Source: an uncultured cyanobacterium | Lineage (GTDB): Bacteria; Cyanobacteriota; Cyanobacteriia; Phormidesmidales; Phormidesmidaceae | Reading direction: 5' to 3' | DNA: 64,000 bases | Assembly: GCA_963793265.1 (NCBI GenBank) | Contig: CAWBZI010000001.1 | Coordinates: 1,088,001 to 1,152,000, forward strand | Shown: positions 1-64,000 of the stretch, in pieces | How the letters are laid out: each line of letters begins with the position of its first letter | Position numbering within the stretch: the first letter of the stretch is position 1 | Program-made: the position numbers and the translations under genes | The notes under the pieces: generated by a model | The model's database searches: none | The model's input: the letters and a program-made list of their open reading frames with translations, nothing else | What the model was told of the DNA's origin: nothing

Positions 1-2
1 TG

Positions 3-572
3 CTTACCGCTCTGGGGTATGAAGTAGCAGGGCAAATGAGCAGCAGCCACCTTGAGAGCAATCATCAGCAGAAGCAGGCTTTGGTGGCACAAGGACTGCG
101 CGGCTGGAGAGAATGGGGAGCGCGATCGCCTTTAGGTGTCATCGCTGCAGTAGGCGATCCAATGCAGGCGGTCGCTGCTGGTATCACACTATCGGCCAGT
201 CAAAAAGTGGGCGTTCTCCTCGCAGGCGGCTCTCAGATGCTAGCGGTGTATGCACTTACCCGCGCCCTTTCAACGCAAGCGAACTCACCTCAAACACAAA
301 AAGAACGGATAGTCGTAGGGACTACCCGCTGGGTTATAGACGATAAAACGGCTGATACGGTTGCGATCGCCGAGGCCATCGGTGCGCCTTATCTAGCCAG
401 CGAAATAAACTTCACTCAGTCGCCCTACCCTCAGTTGCGAGCTTATGAGCGAGGCTTTGTTAAAGAAGGCGTAGGTGCAGGGGGATGTGCGATCGCGTCT
501 CATCTGTATAAAGGATGGAACCAGTCGCAGCTCAGACACGCCGTAGAAGCTGAACTCAAAAGAAGCTATTAG
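3..572 (+). CDS. cobT: Nicotinate-mononucleotide phosphoribosyltransferase CobT (TIGR00303-like), 5' truncated by window edge
   Basis: Frame open from window start; motifs LLAGGSQMLAV, VGTTRWV and YERGFVKEGVGAGG. Confidence 0.8.
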   Translation, partial: LTALGYEVAGQMSSSHLESNHQQKQALVAQGLRGWREWGARSPLGVIAAVGDPMQAVAAGITLSASQKVGVLLAGGSQMLAVYALTRALSTQANSPQTQKERIVVGTTRWVIDDKTADTVAIAEAIGAPYLASEINFTQSPYPQLRAYERGFVKEGVGAGGCAIASHLYKGWNQSQLRHAVEAELKRSY

Positions 573-586
573 ATGCTGAAACCGGC

Positions 587-988
587 CTACTGAAAGCGGC
601 AGGCTAAAATCTGCTCTTCTAAAGCTGCCATCCGATTGTACGCAGCCGTCAACTGCGCGGTCAGTCGCTGAATTTGTACTTCAGGCGATAGCGTGTGAGA
701 CGCGCTAGATTTATCGTTCTCTAGCTGAGGCTCATCGCTCAGAACATCTTTGTGAGTCATAGACGGATCGACGGGACGACGAATCGCCACTGGCGACAAG
801 TTCGCACTTCTAAAATCAGAAATTAGGCTGTTATCAGACGTGTTTTGTGAAATAGCGATGTCGCTTACCTTCTCAGTCAACTGCTCTAGCAAGCTACGGA
901 GCGTGTCAACCTTGTCATTCAACTCAAGCACTTGCTTTTGGACAACATCAATAGCCATAGGCTTTGTTAAGTTATTAATTTTTTCCAA
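587..988 (-). CDS. Hypothetical coiled-coil protein
   Basis: 133 aa ORF; C-terminal LSPEVQIQRLTAQLTAAYNRMAALEEQIL resembles a conserved cyanobacterial hypothetical family. Confidence 0.65.
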   Translation of the reverse strand: MEKINNLTKPMAIDVVQKQVLELNDKVDTLRSLLEQLTEKVSDIAISQNTSDNSLISDFRSANLSPVAIRRPVDPSMTHKDVLSDEPQLENDKSSASHTLSPEVQIQRLTAQLTAAYNRMAALEEQILACRFQ

Positions 989-1263
989 TCCTAAGGGATA
1001 AATTCTGCCTTTGATAGTTGAGCCACCTAATCATTTAACGTTTGGCTACAAATGTTTGCAAAGCTTTGAGTGCCGCTCACAGCTTCTAGCGATCGCCCCC
1101 AGAACACCTCGAGAACAGCTAATAGAGCAGCTAGAGCGGTGCCCCGCTGAGACAGCCCGTCAAATCACATAGCCAACTATCTAAGCCCCCGTTCACACAA
1201 TATTCAGTCAAACCACTTACTCATAGGCCATCGGGCCGTAAGCACCCTGCACACGTTTTAAAG

Positions 1264-1278
1264 TTGACAGGTAGTCAA
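1264..1278 (+). promoter_or_regulatory. Putative PetR (copper switch) box upstream of petE
   Basis: Palindrome TTGAC-AGGTA-GTCAA containing GAC-N5-GTC about 150 bp upstream of petE. Confidence 0.55.
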
Positions 1279-1429
1279 ATCCGAACCTCGCTTACGCCCA
1301 AAACCTTCACAGAGCGATCTATAATTTTTATTGAAGTGCAAGAAACTACACACTTTTAGCCGCAAACTTCTTAGCCATCAAGAGTTAGCCGCCAAGAGGA
1401 ATCAACTTAAGAGGAATTAAATAGGATTT

Positions 1430-1834
1430 ATGAAACTCATCGCTAAAGCTTTTCGCAAACTCGGCACCGCTTTCATGGTCGCCGCTCTCGTTATTAGCAG
1501 CTGTGCTATGTTAGCCTCGCCTGCGCTGGCTGCTGATCATACTGTCAAGATGGGCTCTGACGGTGGTTTGCTCGTTTTTGAACCTGCGACTATCACGATT
1601 TCACAAGGCGATACCGTCACTTGGGAAAACAACAAGATGGCCCCTCACAACGTTGTTTTTGATGCCAACAGCGTCCCCGGTGGCAAAGCCGTTGCTGATG
1701 AGCTAACGCATTCTCAGCTCACGTTCTCCCCTGGTGAGTCTTACGACAGCACGTTCACTGAGCCCGGCGAGTACACTTACTTCTGTGCGCCTCACCGCGG
1801 TGCTGGCATGGTCGGTAAAGTCATCGTTCAGTAA
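1430..1834 (+). CDS. petE: Plastocyanin precursor
   Basis: Signal peptide (..SPALA), [20 protein letters not shown], copper ligands [11 protein letters not shown]. Confidence 0.97.
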
Positions 1835-1909
1835 TTCATTCGTTGCAGCCCTTCTAAGCCCATCTATTTCGGTTGGGTTTATGACTGGGTTTATGTGAGT
1901 GCTATTTAT

Positions 1910-1948
1910 CAAAGGCGCAGTAGATCATTGATATCTACTGCGCCTTTG
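1910..1948 (+). terminator. Stem-loop downstream of petE
   Basis: 16-bp inverted repeat CAAAGGCGCAGTAGAT / ATCTACTGCGCCTTTG with 7-nt loop. Confidence 0.7.
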
Positions 1949-2322
1949 TCGCGTCTAGTCATATCTACTACGCCTTCGGCTGACAGCAGTGTTCAAAGCG
2001 GGTGTTATACTTTGCGCGCATCCGTTTTTCAGATACGGAAGAAGATTGCCAATTCGTGTGATAGTCTTTAGCTGAGAAGCGTCTATTGGCGGTCGTTTGG
2101 GGTGGTAGAAGGCAGCGCATCAGGTCAGAGATTGCTGACTTAACGATGTGTATTTGAAACTCGTGATCAACACTCGGTATACCTCAAAAACAGACCTAAA
2201 CAAGTCAGCTTTTGGGAGCCTGAAACGGTAGAAGCTGATGATCTCAACTGTATACAACACAACATTTAGCCTACCTGTGCCAAACGCAAACAGCCCGTGG
2301 TTGATATTCGGATGAATGGCCT

Positions 2323-3021
2323 ATGAGCGATACAACCGCATATTTAGCAGGCTGTGCAACGACAGGGGTTGCCGCTCTAGTGCTATTGGTAGCGCGAGTT
2401 GGCATGGTGTCTGCTAGCCCAGATGGCTCGCGTAATAGCCAGGTTAACGACCGACTCGCCCGCATGGAGGCCACAGCCACCAGTGGCGATCGCCAAAGCA
2501 CCCAGAGACTAGAGTCTGAGATTCGCCTCGAACTAGACAAGCAGCAAGAAATTACTGAGAAGTTAGAAGCGCAGCTCGCGCAGCAGGAAACCCTCTCTAG
2601 CAGTTTAGAGAAGCAGCTAGCAGAACAAGAAGAAAAAACGCAGGATTTGCTCTCCACAATGCAGGACTATCAGCGGTCTGTGCAGGATATGGAAATTGAC
2701 GGCAAGATTGCTGCTGCCGCCAGCCGCCCCGAGACTAATTCGGTCACGCAGGCTACACCGACGACGCTAATTTTGCTCGGTGCGGGCGTCGTGGTTGTAC
2801 TGGTGCTAGGCGGGGGGGGGCTCATTCTTTGCGCAGTGCTGTTAGTGCTACAGTCCCAAAGGCGCTCCGCTAGGTCTGCGCCGATGCCGCCGCCGATGCC
2901 AATGCCGCCCGCATCTTCGTACCGCTACTACGACCAGACGTTTCTTCCCCCGCCTCAGCTTCGGCCCCGCCAGTCGTCCTATTACGACTATCCGCCACCG
3001 CCGTACGACTACACGCCGTAA
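2323..3021 (+). CDS. Membrane coiled-coil protein with PatN-like architecture
   Basis: Hydrophobic N-terminus, Q/E-rich coiled coil, Gly-rich TM helix, Pro-rich tail with FLPP. Confidence 0.6.
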   Translation: MSDTTAYLAGCATTGVAALVLLVARVGMVSASPDGSRNSQVNDRLARMEATATSGDRQSTQRLESEIRLELDKQQEITEKLEAQLAQQETLSSSLEKQLAEQEEKTQDLLSTMQDYQRSVQDMEIDGKIAAAASRPETNSVTQATPTTLILLGAGVVVVLVLGGGGLILCAVLLVLQSQRRSARSAPMPPPMPMPPASSYRYYDQTFLPPPQLRPRQSSYYDYPPPPYDYTP

Positions 3022-3256
3022 AAGCACCTCTCAGCCATCCGAACACGGCAGAATATAAAATCCCTAAATATTAAGTGCAGTTGGTCGCTCCTTGATTCAA
3101 GTGTATTTATTAGGTAAGGATAGCGGTTACAGATTCAACGTATTGGGTACGATTGATATTATCGAATTGTTATAAAACTGATTTGGCCGAAGCGCGCGGG
3201 CATTTGCTTGCCGCTAATTATCGGGCCGAACACCTATACCAGAGACATTTAAAGCG

Positions 3257-3296
3257 ATCGCCCGCAGCATTCGATCAAAAGAAAGCTGCGGGCGAT
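3257..3296 (-). terminator. Hairpin downstream of tRNA-Cys
   Basis: ATCGCCCGCAGC / GCTGCGGGCGAT 12-bp inverted repeat. Confidence 0.5.
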
Positions 3297-3338
3297 TGTA
3301 TTGGAACTAAAGTCTAAAAAGAAATAGTCGCCTTTAAA

Positions 3339-3409
3339 AGGCGGCACCCAGATTCGAACTGGGGATAAAGGATTTGCAATCCTCTGCCTTACCACTTGGC
3401 CATGCCGCC
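3339..3409 (-). tRNA. trnC: tRNA-Cys (GCA)
   Basis: Reverse complement GGCGGCATGGCCAAGTGGTAAGGCAGAGGATTGCAAATCCTTTATCCCCAGTTCGAATCTGGGTGCCGCCT; cloverleaf, GCA anticodon, TTCGA loop, no encoded CCA. Confidence 0.97.
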
Positions 3410-3473
3410 GCTGAAGAACCAATATATCAAACTTTCGAGACTTATTAAGGAAAGCCTACATAAGACAGCCCAT

Positions 3474-4358
3474 TCATCCTAGTATTTCGTCAATAGCCCG
3501 ATTGGCCTGACTCGCGTAGCTGCCGCCGAAGAGATTGAAGTGATTGAGAATGTGATACAGGTTATAAAACACCTTACGCCGCTCGTACCCAGCATCAATC
3601 GGGCTCACGGCGTCGTACGCCTGGTAGAACGACTGAGGAAACCGGCCAAATAGCTCAGTCATCGCAAGATCAGCTTCTCTATCGCCGTAGTAGGTAGCCG
3701 GATCAAAGATAATCGGTTCACCTGAGCGCGTAACTGCAGCATTACCAGACCATAGATCACCGTGAAGCAAGGCCGGTTGTGGATCATGCCCTTTGAGCAG
3801 ACGAGGGATTGCGCCCATTAGCTCATCGCGACGGGGAAAGTGCTGGCCTTTGGCGTGTGCCAGTGAAAACTGGGGGCCGAGGCGGCGATCGCGCCAAAAC
3901 TCCGCCCAGCTATCACCCCACGCATTCTGCTGCGCCGTTGACCCAATCGTATTGTCACGATGCCAGCCAAAGCCTTTATTACTCGTCGTATCGTGCATAG
4001 CCGCTAGCTGCTCACCCATCCGCCGCCAAGACGCATCAGAGCCAGACCCCAAGTCTAAATGCTCCATCACCACGTAGGCTACATTGCCCACCACGCCGCT
4101 ACCAATCGGCTGAGGAACTCGAATGGTGCGACTTTCGTACATCTCTTTGAGGCCGTCACACTCCGCCTCAAACATGGCGATTTCGCTAGCCTGATTGAGC
4201 TTTACAAAGAAAGCGCGCTGCCCGTCGCTAACAGTTACAGCCTGGTTGATACAGCCACCACCAACAGCGTGCTGGGTTTTGATATGAAAAGGTTGCTGAG
4301 TGACTTCGCTGATATGTTCGGCGATGCTATGGGCCGTAGTTTCTGAAATAGACATCAA
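3474..4358 (-). CDS. Fructosamine kinase family protein
   Basis: VGGGCIN, FVKLN, LLHGDLWSGN, FDPATYYGDREADLAM. Confidence 0.92.
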   Translation of the reverse strand: MMSISETTAHSIAEHISEVTQQPFHIKTQHAVGGGCINQAVTVSDGQRAFFVKLNQASEIAMFEAECDGLKEMYESRTIRVPQPIGSGVVGNVAYVVMEHLDLGSGSDASWRRMGEQLAAMHDTTSNKGFGWHRDNTIGSTAQQNAWGDSWAEFWRDRRLGPQFSLAHAKGQHFPRRDELMGAIPRLLKGHDPQPALLHGDLWSGNAAVTRSGEPIIFDPATYYGDREADLAMTELFGRFPQSFYQAYDAVSPIDAGYERRKVFYNLYHILNHFNLFGGSYASQANRAIDEILG

Positions 4359-4374
4359 TCGTAGGCGCTAAATG

Positions 4375-5700
4375 TTAGGAGGCTGGCTTGAGGATAACAG
4401 CCCCGTAAGCATCTAAGGATAAATAGCGCTGCGCTGCCGAGCGAATATCTTCAGCGCTCACGCGGCGAATCCAATCGGGATAGTCTAGGGCATGGCGAAT
4501 GTCGCCTGTCATGGCTTGATAGTAGCCGTAGAGGCTGGCGCGATCACTCGGTGTTTCACTGCCAAAAACATAGCGATTTGCCACCTGAGTTTGCACCCGT
4601 TGTAGCTCAGCAGTCGTCACCAGCTCCTGATGAAGCCGCCGGATATGCTCTAATATAGCCGCCTCTACCGCAGCCAAATGAGTCACGGCAGCATTCGCTG
4701 AAATATAGAAAATACCTTGAGCGCCGAAGGTCATATTGCTTACTGAAATGCTATTGACCAGGTGCCGCTGCTCGCGCAAATCAGCCGTTAGCCGGGCCGT
4801 AAAGCCACCGCTCAAAATAGAAGCGACTACGCTGAGCGGATACGTTTTTTCTAAATCGTGCATACCCGGCACGCGCCAGGCCATCACCAGCCGGGCCTGC
4901 TGCAACGCCTTATCGACATATTCAGTGCGCTCAATTGTTTTGAAGCGCGGTTCAGATTGAAGATCGGGTTGAACAGAAGGCATTTGTAAGGAATCCTGCC
5001 GATTCGCCTGCCGTGCTGAGGACGCTGCAAAGCCTTCTTCGACGATCCTAATGAGATCGTCTACCGGCAAATTGCCTACGGCTACTGCCGTCATATTCGA
5101 AGGCTGATACCACCTCTGATGAAACGAGCGCATTTGCTGAGCGGTTAGGGTCGCGATCACCTCCACCGATCCCAGCACAGGTCTACGATAGGGCAGCGCC
5201 TGAAAACTCATCTCCATAGAACGATAGAACGTGCGCCGCTGCGGGCTATCTTGAGCCCGACGAATTTCTTCTAGAATGACGGGCCGCTCTCGCTCAAAAT
5301 GGTCGTCTTGCAGCGCTGGATTCATCACCAGCTCTATCTGCAAAGGCGCTAGCGTTTCAAAATCTTTAGGCGCAGTCGTAATGTAGTAGTGAGTATAGTC
5401 CTGACTTGTCGCGGCGTTCATCACGGCCCCTCGCGATTCGACCAGTCGCTCAAACTCACCACAGGCGATTTCAGAAGTGCCCTTAAACATCATGTGCTCT
5501 AAAAAGTGAGCCATGCCGTTGATAGAATCGGGCTCTACGCGAGAACCCATATTTAGCCACAGGCTAAGATTGACTGCCGCTACAGGCATTTGCTCCGCAA
5601 TAATCGTGAGCCCATTCGCCAAACGGCGTACCGTTGGCGCTGTAATACTGGGCGATAAAAAGTTAGGACGAGCCTCAGGAAAGGCTGTAGGAGTTGCCAT
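4375..5700 (-). CDS. M16 (pitrilysin-type) zinc peptidase
   Basis: GMAHFLEHMMFKGT (HxxEH), NAATSQDYTHY. Confidence 0.93.
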   Translation of the reverse strand: MATPTAFPEARPNFLSPSITAPTVRRLANGLTIIAEQMPVAAVNLSLWLNMGSRVEPDSINGMAHFLEHMMFKGTSEIACGEFERLVESRGAVMNAATSQDYTHYYITTAPKDFETLAPLQIELVMNPALQDDHFERERPVILEEIRRAQDSPQRRTFYRSMEMSFQALPYRRPVLGSVEVIATLTAQQMRSFHQRWYQPSNMTAVAVGNLPVDDLIRIVEEGFAASSARQANRQDSLQMPSVQPDLQSEPRFKTIERTEYVDKALQQARLVMAWRVPGMHDLEKTYPLSVVASILSGGFTARLTADLREQRHLVNSISVSNMTFGAQGIFYISANAAVTHLAAVEAAILEHIRRLHQELVTTAELQRVQTQVANRYVFGSETPSDRASLYGYYQAMTGDIRHALDYPDWIRRVSAEDIRSAAQRYLSLDAYGAVILKPAS

Positions 5701-5784
5701 AGACGCTTGGAATTTCGTTGCTTGTATTCAATTGTATCGTTAGGGTCATGTTACAAACTGCATAGCAAGCTACCGCGAAAGGGT

Positions 5785-7139
5785 TTGACACTCCCACGGC
5801 TAAAGCGCATGGGATTCTTCTTTCTACGAGGCGACTTGCTCAGCTTTGCCGAAGCAGGGCTGAGTAGCGGTCATCTCTCCAGAAGCGTTCACTCTGACAG
5901 GCAGAGTCGTTCCCACATGCCCTGTGGTACGTATCCCAGCGCTCAATATATTCAGCGCTGCATTCTCATCTCTATCTAGCCGACTCCCACAGGCGCAAGC
6001 ATGAGTTCTTGTCGATAGCGACTTCTTTACGATTGCGCCACAGCTAGAACACGCTTGAGAGGTATAGGCAGGATTCACCGCAACAGTGATGCGCCCAAAC
6101 ACCTTCCCATATCGCTCTAGCCACGTTCTGAACTGATACCAACTGGCATCAGCAATCGATTTTGCCAGGCAATGGTTCTTCACCATATTCCTGATGCTCA
6201 AGTCCTCGTAGGCGATGAGGTCGTTAGCTCTCACTACGCACCGCGCCAACTGTACGGCGTGGTCTTTACGCTGCCTACTCACTTTCAAATCAAACCGAGC
6301 GAGCTTGTTGATAGCCTTCTTGCGGTTGTTACTCCCTTTCTTCGTTCTCGCTAGCCGACGCTGCAACGTGCGGCGCTTAGCTTGTGACTGGCGGTAGAAG
6401 CGCGGGTTCTTCTCCTTCTCACCATTGCTATCGGTATAGAACGATGCCAAGCCCACATCTAAGCCGATGGTCTTGCCCGTTGCCTCTAGCGGTTCAGAAC
6501 GGTCTATCTGTATGCAGAACTGACAGTAGTAGCCATCGGCACGGCGCACCAAACGCACCCGCTTGATTAGCTCAACCGGATAGTGCGCTAAGTCATGCGT
6601 ACCCACCAGCTTCAGAAGGCCGATGCCTTTCTTATCGCTGAAGGTGATCCGCTTCGTACCTATCAGCTTCCACCCTGACGTTTTGTACTCGACTGAGCGA
6701 GCAAACTTCTTGAACTTGGGATAGCCAACCGGCTTGATGCCTTGCTTGCAGTTCTCGTAGAACCGACTAATGGCAGACCAGGCACGTTCTGCACTGGCTT
6801 GACGCGCCATGCTATTGAGTTCACCGGCAAAGTCAAAGTCTTTCGCTAAGACTGCACATAGCTTATTGAGGTCATATTTACTGACCTTGGGGTTGTCCAT
6901 CCAGTGCCGCAGCGCTTTGTTCTGAACAAACTGAGCGGTGCGGATAGCTTCGTCTATGGCAGCCAATTGAACCGGCTTTGCTTTGACCTTGAACGCTTGG
7001 ATTAGCATGTTATTATTCTATCGCTCTTAGTATAACAAAGCTGTAAAGCCCTGTGAACACTGGCTGTTCGTTAGCACTCACCTGAGAGATGCAGTCCTAC
7101 ATCCCACGGCTAAAGCGCGTGGGTTTTGACACCTTCTCT
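5785..7139 (-). mobile_element. IS200/IS605-family (IS1341-type, tnpB-only) element
   Basis: Near-identical subterminal hairpins CCCACGGCTAAAGCGC(A/G)TGGG at about 5793 and 7103; minus-strand right end has GAAT before the hairpin and ends in TCAA; no tnpA; left boundary uncertain by a few bp. Confidence 0.85.
5824..7008 (-). CDS. tnpB: RNA-guided endonuclease TnpB
   Basis: RuvC-I IGLDVG, RuvC-II AYEDL, Zn ribbon CSSC..CACG, RuvC-III DRDENAALNI. Confidence 0.95.
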   Translation of the reverse strand: MLIQAFKVKAKPVQLAAIDEAIRTAQFVQNKALRHWMDNPKVSKYDLNKLCAVLAKDFDFAGELNSMARQASAERAWSAISRFYENCKQGIKPVGYPKFKKFARSVEYKTSGWKLIGTKRITFSDKKGIGLLKLVGTHDLAHYPVELIKRVRLVRRADGYYCQFCIQIDRSEPLEATGKTIGLDVGLASFYTDSNGEKEKNPRFYRQSQAKRRTLQRRLARTKKGSNNRKKAINKLARFDLKVSRQRKDHAVQLARCVVRANDLIAYEDLSIRNMVKNHCLAKSIADASWYQFRTWLERYGKVFGRITVAVNPAYTSQACSSCGAIVKKSLSTRTHACACGSRLDRDENAALNILSAGIRTTGHVGTTLPVRVNASGEMTATQPCFGKAEQVAS

Positions 7140-7195
7140 CAAACTCTCTACGGTTCTATAAAGGCTTGTCGTCAACTGATTAGGAAGATAGCGTC

Positions 7196-7915
7196 ATGGG
7201 GACATGGATTAAAGAAACAGCGACCGCGTTTTATTTAATGGAAGGGGGCCACTATATTTCAAAGATCACCAAGTATCCTTCTAAAAATAATCCTGCTGAG
7301 CAGGTCGTTAATATCGCAGGCATGAAAGCATGGTTCGAGCGGCCAGACGCGCCCAGAGGCATGACGGTTTCTCAAGGTGGGCCAGAGCCTGCGAAAAAGC
7401 CTCAACCGGCAACAGTTCCCGCTACGCCAAAATCAGGATCGTCTGAGGGTAGCTCAGGTGGGCCAAAGCGCACCAATCAAAATGGCCTGCTGCTGATCAA
7501 ATCTTTTGAAGGACTAAGGCTTAAAGCGTACCGGGATGCGGTGGGCATTTGGACGATTGGCTACGGTACGACCCGAGGCGTACAGCCCAATATGAGCATT
7601 TCAGAAGATGAGGCAGAACAGTTTTTGCAGCAGGACTTGAATCGGTTTGAGCAGGCGATTAATGGCGCGGTGAGCGTACCGATTAACGACAATCAGTTTT
7701 CAGCGCTGGTATCGTTTACTTACAACGTAGGCTCTGGGGCGCTGCGAAGCTCTACGCTATTGAAGCTGCTAAATCAGCGTGATGATTTGCGTCGTACTGC
7801 TGACGAGTTTCCAAGATGGAATAAAGCGGGGGGCCGAGAGCTAGCGGGCCTCACCCGACGACGCCACGCCGAAAGAGCACTCTTTTTGGGCGAAGACTTT
7901 CACAACTTCCTTTAG
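7196..7915 (+). CDS. GH24 (phage-type) lysozyme with unknown N-terminal domain and Pro-rich linker
   Basis: IKSFEGLRLKAYRDAVGIWTIGYG (E-x8-D-x5-T), ALVSFTYNVG, GLTRRRHAERALF. Confidence 0.9.
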   Translation: MGTWIKETATAFYLMEGGHYISKITKYPSKNNPAEQVVNIAGMKAWFERPDAPRGMTVSQGGPEPAKKPQPATVPATPKSGSSEGSSGGPKRTNQNGLLLIKSFEGLRLKAYRDAVGIWTIGYGTTRGVQPNMSISEDEAEQFLQQDLNRFEQAINGAVSVPINDNQFSALVSFTYNVGSGALRSSTLLKLLNQRDDLRRTADEFPRWNKAGGRELAGLTRRRHAERALFLGEDFHNFL

Positions 7916-7978
7916 AAACAGCTTTTTTATAAAAACAGCTTGGGAAACTAGCCTCTTTACTAGCAGCAGCCATCTTTC

Positions 7979-8869
7979 ATGTTCTCTCGCTCAAAAACGG
8001 TTCTTACGCCCTATCTGTTCCTAGCACCAGCGCTAATTGTGCTTGTGCTAGTGGTTTTTTGGCCTGCACTCCAGGCTTTTCGTCTCAGCTTTATGGAGTA
8101 TGGCTACGATGTCACGCAGCCGCCCACCTGGGTAGGGCTCGATAATTTTCAGCGGCTGCTAAAAGATAAAACGTTTTGGCAAACGCTAGAAAATACGGTG
8201 CTGTATTTGGTGTGTGTGGTGCCGATACTCGCGATCGCCCCACTTCTACTCGCGATTCTAGTCAATCAAAAGCTCAAAGGCATTCGCTGGTTTCGAGTCG
8301 CCTACTACACCCCGGTTGTCGTATCAATGGTCGTCGCAGGCATTGCCTGGAACTGGCTCTATGCAGAAAACGGCCTGCTGAACCTGACGCTCTCTAGTCT
8401 CACCAACGGAAACGTTCGTATTCCCTGGCTCACCAGCCCAAAGCTTGCGCTCTTCAGCGTTATGGCCGTCACCATCTGGAAAGGCTTGGGCTACTACATG
8501 GTGATCTATTTAGCAGGACTGCAAGGGCTTCCTGCCGATTTGTACGAGGCAGCGGCGATTGATGGCTCGGACGGGTGGCGTAAGCATTGGGACATTACGC
8601 TGCCGCTGATGAAGCCCTATATGTTTTTGGTGGCGGTGATTAGCGCGATCGCTGCCACCAAAGTCTTTGAAGAAGTCTTCATCATGACCAGCGGCGGCCC
8701 CCGCAACGCCTCCAAAACGGTGGTCTACTACGTCTACGAATCCGCCTTCAAAGACCTAGACATGAGCTACGCCTGCACTATTGGCCTCGTGCTATTTCTG
8801 ATTATTCTGGCGCTCTCTTTTATTCGCCTGGTCATTTCCAACCCCGCCGAATCAGGCACTCAGCTCTAA
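7979..8869 (+). CDS. Carbohydrate ABC transporter permease (LacF/UgpA-like)
   Basis: WVGLDNF, EAA loop LYEAAAIDG, several TM segments. Confidence 0.92.
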   Translation: MFSRSKTVLTPYLFLAPALIVLVLVVFWPALQAFRLSFMEYGYDVTQPPTWVGLDNFQRLLKDKTFWQTLENTVLYLVCVVPILAIAPLLLAILVNQKLKGIRWFRVAYYTPVVVSMVVAGIAWNWLYAENGLLNLTLSSLTNGNVRIPWLTSPKLALFSVMAVTIWKGLGYYMVIYLAGLQGLPADLYEAAAIDGSDGWRKHWDITLPLMKPYMFLVAVISAIAATKVFEEVFIMTSGGPRNASKTVVYYVYESAFKDLDMSYACTIGLVLFLIILALSFIRLVISNPAESGTQL

Positions 8870-8890
8870 ATTGTCTGGCTCGCCAGGAAC

Positions 8891-9187
8891 CTAGCCCATC
8901 ATTCGCAATAGCCCTTGCTGGCCCACCAAAATTTCTCGTAAAAAACTTACAAGACCCACCCAGATAACCGGGGAAATATCGACCCCACCAATCGGCGGCA
9001 CTAGCTTACGAACGGGAATTAAAAAAGGCTCTGTCGGCCAGGCCACAATCGCAAACGGAAACTTGTTCAGGTCAGCTTCGGGGTACCAGGTCAAAATAAT
9101 GCGGAACAGAAACAGCAGCGTGTAGATACTCAGTAGCGGGCCGAGAATCCAGGCGGCGATCGCAGCGTTAGACATAGCTTTAAACAA
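8891..9187 (-). CDS. ycf19: YggT/Ycf19 family membrane protein
   Basis: RIILTWYP, TEPFLIPVRKLVPPIGGVDISP. Confidence 0.88.
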   Translation of the reverse strand: MFKAMSNAAIAAWILGPLLSIYTLLFLFRIILTWYPEADLNKFPFAIVAWPTEPFLIPVRKLVPPIGGVDISPVIWVGLVSFLREILVGQQGLLRMMG

Positions 9188-9359
9188 CGGCGCTCTTTAA
9201 TGGAGCCCTTGCCAATAGGGTTTTCTTTCATAAGCTTAATACCTTCGGAATCTCTTTCCGGTGCTTCCAAGGGGGCAATTGTCCGATATTATGGAATGTA
9301 ACTAACCGTTAGTAGTCTTTGATTTCCTTTGGCCCTCGGCTTGAACCGAGAATATAGAT

Positions 9360-9479
9360 ATGACACCTTCTTTAACCAACTTTCTGCTCAGCCTGCTAGC
9401 TGGTCTACTAATTTTGGTCGTGCCCGCAACAATTGCGCTCATCTTCATCAGCCAAAAAGATCAGATCACTCGCAACTAA
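9360..9479 (+). CDS. psbX: Photosystem II protein PsbX (absent from ORF track)
   Basis: Manual translation MTPSLTNFLLSLLAGLLILVVPATIALIFISQKDQITRN*; sits between yggT and ycf66 as in other cyanobacteria. Confidence 0.93.
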   Translation: MTPSLTNFLLSLLAGLLILVVPATIALIFISQKDQITRN

Positions 9480-9739
9480 AGAAGGCTCATCTCACTAAAG
9501 AGCGGCCCGCATAAGAATATTTGATTGAATATCTGGGAGGGCTATCGTTGCCTTTCCAGATTTCGTCTTATTTAAGCAGATGCTCAACAATTGCGCGTTT
9601 GTCAAGGCTAAAATGTAACTAGCTTGCAGCTCTGTATATAGAATGGCGTACTCAACCATTGCGTCAACTCTGCTATTGTGCAGCTAGCTAATGTGATGTA
9701 AGTAGGCAGCAAGCTGCTGTCATTTGAGAGGACTCGGCT

Positions 9740-10696
9740 GTGAATTTCGGTACTCCCGTCCCGCTACTAATCGGAATCATTTTGATTCTGGGCGCGTTGG
9801 CACTGTTCTTTTTAGAGAAGTTTCGGCCCGGCTACGAGCGTGACTCTGACAAAGTGTATGCCGTACTGCTGCTGATTTCGGGCCTGTTTTTGCTGGCCCA
9901 CCTCGACATGGAGCTACTGGCTTCATTCCAGCAGCTACTGATGGCTGGAATGCTCACGACGCTGCTAATTGAAAGCATCCGCAACCGACTGCCTCGCACT
10001 GAGCCAGTTTCGCCGCCTTTGGGCAATCGTCCGCCGCCGCGTCCTCGCTATGACGAGCGCCCACCGGCTCGCCGTGTGTACAGAGCTGAGCTAGACGATC
10101 GGGGGGTACCCGTTCCAGCAGGTAGCGCTTTTTCAGATAATCGCCCACGCCAGCCACGGATGGCTCCGGCCCCAGATCCGAGAATGGCCCCGGCCCAGAA
10201 CGAATATTGGCGTGATGAGTATAGCGATCGCCAAAACGCACCTCGACAGCCTTACGAAGAATATCGTGGCCCAGCCGGTCGCCTGCAACCGAGCCCTCAG
10301 AGCGATCGCTACGCAGACAATAACGGTCGTTACGGCGAACGCCCCCCCGCTAGATCCCCCGCTAATTCACCAGCCACTCGTCCGCCAGAGGGTAGACCTG
10401 AACAGCGTCCACCTCAAAACTTTCAACCGCGTCCAGACGACAGAAGGCCCGATGAAAGACGGCCAGAAGGCCCGCCAGCGAACAGACCTGGGAATGAAGC
10501 GGCGCAGTTTTCTGACTGGGCACAAGAGGGGAGAAGACCCGCGAACGGAGATCGTCCAAGCAACGGTAACGGCGGCAATGGCAACAGCGGTGATCGCCCT
10601 TCAAAGGCAGATCGTTCACTTAACGTCCGCCCCTACAGTGAAGCCCCTAAGCTAGATTTGAACAGGCCCGAAGGCGCACCTGCTGAGTCGTCTTAA
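9740..10696 (+). CDS. ycf66: Ycf66 family protein
   Basis: N-terminal TM domain (MNFG..RDSD..FQQLL) followed by long R/P/D-rich tail; follows psbX. Confidence 0.75.
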   Translation: MNFGTPVPLLIGIILILGALALFFLEKFRPGYERDSDKVYAVLLLISGLFLLAHLDMELLASFQQLLMAGMLTTLLIESIRNRLPRTEPVSPPLGNRPPPRPRYDERPPARRVYRAELDDRGVPVPAGSAFSDNRPRQPRMAPAPDPRMAPAQNEYWRDEYSDRQNAPRQPYEEYRGPAGRLQPSPQSDRYADNNGRYGERPPARSPANSPATRPPEGRPEQRPPQNFQPRPDDRRPDERRPEGPPANRPGNEAAQFSDWAQEGRRPANGDRPSNGNGGNGNSGDRPSKADRSLNVRPYSEAPKLDLNRPEGAPAESS

Positions 10697-10732
10697 CAGG
10701 CTCAGGCTTACAAGCCGCTCACGAGTAAATTG

Positions 10733-10766
10733 AAAAGCCCAAGGATGTTTTGATCCTTGGGCTTTT
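10733..10766. terminator. Bidirectional intrinsic terminator
   Basis: AAAAGCCCAAGGAT-loop-ATCCTTGGGCTTTT between convergent genes. Confidence 0.8.
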
Positions 10767-10791
10767 TAGTGGTTGATTCTAATTGAATTGT

Positions 10792-11493
10792 TTAGCGATC
10801 GCCCCGCCCATAGTCCCGCACGTTTTCAGGCACCGTCATACCTTCGATTAGCCGAGGATCGGCAATGGGCGTCCCGGCTGTCGGCGTCAGGGGTAAAACG
10901 CCCGCCCAAACTGGCAAATCGTAATCAGCTTCAGCATCAATCGGAGGCCCAGTGCGAATTTTGGCGGAGGCTTCCGTAATTGGCAAACTAAGCACAGAGG
11001 TTTCAGCCAGTTCAGCTTCGTTAGGCCCCCGCACATCATCCCATCGGCCTTTCATGACATGTTCGGTGAAAGCCTTGAGCGCGATTATTTTCTCTGCTGG
11101 ATCAACGACCTTCTCTGCCTTACCAAAGAGCACCACCGAGCGATAGTTCATTGAATGGTGATAGACCGAGCGGGCCAGCACCAAACCATCTAGCAGCGTG
11201 ACCGTCAGGCATACGTCAATGCCCATTTGCAGCGACTTCAGCATTCGACTAGCGCCCGCCCCGTGAATATACACCTTGTCGCCAGTGCGTCCATAAGCTG
11301 TAGGAATCACAAAAGGCTGGCCGTCTACGACAAAGCCAACGTGACATACCAGCCCTTCGTCCAGGATTTTAGCGACGGTTTTAAAGTCGTAGTGGCCGCG
11401 TTTAGGGGCTCTTTTGACCTGGGTTTTAGCGGTTTTCATAGCAGAGGTTTCCATAGCAAATATCGCTGAGTTGTGGGCGATCGCAAACATCAA
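10792..11493 (-). CDS. Pyridoxamine 5'-phosphate oxidase-like flavin-binding protein
   Basis: ILDEGLVCHVGF, YIHGAGASR, DGLVLARSVYHHSMNYRSVV; true start probably downstream (MKTAK). Confidence 0.88.
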   Translation of the reverse strand: MMFAIAHNSAIFAMETSAMKTAKTQVKRAPKRGHYDFKTVAKILDEGLVCHVGFVVDGQPFVIPTAYGRTGDKVYIHGAGASRMLKSLQMGIDVCLTVTLLDGLVLARSVYHHSMNYRSVVLFGKAEKVVDPAEKIIALKAFTEHVMKGRWDDVRGPNEAELAETSVLSLPITEASAKIRTGPPIDAEADYDLPVWAGVLPLTPTAGTPIADPRLIEGMTVPENVRDYGRGDR

Positions 11494-11514
11494 TAGCTGC
11501 TACGTTAGTCAATA

Positions 11515-11567
11515 AACTGGCTACATCCAAGAGCCAATTTGAGCCAAAAGCATCAGTCCAATTTGAG
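11515..11567. promoter_or_regulatory. Putative MocR-family operator in divergent promoter
   Basis: AACTGGCT..AGCCAATT imperfect inverted repeat plus direct repeat CCAATTTGAG at 11534 and 11558. Confidence 0.5.
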
Positions 11568-11578
11568 TAGACAAACCT

Positions 11579-13178
11579 GTGATAGACCTCGCGCTACAGA
11601 TTGAACCGGAGGCCAGTGAGCCGCTGCATCGGCAGATTTATGAGCAAATTCGAGTTGCGATTTTGACGGGGAGAGTGCGATCGCACCAAAAGCTCCCCGC
11701 CAGCCGCCAGCTTGCCAAATCCTTAAGCGTCTCACGCACCACCGTCATTCAAAGCTACGACCAGCTCATCAGCGAAGGCTATCTGCAAACCAGGCAGGGC
11801 GCAGGCACATTTGTGTGTGGGCAAATTCCCGACAGTCTGATTGAGACTGAGCGCTTCAGCAGTCAAATAAGAGAAGTTAAGCGGGCTACTGCAGATCTTG
11901 CTGCGACGAAGCAATCCCCTGCTGAGAGCAAACCCTTATCAGGGTTGAAACTCTCGGCGTACGGCGATCGCCTCTACAAAACCCCAGATCGCGCGCCCAA
12001 CCCCAATAGCAAATTTAGTTTTGCCTATGGCATCCCGGCCCTAGACCAGTTCCCCATCCAAACCTGGCGGCGGCTATGGAGCAAGCGCAGCACCGCTGAC
12101 ACTTGTTGGATGAACTACAGCCCAGATCCTACAGGCTACGAGCCACTGCGCGAAGAAATTTCGCAATACATCAGCCAGGCAAGAGCCGTATGCTGCCGCC
12201 CTGAGCAAATTTTGATTACAAACGGCACTCAGCAGGCATTGAGTCTAATTGTGCGGCTACTGATCGCGCCGGGCGATGTAATTGCCATAGAAGATCCCGG
12301 CTACCTCAGCGCCCGGCGAATTTTTGACAGCAGCGGCGCAAAGATTCTGCCGGTTCCTGTAGACGAGTCTGGTCTAAAAGTTAATGAAACCGGCGGGCTC
12401 CGTGAATTATCCGAAAGCCTGTCTGAACTTAAAACCCAACCGCCGAGGCTTGTTTACGTCACGCCCTCTCATCAGTTTCCAACAGGCGTACTGATGTCTC
12501 TATCGCGGCGGCTAGCGATTTTGCAATGGGCTCAGCAAAACGACGCCTTCATTGTTGAAGACGACTACGACAGTGAATTTCGCTACCGCAGCAGACCTGT
12601 CCCGGCGCTGCAAGGGCTCGATACCCACGAGCGAGTTTTGTACGTAGGCACGTTTTCTAAAGTCATGTTCCCAGGACTGCGCTTAGGGTACGTGGTGCTG
12701 CCGCCTGCGCTAATGCCGCTGTTTTTACGCGCTAAATGGCTGAGCGATCGCCAAAATTCCTTAATCGATCAGCAGGCACTAAGCGACTTCATTCAGCAAG
12801 GACACTTAGCCAAGCACGTCAGGCGAATGCGAGGGATCTATGAGCAAAGGCGGCGAGTCGCTCATCAACGGGCTAAAAGCAGCGGTTAATCCTCTAGGCC
12901 GTCCCGTCGATATTCTAGGCGACGAATCCGGGCTGCATATTATGGCGCGTTTTTCGATGGAGCAGTCCTCGGCGCTGAGCGATCACAACATCACCGCTCA
13001 AGCTAAAAAGCAGGGCGTAGATTTGTTCAGCGCTCAGCCGCAGTACTATCCGATGCGCGGTTCTACACCCAAAGAACCGCCTATCAACGGCGAATTTATC
13101 TTTGGATTTGGCAACATTAGCGAGCAGGCAATTGAGCAGGCAATCGCTAGAATACAGCCCATTTTGCAGAACCTATAA
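11579..13178 (+). CDS. MocR/GabR (GntR HTH + PLP aminotransferase-like) regulator, frameshifted near 12855
   Basis: LPASRQLA..VSRTTV, YVTPSHQFPTG, EDDYDSEF, GTFSK; C-terminus (SGLHIMA..FIFGFGN) continues in ORF 12840..13178. Confidence 0.88.
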
Positions 13179-13208
13179 CCGGGCGCTGAGCGATATCCTA
13201 TAAGGTAC

Positions 13209-14453
13209 ATGTCCTTCGCCGTGACTATGCAGATATACCTCGATTACAGTGCGACCACGCCCCCTAGAGCAGAAGCGATCGCCGCGATGAATGCCGCGAT
13301 GGTGCAGCACTGGGGAAACGCATCGAGCCTGCATCACTGGGGAAATCGAGCGGCTACCGCACTAGAGCGATCGCGCCAGCAGGTTGCCGAACTCATCAAC
13401 GCGCCTGCTGCTGAATCTGTCATCTTCACAGCAGGCGGCAGCGAGGCAAATAATCTGGCCTTACTCGGCACAGCTCAACGGTTTGTACAGCCGCAACACC
13501 TGATCATTTCAGCAGTTGAGCACTCAGCCGTCAGTGAGCCCGCCCGTCATTTAGAAGCGCAAGGCTGGACGGTCACTCGTTTACCCGTTAACCCACGTGG
13601 GGCCGTGAGTCCCGATCGGCTCAGAGCGGCGCTGCGGTCAAATACGGCGCTAGTTTCTATTATTTATGGACAGAGTGAGATTGGGACGTTGCAGCCGATC
13701 GCTGAGCTAGGGGCGATCGCTCGCGCCCATGGCGCACTGTTTCACACCGACGCCGTTCAGGTCGCTGGTCGCCTGCCGATAGATGTGCAAACGCTGCCAG
13801 TAGACTTGCTTTCGCTCTCCAGCCATAAAATCTACGGGCCGCAGGGTGCCGGTGCGTTATATATCAGCCCAAACCTCGCCCCCGGCCAGCAACCGATGCC
13901 GATCATTTCAGGCGGTGGTCAGGAGCAGGGGCTGCGCTCCGGGACTCAGGCTATTCCCAATATTGCAGGCTTTGGGGCGGCGGCTGAGCTAGTAAACGCT
14001 GAGCTAGCTAGCGAAACGCTGAGGCTGATCCATTTGCGCGATCGCTTTTTCACGCTAATGGCTGATGTGTCTGAGCTTGTACCAACTGGGGATTTGCGCG
14101 ATCGCCTCCCGCATCACATCAGCTTTTGCATCCCGCACCAGCCAGCCGAAACCCTCATCACCGGAAAATCAATCGTGCGGCAAATGAACTTAGCAGGCAT
14201 CGGCATCAGCGCCGGGTCGGCCTGTCATAGCGGGCAGCTCAGCCCCAGCCCCATTTTGCAGGCGATCGGCTACGACGACACCACCGCCAAAAGCGGCATT
14301 CGCCTAACCCTGGGGCGACACACCACCGAGGCCGATGTAGACTGGAGCGCCCTCGTTCTTAAACAGGTCTTGGCGCGTAGCCTCCCTATGCAGGGCCCAT
14401 CTATAGAGAAGTCACTCATACCTACCGCGCAGCTAAACCCTCTGCACGCTTAA
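13209..14453 (+). CDS. Cysteine desulfurase (IscS/NifS family)
   Basis: YLDYSATTP, HTDAVQ, SSHKIYGP, SAGSACHS. Confidence 0.92.
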   Translation: MSFAVTMQIYLDYSATTPPRAEAIAAMNAAMVQHWGNASSLHHWGNRAATALERSRQQVAELINAPAAESVIFTAGGSEANNLALLGTAQRFVQPQHLIISAVEHSAVSEPARHLEAQGWTVTRLPVNPRGAVSPDRLRAALRSNTALVSIIYGQSEIGTLQPIAELGAIARAHGALFHTDAVQVAGRLPIDVQTLPVDLLSLSSHKIYGPQGAGALYISPNLAPGQQPMPIISGGGQEQGLRSGTQAIPNIAGFGAAAELVNAELASETLRLIHLRDRFFTLMADVSELVPTGDLRDRLPHHISFCIPHQPAETLITGKSIVRQMNLAGIGISAGSACHSGQLSPSPILQAIGYDDTTAKSGIRLTLGRHTTEADVDWSALVLKQVLARSLPMQGPSIEKSLIPTAQLNPLHA

Positions 14454-14542
14454 TCGAAAGGCCGATAAGCGTCCAAAGATCGCTAGTATTACAACCAGCC
14501 CCCTCTAAACTCAAAGCAAAAAAGCCCAACCGCTAAAAAGCC

Positions 14543-15335
14543 ATGGACTCTAACCCTTCTGCTTCACCTGAAACGCCCTCCTCAGAGCCTACTGCAACCA
14601 TTCCAAGCAGCCTTCCCGTCGCCACCGAGCAGGCCAAAGCCGCCGTGCTAGCTGCGCTCAAAGATGGTTATGCGCGGCTTCAGGTAGAAATGGCGATTCC
14701 TGAAATTAAGCACCAGCCAATTGCAGAGCAGTTTCTAGAAATTTTTGAGCAGCAGCAGTTTAAGGTCTTTTTCCCGGATGCAGGGGCCGCGGCACTGGCT
14801 CGTCGGGACTGGGGCAATCCTGACTTTACAATTAAAGGCTTAGGCGAACTCATCGAACCAGTAGATGCAGACGATGATATCTATTTGGTCGTTAATCCGT
14901 CTTCTATTGAAGTTGCCGCCGTTGAGTCACTGTGCGACCAGGCGACAGACCAGCCGGTAGTGCTGCTTAATCCGCAGCTAGAGGACGTGGCGATTGTCGG
15001 AATTGGCTACGCGGCCAGACAGATTAGGGAACGATTTTTAAGCCAAATTGAGACGTGCTACTACCTCCGACCCATTGAAAACGCAGCCGTTTATCGCTGC
15101 TACCCCGGCCCCTGGCAAATCTGGCGCGAAACGACGCCCGATCAGTATGAGCTGGTGAGCGATTTGCCCAGTCGGCCTTCAGGTGAAGACATTGACCGTA
15201 TATTAGGCGGCGAAGAGGATGACATCAGCACTGATGGGCCAAAGTGCTGAGGGTCAGAGCAAGGCGAAAAAGGGAGGCCGAAAGAAAGGTATTTTTGCAG
15301 AGCTTCAGCAGTTTTTGAAGGCGTTGAGCCAATAG
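14543..15335 (+). CDS. DUF1995 family protein, apparent frameshift near 15240
   Basis: FPDAGAAALARRDW, LLNPQLED..GIG; C-terminal KGIFAELQQFLKALSQ* lies in the +1 frame ending at 15335. Confidence 0.8.
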
Positions 15336-15338
15336 ACG

Positions 15339-15938
15339 ATGGCACTGATTATTCTTTACTGGGCGCTGATTGTCGTCATGCTAGTAGGGCTGGTGGGCTC
15401 CTTTGTGCCTGCGCTGCCTGGAATTGGACTGATTGTGGTAGCGATCGCAATCTGGACAGTTGCCACTGGAGGAGCGGCCCTGAACTGGGCATTGGGAACT
15501 GCGATCGCTGCTCTTGTCCTCAGCATCTTCGTCAACTACCTAGCCACCTACTTTGGGGCTAAAAAAGTAGGAGCCAGCAGTTGGGGTCAGGCCGGAGCCA
15601 TCATTGGGCTCTTTGCCGGGTTCTTAGGTCTGCTGCCTTTTTTACCGGTCGGCGGCCCGCTACTAGGCGTACTGGTCGGCACAATGTTAGGCGCGTTTAT
15701 TGGAGAATTCAGCTATCGCAAAGAGCTAGCGGTTACGCCACGGCTCAAGTTTGCCAGCAAGGTGAGCATTGCCGTAGTCGTCAGTTCGCTGATTGGTACG
15801 ATTATCGAAGGATTGCTCGCGCTTACAGCGATTGTCGTTTTTGTATTTACCACGTGGTCAACGGTGCCGCCGCTTACTGTATCTTGGCCAGCGCTGCCGT
15901 GGTCAGGCGTTCAGGCGGCTGTTTTGTCTCTCTTTTAG
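15339..15938 (+). CDS. DUF456 family membrane protein
   Basis: FVPALPG, GAKKVGASSWG, GAFIGE. Confidence 0.85.
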   Translation: MALIILYWALIVVMLVGLVGSFVPALPGIGLIVVAIAIWTVATGGAALNWALGTAIAALVLSIFVNYLATYFGAKKVGASSWGQAGAIIGLFAGFLGLLPFLPVGGPLLGVLVGTMLGAFIGEFSYRKELAVTPRLKFASKVSIAVVVSSLIGTIIEGLLALTAIVVFVFTTWSTVPPLTVSWPALPWSGVQAAVLSLF

Positions 15939-16141
15939 ACCATATTGTTCGGCCTATTACTGAAGCCGGTATCATTTGCTTCAGTATTATTTCACCCGGT
16001 TTAACGCTGCCTACTTTACCAAATCTTTTCGGAAGTTCGTTATTTCGGTCAAAGCAGCTAGTTTAGAAACATACGTTAAGCCATAAACATCTTAAATTTA
16101 AGGAAGATTCAGCATTTGCACGGAAGCGGGTTTCATCCCTA

Positions 16142-16921
16142 ATGGTAGCTAAGATAACGCCAGCTCATATTATGTCGGCCAGAGCATCGTCCAAAGCAAA
16201 AGTCGCGATCGCCCAACCGGCAACCACACCCGTTGTCGAAACACACTTCGCCATTTTGCAACTTGGCGTATCTATCTGGAATCAATGGCGAGCCAGCGAG
16301 CCCCTCACTCGGCCAAACTTACGCAAAGCCAATCTCGCTGGCCTTCACCTGGAAAACGTCAACCTTTGTCGGGCCGACCTCAGACAAACCAACCTCAGCA
16401 ACGCCTACCTGTACGACGCAGACTTTCAAGAGGCTGATTTGCGGGGCGCTAACCTCACGCGCGCGGGTTTAATTGGCGCTAACTTGCACAAAGCCAACGT
16501 ATCAGGGGCGGTGTTAAAGCACGCCTACTTAGCACAAAGCGATCTGAGCCAGGCAAATTTCACCAGTGCACGCCTACAAAAAGCAGATCTGCAATCGGCT
16601 TTGCTCACTAATACCATCTTTGACCGCACCCGTCTTGCCGAAGCTGAGCTAACCGGCAGTTTTGATCTCACCAAAGCTCAGCTAGAGAGCGCCAGAGGTG
16701 TTCACTTAGCCTGTTTTGATGCCGCTTTGAAAGTAGAGCTAGGCTTAGCACCCGATGAGCTAGCAGATCGTGAGCTGGCGGATGATGCGGTCGTAGAAGA
16801 AAGATACGAACTGCCGAGCCGTCGACCTTCGCATAAACACAGAGAGTATAAACACACGGAGCATAGACACGCAGATAGCCAAAAGGTAGGCGTTAGGCAG
16901 TCGGTCTTAGCGTCAACTTAA
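16142..16921 (+). CDS. Pentapeptide repeat protein
   Basis: WNQWR followed by A(D/N)Lxx repeats. Confidence 0.9.
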   Translation: MVAKITPAHIMSARASSKAKVAIAQPATTPVVETHFAILQLGVSIWNQWRASEPLTRPNLRKANLAGLHLENVNLCRADLRQTNLSNAYLYDADFQEADLRGANLTRAGLIGANLHKANVSGAVLKHAYLAQSDLSQANFTSARLQKADLQSALLTNTIFDRTRLAEAELTGSFDLTKAQLESARGVHLACFDAALKVELGLAPDELADRELADDAVVEERYELPSRRPSHKHREYKHTEHRHADSQKVGVRQSVLAST

Positions 16922-16961
16922 GCGCGTATGCCTCAAAACAAACGCTCTAACGACACTAAAC

Positions 16962-18164
16962 TCAAACCGTAACCGGTTCACTGCTGTAGCGAATGTTAGC
17001 TTGTCTCAATCGGTCTACGGCTTCTGCTAGGCGATCGCACTCTGCAATCAAACTAATTCGCACGTAGCCCTCACCGCCCTCACCAAACGCCGTGCCTGGA
17101 GTAACCACCACGCCCGTCTTTTGCAGCAGCATAAAAGCAAACTCAGCCGAGCTAAGCCCCGGCGGACACTCCACCCACAGGTACATCGCCGCTGTCGGCT
17201 TCGGCACATCCCAGCCCAAAGTCGCCAGCTCCTTGACCAAAAAGTCGCGGCGCGTGCGATAGCGTAGCTGCACCTCTTCCAAATAGCGATCGGGCAGTTC
17301 TAGCGCCGCTTCAGCCGCCTTTTGCAGCGCGGAAAAGATGCCGTAGTCTAGATTGGTTTTCAGCGTCCGCAGCCCTTGAATGACGTGGCGATTGCCCACC
17401 ACAAACCCCACTCGCCAACCCGCCATATTGTAGGTTTTAGACAGCGTATGGAACTCTACGCTGATGTCTTTGGCACCTGGAATCTCTAGCAAGCTCGTCG
17501 GCTGATAGCCGTCGAAGGCTAGCTCGGCATAGCAAAGATCGTGGATCAGTAAGATCTGGTGGCGATGGCCAAACGCCACCATTTCCTCGAAGAACTCTCT
17601 TGGGGCAACCGCGCCCGTTGGATTATTGGGATAGTTGAAGTAGAGCACCTTGGCCTTATTTGCCAAGTCTTCAGGAATATCGTTGAAGTCGATAATCCAG
17701 TTGTTTTCAGCCTTAAGTGGAATGGTGCGGATGTCGGCACCCGCGATCGCAGGCCCCCGAAAGTGCGCCGGGTAAGCAGGCGTCGGCACCAGCACCACAT
17801 CACCAGGATCAATATAGGCCATCGCCAAATGACCCAGCCCTTCTTTAGAGCCCATCAGCGGCAGCGCCTCACCGTCAGGATCTAAAGAAACCCCATAGCG
17901 CCGGTAATACCAGCTCGTAATCGTTTTGCGAAAGCCCGCCGTGCCTTCAAAAGGCGGATAGCCGTGGTTGCTTTCATCTTTAATTGCCGCGATCGCTGCT
18001 TCTATCACAGGCTCAGGCGTCGGCCCCCCCGGATTGCCCATGCCCAAATCAATCAAATCGACCCCTTCTGCCCTGGCATTTGCCTTCAGCTCATCTAGCC
18101 GGGCAAACACATAAGGGGGCAGCGAGTCCAGCCGTTCAGCCGGTTTCAACCAGTCTAGAGTCAT
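16962..18164 (-). CDS. Class I/II PLP-dependent aminotransferase (AlaC/DapL-like)
   Basis: IDLGMGNP, NYPNNPTG, HDLCYAE, TLSKTYNMAGWRVGF. Confidence 0.9.
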   Translation of the reverse strand: MTLDWLKPAERLDSLPPYVFARLDELKANARAEGVDLIDLGMGNPGGPTPEPVIEAAIAAIKDESNHGYPPFEGTAGFRKTITSWYYRRYGVSLDPDGEALPLMGSKEGLGHLAMAYIDPGDVVLVPTPAYPAHFRGPAIAGADIRTIPLKAENNWIIDFNDIPEDLANKAKVLYFNYPNNPTGAVAPREFFEEMVAFGHRHQILLIHDLCYAELAFDGYQPTSLLEIPGAKDISVEFHTLSKTYNMAGWRVGFVVGNRHVIQGLRTLKTNLDYGIFSALQKAAEAALELPDRYLEEVQLRYRTRRDFLVKELATLGWDVPKPTAAMYLWVECPPGLSSAEFAFMLLQKTGVVVTPGTAFGEGGEGYVRISLIAECDRLAEAVDRLRQANIRYSSEPVTV

Positions 18165-18203
18165 CGAAAAGCTACCTCTTTAAGCCTCAACACCAACCGT
18201 ATA

Positions 18204-19382
18204 TTATTTCGCCCCGCGACCATAGCTAGACGTTGCGGTCTTTTTAGCAGCAGTCTTTGGGGCAACAGATGCCGTGCTACTACCGATAGGCGCAGTCGTT
18301 GAAACCATCGCCGCCATTAGCTGCTCAGGCGAAACGCTAAAAGGCAGGCGATGAATATCTGAATTGGGCTCACAGGCGATCGCAGCAGCCTTTCGTAGCT
18401 GCTGCACTGTCAGCTTATCCATATCCATATCGGCCAAAGACACCGGCAGATTCAGCTCGCGGTAAAACTGCAAAAGCTGATGCCGAGCCGTCGCTGCTAG
18501 CGCATTACCAGGCCCCGTTTCTTCTAAACGAAGCTGCACCAAAATACCGTAGGCAACCTTTTCACCATGCAGCGTGCCGTGCGCCGATACGTGCGTCAGG
18601 CCATTGTGCACCGCATGAGCAGCCACCGTCCGGCACTGCGCGCCGCCCATGCCACCAACCACACCCGCCATCAGCACCGCCGCATCGACCACTTCTTTCC
18701 AGTCGTCGCTACCCGGATTCTCCAGCGCTGCCGCTGACTTTTGAAACAAAATATCGCGCAGCACCCTGGCCTGCTGCACCGCCCCAATTACCATCGTGTG
18801 CGTAGAGTGACCGCTGCTAACAGAGGCTTCATACCATTTAGCGATCGCATCTCCAATCCCAGCCACCAGCGTTTGCACCGGAGCCGTCGCCACCAAATCG
18901 TAGTCCAGCACAATCATCTCAGGGCAGCGCGGCAGCGTCACGTCATACAAAAAAGCACCGTCATCAGAATACACGTTTGACAGCGCCGTCCAGCCCGCAC
19001 AGGTCGCTGCTGAAGTCGGCACCGTCGCAATTGGAAGCTGCCTTTGGTGTGCCAGTAGCTTAGCGGCATCTAGTGCTTTACCACCGCCTACGCCGATAAT
19101 GCAGTCAGCGCTGTGGGCTTCCGCCGCCGCGTGTAGCCTGGTCAAAGCCGTTTCGCTACAGTCGGTTTGATAGGTCGCTGTTGCCACCGCAAGGGGTTTG
19201 AGTGATCGCTTCAAAAAAGGCATCGCCGCAGGTAGAGAATGAGGCCCACCAATGATGAGCGATCGCCTACCCAAACGCTCAAACAGCCCTTCATTTGCCA
19301 GCACGCCATTGCCCCGAATGACCTGAGCGGGCGCAATATTCAAAATCGGGAAAGTAGATAGGGCCATCAAACGCCTGCTCAA
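18204..19382 (-). CDS. Glycerol dehydrogenase-like iron-containing alcohol dehydrogenase
   Basis: GVGGGKALDAAK, PTSAATCA, AHAVHNGLT, HGEKVAYG. Confidence 0.9.
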   Translation of the reverse strand: MSRRLMALSTFPILNIAPAQVIRGNGVLANEGLFERLGRRSLIIGGPHSLPAAMPFLKRSLKPLAVATATYQTDCSETALTRLHAAAEAHSADCIIGVGGGKALDAAKLLAHQRQLPIATVPTSAATCAGWTALSNVYSDDGAFLYDVTLPRCPEMIVLDYDLVATAPVQTLVAGIGDAIAKWYEASVSSGHSTHTMVIGAVQQARVLRDILFQKSAAALENPGSDDWKEVVDAAVLMAGVVGGMGGAQCRTVAAHAVHNGLTHVSAHGTLHGEKVAYGILVQLRLEETGPGNALAATARHQLLQFYRELNLPVSLADMDMDKLTVQQLRKAAAIACEPNSDIHRLPFSVSPEQLMAAMVSTTAPIGSSTASVAPKTAAKKTATSSYGRGAK

Positions 19383-19413
19383 ATGTCTGTTTTAGTCGTT
19401 TCGCATCTCTAAA

Positions 19414-19935
19414 TTATGACGCAGCTGCATTTATCTTGGCTAACTGGTCTGGGTAAATTTCCACCCTTGGCGCGCGCTCCTCAGGCGTTTTACCCTGCTG
19501 CGGCGTCACCCGGCCCACATACACTAGCTCCGAAGCGCCGTCTTTGTGCACCATCCCTCTGGCCCGAATGCTTGGGGTCACCTGCCCCGGCCCGCCAATT
19601 CGACTAGGCTTAAACAAATTACTCGCCGCCTGCTGAAGGGTCGCCTCCAGCTCAGTTTGGCTAATCTCATTAGGCACGGTAATCACCACCTGCGACGAGC
19701 CCGAATCAAAGACCGTTGTATAGGGCAGTGCCCCCGGAATCGCCGTTCGCATCAACGGCTGAAAGCTGAGGCCAAATAGGCCCACCGTAAGCACGCCCAT
19801 AATGCCAGTCGCCCCCACCAGCCGAAAGCGAAAGCCCCACTTGAGCAAAAAAGCCAGTGCCGTCACGATGCCAAATGCGAGCGTAGTTGCAGCCGACCAG
19901 CCAGTGGCCTCAAGAAACTGTCCAGGGGAGATCAT
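19414..19935 (-). CDS. ycf51: Ycf51 (DUF2518) family protein
   Basis: WGFRFRLVGATG, LEATLQQAASNL. Confidence 0.85.
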   Translation of the reverse strand: MISPGQFLEATGWSAATTLAFGIVTALAFLLKWGFRFRLVGATGIMGVLTVGLFGLSFQPLMRTAIPGALPYTTVFDSGSSQVVITVPNEISQTELEATLQQAASNLFKPSRIGGPGQVTPSIRARGMVHKDGASELVYVGRVTPQQGKTPEERAPRVEIYPDQLAKINAAAS

Positions 19936-20058
19936 AAAAACCGTTTAAATGCTGAGCTGCCTTCGATTATAGAGTTCTCGCTCCCACATCGATGCAAGGT
20001 TATATCAACTTAATTAGGGATAACTAAATCTAAGCAACGCTTCTTAAGGCAACCTACC

Positions 20059-21483
20059 GTGCCCTTCCAAACTCGGTTCCGATTTTCTCGGTGGCGCTGG
20101 ATTCTGCTATTCGTTTTCTGCTTAGTCTTAGCGCTCAGCATCAACCTCAGGCCACAGACAGACCTGTCGTCAACGCTTCAGCCTGCGGTTCCACTACTTC
20201 CTCAAGATCCTGACGTGCAGGTTTTCTTCAACCAGTCCGAAGCAAATGTCTATACCGATCCTTATCGTCACATCACCCGCTATGGAGACGACCTTGAGCA
20301 GGTAATTGTTACCGCTATTGACCAAGCCACTCAGTCAGTTGATGTTGCGGTTCAAGCGTTCAATCTTCCACGGATTGCTCAGGCGCTAGTTGAGAGTGCT
20401 CAGCGCGGTGTGAGCGTACGCCTCGTGTTAGAAAACCAGTATGCCAATCCGAAGACAGATGATGAGCTTGTTAAGCAGCAAACGGCTTGGATGGCGATCG
20501 CAGATATCGACCAGAATGGCACCGTCACGTTAGCAGAGAGTGATCGCGCTGATGCCCTCAAAATACTACGCACCGCCGACATTCCCCTCATAGACGACAC
20601 CGCTGACGGCTCAAAGGGCAGCGGCCTTATGCACCACAAATTCATCGTCATAGACGGCCAGCAGGTACTAACCGGCTCAGCTAACCTGACGCTATCCGGC
20701 ATTCATGGCGATGGTGACGAGCCCGAAAGCAGAGGCAACGCCAACGCGCTACTCAAAATTAATAGCGCTACTCTTGCCAGTCACTTCACAGATGAGTTCA
20801 ACGAAATGTGGGGCGATGGGCCCAGGAAGCAGCCCGACAGTCGCTTCGGCCTGCAAAAAAGCCAGCGCTCAGCCCAGCAAATCGCACTGCCTAACAACGG
20901 CGCGAGCAGCACCATTACCCTCCAATTCTCACCGCTATCTGCCAGCCAGCCATGGATAAGCAGCGGCAACGGCCTGATCGCTAAGACACTCAGCCAGGCT
21001 TCACGCAGCGTTGATCTAGCGCTCTTCGTTTTCTCAGAGCAGCGCATTGCCAATCAGCTAGAAGCGCAGGTTCAAACGGGTGTTGCCCTACGCGGGCTCA
21101 TTGAGCCTACGTTTGCCTATCGCAGCTATAGCGAAGCGCTAGATATGCTAGGCGTCACGATTCTCGATCGCCGCTGCCGCATAGAAGCTGACAATAATCC
21201 CTGGGAACGGCCCATAAAGTCAGTTGGCCTACCGCACCTGCTTGCAGGTGACAAGCTCCATCACAAATTTGCCATCATCGATGGCAAAACGGTCATCGTG
21301 GGCTCTCACAACTGGAGCCATGCAGCTAATACGCAGAATGACGAGACAATATTAATCCTTGAAAACAAAACGGTCGCGGCTCATTTCAACCGAGAATTTG
21401 AAAGGCTATATCGAGACGCCGCGCTCGGACAAACCGATAAACTCCGGTACAAAATTGAGCAGGCCCAGCAGCGCTGCATGTAA
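20059..21483 (+). CDS. Phospholipase D-family nuclease (ComA/Slr0197-like), no C-terminal HhH
   Basis: Two HKD motifs (MHHKFIVID, LHHKFAIID), DDTADGSKGSGL, N-terminal TM/signal. Confidence 0.85.
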   Translation: MPFQTRFRFSRWRWILLFVFCLVLALSINLRPQTDLSSTLQPAVPLLPQDPDVQVFFNQSEANVYTDPYRHITRYGDDLEQVIVTAIDQATQSVDVAVQAFNLPRIAQALVESAQRGVSVRLVLENQYANPKTDDELVKQQTAWMAIADIDQNGTVTLAESDRADALKILRTADIPLIDDTADGSKGSGLMHHKFIVIDGQQVLTGSANLTLSGIHGDGDEPESRGNANALLKINSATLASHFTDEFNEMWGDGPRKQPDSRFGLQKSQRSAQQIALPNNGASSTITLQFSPLSASQPWISSGNGLIAKTLSQASRSVDLALFVFSEQRIANQLEAQVQTGVALRGLIEPTFAYRSYSEALDMLGVTILDRRCRIEADNNPWERPIKSVGLPHLLAGDKLHHKFAIIDGKTVIVGSHNWSHAANTQNDETILILENKTVAAHFNREFERLYRDAALGQTDKLRYKIEQAQQRCM

Positions 21484-22203
21484 CCCTTACGATGTCCTCA
21501 AAAACGGATTAATAGCTGATACCGTTGCGAAAAGTGATCAAAGTCACGGAGGCAAGCCTTAAAAACGACTTTTATCAAACTTCTGGCACAGAGCCCTCCG
21601 GCTGTTAGCACAAGATCACTGAATATGTCATTGGTGTTTACTACGGTATTCGCGCATGTAAGAGCCAAAAGATCTTCATTCTTTTCTTTCTATGAAAAGA
21701 ATTACTTTCAAGGTTTCCACAACAGTTAGACAGCATTCAAATCGTGCAACAGGTAGCATTTAAAGGCTTTTGAATAAAGGCTTTTGAACAATGCACGCCT
21801 TCGCAAGGCCATTTTTGGCAAGTCTGCTTCAGCGAACGTCTACACAATTCGTAAGGCTGATAAAGACCAGGTAAAAATCTTCGTGAGGCTCTGTCAATCA
21901 GCGGTAATGCTTAGTTGAATATATTTAGTGATGCAGCAGCTTCGTTTTAGAAACATATTTTTTATGGGGTCATTACTGAGCTTTTGAACATATTTCTCAT
22001 CACCCAAGCGAAGTTAGGAAAAGTCACCGCCAAGTCAAACTCGAGCTTTGAATACCGGTCACATTCGAAGGACTTAGCGACTTTTTCGTATTCTATTTTG
22101 ATTTTGTATAGCGTGATCGCCATTTGAACGTCTGTCTTTTGTTTGTGCTTTATCTCCTGTTGCGTCCATTTATAACCGTGCTTAAACCAGGCATATAAAT
22201 CTC

Positions 22204-23463
22204 GTGAAAAAACTATCGATCTTAGGCTGCCGTGGAATTCCTGGAAATCATGGAGGCTTTGAAACGTTTGCAGAACGGCTCTCTCGTTATCTGGTCGGCA
22301 GAGGCTGGCAGGTCACCGTCTACTGCGAACACTACACTGGCAAGCAAGTCTCTGAAGAATACTGGAACGGTATTCGCCTTGTTCATATTCCAGTGGCAGA
22401 GGCCAGCGCAGTCGGCACTATCGTATTCGACTGGAAATCAACGCTTCACGCTGCCCGCGAAGGCAACCTCATTCTCACATTGGGATACAACACCGCAATT
22501 TTCTGCGTCTGGTACCGACTCAAAGGGCTCACAAACGTTATTAATATGGACGGCTTGGAGTGGCGCAGGCAGAAGTGGAGCACGCCTGAAAAAGCATGGC
22601 TATACCTTAACGAGCGCTTCGGCTGCTGGTTTGGCAACCACCTTGTCGCAGACCATCCCGAAATTGAAAATCACTTGGCCACTCGGGTGTCTCGGCGCAA
22701 AATCACCATGATTCCATACGGCGCTGAGCGTGTCGGCAGAGCCAATGCCAAGCTGCTAGAACAGTACCAGCTCACGCCTGGCAACTACTCCATCGTTATC
22801 GCTAGGCCCGAGCCCGAGAACAACATTCTAGAGATTGTGGCGGCTTTCTCTAGCCGCCATAGGGGCGAGAAACTTGTTGTTTTAGGTAACTATCGCCCCC
22901 TCGAAAACGACTACCACAAGCAGGTATTAGAGGCCGCTAGCGATGAGGTCTTCTTCCCTGGCGGAATCTACGACCAGGCCACCGTGGGCGCGCTCAGATA
23001 CTACGCAGCGCTCTACGTTCACGGACACTCAGTAGGTGGCACAAATCCGTCTTTGGTAGAAGCGCTTGGCGCAGGCGCATCGGTTCTGGCGCACGACAAT
23101 CACTTCAATCGGTGGGTGGCAGGGCCAGGCGCTCGCTACTTTGGCAATGAAGCTGACTGCGCTAGCGCTTTTGATGAGCTACTAGGCGATCGCGAAGCCC
23201 TGCGTAAAATGAAGCAGGCCAGCCTCCAACGGTTCACAGAAGGCTTTTTAGCAGAGATTGAGTGCGGCGCTTATGAAGACCTTCTAGAGCGAGCGGGTGA
23301 CGGCGGTCTATCGGGCTCTATGCCTAAGCCTTTGAAAAAACAGACTGCTTACAAAAGTGTGCCGGTCGGAACCACGCGTCATCGCTTCAGTCGAAATCTT
23401 CTTAGCAAACCAAATCTTCTGAGTAAAAAAGCGATTAAAGTGCTGTCGGCGCTGAAGAACTAA
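22204..23463 (+). CDS. GT4 glycosyltransferase (DUF1972 N-terminus)
   Basis: ILGCRGIPGNHGGFETFAE, NMDGLEW, HGHSVGGTNPSLVEA. Confidence 0.92.
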   Translation: MKKLSILGCRGIPGNHGGFETFAERLSRYLVGRGWQVTVYCEHYTGKQVSEEYWNGIRLVHIPVAEASAVGTIVFDWKSTLHAAREGNLILTLGYNTAIFCVWYRLKGLTNVINMDGLEWRRQKWSTPEKAWLYLNERFGCWFGNHLVADHPEIENHLATRVSRRKITMIPYGAERVGRANAKLLEQYQLTPGNYSIVIARPEPENNILEIVAAFSSRHRGEKLVVLGNYRPLENDYHKQVLEAASDEVFFPGGIYDQATVGALRYYAALYVHGHSVGGTNPSLVEALGAGASVLAHDNHFNRWVAGPGARYFGNEADCASAFDELLGDREALRKMKQASLQRFTEGFLAEIECGAYEDLLERAGDGGLSGSMPKPLKKQTAYKSVPVGTTRHRFSRNLLSKPNLLSKKAIKVLSALKN

Positions 23464-23484
23464 AAGATTTGGCGCTAGCGCGCG

Positions 23485-25083
23485 CTAAGGAGAGAGTAGT
23501 TGAGTAACAGAATGGGGCGGCAGTGCGATCGCCCCATCTGTCGTACCCTTTTGAACAGTTAGTGAATACGCATCGGTCACCAGCGTTCTAGGATCGGCAG
23601 ATAGCTGCTGGTAGTGAACACTATTAGACACAATGTCTGCCACATCGAGCTGAACAACATTGTCCGAAAGATTCATCACCACAGCGCCCACTGGCGCTGA
23701 CTTGCTATCAGAAGTGCTACTAGACGATCGATCAAATCGCCAGCCATACAGCGCCGAATAGGTGAATCCCTCTTTGCCCGTCAACCGCGGCGACTCAGTA
23801 AAGCTGAGCGCCTGAGCCTGGTTCATACCTGTTGAGGTTTCACCCAGCAGGCTTAACGCTTGCCCGGTAGCTGAAAGCGACATCGGCGTCACCGGATAAG
23901 TTTGCTCATCTGATAGGCGAAAGCTATTTTCATGGGGCAAAATTGCGCCAAACTTAAAGTCTTCAACCAAATCGTGGTTGCAGGTCATTTTCACCCGACT
24001 TTCTTCTAAAAACATCAGGTTCATCGCCAGCGCATATAGCCCATGTCCCCAGGTGCCCATCACCCGAGGGCGTCGGCTTGAGTTATCTCCAAAAACGTCT
24101 TCAATGAGATTGAACTCGGTAATCCAGATCTCTTTGTCGTTTGGAATAATGTCGTAGGCGGGGCGATCGCGCATCGCCGCCCAATATCGAAAGGGCTCAC
24201 CAAAAATAGTGGCAAAATCATTTTCATCAAAAGCCGGATAGCCGCTATCTGAAAAGCCGTTAGGATCTAGCCCAGGGGTGGGGTACAGATGCAGGGCGAT
24301 CGCATCAGCAACCGGTAAAGCCGTCCTCATCAAAGCCTGGTTCCACTGAAGCTCTCTTGGCGAACTATTAGGCTTGGGCACCACCCCAAATACGGCCACT
24401 TCTATCCCTGGAAAAATATCTTTTAAGTATCCAATCCAAACCTTGGCCTCCTCACCATAAGACTCAGGCGTCGGAAACCTGTGAGCATAATTTGGAATAC
24501 CAAAGTAGTACTCATTCCCTAACTCAAGGTATTTAATTTCGATGCCAGCTTTGGCTGCCGCGCTCAGCATATCAATCTGATCGCCCAAATCAGACGTCAG
24601 CATATTCAGCACAAACAGCGCCTGAGAATTTGTGGCCGCAAGCCCCACCTTATAGTCTTCTAGCTTGCTGTTGGTATTATCTTGCGCGCCATATCGCATG
24701 TACTCGGGCAGTCCGTCTGGCATCTGACTGGCATCTTCAATAATGCCGCCCCTTCGCCAGTCCCAATAGTTCGCCACCTCACCGCCCGGAACCCTGAGCA
24801 CCTTGGGCCTTAGCTGCCCAGCAGCACTTAGAAAATCTGTAGAATGCCAGGACTGAATCTGAACAGAGTTGACGTTAAAGCACGTTAGATCTGAGGCCAA
24901 CGGCTGAGCTGACGCTGACAGAGAAGCTTTAGCGTCAATCACCTGATTCGCAGCGTTCTCGGCACCACCTTCAGCATCGGCGACAGAGCTTCGTAGATAG
25001 GCATATCCCAAGCACAGCAAAATCACGCTCAGCGCGATAGCCAATAGCCGTACAGGCAGCAGGCGAAAGATCCGAGAAAACAT
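23485..25083 (-). CDS. Exported clan GH-A glycoside hydrolase (GH79/GH51-like)
   Basis: N-terminal hydrophobic helix; LRVPGG, ELGNE, IWITEFN; C-terminal LPPHSV. Confidence 0.7.
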   Translation of the reverse strand: MFSRIFRLLPVRLLAIALSVILLCLGYAYLRSSVADAEGGAENAANQVIDAKASLSASAQPLASDLTCFNVNSVQIQSWHSTDFLSAAGQLRPKVLRVPGGEVANYWDWRRGGIIEDASQMPDGLPEYMRYGAQDNTNSKLEDYKVGLAATNSQALFVLNMLTSDLGDQIDMLSAAAKAGIEIKYLELGNEYYFGIPNYAHRFPTPESYGEEAKVWIGYLKDIFPGIEVAVFGVVPKPNSSPRELQWNQALMRTALPVADAIALHLYPTPGLDPNGFSDSGYPAFDENDFATIFGEPFRYWAAMRDRPAYDIIPNDKEIWITEFNLIEDVFGDNSSRRPRVMGTWGHGLYALAMNLMFLEESRVKMTCNHDLVEDFKFGAILPHENSFRLSDEQTYPVTPMSLSATGQALSLLGETSTGMNQAQALSFTESPRLTGKEGFTYSALYGWRFDRSSSSTSDSKSAPVGAVVMNLSDNVVQLDVADIVSNSVHYQQLSADPRTLVTDAYSLTVQKGTTDGAIALPPHSVTQLLSP

Positions 25084-25144
25084 ATGGCAGATCTGCTTTG
25101 AAAGGGGCTCGATATTCTTCAGATGACCCTGCGTGAACTAGCCT

Positions 25145-25906
25145 CTATACTTTGGTCTTAATGCCACTAACCACGACCGAAGACTTCAACAAGTTTAGGT
25201 TCAACGAGGTCAAAACCTTGGTATACACCATTGCCAAACGAATCATAATAGGCCGGTAGCGAAATCTAAAATACATCTCTGGGATAAAAGCGGACTCAAC
25301 GTCAGTGAAGCCTGCTTTTGCCATCTGTTGTTCCAGATTCTTGATACTTTTAAAGTCAAAAACCGTTGGAAATGTATCTTCGCTTACATTATCGTATTGC
25401 TGAATCTTCTTCTTAAAAAAGAGGTGAAAAGAGTAAGGTGTCAGCTTAGCCACCGTTGAAGCAGGCGACGTTGGATTCGGAACAATCAAAGTCGCAAGAC
25501 CGCCGGGCGCTGTCACTCTTGCAATAGAATCCACCGTTTGTTGTGAGTCATGGACATGCTCAAGCAAGAATTGAGAGAAAACCACATCATAGCTGCCATC
25601 AGCGAACGGCATATCAGCAGCATCACAAATAAATAGCTCGTCTACGTCAGTGTTCTTGAGCGAATACTCGTCTAAATCTGCGCCATGAATGAGAGCGTGG
25701 GTATCGTGCTCTTTTAGGTATCGGCCAATATCTGACTTACGCCCGCAGCCAATATCTAAGACCTTCGGCTTCGTGTATCCGCTCAAATGCGCTACAACCT
25801 TTTCCATGGTGTAGGCGAAAGAAGGACGTCTTTTCGGCAGAGGTATGGCGTCCTGCCGGGTGGTAGAAGCAGCCTCCGAAACAGGTTGCGTTTGTTGATA
25901 AACCAT
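25145..25906 (-). CDS. Class I SAM-dependent methyltransferase
   Basis: VLDIGCG, MPFADGSYDVV, LLEHV. Confidence 0.88.
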   Translation of the reverse strand: MVYQQTQPVSEAASTTRQDAIPLPKRRPSFAYTMEKVVAHLSGYTKPKVLDIGCGRKSDIGRYLKEHDTHALIHGADLDEYSLKNTDVDELFICDAADMPFADGSYDVVFSQFLLEHVHDSQQTVDSIARVTAPGGLATLIVPNPTSPASTVAKLTPYSFHLFFKKKIQQYDNVSEDTFPTVFDFKSIKNLEQQMAKAGFTDVESAFIPEMYFRFRYRPIMIRLAMVYTKVLTSLNLNLLKSSVVVSGIKTKV

Positions 25907-26253
25907 AGGTTTAGTCTCCTAACTCTGCAATTTTTGAATACTTCAAAGGGCACTAGCGGTAACTCTTACGTATATGCACTCAATAGTTCATTCACCAATA
26001 GACATATTTAGTAGGTGCTTTAGTAGGTGCGTTTGTTCTCAAACAGTCCCGCTATCTTTTGAGAGGTCAATATTGGACTGACACTATTGGACTGACTAGC
26101 TAGGCCAAATTTATCTAATCAGACAGCTCTGTTTGGTAAATGCAGAGATTAAGCATACGTACTTATACTGAGACGTAGCTATAGTAACAGAACTTAACCT
26201 CTTGCCCAAGATAAAAGCCGTATATATCGACACACTTTATCAACACGCTTTGC

Positions 26254-27771
26254 TTACAGAGCTGATGCGTCAGGCGCTACTTCAGTCTTAGCTGAGAGGC
26301 GACGGCTCTGTTCTATCGCTGCCATCTTTACATGGCAAATATTAATCACAAGGCCCGCTAGCAACCAAAAGTAGAAGCTGAATGCGCGCAGCCGAAAAAT
26401 GCGCTCGACAAACGTGTAGAGCACCGTCACAAAAATGAGTGTGGCAAAAGTAGCCCCTAGCGTTCTGTAGTCGGGTTCGGCAGAAACTCGTGACAGCCAG
26501 CGGGCCGCGTCATAAAGCCGCTTGAGCATGAAGCCGTAGATAGCGGTGCCGATGATGCCAAAGTAGGCGATAAAGGCAAACCAAAAGCCATCGTCGAATA
26601 CAGGCGCATCTCGCTCAAGCTTGGCCATATCTGTAGCAGTACTTAACGTGCCTCTGATGGCCTTTTGAGTTTGATCAAAATCAGGGCCAAAGCCGAACCA
26701 GCTATGCGTGCTAAAAATTCCATTCAGAATCGTTCGCATAAACCACCCTCGCGCTTCTTCGTTGGACTGTTGCCAGTATTCGGGTGAAAATACCTGCAAG
26801 AAGTAGGTCGTTAAATTAATAGACTTTTGCCGGTCGTCAGCGCCAGAGAAAGACTCTACCGCAACGCCTGCAGCTGCAATAGCAATCACACCGGCTAGCG
26901 CTAGGCCACCATAGAGCCAGCTCACATTCAGCAAGTCGCGGCGGCGGCGGTATACGTAAAAAACCAGTAGCGGGGTAATGAGCGCGATCGCCAAAGCAGC
27001 CCGTTTTTTAGAGGCAAACAAACCAAACATAATAGCGCCCAAGCTGCCCATATCTGGCAGGCTAGGCAGTAGGCTACCGCTAGTAGCATAAATAGTCGAT
27101 AAAAACAGCGACAAGCCCACCAGTAGAAATGCTGAGAGCACCGCACTATCTGAAAACGTACCGGCTGTCGCACCCACTTTAAGATCGCCAGAAGACGCCT
27201 GCGATGCGCCTTTGTAGTCACCAATTTCAAATTCGCGAGGGGCAAAGAACGCCTGATTAAAGCTAGCAGGCAGAAAGTACTGAATCGAGCCAATAACCCC
27301 CTGAATCAAAATAACGATCCGTAGGCCCTTCAGCATTCGCTTGAGATCTCTAGGCGAAATGTCTAGGTTGACCACAATGTAGAAAACAGACAGATAGCGC
27401 CATATGGTTCGAAGGTTGATAATGCTGCCAACAATCGGCGAACCGTTGAGCACGATTGAAATCGCCGTCGAGAGGAAAAAGGCCGCAACCAGCATGTCAA
27501 TCGGCGTTTTTCTGAGCGATCGCCCCCGCAACAGCCGCGATCCACAAACCCAAACCAGCAGCCCATAGAGAATAAGCTCCGGAACAAACCGTAGGGCGAC
27601 TGGAATAATACCTGGCAACCATCTGAGGAAAAATTCCTCAAACGGTGTGTACATAGCAATGCCGAAGATAATCCAAAATGGAAAACTGGTGGCACGCTCA
27701 ACAGATCTTTCAGCGGGCTGACTGGTCGGTGGGCTGGTGGGCTGACTGGTGGGTTGAGAAAAGGTGGTCAT
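26254..27771 (-). CDS. Wzy-like polysaccharide polymerase / O-antigen ligase-like membrane protein
   Basis: Many TM helices, FGFGP and FGIIG motifs, EPS-cluster context. Confidence 0.65.
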   Translation of the reverse strand: MTTFSQPTSQPTSPPTSQPAERSVERATSFPFWIIFGIAMYTPFEEFFLRWLPGIIPVALRFVPELILYGLLVWVCGSRLLRGRSLRKTPIDMLVAAFFLSTAISIVLNGSPIVGSIINLRTIWRYLSVFYIVVNLDISPRDLKRMLKGLRIVILIQGVIGSIQYFLPASFNQAFFAPREFEIGDYKGASQASSGDLKVGATAGTFSDSAVLSAFLLVGLSLFLSTIYATSGSLLPSLPDMGSLGAIMFGLFASKKRAALAIALITPLLVFYVYRRRRDLLNVSWLYGGLALAGVIAIAAAGVAVESFSGADDRQKSINLTTYFLQVFSPEYWQQSNEEARGWFMRTILNGIFSTHSWFGFGPDFDQTQKAIRGTLSTATDMAKLERDAPVFDDGFWFAFIAYFGIIGTAIYGFMLKRLYDAARWLSRVSAEPDYRTLGATFATLIFVTVLYTFVERIFRLRAFSFYFWLLAGLVINICHVKMAAIEQSRRLSAKTEVAPDASAL

Positions 27772-28135
27772 CTGCTTTTTAGTAATCTGGCTACGATCTG
27801 GCTGTGATCTGGCTTTAGTCGTTTGCGCTCTTGATATCTAAATACTTAAGTTTTTAACTATCTGCGTTAACTATATAAAACAGCGAAAGGCGTGCAAGGT
27901 CAGGAAGAATCTTCGGTTAGCACCAGGCGCTGATACGGCTTTACTGCAATTGCCTTCAGTATTGATACCGGGTTTCCTATGAATTTAGGGTATATCTACA
28001 TATGCCTCATTGGCTATCACACGCCCTGCGTACACCCACGAAATTAGGGTAGCTGCAAAGTTACCGTAAAGCCGTACCAAACTTTTCGTTTCATAGCCTT
28101 TAAACCTCACGCTAGCCGCCCGCATTACTGGCAGG

Positions 28136-29335
28136 ATGTTTGTAGTTTCTAACATCCAAGCTAGCCATTTCTTCTTCTATTTTTTAGCCATAAAAAATCG
28201 CCCTATGACCGTTGCCCTAATTGCTTACTATCTAGGCCCTCGTTTAGGCATTGGCCAGTATCTTGATCGCCTACTGCCGCCACTCGTCGAATCGCTGGCC
28301 GCACAGGGCATTAGGCCAACTATACTTAGCTCACCCAACGCACTTAACAACACACCCGCACTGCAACAGCTCACAAACTACGTAGAAGTTGTACCCGAGC
28401 TAGACTACGCGCCTAGCAAGCGCTATTTTTGGCTGGCTACTCAGTTTCACCGGTACTGTAAAAAGAGGGATCTAGAGGTCGTCGTGTGGCTCTCTAACCC
28501 GGTGCTGCTGCCCTGGCACCCCCCCACCATTGCGGTGATTCATGACGTGAATGAGTGGAAAGCCAAAGAGAAATACGGGAGCCGGTTAAAAACTGCGCTG
28601 CGATCGCTGATTTATCTAGACGCCTCCATCTGGCTCTCTAAGCAAATCGTCGCCGTTAGCCAGGCCACCCAGGCCGACTTGCATCACTTTCGGCCTCAGC
28701 TCAAAGCCAAAGATAAGCTCAAAGTTATCTCCAACGGCGCAGACTCATCGCTATCGAGCCTGCTTCCTACTCAACTGCCCCATTCGGGTCAGCCCTTTCT
28801 ACTCTCAGTAGGCCGGATCGATCCTGCTGCTAAGCGCCTGCCAGAAGCGCTTGAAATTGTCAAAGCGCTGCGAGAACAAAGTCATCAGGACTGGCAGCTT
28901 CAGCTTGTCGGCGGCATGAACAGCTCAACGCAGGCAGAAGGAGAAGCCTTTCTCGAATCAGTCAAAGCCCTGCCCTGGGTGCACTATCAGGGGCACATTG
29001 ACGATCGCACCTTAGCCCAGTGGTATCGCGAGGCTTCGGCGGTCGTTTATCTCTCTGAAAGCGAAGGCTTCGGCCTGCCTATCGCTGAAGCGGCTTCTTT
29101 TAAAAAATGGGTCGTCGTCAACGATCGCAATCAAGCCGCCATCGAAGTTGGCCAGGGCTCAATTATTCCTATTAACACCCAAAATCCAACCGCTGCAGCC
29201 ACCAAAATCATCGCTCAGCTCACCCAAACGACTCAGGCAACCCCGAGTCAGTCGCTACCCACATGGTCGGCAGCAGCCAAGCAATATGCTGCCGATATTC
29301 AGCGCTGGCACACGCAGGCTCACAGTCAAGTCTAA
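28136..29335 (+). CDS. GT4 glycosyltransferase
   Basis: LSVGRID, SESEGFGLPIAEA (EX7E); true start probably MTVAL. Confidence 0.9.
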   Translation: MFVVSNIQASHFFFYFLAIKNRPMTVALIAYYLGPRLGIGQYLDRLLPPLVESLAAQGIRPTILSSPNALNNTPALQQLTNYVEVVPELDYAPSKRYFWLATQFHRYCKKRDLEVVVWLSNPVLLPWHPPTIAVIHDVNEWKAKEKYGSRLKTALRSLIYLDASIWLSKQIVAVSQATQADLHHFRPQLKAKDKLKVISNGADSSLSSLLPTQLPHSGQPFLLSVGRIDPAAKRLPEALEIVKALREQSHQDWQLQLVGGMNSSTQAEGEAFLESVKALPWVHYQGHIDDRTLAQWYREASAVVYLSESEGFGLPIAEAASFKKWVVVNDRNQAAIEVGQGSIIPINTQNPTAAATKIIAQLTQTTQATPSQSLPTWSAAAKQYAADIQRWHTQAHSQV

Positions 29336-29510
29336 ACGTTACTTCAAGTGTAATTACGTAGACTTCTATAGAGATATGCGACAAATCAGTCTCAAAACCT
29401 GCTGCCGTACGGGTCAACCATCAAGCACTCATCCAGCCACAGGCGAAAAGCGCGCAGCTTGTTTCTGGCGGCGCTAACCGTAAAAATAGACATTAACCGC
29501 GTCACGATCA

Positions 29511-30848
29511 CTAGCTATTTTGCGCGGGTGGCTTTGCGGCTAATCCCATTAAGGTTGCGTCAATCCCGAGCTTTTTGCGGACGGCATACAAACTTACAAA
29601 ACCACCTAGCACGATGCTGCTAGAAGTCGCCAGCGCTGCGCCTTCAACACCCCAAATCGGAATGCAGATAGCATTGAGCGCGATATTGAACACCGTTGTG
29701 AACCAGCCAACTTTAGCCGTAAAGCGCTCGTGACCTGTCATATTCAAAATCGTAAACGAGAGCCCAATTGAAGTAGATACAAAGCTCCCAACGCACAGAA
29801 TGTAGAGCGCGCTTTGACCTTGAACATACTCTGGGCCAAATAAGCTCAAAAATAGATGTCCGCCCACAATCAGACTGGCTGCAAACATAAACGCGACACC
29901 TGAGACAACCCGCACGCTTTTGGTAATCGTATGCTGCAACTCTGTCAGGCGGTTGTCGGCATAGGCACTGGCAATGGTTGGGGCTAGAGTGCTACTCACC
30001 GCCATCAAAATAAACGTCGTGAGCTGCGCCCCTCGGTTCGCAGGCGCATACAGACCTACTGCATCTACCCCCTTCAGCGCACCTAGCATCAGCACGTCAG
30101 TCTGCGCATTCACAATTGGAATACTTTCTATCAGCATGAAGGGCAGCGCGCCGCTCATCCAAAACTTAGCCTTATAAGACGGCTGTACACCTCTAGTTCC
30201 CTCAGGCAGCGCTTGGCGTAAAAACCGGCTGATAATAACCAGCGTGATACCCGTGCCCACGCCATAGAATCCAATAATCCAAAGCGCACTAATCTCGTCT
30301 TTGAGCAGCCAGTAGGCACCTACCGTCAGCGTGACTAAAATCAGCGGATCTATCAGCAGCTCGGGCAAAAGGCCCTTCGTAATTTGGTGCAGCCCTCGCA
30401 TCGCACCGCGTCTGACGTTTCTTAGCGATAGAGCAGGCATGAGCGAGATTGCAATGCAAAAGCCAATAAAGGGCTGCGATCGCACATCATCCACCAAAAA
30501 CCAGGCCACCGACATCGCGACCAAAGCCACCGAAACCGACGCCATCAGCACCGCTTTATTCGCCCAGCTCAAGATGCCTCGCATCAGGCCCCAGTCAGCC
30601 CGCTTCTGATAGACCGCAATCTCGCGAACGATGAAGTTATCAAAGCCCATCGTGGCCGGAACGCTCAATAGATACGCCCACCCCACCGCATAAATATAAG
30701 TTCCGTAGCCTGACTTTCCTAAGACCTTCGCAAGCAAAATGCCCGTAAGGAACGTCAGCCCTGTATATACCAGCCGTAGCCCAAAGGCCCCAGCGACCCC
30801 TTTTACGAGCCTGTTTTTGAGGTTGCTCGCCAAGCTTGCATCGGTCAT
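29511..30848 (-). CDS. wzx: Wzx flippase
   Basis: Multi-TM; LAKVLGKSGYG, TDVLMLG..VGLY, IPIWGVEGAALATS. Confidence 0.88.
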   Translation of the reverse strand: MTDASLASNLKNRLVKGVAGAFGLRLVYTGLTFLTGILLAKVLGKSGYGTYIYAVGWAYLLSVPATMGFDNFIVREIAVYQKRADWGLMRGILSWANKAVLMASVSVALVAMSVAWFLVDDVRSQPFIGFCIAISLMPALSLRNVRRGAMRGLHQITKGLLPELLIDPLILVTLTVGAYWLLKDEISALWIIGFYGVGTGITLVIISRFLRQALPEGTRGVQPSYKAKFWMSGALPFMLIESIPIVNAQTDVLMLGALKGVDAVGLYAPANRGAQLTTFILMAVSSTLAPTIASAYADNRLTELQHTITKSVRVVSGVAFMFAASLIVGGHLFLSLFGPEYVQGQSALYILCVGSFVSTSIGLSFTILNMTGHERFTAKVGWFTTVFNIALNAICIPIWGVEGAALATSSSIVLGGFVSLYAVRKKLGIDATLMGLAAKPPAQNS

Positions 30849-30851
30849 ATC

Positions 30852-32303
30852 CTAAGCTCTAAAAGGAAAATCAGCCGCTGCAAATCTTTCTTCGGTCGCG
30901 TTTCTGCGGTTAGTCCAGAGGAGCAGTAGACCTGTGGTCGCTAAGAAAGAACCTGCTAGCGCGCCGCCAATAGCCACAGGCGGGCTGGGAGAAATGTACT
31001 TATCTTCATCAGGTAGAGTCGGCGCAGCCGCGAGCTGAATCGGCGGATAAACCGAGTAGATATCACCCTCATTCAGATTCAGCTCTGCCACCGTAGAGGC
31101 AAAGATAGCCTCTGCGACCTGAAGATTTCGCTGTAATCGGTCTACAGTAAACTGTTCTTGAGTAAGATTGTCCAGGCGATTCTGAAGACCCACAATTTGA
31201 TTGTTAAGCTCTTGGGTCTGAGACTGCAAACCGCTCTGGCTAGCTCTGCTGGTCACCGCCTGCTGAAAGAGGTCGCCACGAGACGCCGCAACCCGAGGGT
31301 CAATACCAATCGGCGCTAGCTGAGTAAGCGTTGCCTGCGTGACGGGTCTACCCAGCAGAGAAGAGCCTCTTGCTTCTATCGCATCTTCTAAGGCTTCTAG
31401 CTCCGCCCGCTTGGCAACAACCATAGGATGCTGAGAACCGAGCTGTGAAGAGACATCAGAATATTCAGCAGCTACCGTACCGTATTCTTCAAACTGACTC
31501 TGGTAAACCGCATCCGCCTGAAGCCTGTAGGCATCTGCTGCGCCTGCCGAAGACTCGTTAATGTCTTGAGCAAGCTGCTGAACCTGGCTGCCAAGCCCTC
31601 TCTCTTCAGCGATCGCCTGTGCCTGTTCCCGAAGAAGCTGCTCAATACCCACCGCCAAATCATCAATCTGCGCGTCCGAACTTAGCCCTGAAGTGGCCTG
31701 ATATTCCGCCAGCGCTTCTTGAGCCGCTTCTACCTGATCGCGAGCAGCTTCCAAACTGGTTTCGGTATTCCCCTTGCGACGCGCTAGCTCAGCGGTTCTC
31801 AACTGACTAACCCTGTCCTCTAGCGCAACGTACAGCGCCGTAGCCTGATCTTGCGCCAGCTTAGGCGTATCCCCTTCTACAGAAAGCGCGATAATCGAGC
31901 TGTCTTCGTCTATCGTCACATCTGGCTCGCCAAACTCTCTAACGGTCAGGTTTACTTTTTCAGCCGCTTCTTTAATAATGTCTGGACTCTGCAAGAGATA
32001 CACGTAGTCAGTACGCGGATCTTCTGTTGCAGGCGAATAAGCCGCTGGTGACTGCGCCGCTCGCCCACCGTCTGGCAGGGTCACTTCTGCAGTCGCAGAA
32101 GATCCGAGTACGTTAAGACCAAACTCGCTTTGATAAGTCTCAGGCGCTAGTTTGAGGTAGGCCAGCGCGAGCCCCCAAATTAGTGCGTTTGCGAGCAAGC
32201 CGAGTCCTAAGTAGCCTAGTTTAGAGGCACCATGCTTAGAAGCGTTAGGACTGCGGCGAATCGCAGGGCTAGACGAAGTTTGGGGGAAAGAAGAGTCAGT
32301 CAT
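30852..32303 (-). CDS. Polysaccharide co-polymerase (GumC/Wzc periplasmic part, no kinase domain)
   Basis: Two terminal TM helices, long coiled coil, HPMV and APTLP motifs; no Walker A. Confidence 0.8.
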   Translation of the reverse strand: MTDSSFPQTSSSPAIRRSPNASKHGASKLGYLGLGLLANALIWGLALAYLKLAPETYQSEFGLNVLGSSATAEVTLPDGGRAAQSPAAYSPATEDPRTDYVYLLQSPDIIKEAAEKVNLTVREFGEPDVTIDEDSSIIALSVEGDTPKLAQDQATALYVALEDRVSQLRTAELARRKGNTETSLEAARDQVEAAQEALAEYQATSGLSSDAQIDDLAVGIEQLLREQAQAIAEERGLGSQVQQLAQDINESSAGAADAYRLQADAVYQSQFEEYGTVAAEYSDVSSQLGSQHPMVVAKRAELEALEDAIEARGSSLLGRPVTQATLTQLAPIGIDPRVAASRGDLFQQAVTSRASQSGLQSQTQELNNQIVGLQNRLDNLTQEQFTVDRLQRNLQVAEAIFASTVAELNLNEGDIYSVYPPIQLAAAPTLPDEDKYISPSPPVAIGGALAGSFLATTGLLLLWTNRRNATEERFAAADFPFRA

Positions 32304-32387
32304 TGGTCAATATTTCAGTGAGAGTCGTTGACGAACAAAGGAGGCGATTAGTCGAACGGGCCAGGAACTAAAAAGGAGTGAATCGAA

Positions 32388-33641
32388 TCAGTCGTTATCG
32401 AACAGGTTAATTAAAAGATTGAGCGGGTTGATAAAATCAACTACTGTTCCTAGTATGCCGCGAATGTTGGTATTGCGAGAGTCATAGCAGGCGATCGCAT
32501 CATCCGGCATCAAGAACGGGTTGTCTTCAACCGAGGGCGTCGCATTGTCTATCACATCAGGAATGCTGTACTCCGAGGTAATCACCTCGCCTGTTTCGGT
32601 GTCAGTTTGAATAAACAAAGCGCGCCGGTTTGCGTTAGTAGATGGCGTACCCCCCACACATCTAGCTGACACTAGCGCCTGAGCTAAAGTAGCACCGTAT
32701 GCAAAAGAGGCCACGTTGACATCGCTGCTGCCTTGCAAAGAGCTGCCCCCGCCCGGCTGAGTCACATTAGAGACATACAAATCTACGCTGTCTGGCGTGA
32801 TTTGAGAGGGCTTGATCAAGTCTGTTTGCAGCACCCCTGCGTTTGGCACCACAATCTGATCGCCTGCAATCAGCGGGAAATCTGTCACGGACGTGCCATT
32901 AAAGATTCCAGAGAGATCGACATCGACCGCCTGTCCGCCTCTAACAACCTGCACCCTAGAGACATCAGCGTTAGGCCGCACGCCGCCAATTGCCTTCAGC
33001 GCAGAGGTTAGATAGCGCTCAACGGGGTAGTCGCCCGGCAGTGAAACCGATTCGCCTTCGTCATTGACGCCTTGAGCATCCACCGAAACTAAACTCTCTT
33101 GGGAGAGCAAAATTCGACCCGGCTTGAAAACCTGGCCAGCTACGGCGACCTGAACGGGCGCGTAGTTTAGAACTTGAACGCTGACTCTGAGCTGACCGGG
33201 TAGAAAAAGCTGCTCGGCTAGGAAGCGATCGCGCAATCGCGCCTGAACCTCAGCAGGCACCAAGCCTAAAACTGGCACAGGCGCTAAGAATGGAATTTCT
33301 AAATCGCCTGCGAAGTTAACCTCATACTCGCCGGTAAACTCTTCACCGCCAATACCTGGCACGGTCAGTCTGAGGCGATCGCCTGGCGATAGGGGAATGC
33401 GCTGTTGGCTAATAGCAGGCAGCGGATTAACCGCAGGCGTGGGGGTAGATACCGGGCGCACTAAAGCAGGGCCGTCTTCAGCCTGCTGCTCGTCAGTGAG
33501 ATCGGGAAGCCCTTGAGCAAAACCACTGGTTGCTGAGAGTAAAAAAGCTGGAATAGATGCCAGCAAGATAGCCGCTTTAGTCATGGTTTTGCCTGAAGTG
33601 ACTGCGCTTAAAAAATACATTGGGCTTCCTATTACCTCCAC
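32388..33641 (-). CDS. wza: Polysaccharide export protein (Wza/SLBB)
   Basis: LSPGDRLRL, VAGQVFKPG, SLBB-like repeats, NPFLMPDDAIACYDS; likely start MTKAA. Confidence 0.85.
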   Translation of the reverse strand: MEVIGSPMYFLSAVTSGKTMTKAAILLASIPAFLLSATSGFAQGLPDLTDEQQAEDGPALVRPVSTPTPAVNPLPAISQQRIPLSPGDRLRLTVPGIGGEEFTGEYEVNFAGDLEIPFLAPVPVLGLVPAEVQARLRDRFLAEQLFLPGQLRVSVQVLNYAPVQVAVAGQVFKPGRILLSQESLVSVDAQGVNDEGESVSLPGDYPVERYLTSALKAIGGVRPNADVSRVQVVRGGQAVDVDLSGIFNGTSVTDFPLIAGDQIVVPNAGVLQTDLIKPSQITPDSVDLYVSNVTQPGGGSSLQGSSDVNVASFAYGATLAQALVSARCVGGTPSTNANRRALFIQTDTETGEVITSEYSIPDVIDNATPSVEDNPFLMPDDAIACYDSRNTNIRGILGTVVDFINPLNLLINLFDND

Positions 33642-33699
33642 CCCTTAAACAAACTGAAGTTGCACCGGCTACAAAGGAAGAATACAAACGACTGCGATC

Positions 33700-33753
33700 G
33701 CCTGGCACCCCGCCTGGCACTCCGCCTAGCACCCCGTCTAGCACCCCGTCTAG
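33700..33753. repeat. Degenerate 12-bp tandem repeat (about 4.5 copies) upstream of wza
   Basis: CCTGGCACCCCG CCTGGCACTCCG CCTAGCACCCCG TCTAGCACCCCG TCTAG. Confidence 0.85.
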
Positions 33754-34284
33754 AACTGCATGTCTGGTTTTGTGCTCTGTATCTACTAAGTTCTTGCACT
33801 GATAGTAAGATCAGGACAGCTTGAGAAGGTGCATATACGGGCTAACATAACGAAGTTTTCATGAAATTCACGGGTTCCGTAAAAACTTCGACTTGCTCAC
33901 ACAAGGGTGTCTGATTAGTTGCTAGGCAGATGGATAGATGCACTTTTGAAACCGAGCCACCGATACACATACATCAAAAGCAGCAGTGCTTTGATCGTAT
34001 TTATATCCGTGACAAGGGCACGGCAAGCCTTGATACAGCAAGCTTTTGGCCTAGTTTACTAAGAGCCCAAACCAGTCATCTATGTTCCCGTGATAACGTG
34101 CCTATCTATACCATTTAATCAGACAGCAGCCCTATAGCCAGCGATAAGCATCGTTCCTATCCTCACAATTTTCTCAGTATCCCTCACACAACTTTTGTAA
34201 AGAATAGAACAGACTAGGCAGTTCTTGGTACTGAAAGAAGGACATCTTTGAACAGTTCTATACCTATATCTTCGTCTGCGCAAA

Positions 34285-35358
34285 TCAAACGTCTAAGCAC
34301 TCACAAATTAACTGAGCCATCTTGGCAGCGCTATCTGTTGTTGATAAGCCTTGAGCCGCCGTCTGCATTGCCCCAAGCCGAGCTGAGTCATTGAGCAAAT
34401 CTAAAACCAGATCCTGTAATCGTTCAGTCGATAGCATAGATTGTTGATGAAGCAAGGCCGCGCCCGCTTCGCTAAAAGCAGCTGCGTTGTATGTTTGATG
34501 ATCTTCAGCGGCAAAAGGATAGGGAATTAAAATCGCGGGCGTGCCCGTAATTGCCAGCTCAATTAGCGTGCCAGCGCCTGCTCGACTAATCGCCAGAGTC
34601 GCCCGCTGAAAAAGCGCCGCCATATTGTCGTAAAAAGGGCGATGAATATAGTGAGGATCGCTAAAGCTGTCGGCATGCGGGTCGTTAGTACCTGTGATAT
34701 GAACAATCCAAGCGCCTGATTCAATCCAGGCAGGCGCTGCGCTGCGAACTAAGTTATTGACGGCAACTGCGCCCTGAGAGCCCCCGACAACCACAATTAA
34801 AGGCACGTCTGCGGGAATATCAATATCGCTCAGGCCGGTTTGAGTGGCACTTAAGAACTGCGATCGCACAGGCGTACCCACGACCTTCGTCTCTGCCTTC
34901 GGCAAATACTGAGCCGCCTCGCCAAATCCCAGCGCCACCAGCGTGCACCACGGGCTCAGCCACCGCGTTACCTTACCGGGAAGCGCATTAGACTCATGCA
35001 TAATCGCAGGTAGGCCCAACGAGCGCGCTGCAATAATCGCAGGCGCTGAGATATAGCCGCCTGTCGTAAATACGCCTTGAAAACCGCCCTTTTTGAGTAA
35101 GCTACGCACCTGAGCAGTGGATTTTGCAAAGCGAGCCGCTAGTTTGAGCGTACCGAGGCCCAAACCACCCTGAACACCCCCCAGGCGCACTGTATGTAGA
35201 GGATATTTATCAGGTACGAGCTGAGTTTCGAGCCGGTCGGGAACGCCCAGCCATTCGATCGTACTATCAGCGAGCTGTTGAGCGGTCGCGATCGCCGGAA
35301 ACAAGTGGCCGCCCGTCCCACTAGCGGCGATTAGCAGCTTCTTACCTTTATCACTCAC
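34285..35358 (-). CDS. murG: Undecaprenyl-PP-MurNAc-pentapeptide GlcNAc transferase
   Basis: SGTGGHLFPA, HESNALPG, GGSQGA, SRAGA, DHQTYNA. Confidence 0.96.
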   Translation of the reverse strand: MSDKGKKLLIAASGTGGHLFPAIATAQQLADSTIEWLGVPDRLETQLVPDKYPLHTVRLGGVQGGLGLGTLKLAARFAKSTAQVRSLLKKGGFQGVFTTGGYISAPAIIAARSLGLPAIMHESNALPGKVTRWLSPWCTLVALGFGEAAQYLPKAETKVVGTPVRSQFLSATQTGLSDIDIPADVPLIVVVGGSQGAVAVNNLVRSAAPAWIESGAWIVHITGTNDPHADSFSDPHYIHRPFYDNMAALFQRATLAISRAGAGTLIELAITGTPAILIPYPFAAEDHQTYNAAAFSEAGAALLHQQSMLSTERLQDLVLDLLNDSARLGAMQTAAQGLSTTDSAAKMAQLICECLDV

Positions 35359-35513
35359 GACAGTATGCCACCCCTTTAAAATAACCGTAACAATACAAAT
35401 TTCAGGTTACCTTGATTTAAGGTAGTATCTTCCGACAAATATGGCTGCGCCTACGGCCTCACTCATTAGCGCACGCACCGCTTAACTGCTTACAAAAAGG
35501 AACTGTAAAGCCC

Positions 35514-36305
35514 ATGACTAATTGCTTCTACTGGCCTGCCCATCGGCTCAAAATTGCCTCTGCTTTTGTTTGTGCGCTGGCATTAGGCGTAGGCAGCAGC
35601 CAGCAGGCAAAAGCAGCCTCTCCTGAAACCGCACCCGCTGAGCTAGTCAGTGCCCTTGAGCAAATCGAAACTGCCGCCTCTGCTGGCAATGTTGATGGCG
35701 TGATGCAGCACTACAGCCCAGCGTTTACAAACAACGACGGCTTTACCTACGAAACCCTCCCCACGGCGCTAGAAACCCTTTGGAGTCGCTACGAAAATTT
35801 GACCTATCGCGTCGAGCTACAGTCTTGGGAATCGGTTAGCGGCGGCTACACCGCTGAGACAGTTACCTATATCAACGGCACCCAGCTCGCCAACGGTCAG
35901 CCTACCGAGCTAGCGTCAGTCATTCGCTCAGAGCAAACTTTTGCAGCCGGTAAAGTCGTCTCGCAAGAAACCCTCTCCGAGCGCAATGTGATGACCTCAG
36001 GCGAAATGCCGCCTACCGTTTCGGTGATTTTGCCCGAGCAGGTAGAGTCCGGTGAAAGCTATGACTTTGACGCGATTGTGATGGAGCCGTTAGGCAGTCG
36101 CTATTTGCTAGGCGCAGCGGTAGAGGAAGGGGCTTCCTCCGAAGATTTCTTTACGGGTCGGCCTGTAGAGCTAGAGCTGTTAGCCGCGGGGGGCCTGTTT
36201 AAAGTTGGCGAAGCGCCTAGCGAAGCGGATAGTCGGTGGGTGTCAGCTTTGCTAGTGCGTGAAGACGGGCTGACCGTGGTTACTCGTCGGTTGAGGGTTA
36301 ACTAG
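35514..36305 (+). CDS. Exported NTF2-like domain protein
   Basis: Signal peptide; YSPAFTNNDG..LWSRY; LELLAAGGLFKVG. Confidence 0.7.
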   Translation: MTNCFYWPAHRLKIASAFVCALALGVGSSQQAKAASPETAPAELVSALEQIETAASAGNVDGVMQHYSPAFTNNDGFTYETLPTALETLWSRYENLTYRVELQSWESVSGGYTAETVTYINGTQLANGQPTELASVIRSEQTFAAGKVVSQETLSERNVMTSGEMPPTVSVILPEQVESGESYDFDAIVMEPLGSRYLLGAAVEEGASSEDFFTGRPVELELLAAGGLFKVGEAPSEADSRWVSALLVREDGLTVVTRRLRVN

Positions 36306-36310
36306 CTAGC

Positions 36311-37009
36311 TTAAGCAGCCACTAATGCCAACTTAAGCAACCCTTCAAACAGCGCTAGGCCATCAGTATTGCCTAGCGCTTTGTCGGCCGCGCGTTCGGG
36401 GTGAGGCATCATACCCAAAACGTTACCAGCTAGGTTGCAGATGCCCGCGATATTGTTCAGCGAGCCGTTAGGATTAGCAAGTTCATTGGCGTTGCCGCTG
36501 GCATCACAGTAGCGAAAAAGCACCTGATTATTGTCTTCTAGCGCCTTAAGCGTATCGGGCGCAGCGTAGTAGCAGCCTTCACCATGGGCAATCGGCAGCG
36601 TAATTACCTGATCTTTTTGATAATTTTGAGTCCAAGGGAGATCGGTGCGCTCTACTTTTACCGGCAGGCGATCGCACACAAAATGCAAGTCTCGATTGCG
36701 CACTAGCGCCCCCGGCAGCAGCCCCATCTCCGTAAGCACCTGAAACCCATTACAAATGCCCATCACGAACTTGCCCTGGTTTGCGTGCAGGGCGGTTGCT
36801 CGCATCGCTGGAGAAAATTGAGCGATCGCCCCACATCGCAAATAGTCACCATAGCTAAAGCCGCCCGGCACTACCACCACGTCTACATCAGCCAGATCGC
36901 CTTCTTCGTGCCAGATCATTCGCACCGGCTGATGCAGAATATCGCGCAGAATGTAGGCAATATCGCGATCGCAGTTCGCCCCCGGAAAAACAATCACCCC
37001 AAACTTCAT
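36311..37009 (-). CDS. purQ: FGAM synthase glutaminase subunit
   Basis: [36 protein letters not shown]. Confidence 0.97.
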
Positions 37010-37072
37010 AACGTATGTCCTGATTTTGCTAACGTTTTCGATGGCCTAATTAGTTAAGTTGAGTCAAAAGCT

Positions 37073-37426
37073 TCAGGCAATGGCGGCGGCAAGCACCTCA
37101 ATCCGATAGTTCTCAATCACCGGATTTGCCAATAGCTGATCGCAAATCTTATCGAGTTGCTGCTGCGCTGACGCCTCACTCTCAGCCATCAGCTCCAGCT
37201 CAATATATTTACCAATTCGCACCTTAGACACATTGTCGTAGCCCATATGCTTAAGCCCAGAGCGCACCGCCGTCCCTGCCGGGTCAAGCACAGAAGGCCG
37301 CAAAGTCACATACACCTTTGCCTGATACAGATTGCCTTGAGAAAATTGGGCCACAGTAGTCGCTCTTAAGCCAAAGAGGAAAGTATGAACAAGTGAGATC
37401 CTACCGCAATTATTGCCGTAGCTCAC
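37073..37426 (-). CDS. purS: FGAM synthase subunit PurS (true start probably downstream)
   Basis: VTLRPSVLDPAG, VRIGKYIEL, LLANPVIENY. Confidence 0.95.
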   Translation of the reverse strand: MSYGNNCGRISLVHTFLFGLRATTVAQFSQGNLYQAKVYVTLRPSVLDPAGTAVRSGLKHMGYDNVSKVRIGKYIELELMAESEASAQQQLDKICDQLLANPVIENYRIEVLAAAIA

Positions 37427-37527
37427 TTAAGCTAGAAAAGGAACCCGCAAGTCACTATCCTGCTATCACTCGTAGGCAAGAAAGGCTTGGATATCAGCCA
37501 ATAGAAAAGGCTCTTTAAAACAGGCAT

Positions 37528-37938
37528 ATGAAAAGCCGTCGCACCCGCAGTCAAAACCAAATCTTAGACTCGCTAAAGCAGACAAAAGACGCTATCTCTG
37601 CGCAAGAACTCTACATGCAGCTCAAACAGCACGGCGTCAGCGTTGGGCTCGCAACAGTTTACCGCGCCCTAGAATCGCTCAAGCTAGAAGGCATCGTTCA
37701 AGTTCGGACGCTCTCCACCGGAGAATCTTTGTACAGCCTCGCCAAAGAAGACACGCACCATCTCACCTGCGTGCGCTGTGGCAACTCAGCGGTGATGGAC
37801 GAGTGCCCTGTGCACGGGCTAGAAACGCACCTTACGGAGTCTCATGACTTCAGGATTTTCTACCACACGCTTGAATTTTTTGGCCTGTGCCAGCAATGTC
37901 AGCTCACCGAAGAAGACTCTCTAACCGCAACCGGCTGA
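37528..37938 (+). CDS. zur: Fur-family regulator, Zur/FurB type
   Basis: RTRSQ..ISAQELY..GLATVYRALESLKLEG, HHLTCVRC, HTLEFFGLCQQC. Confidence 0.85.
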   Translation: MKSRRTRSQNQILDSLKQTKDAISAQELYMQLKQHGVSVGLATVYRALESLKLEGIVQVRTLSTGESLYSLAKEDTHHLTCVRCGNSAVMDECPVHGLETHLTESHDFRIFYHTLEFFGLCQQCQLTEEDSLTATG

Positions 37939-38462
37939 CCCAAAAAGCCCATGGCCTCTTCGCACCAGGCCACCCAGGCAAGCTGCTGACGAATGCCCGC
38001 TCGCAGCGCTAGATACTGAAACTGATTTTCGCGCGTGAGTTCAGGCATTTGCGCGTACTGCTTCGAGATCGCCTGATAGCTTTTGAGCTTTTCTTTGTGC
38101 TGCTCGTGATAGGCCTGTAGGGTTTGCAGCAGCGGCTCGGTCGGGACGGTGTGACCGACGGATAGCTTGATGAGCAGATCGGACTTTAGAGGGGCGATCG
38201 CGTCCACTTCTGCAATCCACTGCTGCAAATGCTGCCTGCCGCTATCGGTTACCGTATACAGCTTCTTATTAGGCCGGTTTTCCTGCTCAATCTTCTCAGA
38301 CGACAAATACTCGCTCTCTTCTAGCTGAGCGAGCGCCTTATAAATTTGCTGGTGGCTAGCGCTCCAAAAGCACTCCACCGACTTATTAAAGCGTTTTACC
38401 AGGTCGTAACCGCTACAGGAACGATTGGTCAGTGCCGCCAAAATTGCATAGGAAAGAGCCAT
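37899..38462 (-). CDS. PadR family transcriptional regulator
   Basis: SGYDLVKRF..FWSASHQQIY..RPNKKLYTVTDSG. Confidence 0.92.
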   Translation of the reverse strand: MALSYAILAALTNRSCSGYDLVKRFNKSVECFWSASHQQIYKALAQLEESEYLSSEKIEQENRPNKKLYTVTDSGRQHLQQWIAEVDAIAPLKSDLLIKLSVGHTVPTEPLLQTLQAYHEQHKEKLKSYQAISKQYAQMPELTRENQFQYLALRAGIRQQLAWVAWCEEAMGFLGQPVAVRESSSVS

Positions 38463-38652
38463 ACTCTAAACCAAGAATATTCACCTATATGCATATTAAA
38501 CTAAGAAGCTTTAAGAATAGAGCCTACTATTATAGACTTGGTTGCAAAAATCCCATCGAACTATCTTTAAAGTTACTCATGAGCCAGGCTGTAGTCTGTC
38601 TTCGGCCATTGAAAATGCTCTAAAATACGAACAAAAGCTGGAGCATTTGCTT

Positions 38653-39630
38653 ATGAGCCCGCAAAAGCAGTCATATGACGTATTTTTGTCTCACAATACC
38701 AAAGACAAAGATCAGGTTTTGATAGTTGCCAGCTATCTGGAATCGCAGGGGTTGAGTCTTTGGATAGATAGAAATAATCTTCGCGGAGGAAACTGCCTTC
38801 CAAAGGAGATTACGACTGCAATCTATAACTCCAGAGTTGCCGCTGTTTTTATCGGGAAGCATGGCTTAGGAACATGGCAGCAAGACGAGCTAGGAACCAT
38901 TGAAACGAGAAGGACAAAGGGGCATCTAGATCTCATCCCGATCCTGCTACCAGATGTCTACGAGCTACCAGACGAACCGGACTACTATTCTCTTGAGAAA
39001 TTACTATATATCTCTTTCTCTTCTGATGACTTTTCTTCTAGCGATGATCAGGCTCAGCTAACTAAGCTAGCCGAAGGCATTGCGCGATACGCAAATGACT
39101 GGACAATTAAAAAGCTGAGAAGTCTTATTAGAGAGAAAGAAGACGCCGTACAAAAACTACAGGAGATTTCTCAAGAAATTGAAAGAATAGAAGCCCAGTT
39201 GAAAACCACACTGGGCAAAGAAAGACAGAGAGGGGTCGAATGGATTGAGTCAAGAAGAGCCGAAATAGTCATGAACAGATACGCAATACGAGCGTTGAGA
39301 GATTTTCCTACACTAGGGAAAGTTCTCAGACAAAGAGGGGATGGAATTCAGCAATTTCGTTTGGACATAGATACTTTCTTAAAATTCACTGCTCTTGCCT
39401 TTCAAACTGAGCAAGTTTCATTGATAGAAGAGATGGAGATAGATCTCTTCTTTGCAGAACCAGAGTTTGAGAAGCCTGAGTTCTATGCAGACAAACTCAC
39501 GACCAAAGTATATAAAGAGGTTCTTAGCCTCATAGAGGCTGATCTTCCCGAAGATTTAGACAAAACCATCACAAAAGAGCTAGAGCAGTGCTTCATTCAC
39601 ATGAGAAATCGAATAACAGCTCTCATTTGA
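38653..39630 (+). CDS. TIR-domain protein with central coiled coil and unknown C-terminal domain
   Basis: YDVFLSHNTKDK, LWIDR, AVFIG..GTWQQDEL (putative catalytic Glu), LIPILLP; ATG 38653 with upstream GGAG preferred over TTG 38542. Confidence 0.88.
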   Translation: MSPQKQSYDVFLSHNTKDKDQVLIVASYLESQGLSLWIDRNNLRGGNCLPKEITTAIYNSRVAAVFIGKHGLGTWQQDELGTIETRRTKGHLDLIPILLPDVYELPDEPDYYSLEKLLYISFSSDDFSSSDDQAQLTKLAEGIARYANDWTIKKLRSLIREKEDAVQKLQEISQEIERIEAQLKTTLGKERQRGVEWIESRRAEIVMNRYAIRALRDFPTLGKVLRQRGDGIQQFRLDIDTFLKFTALAFQTEQVSLIEEMEIDLFFAEPEFEKPEFYADKLTTKVYKEVLSLIEADLPEDLDKTITKELEQCFIHMRNRITALI

Positions 39631-39710
39631 TCAAGAGCTATCACGCTCATATACATTTTATTTTTTGTCTTCGGATCGCTTCTGAATGGTCTGCTTTTAA
39701 CCCATCTGCA

Positions 39711-39854
39711 TCATCTACCTTTCAGTCTTCTAATTTGTTCTTCTATGTTGGAAAGGTTATTAAGTAGCTTTTCCATCCTTCTTTTATCAGAAGTCAATCG
39801 GAGAATTTCCTTTCTAATAGCATGTTGTTGGTTGTAGAGATTTGCAAGGCTCAT
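39711..39854 (-). CDS. Small coiled-coil protein, 47 aa (not in ORF track)
   Basis: Manual translation MSLANLYNQQHAIRKEILRLTSDKRRMEKLLNNLSNIEEQIRRLKGR*; heptad pattern; no clear SD. Confidence 0.55.
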   Translation of the reverse strand: MSLANLYNQQHAIRKEILRLTSDKRRMEKLLNNLSNIEEQIRRLKGR

Positions 39855-39987
39855 GTTAGGTCTTTACTTCAGCTAGGTTTTATGATTCCTTTTGCTGAAC
39901 TAACTAACGTCAAGCCGGAGTTTGTGGCAATCCTTAATCAAAAAAGTCGGTAGATGTCCTTTATGTGAAGTTGAGCGAGGCTTCTGA

Positions 39988-40122
39988 TTACATAGATCTT
40001 CTCTCCTTCTTCAGTTCTTTAATCTGATCGTCTAATTCTGTTATACGTTTCTTCGTTTGCTGCTCTTCTATTATTAGCTTTTTAAGTTTTTCGTAGTCCT
40101 TGTCTTTGGGCTTAGCTCTCAT
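39988..40122 (-). CDS. Small coiled-coil protein, 44 aa (not in ORF track)
   Basis: Manual translation MRAKPKDKDYEKLKKLIIEEQQTKKRITELDDQIKELKKERRSM*; heptad pattern; inverted repeat just upstream. Confidence 0.6.
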   Translation of the reverse strand: MRAKPKDKDYEKLKKLIIEEQQTKKRITELDDQIKELKKERRSM

Positions 40123-40134
40123 CTATTCATACAC

Positions 40135-40187
40135 GCTTTATAGTACATCTATACCATATCATAATTAATTCAAATGTACTATAAAGC
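40135..40187. promoter_or_regulatory. Perfect 14-bp inverted repeat with 25-bp AT-rich spacer (candidate operator)
   Basis: GCTTTATAGTACAT (40135-40148) / ATGTACTATAAAGC (40174-40187). Confidence 0.6.
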
Positions 40188-40250
40188 ATACCGCTATCAG
40201 ACAGTACGACTGCTCAGTTCCCATAAGCCATAGCGTTTATAGACAATTGC

Positions 40251-41114
40251 TCACGAATAGCGAATCTGTAGCAAGAGTCGTTTTGATTTAATGGGAGGCA
40301 AAAGCTTATGAAAGCAGGAAGGGTCTTGCATAAAGCCGAAGCCTGCTTTGCCTTCGATGACAATTTCACTTTCTTTGCCATAGTGGGCGATCGCCTGCTG
40401 TGCAATTTGAGGGGCCATGCCAGGAACAAATAACGTACTAGGTGGCTTTCGGTTGTGTGATTTTGCAATCATCACATGCGCCCCTGTCGTCGCATCTATA
40501 TCGGTAATATAGAAATACGTTGTCATAAAGTTATAGCCCGCAACATCGTAGTGATAGTTTAGCGGCGGATAAATCTGTTGTTGTTCAGCGAGCGGAAGAT
40601 CTACGGGAAAGCTCCATGTGAGATGGTAGGTGAGCTTAGAAGGCCAGTATCTTAAATAGCTACGAACAATCTTCAACAGATTAGGATCCTGGGCTAGCTC
40701 AATCATCACAGGACAGTTCTGCGGATTTTTCACGAGCCCTCTAAATACAGGTCTTTCACCGCTTGAGACGTCTGATCGAACGTCATGTGCGTAGAACTCA
40801 TCTGAAGATCCAGGCTCATAGCAAGGCGTTTCACTTGCAAACTTATAAACACTCTCTATCTTTTCAGCAGGCAGACGCAGGCCAAAACTCACGCCGTCTT
40901 CACGTAGACTTTTCAAACAAACTTCTGACGAAATATCAGGAAACAAAGAGAATTCTCTGGGATTAAGCCGACGTTCGTAATAGTCAGCACGAAGCTGCTG
41001 ACAGCTATTTTGGTAGGTACTGTAGGCACTACGAACTGATTTAAACCGGCCTAGCGTACGGTGGAAATCTCCTTTCAATAGGCGATCGCTAAGGCGCTGG
41101 ATATTAGTATTCAT
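40251..41114 (-). CDS. PhyH-like 2-oxoglutarate/Fe(II) dioxygenase
   Basis: YHYD (HxD), FYITDID..GAHVMIAKSH, GKAGFGFMQDP..FHK, RLLLQ. Confidence 0.7.
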   Translation of the reverse strand: MNTNIQRLSDRLLKGDFHRTLGRFKSVRSAYSTYQNSCQQLRADYYERRLNPREFSLFPDISSEVCLKSLREDGVSFGLRLPAEKIESVYKFASETPCYEPGSSDEFYAHDVRSDVSSGERPVFRGLVKNPQNCPVMIELAQDPNLLKIVRSYLRYWPSKLTYHLTWSFPVDLPLAEQQQIYPPLNYHYDVAGYNFMTTYFYITDIDATTGAHVMIAKSHNRKPPSTLFVPGMAPQIAQQAIAHYGKESEIVIEGKAGFGFMQDPSCFHKLLPPIKSKRLLLQIRYS

Positions 41115-41491
41115 AGCTGTGGGAAAGAGATAGAACGATCTGCTCTTACTTGCGGTACACCGAAGTTTTTGATGCTCTAAAGCCCTGACTGTATGAATAC
41201 AACAGCAGCGACTCGCTTTACAGACGCTTTTTTACAAAACAAATGACACACAAAAGCGTACGTATTTATACTTATTTAGCTTACCCTAACTGTATTATTT
41301 CAGACTTTTCGTCGTACGAATCACTCGCTCTTTGAAGATGTCGCGAAGATGTTGACGAATTTTGAAGCGTAGGCCAAAGCGCGTTCGGTAATATTAAGGA
41401 ACGCGGCTTATGGTGCATAAGCCGTGAGCATTCGCAGTATGGTTTTAAAAGTTTATTCGCCATATTTTCTATCGCGCATTAAGGCTTCATC

Positions 41492-43462
41492 ATGTCAGAC
41501 TCCACTATCGAATCAGTACTGCAAGAGCAGCGGGTATTTGAGCCCCCAGCCGCGTTTTCTCAAAGCGCGCGAATACCGAGTATGGCAGCTTACCAAAAGC
41601 TATACGACGAAGCGGCGGCTGACCCGGCTGCGTTTTGGGCGCGGCTGGCTGAAGAAGAGCTGGACTGGTTTGAAAAGTGGGACACCACCCTCGACTGGCA
41701 GCCGCCCGTTGCCAAGTGGTTCACGGGCGGCAAAATCAATATTTCGTACAACTGCCTAGATCGGCACTTAACCACCGAACGGCGCAATAAGGCCGCTCTG
41801 ATCTGGGAGGGCGAACCCGGTGACTCGCGTACGCTCACCTACGCCCAGCTTCATCGCGAAGTGTGTCAGATGGCAAACGTGCTCAAAGGCATGGGCGTGG
41901 TGAAAGGCGATCGCGTTGGCCTTTATATGCCCATGATTCCTGAAGCCGCTGTGGCTATGCTTGCCTGTGCCCGCATTGGCGCAGCGCATACGGTGGTCTT
42001 TGGCGGCTTTAGCGCAGAGGCTTTGCGCGATCGCCTCAACGACGCCGAAGCCAAAGTCGTAATCACCGCAGATGGCGGCTTCCGCAAAGATAAACCCATG
42101 GGCCTAAAGTCCGCCGTAGACGCAGCCCTTGCCGATAGCGCCGTCCCCTCAGTCACCAACGTCCTTGTCGTACAGCGCACCAAGCAAGACGTGGAATGGA
42201 CAGAGGGCCGCGACGTATGGTGGCACGACGCTCAGCCCACCGCCTCCGCCGACTGCCCTGCTGAACCGATGGACTCTGAAGACCTCCTATTCATCCTCTA
42301 CACCAGCGGAACCACCGGCAAACCCAAAGGCGTCGTCCACACCACCGCCGGATACAACCTCTACACCCACATGACCTTCAAGTGGACATTCGACATCAAA
42401 GAAACCGACGTGTACTGGTGCACCGCTGATGTCGGTTGGATTACTGGCCACAGCTATATCGTGTACGGCCCGCTTTCCAACGGTGCGACTAGCCTCATGT
42501 ACGAAGGCGCACCCAGAGCCTCTAATCCCGGCTGCTTCTGGGATGTGGTCGAAAAATACGGCGTCAATATCTTTTACACCGCCCCCACCGCCATTCGCGC
42601 CTTCATGAAAATGGGCGATGAGCTGCCAAAAGCTCGCGACCTGTCATCCCTGCGCATTTTAGGCACCGTAGGCGAACCTATTAACCCCGAAGCCTGGATG
42701 TGGTACCGCGAAGTCATTGGCGGCAACAACTGCCCCATCGTCGATACGTGGTGGCAAACCGAAACCGGCGGCTTCATGCTCACGCCTTTACCTGGGGCCA
42801 CCCCCACCAAGCCCGGCTCAGCCACCAAGCCATTTCCCGGCATTCTGGCAGATGTTGTCGATGCCGAAGGCAATCCTGTGGGGGCTAACGAAGGCGGCTA
42901 TTTGGTCGTAAAGCATCCCTGGCCTAGCATGATGCGTACCGTATACGGCGACGATGCCCGGTTCCGCCGCACCTATTGGGAGCACATTCCGCCTAAAGAC
43001 GGTCAGCACTTCTATTTTGCAGGCGATGGTGCGCGGCAGGATGAAGACGGCTATTTTTGGGTGATGGGTCGAACCGATGACGTGCTTAATGTGTCAGGGC
43101 ATCGGCTTGGCACGATGGAGATTGAGTCGGCTTTGGTGTCGCATCCTTCGGTGGCCGAGGCGGCTGTGGTAGGGCGCAAAGACGATCTTAAAGGTGAGGA
43201 TGTGTATGCGTTTGTGACGTTGGAAGGAACATATAGTGCCAGTGATGAGCTAAAAGCTGAGCTGAAGCAGCATGTGGTGAAAGAGATTGGTGCGATCGCC
43301 CGTCCTGGCGAAATCCAATTCACCGACGCCCTCCCTAAAACCCGCTCCGGCAAAATCATCCGCCGCTTTCTACGCAACTTAGCCAGCGGTGAAGAAGTCG
43401 TAGGTGATGCGACAACAATGGAGGATCAAAGCGTACTAGAGAAGCTGCGACAGGGCTCATAG
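41492..43462 (+). CDS. acs: Acetyl-CoA synthetase
   Basis: [33 protein letters not shown]. Confidence 0.97.
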
Positions 43463-43477
43463 CAGCATGTACCAGCT

Positions 43478-43744
43478 ATGGCTTTTCAGTATGATCAAAA
43501 TAAAGCGGCAGGTAACCTACAAAAACATGGCGTTTCTTTCTCTGAGGCCGAGGGCGTATTTAGCGATCCGCTAGCAATACACTTTGAAGATGTCTCAGCA
43601 TCAGGTGAAGCTCGTTTCGTTACAATCGGAATGAGTTTCGCTTTCGCCATTCTAGTTGTCGTCTACACTTTTCGTGATGATGATATTCGCTTAATTTCAG
43701 CTCGTCGAGCTAGTAAATCCGAAGGAAAAGCTTATGAAGGATGA
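43478..43744 (+). CDS. brnT: BrnT family toxin
   Basis: FQYDQNKAAGNLQKHGVSF..F.DP..IRLISARRA. Confidence 0.9.
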   Translation: MAFQYDQNKAAGNLQKHGVSFSEAEGVFSDPLAIHFEDVSASGEARFVTIGMSFAFAILVVVYTFRDDDIRLISARRASKSEGKAYEG

Positions 43745-44033
43745 ATACGACTTTTCAAAGGGAAAGAGAGGCGCAGTTCTCTCAACAGAAGGCATGACTC
43801 ACATTCACTTTTATATCAAAGATGAAATATTAGAAGAACTACGAAGGCAATCTGAGCAGCTAGAAACGGGTTATCAAACACTTATTAATAGCATTCTGAG
43901 AAAGCATATTGAAAGTTCAGAAGATTTTCTTGATCTACCACTAGAGTCACAGCCTTTGAACAAAGCACTTCCTGTAAGTAGTGAGGGTCACCGTAACAGC
44001 AGGGTTTTAGCAGATGACATCCACCGTTCCTAG
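43734..44033 (+). CDS. brnA: BrnA family antitoxin
   Basis: MKDEYDFSKGKRG..GYQTLINSILR; overlaps brnT stop. Confidence 0.85.
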   Translation: MKDEYDFSKGKRGAVLSTEGMTHIHFYIKDEILEELRRQSEQLETGYQTLINSILRKHIESSEDFLDLPLESQPLNKALPVSSEGHRNSRVLADDIHRS

Positions 44034-44523
44034 CACTTTAAATAGCACTGAGGGTCTTTACGAGGCTGACTTCTACGCTTGGACGCAGCAGCAGGCTTTG
44101 CTGCTACGCAATCGGCAGTGGCAAGAAGTAGATTTAGACAATGTGATTGAGGAGATTGAGTCTTTGGGTAGGCAGCAAAGACAAGAGCTTCGCAATCGCT
44201 TAGCAGTGCTTATCGGACATTTACTGAAGTGGGAGTATCAAAGTGAAAAGCGCAGCCGCAGTTGGCTAGCCACTATCAACATTCAAAGACTCGATATTGA
44301 AGCGCTGATAGCAGACAATCCAAGCCTGCAACCCTACCTTGATGAAGCAATGGAGGTTGCCTATCGCAAGGGCCGAATGCTAGCGGTTAAAGAGACTGAA
44401 CTACCTCAAAGTATCTTTCCTTCAGAAGCGGCTTACTCGCTAGCAAATATTCTAAAAGAAGGTTTTTATCCAGGAGGGGATAGCGACTTGACCGAGCCTA
44501 TATTTCGTAAAGGATGTGAATGA
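44014..44523 (+). CDS. DUF29 family protein
   Basis: LYEADFYAWTQQQA..IEEIESLGR..LIGHLLKWEYQ..SRSW. Confidence 0.92.
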   Translation: MTSTVPSTLNSTEGLYEADFYAWTQQQALLLRNRQWQEVDLDNVIEEIESLGRQQRQELRNRLAVLIGHLLKWEYQSEKRSRSWLATINIQRLDIEALIADNPSLQPYLDEAMEVAYRKGRMLAVKETELPQSIFPSEAAYSLANILKEGFYPGGDSDLTEPIFRKGCE

Positions 44524-44753
44524 ACTTTGAAACCGTGGGTAAGATTTCAGATATTGAAATCATTGCCGTCAATTTATCAATTAGAGAGTTAGATTCTCTA
44601 AAAGAAAAGCATGGTGGGCGTAGATGGCGAAAGCTAAAAGGTATAGGTCTTGTAAGCCTTCAGAGCGGCAGTATACGCAAAGCAGAACTGCATTGGTATG
44701 AGGCGCACGGAATTGGTAAACGTAAAATGAAGATTAAAAGGTTCTTGGATTAG
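44520..44753 (+). CDS. Hypothetical basic protein (77 aa)
   Basis: GRRWRKLKG..AELHWYEAHGIGK; translationally coupled to DUF29 gene. Confidence 0.8.
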   Translation: MNFETVGKISDIEIIAVNLSIRELDSLKEKHGGRRWRKLKGIGLVSLQSGSIRKAELHWYEAHGIGKRKMKIKRFLD

Positions 44754-44760
44754 TGCTGCG

Positions 44761-45003
44761 ATGAACAAGCTATTAGAACAACGACAGTTTGCGATCTGCA
44801 TCGCAAATGACAACTGCGATGACCTTCAGATTCTTAAAATCTATCAGCTTTTGCCCGACCAGAAAGCAGCCGAAGAAAATTACGTTCGCATTATTGACGA
44901 TTCTGGAGAGGACTATCTGTATCCAGCAAGCTGCTTTGTCACAACTGAGTTTTCTACAGCCGTCACGCAGCAGCTTATCGCTGCCATTCCCTCTGTCGCT
45001 TAA
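44761..45003 (+). CDS. Hypothetical acidic protein (80 aa)
   Basis: [28 protein letters not shown]; 7 bp after previous gene. Confidence 0.8.
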
Positions 45004-46490
45004 GATGAGCGGCGAGGCTTTGACGCAGACGAACGGCCTTTATTGAGAACGGGTTTGGACGAGCGGCTGCTGCTGGCAGGGCGAGAAGATGACCGGCCTC
45101 GACTGCTGCCGCCGCCACCGCCTGAGCGCCCTCGACCGCCACCACCGCCGCGTGGATTGTTGCGACCGTTGGGAATAGGCTCAGGAGGAATGGACGGATC
45201 GGGCTCGTAGCCTGGAATGATTTCTTTGGGAATGTCTTTCTTTAGCAGCCGCTCAATGCCTCTGAGCAAATCTTTTTCGTCAATACACACTAAAGAAACG
45301 GCCTGACCCTCGTTACCTGCGCGGCCTGTTCGACCAATTCTGTGCACGTAATCTTCGGCCACGTTGGGCAGCTCGAAGTTAACAACATGCGGCAGCATGT
45401 CAATGTCTAATCCGCGAGCGGCAATGTCTGTGGCCACCAGAACGCGGACATCGCCTGACTTGAAGGAGGCGAGTGCGCGGGTGCGGGCACCCTGGCTTTT
45501 GTTACCGTGAATGGCAGCGGCGGTGAGGCCGTCTTTTTGGAGGTGCTTGGTGAGGCGGTTGGCACCGTGCTTAGTGCGGGTGAACACGAGTACCTGCTGC
45601 CAGTTACGCGAGCCGATGATGAAGGAGAGGAGTTCGCTTTTTTTGATGCGATCGCACGGATAAACCACCTGATCGACCGTCTCAGCAGCTGAGTTACTAC
45701 GGGCGACTTCGACCAGCTCAGGCGATCGCAAAAAGCTATCGGCCAGCTTCCGAATCGGCCTAGAAAACGTAGCCGAATACAAAAGCGTCTGCCGGTCTTC
45801 AGCGACCAGCGCCAAGATCTTACGAATGTCATGGATAAAACCCATGTCCAGCATTCGATCGGCCTCGTCTAGCACCAAAATCTCTACCTGCGAGAGATCA
45901 ACCGTGCGCTGATTGACGTGATCGAGCAGACGGCCTGGCGTTGCCACCAAAACATCAACGCCCTGCTTAAGCTTAGAAATCTGCGGGTTAATTTTGACCC
46001 CGCCAAAAATAACCGTAGAGCGGATGGGCAGGTACCGGCTGTAAGTATCCACGCTTTCGCCAACCTGAGCGGCCAGCTCACGGGTCGGCGTAACAATCAA
46101 CGCGCGAATAGAACGGCGACTGCCGCTACCGTTATTCCCCCCAGGAACTTCTCTAGGCGCACCTTTTTTACGCAAAATAGGCTTAGCGCTAGTCTGTGGC
46201 CTAAATTTCTTGGCTTCTACAGCCGCCGCCGTCCCTTCTGTGGGCATTGTTTGAGTCGGTAATCCCTCACAGAGACGCTGAAGCATCGGCAGCGTAAAAC
46301 CGGCTGTTTTACCCGTACCCGTTTGGGCACTCGCCATCACATCGCGGCCCTGCACCACAATCGGAATAGACTTGCGTTGAATCGGCGTCGGCTCCGTATA
46401 GCCTTGTTCAGCAACGGCGCGCAAAAGTTCTGACCGCAGACCAAGACTCTCGAAAGACACGCTCTCGGCAGACGGCATTTTAATAGACAT
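45000..46490 (-). CDS. DEAD-box RNA helicase (RhlE/CrhC-like)
   Basis: [37 protein letters not shown]-rich tail. Confidence 0.95.
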
Positions 46491-46812
46491 AAGCGAAAAA
46501 AAGGGCTTCTATAGCTTCTGTCACTTTGGTTACGTCATACTTATTAGCTGAAGCCACTAAAAACAACAGCCAAAGTGACCAAAAAACGACGAATGCAATC
46601 CGCCGTTTTCTATTGCCACCATCTATGGGATGCCCTATCCCCAACGCAGCGATCACCGCAGCATACGGAACTAGCCTAAGAGCAAAAAAACGTTAGTAAA
46701 GTGGAAAAAACAGATCAATTCTGGCACTTGCGCAGACTAGAGACGCGGCCAAGGCATTATAGTAGCAGACTTTTTAGTAAGCGCGTGCAAAGGGCCGTTT
46801 GATCTAGACGCT

Positions 46813-47754
46813 CTAGCTCAACGCTTTGTCCAACCACTTCACCAAATCAGCCACCACCACATCCGCATCTAAATCGTTATGCGGCTCGTGATAGCTACCT
46901 GGATAGATCCTTAGCGTTTTATCATCGCTCTGCATCTGCTGAAAGATTCGGCGGCTACCGTCAGGGGCCATTATCGGGTCAGCATCTCCATGCGTAATCA
47001 AGATCGGCAGGCGAATCTGAGCGACATTAGCCTTTACCCACGAGATTGTACGCAGCGTTTCACTGCCCCAACGCAACGTGACATACGGGTGAATTAACGG
47101 ATCTTCGGCAATTTCTTCGGCCATCTCTGGCCGACGAGAGAGCGCACATTTTGCCAAACCCATTTCCATTGAAAACCGAGGAAATAAACCAGAAAGCACC
47201 CGAGCCAGCACAGCCCGCAAAGGCTTAGCAGTGCCCTCAGCAGGATCAATCGGTGGCGCGCTCACAACTAAGCCGCGAATTTTGAAAGCCTCAAACGCAG
47301 GCGACTGAGCGCAGCGCAAAACGTACTCCAGCACAATCAAACCGCCCAGGCTATGCCCCATCAAAAACAAAGGTGCAACCGGCTCGCACTGCCGGACAAG
47401 CTGTAAAAAAGCCTGAAGGTTGTCGCGGTAGTCTTGCCAGGCATCAACATGGCCGCGCTGTCCTTCAGACTTACCGTGACCCTGATTGTCGAAGGCAAAG
47501 ACCGCGTAGCCTGCCGCTGTTAGCGCTTTGACCACCGCACGGTAGCGTCCAGAATGCTCGCCTAGCCCATGTACCAGCGCTAAAACGCCCTTAACTGCAG
47601 AAGGCAAACCATCTTCGGCAGCGGGCGCACTCGGATACCAGCTTCGATAAAATAGCTCGAGTGCGTTTGCGCCCTGAAAAGTTCCGTGACGAGTTTCGAT
47701 GGTGTAAGTCTGGGGGTGTTGAGTTAGCGGGTGTTGGGCTTGGATCGAGTTCAT
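46813..47754 (-). CDS. Alpha/beta hydrolase (lysophospholipase/MAG lipase-like)
   Basis: VHGLGEHSGRY, GHSLGG, HGDAD, YHEPHND. Confidence 0.9.
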   Translation of the reverse strand: MNSIQAQHPLTQHPQTYTIETRHGTFQGANALELFYRSWYPSAPAAEDGLPSAVKGVLALVHGLGEHSGRYRAVVKALTAAGYAVFAFDNQGHGKSEGQRGHVDAWQDYRDNLQAFLQLVRQCEPVAPLFLMGHSLGGLIVLEYVLRCAQSPAFEAFKIRGLVVSAPPIDPAEGTAKPLRAVLARVLSGLFPRFSMEMGLAKCALSRRPEMAEEIAEDPLIHPYVTLRWGSETLRTISWVKANVAQIRLPILITHGDADPIMAPDGSRRIFQQMQSDDKTLRIYPGSYHEPHNDLDADVVVADLVKWLDKALS

Positions 47755-47759
47755 GACGG

Positions 47760-50700
47760 CTATAGAATTTCAATTGTTCCGCGCTGCCCATCGATCCGAA
47801 CGCGCTGTCCGGTCGTGAGCCGGTGAGTGGCATCTGCAACGTCCATCACAGCCGGAATGCCATATTCGCGAGCGATAATAGCCCCGTGCGAGAGCTGACC
47901 ACCCACTTCAGCGATCAGGCCACCAATACGAGCGAGTAGCGGCGACCAGCCAGCATCGGTATAAGGGACAACCAAAATGGTTTGAGCATCGATATCTAGA
48001 GCAGATGTCGGCAGCGTTTAAAGCACTCGAATAGTGCCCTCTAGCTGTCCTTCACTGGCTCCGATACCCTGTAGGATACCCGAGGCCGCCATGGGAAGGG
48101 CGTTTGCGGTGGACACTATTGGCGGCGGGGCATTGCCATACACCAAGTTTGGAATACGCGCTGTCTGTTTGGCCTTTTGCCAGCCTGCTTTGGCTAGCGC
48201 TACCTTCGCACTTAACCGATCAGCCGCACTTAGCCGATTAGCCTCTTGCACCGCCACAGCATTGTCTGAAGACACTATCTAACGGTGGCGCAACTATCTC
48301 GACACGAACAGTAGGCCAGTCCAGAAAGAAAATATCGCCTTGAGCTTCTAACTGCTCTATTATTAGCCAGCGATTTTCGATTTCAACAAAGCAGCTTCGC
48401 AGGTTAGCTAGCAGTCGGTTGTAGACTTCTGCCACACGTCCTTTAAGGTCAAGCCTGGCCTGAACCTGCTTTTGTCGCCAGCCTGTTGTGGCTGTTCTTT
48501 GTCGATGGAGCGGGACGGCTGGTGTCTGGATTTAATAGGTACTGGGCGAGCAGTTCGCGTACGGGCTGAGGTGATTCCTGCCAGGTGGGAACGGCGATGT
48601 CGGTGGCGACTTCGCTCAGATAGCCGTATTTTTCTAAGAAGCGATCGAGCTGGTCGAATACCTGGTCGCCTTCGGGGTGCTCTGAGATGGCGGCGAATAA
48701 TGAGGCGCTGGTGTTAGGAGAGGTGCGCGTGTCGGCATCTATCGTGGAATACAGGCCGAGCTGAGGGAGGAGCGATCGCAACTGCGCGGCCATATCTCTA
48801 AGATCTTCGAGCGCCATGACTTCAGGGCTACTGCTATTGTCGAGCGTGGCTAGATCTACTTTAAGCAGGGATTGGCGCAGCGCCAGGCTCAAAGGCGACA
48901 GGATGTTGTAGTAAGTCGCCTGTTTTAAAAGGTCGAGAATTTCTTCAATTCGCTCGACAATAGCAGCCGGTGAAAGATCCTTGAGAGGTTGCCCCTGCCA
49001 GCGGGCGATCGCAGGTGCAAACACCTCCCGATCGTCTCTTGCAAACTCACGAGACACTCTCATCTCCTGACGCAGCAGCCGCCATAACCCAGGCGCATTT
49101 CGCAGCGTTACGCCCAAAGGCGGACGATTAAACTTAGCGCCGCGCGTCAAAAATTCCAGGCTATCGGGCGGCAGTCCCATCCGAATAAAAATATCGCCTA
49201 AAAGCGTTGCATTGAAGTAGGCATACGAATAGTGCAGCGTCGCCGTTTGAGAAAAGTCAATATCAGCCGCGCGGTCTTTAAGCACGGTGGTAAACAGATC
49301 GCCCCAAACGCCACAGGTCAGCGGTCGATTGATTGACCACGTGAGCGGGCGAATGGCCCCCGGAATCACCTCAGCCGCAATCTTTCTCGTCCAAATCGGC
49401 AGCAGCGTTGTAATCGGGCGGCTTTGCAGCACCCAAAGCTGCTCGCCGTCGAACGTCCATTCGATGTCTTGAGGAATGCCATGGAAGCGATTTTCGATAT
49501 GGCGAGCGAGGTAGGCGACCTGTTGAATTAGCGAGGTAGGCACTTTGCCTTCCATACTGCTTTTATTACTGACGGGGAGATCCAGCGTTTCAGGCAGTGA
49601 CCAATCGCCTTTATCTACGAGGCGATCGCCCACCTCCACACAGTAAGACTCCGGCGTAATCTGCCCGCCCACCACCTGGCTTGCCGCTCCCGGCAGTGCC
49701 TCTATCACCACCGCATCGCCCATGTGAGTAATCGGATCTCGGCTAAAGGCCACGCCCGAAAAGACGCCTGTAATATGGGGCTGCACCAGCACATTCATTT
49801 TGCCATCCGGCAGGTTTCGATCCTGACGGTAGCGAACGGCACTCGGCGCGTTGTATGCATTCAGGCAAACGGTAACGGCGCGCTGTAGTGCTTCTGGGCT
49901 CTCAATTTCGGTTACAGAAACATACTGACCCGCCGCAGAGGAAGTGCGGCCGTCTTCACCAATTGCCGAGGAGCGGGCGACTACTTTTTGATCGTGTGTG
50001 GTCTTATCAGCCGGGTTGGCAATGCCTGGAAAAACGGTCGCGATTAGAGCAGCCGGATCGTCTCCAGCAGGTAGAACATAGCCGGGCGGGACGGGATAGC
50101 CCCAGGCGTGGAGCTGTGAGAGGGTGGCGGCTTTGCTGCCGACTTTAGCCGGGTCGAGAATTGTGTTGAGTGAAGGGAGGGCGCGATCGCCTTGAAAAAA
50201 TCGAAACATGCGTCGGGATTCTCCTGCGGTAGCGGGCAAATCGAGATCGTCCGGTATCTTGTGATAAATCCAGGCGACTAAGCCAGAGAGACAGGCGACA
50301 ATAATCACCCGCATTCCGTCTGTTGGATGCACAAGCGCCGTCAGTACGGGCATGAGCACAAGGACAAACACGCGCCCCTGATCGCGCAGTCGCAGCAGGG
50401 TAAAGCCGATAAGGCTAATTAAAAAAGTGAGCCCGGCGACGATGGGATCGTAAACGAAAAATCCCCAGGCAACATTGGTTGTCCCTGCGCCTTGAGAACC
50501 CCAGTAGCGGCCCATCACCAAAGCCATTAAAGAGAGCACAGGCCAGATGGGATCGTCGCCAAAAAAGTAGCGAGCAGCCAAAATAGCGGCAATGCCCTTA
50601 AAGGCTTCTGCAGCTACCGAAAGCAGTCCGATAGGCGTGCCGCCGTGATAGAAAGCCGCCGAGACGCCGACGTTGCCTGTGCCCAGCTTCGAGAGCTGCT

Positions 50701-50797
50701 TGCCGGTAAAAAGGCGCACTATCCAACCGGAAAGCGGCAGCGCCCCTAGCAGTGGAACGAGCGTAAATATGATGAGTGCGCCAAGAACTTCGGCCAT
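47760..50797 (-). CDS. PlsY-like membrane domain fused to PEP/pyruvate-binding and phospho-His swivel domains; two frameshifts and one in-frame stop
   Basis: GTGNVG..EAFKG (PlsY-like); VGSKAATL, RSSAIGED, PQDIEW..LQSRPIT; GGQLSHGAIIAREYGIPAV; split into four ORFs (48449-50797, 48238-48435, 48018-48275, 47760-47975). Confidence 0.82.
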
Positions 50798-51000
50798 TAG
50801 AGGAGATTATGGTAGGGGCGTCACTGTGGGTTTGCGACGGGAAGCTCAACACTGCAGTGTTGTAATTCTACGACTAAGAACCCGATTCTTGACACAGCCT
50901 CTAGATCTATTTAAGGAATGTCATGGTCACTTTAGCCTTAGTTTGATTGCACGCTTTTACCTAACAAACGATTTTATATTTAACGAATAGGTTCCCAATC

Positions 51001-53016
51001 ATGACTTTTGGAGACTCGATGCGCGCGCTAAAGCGTACTTTGATCAAAAGCAGCACCGTCCTTTGCAGCAGTGCGCTGAGCTGTCTGCCCCTTACGGTAG
51101 CGGCTGAGGCAATCGCACCTCCTCACCCAGCCGAAATTTTGCCAGGCAGCACCCCGTCAGCCGTTGTCATCTCGTCTGATCCGGCAAGCTGGACAGCGCT
51201 AGAGCAGTTTGAACTCTTTGCTAAAATCACCCGCTTTGTTACAAGTTCTGGGCTAGGTGATAGCGATGGCTTAGGCAACCCTGCGGGCTTGTTTTTTGCA
51301 CCGCCTGGCACCAACTACACCACAGAAATTACGCCGTGGATTGGAGAGAAGATTGTCATAGCGATTTTGCCGGACACCACGCCGCGCAGCATTGCCGTCA
51401 ACGATCTTTCGACAGAATCGGTGGTGGTGGTGCCCGTAGCTGACGAGTCGAAGCTAGCGCCCTTTTTAGAGAAGCTCGAAACCTCTAGAGCTGAAGCGCC
51501 TGACAAGAGTATGTACGGGGATGCTGCCCTGTGGGTGTGGCCTACTCGTGAAGAGAGTTTGTATCCCGACGAGGGAAGCTGGGAGGAAGAATGGGAAGAG
51601 AACTGGCAAGGTCTGCCTGAAGTGCCTCATGAAGAGATCGAAGACTTTTCGGACGCGGATACAAAAATAAGGAACTCTGTTGGAACTAAGGCTGCTTCTG
51701 TTGAAGTTCTATCACCGCCGCCCGAAGTTTTTAACAAAGAAGATTACGACACCTACACCGTGCAGGGAAAAGCTGTTGCACAAATTGACGGCTACCTCAT
51801 CTTTGCACCTGAGCCAGAAACGCTTAAAAAGCTGTTGGACTATCGTCAGTTTGACTATCCTCGATTAAGCGATAATGAGTTGTTTTTGAGATCGCAGTAT
51901 GGAGAAGCCGAAGGGGCGATCGCGCGCATCTACGGCAACCTTTCAGAAGTCGCCAAATTCAACCTTGATGGCGGATTAGGATTATCCTCTTCTACCCCCA
52001 ACATTCCAAACATCCCAGGCATTCCGCGACTCCCAGGCATACCCAAATTTCCAACAGCTCCCTCACTGACCCTGCCGCAAGAGAACCAGGCGCTACTTGC
52101 TAAAGCCCTAGAAGGCATGACCTTTGATAGCTTGATTTATCCTCAATCAGAAGGGTTACGAATTCAGGGCCGCGTATACGGCAACAATCTTATTCGCAGC
52201 AACGCCACCCCTGAATTGCCCTATGCCGACTCAGCCCTAAGCTTTGTGCCTGCCCCCAGTTACGCGCTCAACAGCGGACGCAATATTGCTGGGTTATGGA
52301 AACAACTGGCCCGGCAGCTTTCGCGCAACGCCACCGCGCGCGACTACCTTGAGCAGGCCAGAAGCACAGTCACTCTATTCACCGGATTGGATCTTGATAC
52401 TGAACTTATCGGCTGGATGGATAGAGAATTTGTGCTGTTCTTTTTCCCTAGTCAGCAGGGCGCGATTAACAGCTTTTCGCCAGGGGCAGGGGTAGAAGTT
52501 GGCCTGGCGATTCAGACAAGCGATCGCCCCACCGCTCAAAAAGTACTCGACACTTTCGATAGCCTAACTGGCGGACTCGCCACCAACACCACCATTAACG
52601 ATGAACCCGCCGTAAGCTGGCAAGTTCCCTCCCCTACCGAGCCCACCAGCTACCTTAGCCATAGCTGGATTTCTGAAGACACCGTAGTCATCACCTCGGG
52701 CGCTGGGGCGATGGCTCAGCTCCTCAACAATTCTGCCTTTGAGCCCGTCAGCGAGCATCCTACCTTCATAAACGCCACAGATTCACTGGCAAAACCCAAC
52801 AACGGCTACAGCTATTACAACGCGGGCGCTACCTTTTCGCTGGCCTATGCACTGGTGAGCAAGTGGTTAGCGATCGCCCCTGACAATCCCACCTTTCAGC
52901 TTGTCAAAAGCTACCTCGGCACCATTCGCGGCGGCGGTGCTACCACCTCTAGCACTAACGAATACTGGCAGCTAGACTCACTCCTAAACCTAGCGCCTGC
53001 TGAACCATTGCCCTAA
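51001..53016 (+). CDS. DUF3352-like exported protein
   Basis: Signal-like N-terminus; ITPWIGE, GLDLDTELIGWMDREF, QTSDRPTAQ, PNNGYSY. Confidence 0.75.
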   Translation: MTFGDSMRALKRTLIKSSTVLCSSALSCLPLTVAAEAIAPPHPAEILPGSTPSAVVISSDPASWTALEQFELFAKITRFVTSSGLGDSDGLGNPAGLFFAPPGTNYTTEITPWIGEKIVIAILPDTTPRSIAVNDLSTESVVVVPVADESKLAPFLEKLETSRAEAPDKSMYGDAALWVWPTREESLYPDEGSWEEEWEENWQGLPEVPHEEIEDFSDADTKIRNSVGTKAASVEVLSPPPEVFNKEDYDTYTVQGKAVAQIDGYLIFAPEPETLKKLLDYRQFDYPRLSDNELFLRSQYGEAEGAIARIYGNLSEVAKFNLDGGLGLSSSTPNIPNIPGIPRLPGIPKFPTAPSLTLPQENQALLAKALEGMTFDSLIYPQSEGLRIQGRVYGNNLIRSNATPELPYADSALSFVPAPSYALNSGRNIAGLWKQLARQLSRNATARDYLEQARSTVTLFTGLDLDTELIGWMDREFVLFFFPSQQGAINSFSPGAGVEVGLAIQTSDRPTAQKVLDTFDSLTGGLATNTTINDEPAVSWQVPSPTEPTSYLSHSWISEDTVVITSGAGAMAQLLNNSAFEPVSEHPTFINATDSLAKPNNGYSYYNAGATFSLAYALVSKWLAIAPDNPTFQLVKSYLGTIRGGGATTSSTNEYWQLDSLLNLAPAEPLP

Positions 53017-53070
53017 CGCGCTAAGCTGAAAGCGCGTCGTCAAAATTAGGGGCTTCAGCCTTTATAGACT

Positions 53071-53943
53071 ATGGGCTTCAAGGATTCTAAAAACGAGTAT
53101 GGGCTGTGGCAGCGGGTGCAGCGCAACCTGATATGGCTGGGGCTGCTAGCTTTTGTATGGCTGTTTTGCAGCGGTCAGGCCACCGCCGAAACCCTGCGGG
53201 AGCGTCAGCAGTCTTTTCCCAACTGGCAAAACAAGCCGCCTGTACAAATTTCTGATGGGGATTTGGTGTATCCCAAGTGGATGGCGGGCACCTGGCGAAT
53301 GAATTCTACCCTGGTGGATATGGTGGCTCCGCTAGCGCCTGAAGTCGTGACGCCAGGCTTTGAAGGCAACCGACAGTTTCTATATAAGCCCGTTGCGGCA
53401 GTGATTAAGTTTATTCCGGTGACGGTTTCGCAGGGGCGATTTTTGAACAGGCCGCTGCCGCCGACCCGGTTAGAAGATGCGAATGATGATGAGATTCAGA
53501 TTGTCTCGGATCGCGCGTTTAACGGGCTGAGTTTGGCGAAAGCGTATTTAGGCGATGAGTGGGTGAAGTCGGTGAAAGTTGACCCGAACGATCCGAACCG
53601 GCAGATTACCTTCTTAAAAGATGACCAGCAGCTTATTTCGACGGTGACCGGGCGAACGGTAGAAACGCCAAACCAGGCGATGTTTGCGACCACAGAAGTA
53701 TTTCAACAGTATTTTCGCAACGCTAAGAATGCGAATGATGAGCCGACGGTGTATCTCAACGAAGTGGAGAATACAACGGTTTATCGCAAGCGGGCCGATC
53801 CTAATTTTCCGATTGATGCCGATCAAATTACGGCGATTTATCTATCACCGCAAGATCCGAACTACTTTAAGGCCAAAGACAAGCCGGTCGCGCTGTATCG
53901 GTATCAGCTTTCCTTTAGTCCGTTGCAGCCGAAGTCTTGGTAG
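53071..53943 (+). CDS. DUF6816-like exported protein
   Basis: GDLVYPKWMAGTW, SDRAFNGL, TAIYLSPQDPNYF, PVALYRY. Confidence 0.7.
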   Translation: MGFKDSKNEYGLWQRVQRNLIWLGLLAFVWLFCSGQATAETLRERQQSFPNWQNKPPVQISDGDLVYPKWMAGTWRMNSTLVDMVAPLAPEVVTPGFEGNRQFLYKPVAAVIKFIPVTVSQGRFLNRPLPPTRLEDANDDEIQIVSDRAFNGLSLAKAYLGDEWVKSVKVDPNDPNRQITFLKDDQQLISTVTGRTVETPNQAMFATTEVFQQYFRNAKNANDEPTVYLNEVENTTVYRKRADPNFPIDADQITAIYLSPQDPNYFKAKDKPVALYRYQLSFSPLQPKSW

Positions 53944-53946
53944 GCA

Positions 53947-54630
53947 CTAGCGACGGCGAGGGCGAGGATTGTAGTCGCCGGGATAGTCGTTTCTGTCGTT
54001 GTAAGGACGGTCGTAGTTGGGGCGATCGCCTGGGCGATCGTAGTTGGGCCTGCGGTCATAGGCGCGATCGTCGTAGTAGGGTCTGTCGCCGTAGTTAGGG
54101 CCGTAGCCAGGATTCGGATTTCTTTGGGGCGGATAGTTGCCTTGGGGTGGGTACTGGGGCTGATAGAAGCGATCGCGCTGCCGGTTGTGGCCTAGTACGT
54201 TATTTTCGACGTGCATTTTGAGCTGCTGGGCCATGCGGCGGAGTCCCTGGCGTTCGTCTTGACGGATGAAGGGCAGGAAGACTTTGGAGAGTATGCCGGA
54301 GAAGTTTTCGCGGTGGAGGTAGCGGGTGCGGCCTGGGACGGTTTCGCGTAGCTCGAACATGTGCTCGCTGCGAAGACCGGGAATGGTGGATACCCAGCGC
54401 ATCACGTAGGGCGATCGCATCATGGTAATCAGCGGTTGAAACTCAGTTTCTTCATCACCTTCTAAGCGCTGCATTGATAGAAATATTTCGCCGCCGCGCT
54501 GCATTGGCAAGCTAGGATCGCAGTCGAATAAAAAGGTATTCCAAAAGCGCCACTGATCTTTGCGAATGAGCGCATCCCAAACGACGCTTTGGGGGGCGTT
54601 GATATCAATTTCAGCGTAGAGGGTGGGCAT
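53947..54630 (-). CDS. SRPBCC (polyketide cyclase-like) domain protein with low-complexity tail
   Basis: EIDINAP..VWDAL..WNTF..SEHMFEL..HRENFSG; YDRP repeats at C-terminus. Confidence 0.82.
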   Translation of the reverse strand: MPTLYAEIDINAPQSVVWDALIRKDQWRFWNTFLFDCDPSLPMQRGGEIFLSMQRLEGDEETEFQPLITMMRSPYVMRWVSTIPGLRSEHMFELRETVPGRTRYLHRENFSGILSKVFLPFIRQDERQGLRRMAQQLKMHVENNVLGHNRQRDRFYQPQYPPQGNYPPQRNPNPGYGPNYGDRPYYDDRAYDRRPNYDRPGDRPNYDRPYNDRNDYPGDYNPRPRRR

Positions 54631-54788
54631 GGGAAATAAAGATACGGTTTAAGGTGCAAATACAGATAAATGATAGTAGCGGCGAGACGCAGTTGGACTT
54701 AATATTCCCTAGTGGCTGTGCCCTTTATTTTTTCACTAGGTCGCTTCCATAAGCCGCACACTCCTCTTATAAGTTAATCATTTTTCCT

Positions 54789-56180
54789 ATGGTCAGTTTG
54801 ACGCCTAATCCTAGCTACAGTGTAACGCTCCGCATTAAGCTGCCCAATCAGGTAAATCGGCTCTCGGCAGTGATAGAGGCGATCGCCCAGGCTGAGGGCA
54901 ACCTTGGCAACATTGAAGTGATTGAAAAAAGCCGCGAGTACATTATTCGCGAGATTGCGGTTGATGCGGCGAGTACTGAGGCGGCTGAGAATATTGAAAA
55001 GGCGGTGCGATCGCTTCCTACCGTCGAAGTATTAGAAGTATACGACCGTACCTTTGCCCTACACCGGGGCGGCAAGCTGCGGGTAGAAGCCAAGATCCCC
55101 CTACGTGAGCAAGACGATTTGGCGATGGCCTATACCCCAGGCGTCGGCAGGGTTTGCGTCGAAATTGCCAAGCATCCAGAGCGCGTATACGACCTGACGA
55201 TTAAAGGTAATACGGTGGCAATTGTCAGCGACGGCAGCGCGGTATTGGGCTTAGGCAACCTGGGTGCTGAAGGCTCTATGCCGGTAATGGAAGGCAAGGC
55301 CATGCTGTTTAAAGAATTCGCGGGGCTCGACGCCTTTCCGATTTGCCTGGACACGCAAGACACCGAAGAAATCATTGAAACCGTCAAGCGCATCGCCCCC
55401 GTATTTGGCGCTGTGAACTTAGAAGACATCAGCGCCCCCCGCTGCTTTGAAATCGAACGGCGGCTTCAGGAAGACCTGGACATTCCAATTTTTCATGATG
55501 ACCAGCACGGCACCGCGATTGTGAGCCTCGCTGCGCTGACCAATTCGCTAAAAGTTGTTAACAAGCAAATCGGTGATATTCAACTGGTGATCAACGGGGC
55601 CGGAGCCGCGGGGCTTTCGATGGGGCGGCTGTTTCAAAAAGCGGGCCTGAAAAACCTGATTATCTGCGATTCTAAAGGCATTATCAGCAGCGATAGAGAT
55701 AACCTCAATGAGGCCAAAAAGGCATTCGCCGTGTCCGAATCTGGCAGCTTAGCCGACGCGATGAAAGGTGCTGACGTATTTATGGGCGTGAGTGCCCCCG
55801 GCGTGGTGAGTGTGGAGATGGTGAAGTCTATGGCCGCTGGGCCCATCGTATTTGCGATGGCGAACCCCGTGCCCGAAATTCAGCCCGAGCTGGTGCAGGA
55901 TATCGCGGCGGTGATTGCGACCGGGCGCAGTGACTATCCGAACCAGATTAATAATGTGCTGGCCTTTCCGGGTGTGATTCGGGGGGCGGTGGACTGCCGG
56001 GCGCAGGCAATTACGATTGAGATGTTTTTGGCGGCGAGTGGTGCGATCGCTTCCCTCATCCCAGAAAACGAACTTGCACCAAACAACATCATGCCCTCAG
56101 TATTTGACGCGAGAGTGGCCCCGGCAGTATCAGCCGCCGTGCAGGAAGTGGCCAGATCGGCAGGCATTGCGAAGAAGTGA
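54789..56180 (+). CDS. Malic enzyme with N-terminal ACT domain
   Basis: AYTPGV, DGSAVLGLGN, NLEDI, FHDDQHGTA, NGAGAAG, ATGRSDYPNQINN. Confidence 0.95.
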   Translation: MVSLTPNPSYSVTLRIKLPNQVNRLSAVIEAIAQAEGNLGNIEVIEKSREYIIREIAVDAASTEAAENIEKAVRSLPTVEVLEVYDRTFALHRGGKLRVEAKIPLREQDDLAMAYTPGVGRVCVEIAKHPERVYDLTIKGNTVAIVSDGSAVLGLGNLGAEGSMPVMEGKAMLFKEFAGLDAFPICLDTQDTEEIIETVKRIAPVFGAVNLEDISAPRCFEIERRLQEDLDIPIFHDDQHGTAIVSLAALTNSLKVVNKQIGDIQLVINGAGAAGLSMGRLFQKAGLKNLIICDSKGIISSDRDNLNEAKKAFAVSESGSLADAMKGADVFMGVSAPGVVSVEMVKSMAAGPIVFAMANPVPEIQPELVQDIAAVIATGRSDYPNQINNVLAFPGVIRGAVDCRAQAITIEMFLAASGAIASLIPENELAPNNIMPSVFDARVAPAVSAAVQEVARSAGIAKK

Positions 56181-56268
56181 AGCCTAACCCAGGGATGATT
56201 TGTGCATCCCCCCATTGTCATAGACTACTCATCAAACGCCCAATAAGAAATAGACAAGGACGCTCACT

Positions 56269-56751
56269 ATGCTAAACGAAGCTGCTAAGAAAACCATGCT
56301 CCGCAAAATTCCTCACGGACTGTACGTATGCGGGGTAAAAGATGGCGATGATGTCAATGGCTTTACAGCAAGCTGGGTGATGCAGGCTTCTTTTGAGCCG
56401 CCTTTGGTCGTGACGTGTGTAAAAGCTGATTCTACGTCGCACGCGATGATCAAGTCGGGCGGTGTGTTTGCACTCAGCATTTTAGAAGACAATCAGAAAG
56501 AGGTGGCACAGAACTTCTTTAAGCCGTTGCGACGGACGGGCAACAAGTTTGAAGATATTGAGTTTTATCCTGGTGAAGAGACGGGTTGCCCGATTATCAA
56601 AGATTCTTTGGGCTATGTGGAATGTAATGTTGTTGGTTCTGTAGAGAAGGGTGACCACACGGTATTTGTTGGAGAAGTGGTGGGTGCAGGTGAGCACCGT
56701 GAGGGTAAGCCGTTGATCTTAGAAGATACTGGCTGGAACTACGGTGGGTAA
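56269..56751 (+). CDS. Flavin reductase family protein
   Basis: NGFTASWVMQASFEPP, GDHTVFVGEV. Confidence 0.9.
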   Translation: MLNEAAKKTMLRKIPHGLYVCGVKDGDDVNGFTASWVMQASFEPPLVVTCVKADSTSHAMIKSGGVFALSILEDNQKEVAQNFFKPLRRTGNKFEDIEFYPGEETGCPIIKDSLGYVECNVVGSVEKGDHTVFVGEVVGAGEHREGKPLILEDTGWNYGG

Positions 56752-56789
56752 GTTTTGTTTGATTTGAGGGGGTGAGCGATCGCATTTGT

Positions 56790-57001
56790 ACTATGCTGAC
56801 GCCAGGCAAGTTTTGGCAAAGCTAAGCGGGGTCAAAATCCCTGGGAGGTTTGCCAAAACGCCAGAACCTTGACAATTCAATACTTTCAAAGACTTTCACG
56901 GCGATGTGATTTCCTTTCTCTTGGGCGATTTGACTTGAAAACGGCACCTTTGCCAAAACTGCTCGCAGAATGCCTGTAGAATAAAGGACACAGAGGCCGG
57001 A
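56790..57001 (+). promoter_or_regulatory. CRISPR leader
   Basis: Non-coding region before the first perfect repeat, with repeated TTTGCCAAAA/TTTTGGCAAA motifs; the degenerate repeats are at the opposite end. Confidence 0.75.
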
Positions 57002-58943
57002 CGCGCCATTCACTAATCCCGATCATCGGGACTGAAACGCTTTCATCGCATTAAGCACACGCCTAGGCTCATTGACGCGCCATTCACTAATCCCGATCAT
57101 CGGGACTGAAACATCTGTGCAGTCTTCTGGTCGAGGCTGGTCGTCACCGCGCCATTCACTAATCCCGATCATCGGGACTGAAACTTTCTCTCTTAAATTC
57201 GGCATGTGTTTGCTTGCGGCCGCGCCATTCACTAATCCCGATCATCGGGACTGAAACTTCAACGCAATCGTTTAGTGGAAGAGATCGAGCTGACTTACGC
57301 GCCATTCACTAATCCCGATCATCGGGACTGAAACCTGACTATCATTCCGGCCGAAGCGTACCAGCCTCGTCATAACGCGCCATTCACTAATCCCGATCAT
57401 CGGGACTGAAACGCGACGTCTTCGACACAGGCAATACCTGTCTTCCCGACGCGCCATTCACTAATCCCGATCATCGGGACTGAAACTAACTCTTCTCCAT
57501 TCGCGATCGCCCGTATCAAACGCGCCATTCACTAATCCCGATCATCGGGACTGAAACACTTATGCCGCGCATCGTCGCCCTGGGTGCCGGTCGCGCCATT
57601 CACTAATCCCGATCATCGGGACTGAAACTATTTAAGGCAATTAGAGCGGGCCGCAAACACTGTCCGCGCCATTCACTAATCCCGATCATCGGGACTGAAA
57701 CGATGGATGATCGAGCAGTCAATGCAGCAATCGGGCGCGCCATTCACTAATCCCGATCATCGGGACTGAAACAATCCTGAGCAGTACGGGCTACTCGCTG
57801 ATGCTATCGCGCCATTCACTAATCCCGATCATCGGGACTGAAACAACATTGGCGAGTTTCGATCTCGTCTGGTCGGAAAATACGCGCCATTCACTAATCC
57901 CGATCATCGGGACTGAAACATTTCGATTCCTCGGTGGATAGCCTATCATTGCTCCAACGCGCCATTCACTAATCCCGATCATCGGGACTGAAACACATCT
58001 GACGGCTATCTACCTGTGATAGCTGGTGACGCGCCATTCACTAATCCCGATCATCGGGACTGAAACCGCCAACTCTCTGCCATTGCGATCGGGCATTACA
58101 AACGCGCCATTCACTAATCCCGATCATCGGGACTGAAACAGTCACGCGTTATCCCATGTAAATACATTTCCTACACGCGCCATTCACTAATCCCGATCAT
58201 CGGGACTGAAACTGTCTCTATTGTTCCAGCTACTGATGACCTAGTACCGCGCCATTCACTAATCCCGATCATCGGGACTGAAACATCTAGAGGTTGGCTC
58301 AGAGTATTGGCGGCATTCTCTCTTCACGCGCCATTCACTAATCCCGATCATCGGGACTGAAACGTGTGACTGGGCTTTGGCTACGCCGTGACCTTCCACG
58401 CGCCATTCACTAATCCCGATCATCGGGACTGAAACGCCGCACTGCCGAACTGCTGAGTAAAGAGTCTAGTCGCGCCATTCACTAATCCCGATCATCGGGA
58501 CTGAAACAAAAATTTTCATAGCGTGAGTATTGCTCAAACACGGTCCGCGCCATTCACTAATCCCGATCATCGGGACTGAAACCTGCGGTTGTTCTTGAAT
58601 TTCTAAATGCTGAGGTCGCGCCATTCACTAATCCCGATCATCGGGACTGAAACTCCTTCTGATAGCAACTAGTGCCACAGGTCTTCAGCGCGCCATTCAC
58701 TAATCCCGATCATCGGGACTGAAACCTAAGGCTGTGCGCTATGGCTTGACGGATGCGATCGCGCGCCATTCACTAATCCCGATCATCGGGACTGAAACGT
58801 GCAGCTCGCCAGCATAGAACCCCAGCTAGAGATCGCGCCATTCACTAATCCCGATCATCAGGACTGAAACCTGCCTGACTGGCTGCTCCAGCGGCAAGAG
58901 CAAACACGCGCCGTTCGCTAATCCCAATCATCGAGGCTGAAAC
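57002..58943 (+). CRISPR. Type I-D CRISPR array: 27 repeats of 37 bp (CGCGCCATTCACTAATCCCGATCATCGGGACTGAAAC), 26 spacers of about 34-42 bp
   Basis: Counted by eye; internal hairpin TCCCGAT/ATCGGGA, 3' ACTGAAAC handle; repeat 26 has one change and repeat 27 is degenerate. Confidence 0.98.
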
Positions 58944-58979
58944 ATGGTTGACAAGCAAACTAGCGAATACTGAACTGTT

Positions 58980-59612
58980 CTAAGTGAAGCGCCGTTCGTT
59001 CACTCTACGCTGACAATCCTCTAAAATATTTTTCAGCTCATCGACTTGGCTCGGCAACAACTCACGAGCCAGCACCTTAAACATCTTGTCGAAATTAACA
59101 CCACTACACTGCATCAGCAAACCGGAAATATCGTTTTCGTATGTCATCGCCCGACGCTGTTGCCCCTGTTGGTACAGACTAGGAAGTGCATATAGCTTCA
59201 GCAGAATAATGCCTTCAGGCGATGCTCTAACAATCTCTTTATCCCCTATAGCTACACTATCCAAACAGTGAGTCATCACGTATTCAAAAATAGGATTGTT
59301 CCTATACAAAGCGTCGATCCGAGTACCTTGATACAGGTAGCGCCCAAAGTTCGGATCACTACTTTCCTTCTCAAGCTCCTCTACCTGCTCAATATCATTT
59401 TTAGCGATGATAAAATCAAAGTCATCAGTCGGCCTAGCGCAATCGTCTATCGTCATTAAGGCCGCGCCACCTACAAGCGCATACGCTATATTTTTGGCCT
59501 CTAGCAGCTCAATAAAGGCAGTAAGCTGATGAGTATTTATCATTGCGGTAATGCCTGTATTACTAGCAGGATGAAGCGTATTGATCATAATTGGTAACAA
59601 GATTACAAGCAC
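58980..59612 (-). CDS. Pol-beta superfamily nucleotidyltransferase (AbiEii/DUF6036-like)
   Basis: YALVGGAAL..RPTDDFDF (GG + DxD), ASPEGIILLKL..DI. Confidence 0.72.
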   Translation of the reverse strand: MLVILLPIMINTLHPASNTGITAMINTHQLTAFIELLEAKNIAYALVGGAALMTIDDCARPTDDFDFIIAKNDIEQVEELEKESSDPNFGRYLYQGTRIDALYRNNPIFEYVMTHCLDSVAIGDKEIVRASPEGIILLKLYALPSLYQQGQQRRAMTYENDISGLLMQCSGVNFDKMFKVLARELLPSQVDELKNILEDCQRRVNERRFT

Positions 59613-59696
59613 CGTAGGCTTATCTATATTAGTTCACGCTTGTTAGCGTATCGCTGTAACCATTTCACTTTTTGGCAGGGAAAGAGTGCTATGTCC

Positions 59697-60569
59697 CTAC
59701 AAATAGCGCTGAGCCATAGACTGAACGGTTGCTTGTATACGACTTCTAAGCGCAGGCGGGCTTATCACTTCACAGTCTGCGCCGTAGGGCAAAATATCGC
59801 GCTCGAACCAAAAGCTACTGCTAATAGAACGAACGATCCGGCGAGTACGCGGGGCATCAGGAAGCCACTCCACCACAACATCTTGGCCCCTTTTACTGCT
59901 GTAGCCAAAGGCCAATCCACCATATAAATGCATCTCTACCTCAAGCGTATCAAGACCCTTGCGCCACTGCTGCGAGCTGCGATCACCTGGTGTTATAGCC
60001 GTGACTGCCGCGTCTGTAATGCGATCTAGCCGCAGTGTGCGGTTGTGCTCAAGGTCGGGCAGGTCTTTGTTGCCGTCAGTCTCGGCGCACCAGCAGTCTA
60101 AATATTGGCGATCGCCCCTCGGCACGATTTTGGCGTAGTAGATATTAAAGTGAAATATTTGATCTCTTGGATCTTGATAGGAGAGCTGAAAAGGCCGCTC
60201 GCGCTTAATGTACCTTTCTATCTCTATACGCCAGGGATGGATATCGCGCTCTAAAAAAGTATCGAGTTCCTGACGCAGCGGAATGGTAAGTTCTGAGCGA
60301 GCACGCAGCAGCTCGGCAATGGCTACAGCGTCTTGAACCCTTCCCATATCAACCAATAGCCCCCGAATGCGATCAAGCAGCACAATGCGCTCAATGGGCC
60401 AGTCGTTGTTGTGAGCTATTTTGAGGGTTTGGCGGGCGATCGCTTCGATGAGCTTGGAAATGTTGGCGCGATCGCCCCACCTCATCCCATACTCAAGCGC
60501 CAGTTCCTCTAACCGAGCCTTATCCTCATCGGATAGCGAAATAGTGATTGAACGCCCTTTACGACCCAT
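59697..60569 (-). CDS. RHH-WYL transcriptional regulator associated with type I-D CRISPR-Cas
   Basis: MGRKGRSITISLS..ANISKLIEAIAR (RHH), YLDCWC, RTLRLDRI, YGADCEVISPPALR; ATG at 60569 preferred. Confidence 0.9.
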   Translation of the reverse strand: MGRKGRSITISLSDEDKARLEELALEYGMRWGDRANISKLIEAIARQTLKIAHNNDWPIERIVLLDRIRGLLVDMGRVQDAVAIAELLRARSELTIPLRQELDTFLERDIHPWRIEIERYIKRERPFQLSYQDPRDQIFHFNIYYAKIVPRGDRQYLDCWCAETDGNKDLPDLEHNRTLRLDRITDAAVTAITPGDRSSQQWRKGLDTLEVEMHLYGGLAFGYSSKRGQDVVVEWLPDAPRTRRIVRSISSSFWFERDILPYGADCEVISPPALRSRIQATVQSMAQRYL

Positions 60570-60800
60570 GCGTCTTCTTGCCTTATTTTGTACGTACACT
60601 TTATTTAAATTTGAACGAACACATCTGATTGATACTGTTAATATAGCCTTATAAACAAAGGAGAGTACATTTTATCCGCTTTGGCACTGAGTTTATGTTT
60701 AGAAAAAATACGTAATTCCAGCGTTAGAGCAAAACCCTAATTAAAGACGCTAGATTTACCCTGTTGCTGAGGCCATCATGCAGAACTCAGAGGTAGCTTA

Positions 60801-61037
60801 ATGAACGACAACAATATACTCTCTCGAATTTCTGTCAATCCTGAGATTTGTTTTGGCAAGCCTTGCATTAGAGGACATCGTATATGGGTGACCCTAATTT
60901 TGGACTGTTTATCAGCAGGTGAAACAATTGAAAGTATCTTAGAAGCTTACCCAAGTATTCAGAGAGAAGATGTACTCGCCTGCATTGCTTACGGTGCAGA
61001 AACTATTAGAAAAATGCTACACAGAGACGGCGAATAG
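60801..61037 (+). CDS. DUF433 family protein (antitoxin-like)
   Basis: RISVNPEICFGKPCIRGHRIWV..GETIESILEAYPSI..EDVLACIAY. Confidence 0.92.
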   Translation: MNDNNILSRISVNPEICFGKPCIRGHRIWVTLILDCLSAGETIESILEAYPSIQREDVLACIAYGAETIRKMLHRDGE

Positions 61038-61052
61038 GAGAATTCAAGTCTT

Positions 61053-63722
61053 ATGCGATTACTCAACAGACAGCCTCAAACAATCGAAGAAAAATATTTT
61101 AGCTCTATTCGTCCTCAGCTTTTTGCACAGCACAGCCAACACGCTCAGACAGGCATCAGGCAGGGTAAAACTCTAGCCGAGCACCTTGATTCAGTCTGTC
61201 AATTTGTTTTGACAATAAGCAAGTTAGCGGCGATGTCAGAGAAAGAAAGGGGTATCATTCTAGCTGCGGCGGCTGTGCACGATCTAAACAAGCTTGATAA
61301 ATCTGGGAAAAACAGAAATGTAAAGACGTTAGCCAGAGATAAAGATTTCCTTCGACAAGAATTAGATTCAATAGGAGTTGGTGAGTTTGTTTCTGAGGGA
61401 GATGAGAGTGAACTAGCGAGACAGCTAATTGAGAGACACTCTGGGCACAACATATCCGACGGAACGATCTTTCTTCCACAAGATGAACAAATAAGCCGTT
61501 GGGCCTCTATTCTTAGAGCTGCCGATCTGTTTGACTTAGAAATTTCAGATGAAGCGCTGACCCGAAAGCTGCGTACGGAGCTGACTCATGCGCTGAATCG
61601 TAATAGTAATCTATACAGAGTTCGGGTATCTGAACAGAGAGGTCATATTACAGCGCTTCTGTTAGCAGCTTGCGAGGAAGTGCTAATTGAGCATTCGCTT
61701 ACTCCTATTGCATTATTTCCAGATGGAGAATTATTTGAGGGTGAAAGGTTTCCTTCAAACGTAACGACGAAGATTGCGGAAAGGTGGCAGCGTAAGATAG
61801 GCAGTACTTTTGCGAACAATATTGAGAAGCTAGTAACGACAGGAAACAACGGTATTAGAATCGCAAGTGAAGCAGTTCAGTACGAACCAGAGGAAGTGAT
61901 TAAAACTGTGGTGGCGCGGCTTGAGCAGAAGAAATCTAGCTTCGATAGGGAGAAAGTTAAAAGTGAGGTTATCAAGCATATCCAGAATAAAGCAAACCCT
62001 GCACACATAGAAAAGGCTGCTCAAGTTGGATTGCAGCCGATCAACGACGAGACAGGTTTCTATCTGTCAGAGGGTCTAAAAGCCGCTTTCATTAGCTATG
62101 GATCGTTAAAGGCGTTCAGTAGCGCAGCTAAAAGATGGACGAGAATCTTTAGCCATGTAGGTATCTCAGAAGAGCAAGGTCAAGTCCTGATGATGGACAA
62201 AGCTAATTTTGAGGCTCAGTATGCAGTACCCATGATGGCAGCGACCGGAATGAAAAACGGGATAGAGGGAATCAAGTCAGCTTTGATGGAATCGATCTGC
62301 CTAAGGGCAAAAGATTCGAGTATTGTACCTTTAGATATTTTGACGGCTCTTGTGGAACAATCCCTTTTACTGCCTCAGAAAGAGCAGACAGTAAGCTTTC
62401 GCGAGTTGGACGATTACATCAATGCCAAACCTACTCAGAGGTGTTCATTCGGGGGTGCTAATCAAGTAACCGAAAAAATAAAGGCAGCTAACCTGCCCGT
62501 GGGAATGAAAGTTCAGGTATTTTCTAACCGGCTGGCTGGGGGGTCTTCAGCACCACCGGAACGGAAGGCTAATTCAATAGCCTACCTTGCGTACAAAGTT
62601 ATGAATGTCGGTTCTCAACTGCCTAAGAAATCGAAAGCGCCCCCTTACTACCTATCGTTTGTGATGCCAGAAGGTTCATGCCCAGAATACCGTAGAATTT
62701 GGCGCGAATGTATACGAAACTTAGCCGCGACAAATACAGAGGAAGGCCCTGTTTCTGTGGATATGGAAAAACTATACGCAGACAACATATTGGAGTTCAA
62801 AAGTGATAAGGGAACTGGATTCGCATTCCCGAAGCGATCGGATTTTGTGGGTGCTGTTGTCGTTATTCCTATTATGTTTGGAGATCTTAGCAGTTCTAAA
62901 AGCCTGTTAAAAGCAGCAAGACTTGCCATGGAATTGTCTCTTTCTTTAGAGATAGGTTTTCCGTTTGTACTGGGTCAAAGTTTACAAATAGAAACCGTTG
63001 ATGAAAATTACGGTCGAATAGAAGGCATTCCTAGTACGTTGTCTAACTTGCTCGGAAGTGGTCAATACAGCCAAAAAGAAACAGTTGAAGTGCTTGACCG
63101 TTTGAGATCGCTAGGGAAAATTGCACAGAGTATTACAGGAAAAAAACACGTAGAAGACTGCATATACGAGCTGGCAAGGGCATGTTCTGAGCCGTTTAGC
63201 ATATACCAGGTAGTTCTTCGTTGGGTGCTTAGGCAGCAAAACCCTAACCTAGCGGAAACATGGAAACACATCAGCACACCACTTCAAAGTTTAATGGATA
63301 GCCTTATGCCCGAAGACAACAAACAACTCACTGAGTACTTGAAGAAAGCCGCAAGCCTCGCTGCTAATAAGAACCTCAAGGGAAGGTCACTGAATCGAAC
63401 CTCTAAAACAAAACCTTTCTCAGATTTTCTCAAAGCGGTTCGTTCACAAAAATCTCACATGGACTTAGATTTTCTGTTTGCTTCACTATCACAAACCTTT
63501 TTCAATCACTTAGATACGATATGGAACGGGCATGTGGGAGAAACACAGAAAAAGAATATATCAGAATACTACGGAGTTCTCCGCCAGCTTTATGAGGAAG
63601 TTTATGATAGCCGACCAGAGAGAATCATGAGCGATCGCAAGCAGCTAGAAGCCGCCTATCTATTTTTCTGGGAGGATGCGTTCCAAAAGCGCACAAAGAA
63701 GCCAGAGAACGACGACGATTAG
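61053..63722 (+). CDS. cas10d: Type I-D large subunit Cas10d/Csc3 with N-terminal HD domain
   Basis: LAEHLDS..AVHDLNKLD, IERHSGH, RAAD, VQVFSNRLAGG; followed by csc2. Confidence 0.9.
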   Translation: MRLLNRQPQTIEEKYFSSIRPQLFAQHSQHAQTGIRQGKTLAEHLDSVCQFVLTISKLAAMSEKERGIILAAAAVHDLNKLDKSGKNRNVKTLARDKDFLRQELDSIGVGEFVSEGDESELARQLIERHSGHNISDGTIFLPQDEQISRWASILRAADLFDLEISDEALTRKLRTELTHALNRNSNLYRVRVSEQRGHITALLLAACEEVLIEHSLTPIALFPDGELFEGERFPSNVTTKIAERWQRKIGSTFANNIEKLVTTGNNGIRIASEAVQYEPEEVIKTVVARLEQKKSSFDREKVKSEVIKHIQNKANPAHIEKAAQVGLQPINDETGFYLSEGLKAAFISYGSLKAFSSAAKRWTRIFSHVGISEEQGQVLMMDKANFEAQYAVPMMAATGMKNGIEGIKSALMESICLRAKDSSIVPLDILTALVEQSLLLPQKEQTVSFRELDDYINAKPTQRCSFGGANQVTEKIKAANLPVGMKVQVFSNRLAGGSSAPPERKANSIAYLAYKVMNVGSQLPKKSKAPPYYLSFVMPEGSCPEYRRIWRECIRNLAATNTEEGPVSVDMEKLYADNILEFKSDKGTGFAFPKRSDFVGAVVVIPIMFGDLSSSKSLLKAARLAMELSLSLEIGFPFVLGQSLQIETVDENYGRIEGIPSTLSNLLGSGQYSQKETVEVLDRLRSLGKIAQSITGKKHVEDCIYELARACSEPFSIYQVVLRWVLRQQNPNLAETWKHISTPLQSLMDSLMPEDNKQLTEYLKKAASLAANKNLKGRSLNRTSKTKPFSDFLKAVRSQKSHMDLDFLFASLSQTFFNHLDTIWNGHVGETQKKNISEYYGVLRQLYEEVYDSRPERIMSDRKQLEAAYLFFWEDAFQKRTKKPENDDD
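63306..63722 (+). CDS. cas11d: Putative Cas11d small subunit from in-frame internal start
   Basis: In-frame ATG (MPEDNKQLTEYLKKAA.., 138 aa) preceded by GGATAG; internal translation of Cas11d is established for type I-D. Confidence 0.6.
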   Translation: MPEDNKQLTEYLKKAASLAANKNLKGRSLNRTSKTKPFSDFLKAVRSQKSHMDLDFLFASLSQTFFNHLDTIWNGHVGETQKKNISEYYGVLRQLYEEVYDSRPERIMSDRKQLEAAYLFFWEDAFQKRTKKPENDDD

Positions 63723-63766
63723 ATATATTCAGCTTTGTTAAATAGAACACAGAGGAAACGCAAACC

Positions 63767-64000
63767 ATGTCTATTGAAAAACTTGCTCCGTTTTTAGCCG
63801 AGCAGTACGAGAACTTTCCGAAAGGAAGATTCGTGAGTGCAGTTGTTTTAAGAACAACTTTATCTGAAACAGTTTTCCGCACAGAAGGAACCGGAGAGCC
63901 GGTATGTAAAGAATTCGTTCATGCAGGTGTCAAAACTCAAGACGTTATTGAGCGGCTGGTCATGACGAAACGCAAACAAGTTGCACCAGAGCGCCGAAAG
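63767..64000 (+). CDS. csc2: Type I-D Cas7/Csc2, 3' truncated by window edge
   Basis: Manual translation MSIEKLAPFLAEQYENFPKGRFVSAVVLRTTLSETVFRTEGTGEP..MTKRKQVAPERR. Confidence 0.9.
   Translation, partial: MSIEKLAPFLAEQYENFPKGRFVSAVVLRTTLSETVFRTEGTGEPVCKEFVHAGVKTQDVIERLVMTKRKQVAPERRK

Follow-up and report, generated by a model that had tools for sequence, protein, structure and literature searches.

A phycobiliprotein-like domain in a cyanobacterial TIR effector, and two convergent microproteins that might switch it

In a 64,000-nucleotide stretch of DNA from an uncultured cyanobacterium (the whole stretch analyzed, hereafter the window), a gene for a TIR and coiled-coil protein ends in a domain that, judged by profile matches, derives from a phycobiliprotein alpha subunit, and this gene faces two convergent small genes. 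We propose that the two microproteins are coil mimics, induced by stress or differentiation, that switch on the effector to kill or silence one cell, and we give this reading a probability of about 0.4. Its parts differ in strength: it is nearly certain that the effector, ORF A and ORF B form a real linked unit, it is likely that the microproteins act through the coil, and, given such action, activation is slightly favored over inhibition. The broader picture, of an alpha subunit turned control domain of swappable killer enzymes and armed by coil-mimic microproteins wired to the SOS response and to HetR and sigma-HetZ, is a more tentative one. The features of the locus are as follows.

38653..39630, + strand: effector gene (TIR, coiled coil, globin domain), 325 aa
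38674..39090, + strand: TIR domain, about residues 8-146 (Pfam TIR_2, E 5e-19)
38887-38889, + strand: putative catalytic Glu79 (invariant in 23/23; alignment with AbTir and Cat1)
39100..39213, + strand: coiled coil, about residues 150-187, core LxxLxxEK from residue 155
39214..39627, + strand: phycobiliprotein-alpha-derived globin domain, residues 188-325 (profile against the PDB; VIA)
39711..39854, - strand: ORF A, 47-aa helical microprotein (conservation; dN/dS 0.15)
39893..39919, - strand: putative sigma-HetZ (DIF1)-type promoter motif of ORF A, assigned by its position in homologues
39988..40122, - strand: ORF B, 44-aa microprotein resembling the effector coil (conservation; dN/dS 0.08)
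40142..40155, - strand: LexA-box-like palindrome, 33 nt before the ORF B ATG, 1 mismatch to RGTAC-N4-GTACY
40175-40180: additional LexA half-site, read by eye

A preliminary description of this DNA had reported a TIR protein opposed by two small ORFs. We confirm this observation, including the coordinates and sequences of the three genes, the position of the coil 25-mer at about 39115 (it starts at residue 155, nucleotide 39115) and, by eye, the hydrophobic and acidic coil positions. Its interpretation as a whole is partly supported; the C-terminal phycobiliprotein-derived domain and both promoter motifs were absent from it. The stretch is AT-rich as described (38-43% GC in 38500-41500 vs about 51% genome-wide). 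HIP1 is indeed missing between 38194 and 40387, but this 2.2-kb gap is only mildly unusual, at about 2.5 times the mean spacing in a HIP1-rich genome (2199 sites in 1.9 Mb of the contig, mean spacing about 860 bp), and we discarded the absence of HIP1 as evidence. The neighbors of the TIR gene are PadR, the two microproteins and a 287-aa ORF without matches. A 165-aa gene found upstream of the TIR gene in 5 of the first 12 loci is absent in the window.

The N-terminal domain matches Pfam TIR_2 at residues 10-135 (E 5e-19). A structure model built from 21 sequences (pLDDT 90.6) comprises a TIR domain, a long helix (residues 130-186) and a helical C-terminal domain; the TIR fold was recovered by VIA (Z 16.9, rmsd 2.3, 137 residues aligned), and only TIRs appeared among the Foldseek matches listed for the first model. 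Among the best 150 matches of a profile search across 1.84 billion representatives, 19 were judged full or near-full length. Glu79, the putative catalytic residue in WQQDEL, is retained as previously noted: it is invariant in the 23-sequence family alignment (23/23) and aligns with the WxxxE glutamate of AbTir and Cat1, which is catalytic in both. The TIR is probably an NAD+-cleaving enzyme. For the effector gene, dN/dS is 0.16 vs the orthologous locus L001. PADLOC models for Thoeris ThsB, SAVED-TIR and PDC-S66 match the TIR part over at most about residues 4-97, and no ThsA, SAVED or Argonaute partner was seen at the locus.

The C-terminal domain is, by its profile matches, a derivative of the phycobiliprotein alpha subunit. 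In a search of the PDB with an 11-sequence profile, alpha chains occupy the top of the match list (phycoerythrin alpha, E 6.2e-7; phycocyanin alpha, E 1.6e-5). Residues 188-322 of the model superpose on residues 34-164 of 1b8d_A (VIA Z 13.4, rmsd 2.7, 124 aligned); for domains made of helices a Z of about 13 is marginal, and the assignment to alpha subunits is based on the sequence match. The homologous globin body is shared with phycobiliprotein alpha (PF00502), whereas two of its hallmarks are absent. First, the domain has no counterpart of the alpha subunit's initial 33-36 residues (matches start at alpha residue 34-37), and the coil occupies the place of the X/Y helices, which in phycobiliproteins mediate alpha-beta pairing. 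Second, none of 21 sequences has a Cys at the chromophore position, which is Phe235 in the window protein; the acidic residue three positions later is retained. A Cys one residue past the chromophore position is found in 11 of the 21, the window protein not among them. Two relatives pass the PF00502 cut-off, and the Pfam scan of the window protein gave no PF00502 match. Among 401 phylum-wide genomes, a 3-sequence C-terminal profile matched only the host and had no significant Pfam or PDB match, and a 10-sequence profile found one module-bearing genome and three stand-alone phycobiliprotein-type genes; four SepJ-like coil matches of the latter were rejected by eye. A close parallel is photoglobin, which we compared by its description in the available text of PMC8717448: two N-terminal helices are absent in both, and photoglobin is fused to B12-binding domains, whereas the domain described here is joined to conflict effectors. 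Pfam scans found no B12-binding family in the module proteins.

The coil and globin domain recur together as a module with different N-terminal partners. The system had been framed around a TIR protein, but it is not TIR-specific: the microproteins accompany the coil-globin module, and trypsin, patatin, DUF4062 and EAD10 fusions also have convergent microproteins. The trypsin fusion (L123) lies behind a Trypco1 gene and the patatin fusion (L148) adjoins a weakly SLATT-like gene; both match their enzyme families well, and both loci retain A- and B-like ORFs. Other fusions carry DUF4062 (L151), EAD10 (L152, L158, L159, L162, L165) or HTH (L163). At L167, an operon runs in the order caspase, unnamed gene, MoxR-like AAA and vWA; in the gene after vWA the module lies between FHA and TIR-EAD9, and an EAD10 copy then follows. 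This layout is that of the vWA-MoxR ternary conflict systems in the available text of PMC7159879. These relatives (trypsin with Trypco1, patatin with a SLATT-like gene, EAD10, and the caspase-vWA-MoxR operon) bear out the proposed conflict or defense context.

Small genes are convergent to the effector gene wherever seen, with stop-to-stop gaps of 14-188 nt. By our criteria, three loci with enough flank (L150, L157, L163) lack a convergent microprotein, and the flanks of L152 and L164 are too short for a call. In the long-coil subfamily, the convergent microproteins are of unrelated sequence and mostly lack a LexA box. Both this subfamily and the loci without microproteins count against the switch model, as do module genes whose N-terminus is not an enzyme (EAD10, HTH or nothing at all), which the model must treat as adaptors.

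ORF A and ORF B are real genes by the evidence of conservation and substitution rates. Both recur convergently in many loci of several cyanobacterial families and are under purifying selection. Relative to L001, dN/dS is 0.15 for ORF A and 0.08 for ORF B, and 0.12 for both together compared with 0.38-1.3 in the five other frames, values drawn from few codons of a single pair. An ORF is found at the A position in 11 of the first 12 loci (three chosen by position only) and at the B position in 10 of the 12. When every ORF of 126 loci and of the window was searched with profiles of 3 sequences each, matches fell almost only on ORFs convergent to a module gene, for A in L010, L121, L009, L119 and L120 (E 3e-9 to 0.04) and for B in L119, L010, L121, L120 and L123 (E 1e-10 to 0.008); beyond these, matches were L117 (E 0.07), L008 (E 0.27) and, at E 0.32, the effector coil of the window. 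No convergent microprotein lies within 502 nt at L124, and the L009 sequence ends after 462 nt.

The ORF B profile had 9 matches in 7 of 90 genomes, of which 7 adjoin a known module gene (3 of these are in the profile) and 2 lie at contig ends on the module side, with no clear orphan ORF B among the 90. In 173 genomes, the ORF A profile matched the 3 module-bearing genomes and, weakly, one site inside a 924-aa frame. No Pfam, NCBIfam or PADLOC family matched the microproteins above cut-off; a resemblance to NblA and L29 seen by eye was dropped, there being no Pfam match at E 0.01. On viral contigs, the sole ORF B profile match was rejected as, by eye, a tail-fiber chaperone coil, the ORF A profile had no match, and the family profile found one 23-residue TIR fragment; plasmids gave no match.

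Both small ORFs had been said to match the TIR coil. For ORF B the match is specific, and a likeness to the coil beyond generic coiled-coil similarity is supported. A PSSM of the ORF B family (7 homologues; window, L001 and one short row excluded) puts the TIR coil at the top of 4692 long host segments, with 30.4 vs 22.7 bits. In the family HMM search of 78407 segments, only ORF B itself scores better than the coil (E 0.11, or 0.007 when composition is not corrected for), and hhalign gives prob 65 and E 6e-5. With the window ORF B 25-mer as the query, the TIR protein is 7th of 4692. The reciprocal coil PSSM places ORF B only 94th, and ORF A 496th, of 78407, and ORF B is not closer to the coil of its own locus than to others (matched 29.9 vs unmatched 31.6, p 0.79, 9 loci).

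For ORF A the match is weak and in a different register. The register first proposed scores 16 against 31 for the best register of the pair and was dropped, as hhalign (prob 14) and the PSSM prefer other registers. The ORF A family PSSM ranks the coil 3rd of 4692 in an N-terminal register; the family HMM ranks it 290th among 78407 segments (23rd without composition correction). Two later homologues start with LxxLxxEK, which favors the N-terminal register over the earlier one. The A and B profiles also resemble each other (hhalign prob 69). Complex prediction for the coil-globin part with ORF A and ORF B gave a median of 0.78, compared with 0.85 for a control with ORF A replaced and 0.00 for two partner-replaced controls, and was given no weight in either direction.

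The regions upstream of the two small genes contain distinct motifs. Both were first spotted by eye in the first loci and tested afterwards with preset rules on 13 new loci, 12 of them with 500 nt or more of flank, and, as a control, 24 TIR loci that lack the globin domain, 18 of which had enough flank; related loci and genomes are not independent, so the motif counts given below overstate significance.

Upstream of ORF B, the palindrome matches the cyanobacterial LexA consensus in the available text of PMC3091678, for which we searched with the symmetric pattern RGTAC-N4-GTACY. All of the first loci that were scored (10/10) have a box with 1-2 mismatches that begins 27-36 nt ahead of the ORF B start codon, with a mismatch sum of 15 compared with a mean of 37 and a minimum of 29 in 2000 dinucleotide shuffles; 82 of 3987 host upstream windows reach the same level. 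The box is present in 5 of the 12 new loci (one before a doubtful ORF), at all four ORF B homologues among them (4/4) and in none of the control loci (0/18), and it is perfect at the patatin locus. Upstream of the effector gene or its upstream partner no box was found (11/11, best 3-4 mismatches). The host lexA and both recA genes have 1-mismatch boxes, and the cleavage-site and catalytic residues of host LexA are present by eye. This pattern suggests that ORF B is under LexA (SOS) control; cyanobacterial LexA is, by the same source, not always a regulator of SOS genes (PMC3091678).

ORF A may be under sigma-HetZ-type control. The window motif (-35 TCCGGC, 17 nt, -10 AGCA, starting 65 nt before the ATG) is weak alone, and its assignment rests on the position shared with homologues. 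In 6 of 11 loci an exact TCCGGA stands 55-65 nt before ORF A (at most 2 in shuffles; background 4/3987), and a -35 with up to 2 mismatches, followed by 16-17 nt and nGnA, is found in 10 of 11; the mismatch sum of the full motif is 8 vs a minimum of 26 in 3000 shuffles. The host genome (5.68 Mb) contains TCCGGA 37 times and TCCGGC 2395 times. At the family level the motif is of the TCCGGA-N16-17-TGNA type, and the window site consists of variants covered by the tolerated substitutions of the sigma-HetZ (DIF1) consensus, as given in the part of PMC13342950 available to us. A sigma-HetZ-type motif precedes the convergent small ORF in 10 of the 12 new loci and is found in 1 of the 18 control loci; two further ORF B genes at contig ends have both motifs. 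The host has hetR, hetZ (above cut-off) and two further HetZ-like genes.

A repressor box and an alternative-sigma promoter suggest that the microproteins are off in unstressed cells, and proteins that are off at rest would make poor standing antitoxins, so the decoy-antitoxin role proposed at first fits poorly with these promoters. For AbTir, the available part of 10.64898/2026.10.06.757174 describes a coil that is inhibitory to the TIR NADase; together with the inducible-type promoters, this favors induced, activating coil mimics. In the mechanism we propose, a swappable N-terminal domain, here TIR, is joined to a constant control module of coil and chromophore-less globin, and at rest the coil would keep the effector inactive. 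ORF B would be made upon LexA cleavage after DNA damage (phage replication, UV), and ORF A from its sigma-HetZ-type promoter. ORF B, probably with ORF A, would then pair with the coil and displace the coil's own partner helix, so that TIR assembly is released and NAD+ is drained in that cell. A second input is the most likely contribution of the antenna-derived domain; speculatively, the domain could report phycobilisome or bilin status, or serve to bait proteins directed against alpha subunits. The whole would be an inducible cell-death or dormancy switch within the conflict-system repertoire of multicellular bacteria.

The strongest alternative, which we consider unlikely though worth weighing, refines the earlier decoy idea and makes the microproteins inducible inhibitors: the globin domain senses, for example as bait for phage proteins directed at alpha subunits, and drives coil assembly, and the microproteins cap the coil. 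The effector would then be silenced during the host's own phycobilisome breakdown or DNA repair. ORF B resembles a coil-only copy of an assembly helix, the usual shape of a dominant negative, with CARD-only and PYD-only proteins as precedent. The closest solved relatives of the domain are alpha subunits, and cyanophage NblA lowers the phycoerythrin and phycocyanin alpha subunits during infection, as stated in the available text of PMC12695635. However, under LexA control the inhibitor would become more abundant upon DNA damage, when defense is needed, the domain lacks the first 33-36 residues of the alpha subunit, and some module genes have no microproteins.

It is rather improbable that the module itself is the output, a chromophore-less alpha mimic that stops light harvesting by poisoning phycobilisome assembly or absorbing bilins, with TIR and EAD10 as adaptors and the microproteins tuning the module. 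EAD10-coil-globin proteins without an enzyme domain fit this reading, as does the place of the module in the effector region of the caspase-MoxR-vWA operon; EAD10 is among the effector-recruiting EADs in the available text of PMC7159879. Against this reading stand the invariance of Glu79, the good match of the trypsin and patatin fusions to enzyme families, and the replacement by the coil of the X/Y helices on which alpha-beta pairing depends.

Less probable still is that the microproteins are a unit of their own, with each other or some other target as binding partner, and simply travel with the effector gene. The likeness of the A and B profiles and the lack of locus-matched covariation with the coil would agree with this; the searches described above, with no clear orphan ORF B and an ORF A profile confined to three module-bearing genomes and one weak match, and the survival of the layout through effector swaps argue against it. 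Least probable is that induced small-gene transcripts silence the effector as antisense RNA or by interference, a reading that fits the convergent layout of every locus with small genes (at gaps of 14-188 nt) and the absence of a terminator-like minus-strand site between ORF A and the TIR gene but not the purifying selection on both ORFs or the coil-specific pattern retained by ORF B.

By analogy, the activation switch proposed here would be akin to the modular effector systems of multicellular bacteria and to coil-regulated TIR NADases. AbTir/TcpB-type proteins likewise join a TIR bearing the WxxxE glutamate to a coil, but have an N-terminal coil and a C-terminal TIR, whereas the order here is TIR, coil, globin, and separate convergent coil-like microproteins are a feature of the window system. 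With the EAD-coupled and vWA-MoxR ternary systems (PMC7159879, available text) the module shares TIR, trypsin with Trypco1, caspase, EAD9, EAD10 and FHA parts, and as in EAD-coupled systems a small helical unit is found both in the effector and in a neighboring gene. MoxR, vWA and VMAP are absent around the window gene, whereas MoxR-like AAA and vWA occur at L167. The unit shared here is no more than a coil, borne by free-standing microproteins that have promoters of their own, and, while EAD copies encoded side by side are more alike than other copies, ORF B and coil of one locus are not (29.9 vs 31.6, p 0.79). Type II toxin-antitoxin systems also pair a putative toxic enzyme with small neighboring proteins, but in a one-strand operon, whereas the genes here are convergent wherever seen and have inducible-type promoters. 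We found no published description of the TIR-coil-globin and microprotein architecture, in a search that left most subscription papers outside. The strings 'globin' and 'phycobil' are absent from the main text and 2 supplements of PMC7159879, whose further alignment supplements could name the domain; GUN4 is proposed there, in the available text, as a tetrapyrrole sensor in conflict systems.

Here a phycobiliprotein fold has entered conflict systems, and microproteins are the probable switches of TIR, protease and lipase effectors. What hetR and patX do in species that form no heterocysts has been termed a mystery (PMC11298460, available text), and it has been conjectured that the hetR circuit first served the formation of necridia (PMC7761841, available text). 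A putative death effector facing a sigma-HetZ-type promoter offers a testable handle on this role. If the broader, more tentative picture is true, HetR/HetZ would act directly through this locus in filamentous cyanobacteria that lack heterocysts, perhaps to carry out the death of sacrificial cells (necridia) or abortive infection.

The module was found only in cyanobacterial genomes and metagenome records, with a patchy spread: 3 of 173 genomes of the host family (single-protein query), and 6 of 57 and 12 of 90 genomes in two other orders (module profile). A first metagenome scan yielded 349 candidates, none confirmed, and a second found 2 full-length members among 80 kept loci.

At L126 (829-2145), the gene for the module, a coiled coil joined to a globin domain derived from phycobiliprotein alpha, is divided in two, its globin end lying in a frame of its own; both convergent microproteins and their promoter motifs are kept. 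The long-coil subfamily (L149, L151, L153, L158-L162, L165) carries a different convergent set of 55-88 aa, most of them preceded by TCCTGA-type promoters. At L154, three microproteins are present 3′ of position 2013; ORF A and its TCCGGA promoter have apparently been duplicated together.

A conserved, unnamed 165-aa gene lies immediately 5′ of the TIR gene at five loci:

L010:3466-3960, 165-aa gene
L009:474-968, 165-aa gene
L120:3232-3726, 165-aa gene
L122:3263-3757, 165-aa gene
L126:270-764, 165-aa gene

It matches no family in Pfam, NCBIfam or PADLOC, and look-alike clusters are found in cyanobacteria and actinomycetes. By eye, its last codons alone remain at L121.

Two stand-alone phycocyanin-alpha-like genes, each beside a divergent SLATT-like membrane effector gene, contain by eye not one Cys, and the antenna fold has possibly been recruited a second time into conflict systems:

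L134:1489-2564, phycocyanin-alpha-like gene
L135:562-2001, phycocyanin-alpha-like gene

In the window, a perfect 14-bp inverted repeat (40135-40187) holds LexA half-sites inside its arms, as judged by eye. In the host genome (G000), recA is present in two full copies, and both have a LexA-box-like site:

C4:536805-537587, recA
C6:978741-979520, recA

A whole-genome count found TCCGGA only 37 times in its 5.68 Mb; the 15 oriented sites followed by a sigma-HetZ-type −10 form a short list of HetZ regulon candidates for this host.

Two further features of the window have resemblances judged by eye:

40251-41114, minus strand, 287-aa ORF resembling an Fe/2-oxoglutarate dioxygenase
43478-45003, second AT-rich small-gene patch, BrnT/BrnA-like and DUF29-like

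The 287-aa ORF, without a match in Pfam or NCBIfam, is missing from the orthologous site in L001 and is therefore a separate insertion.
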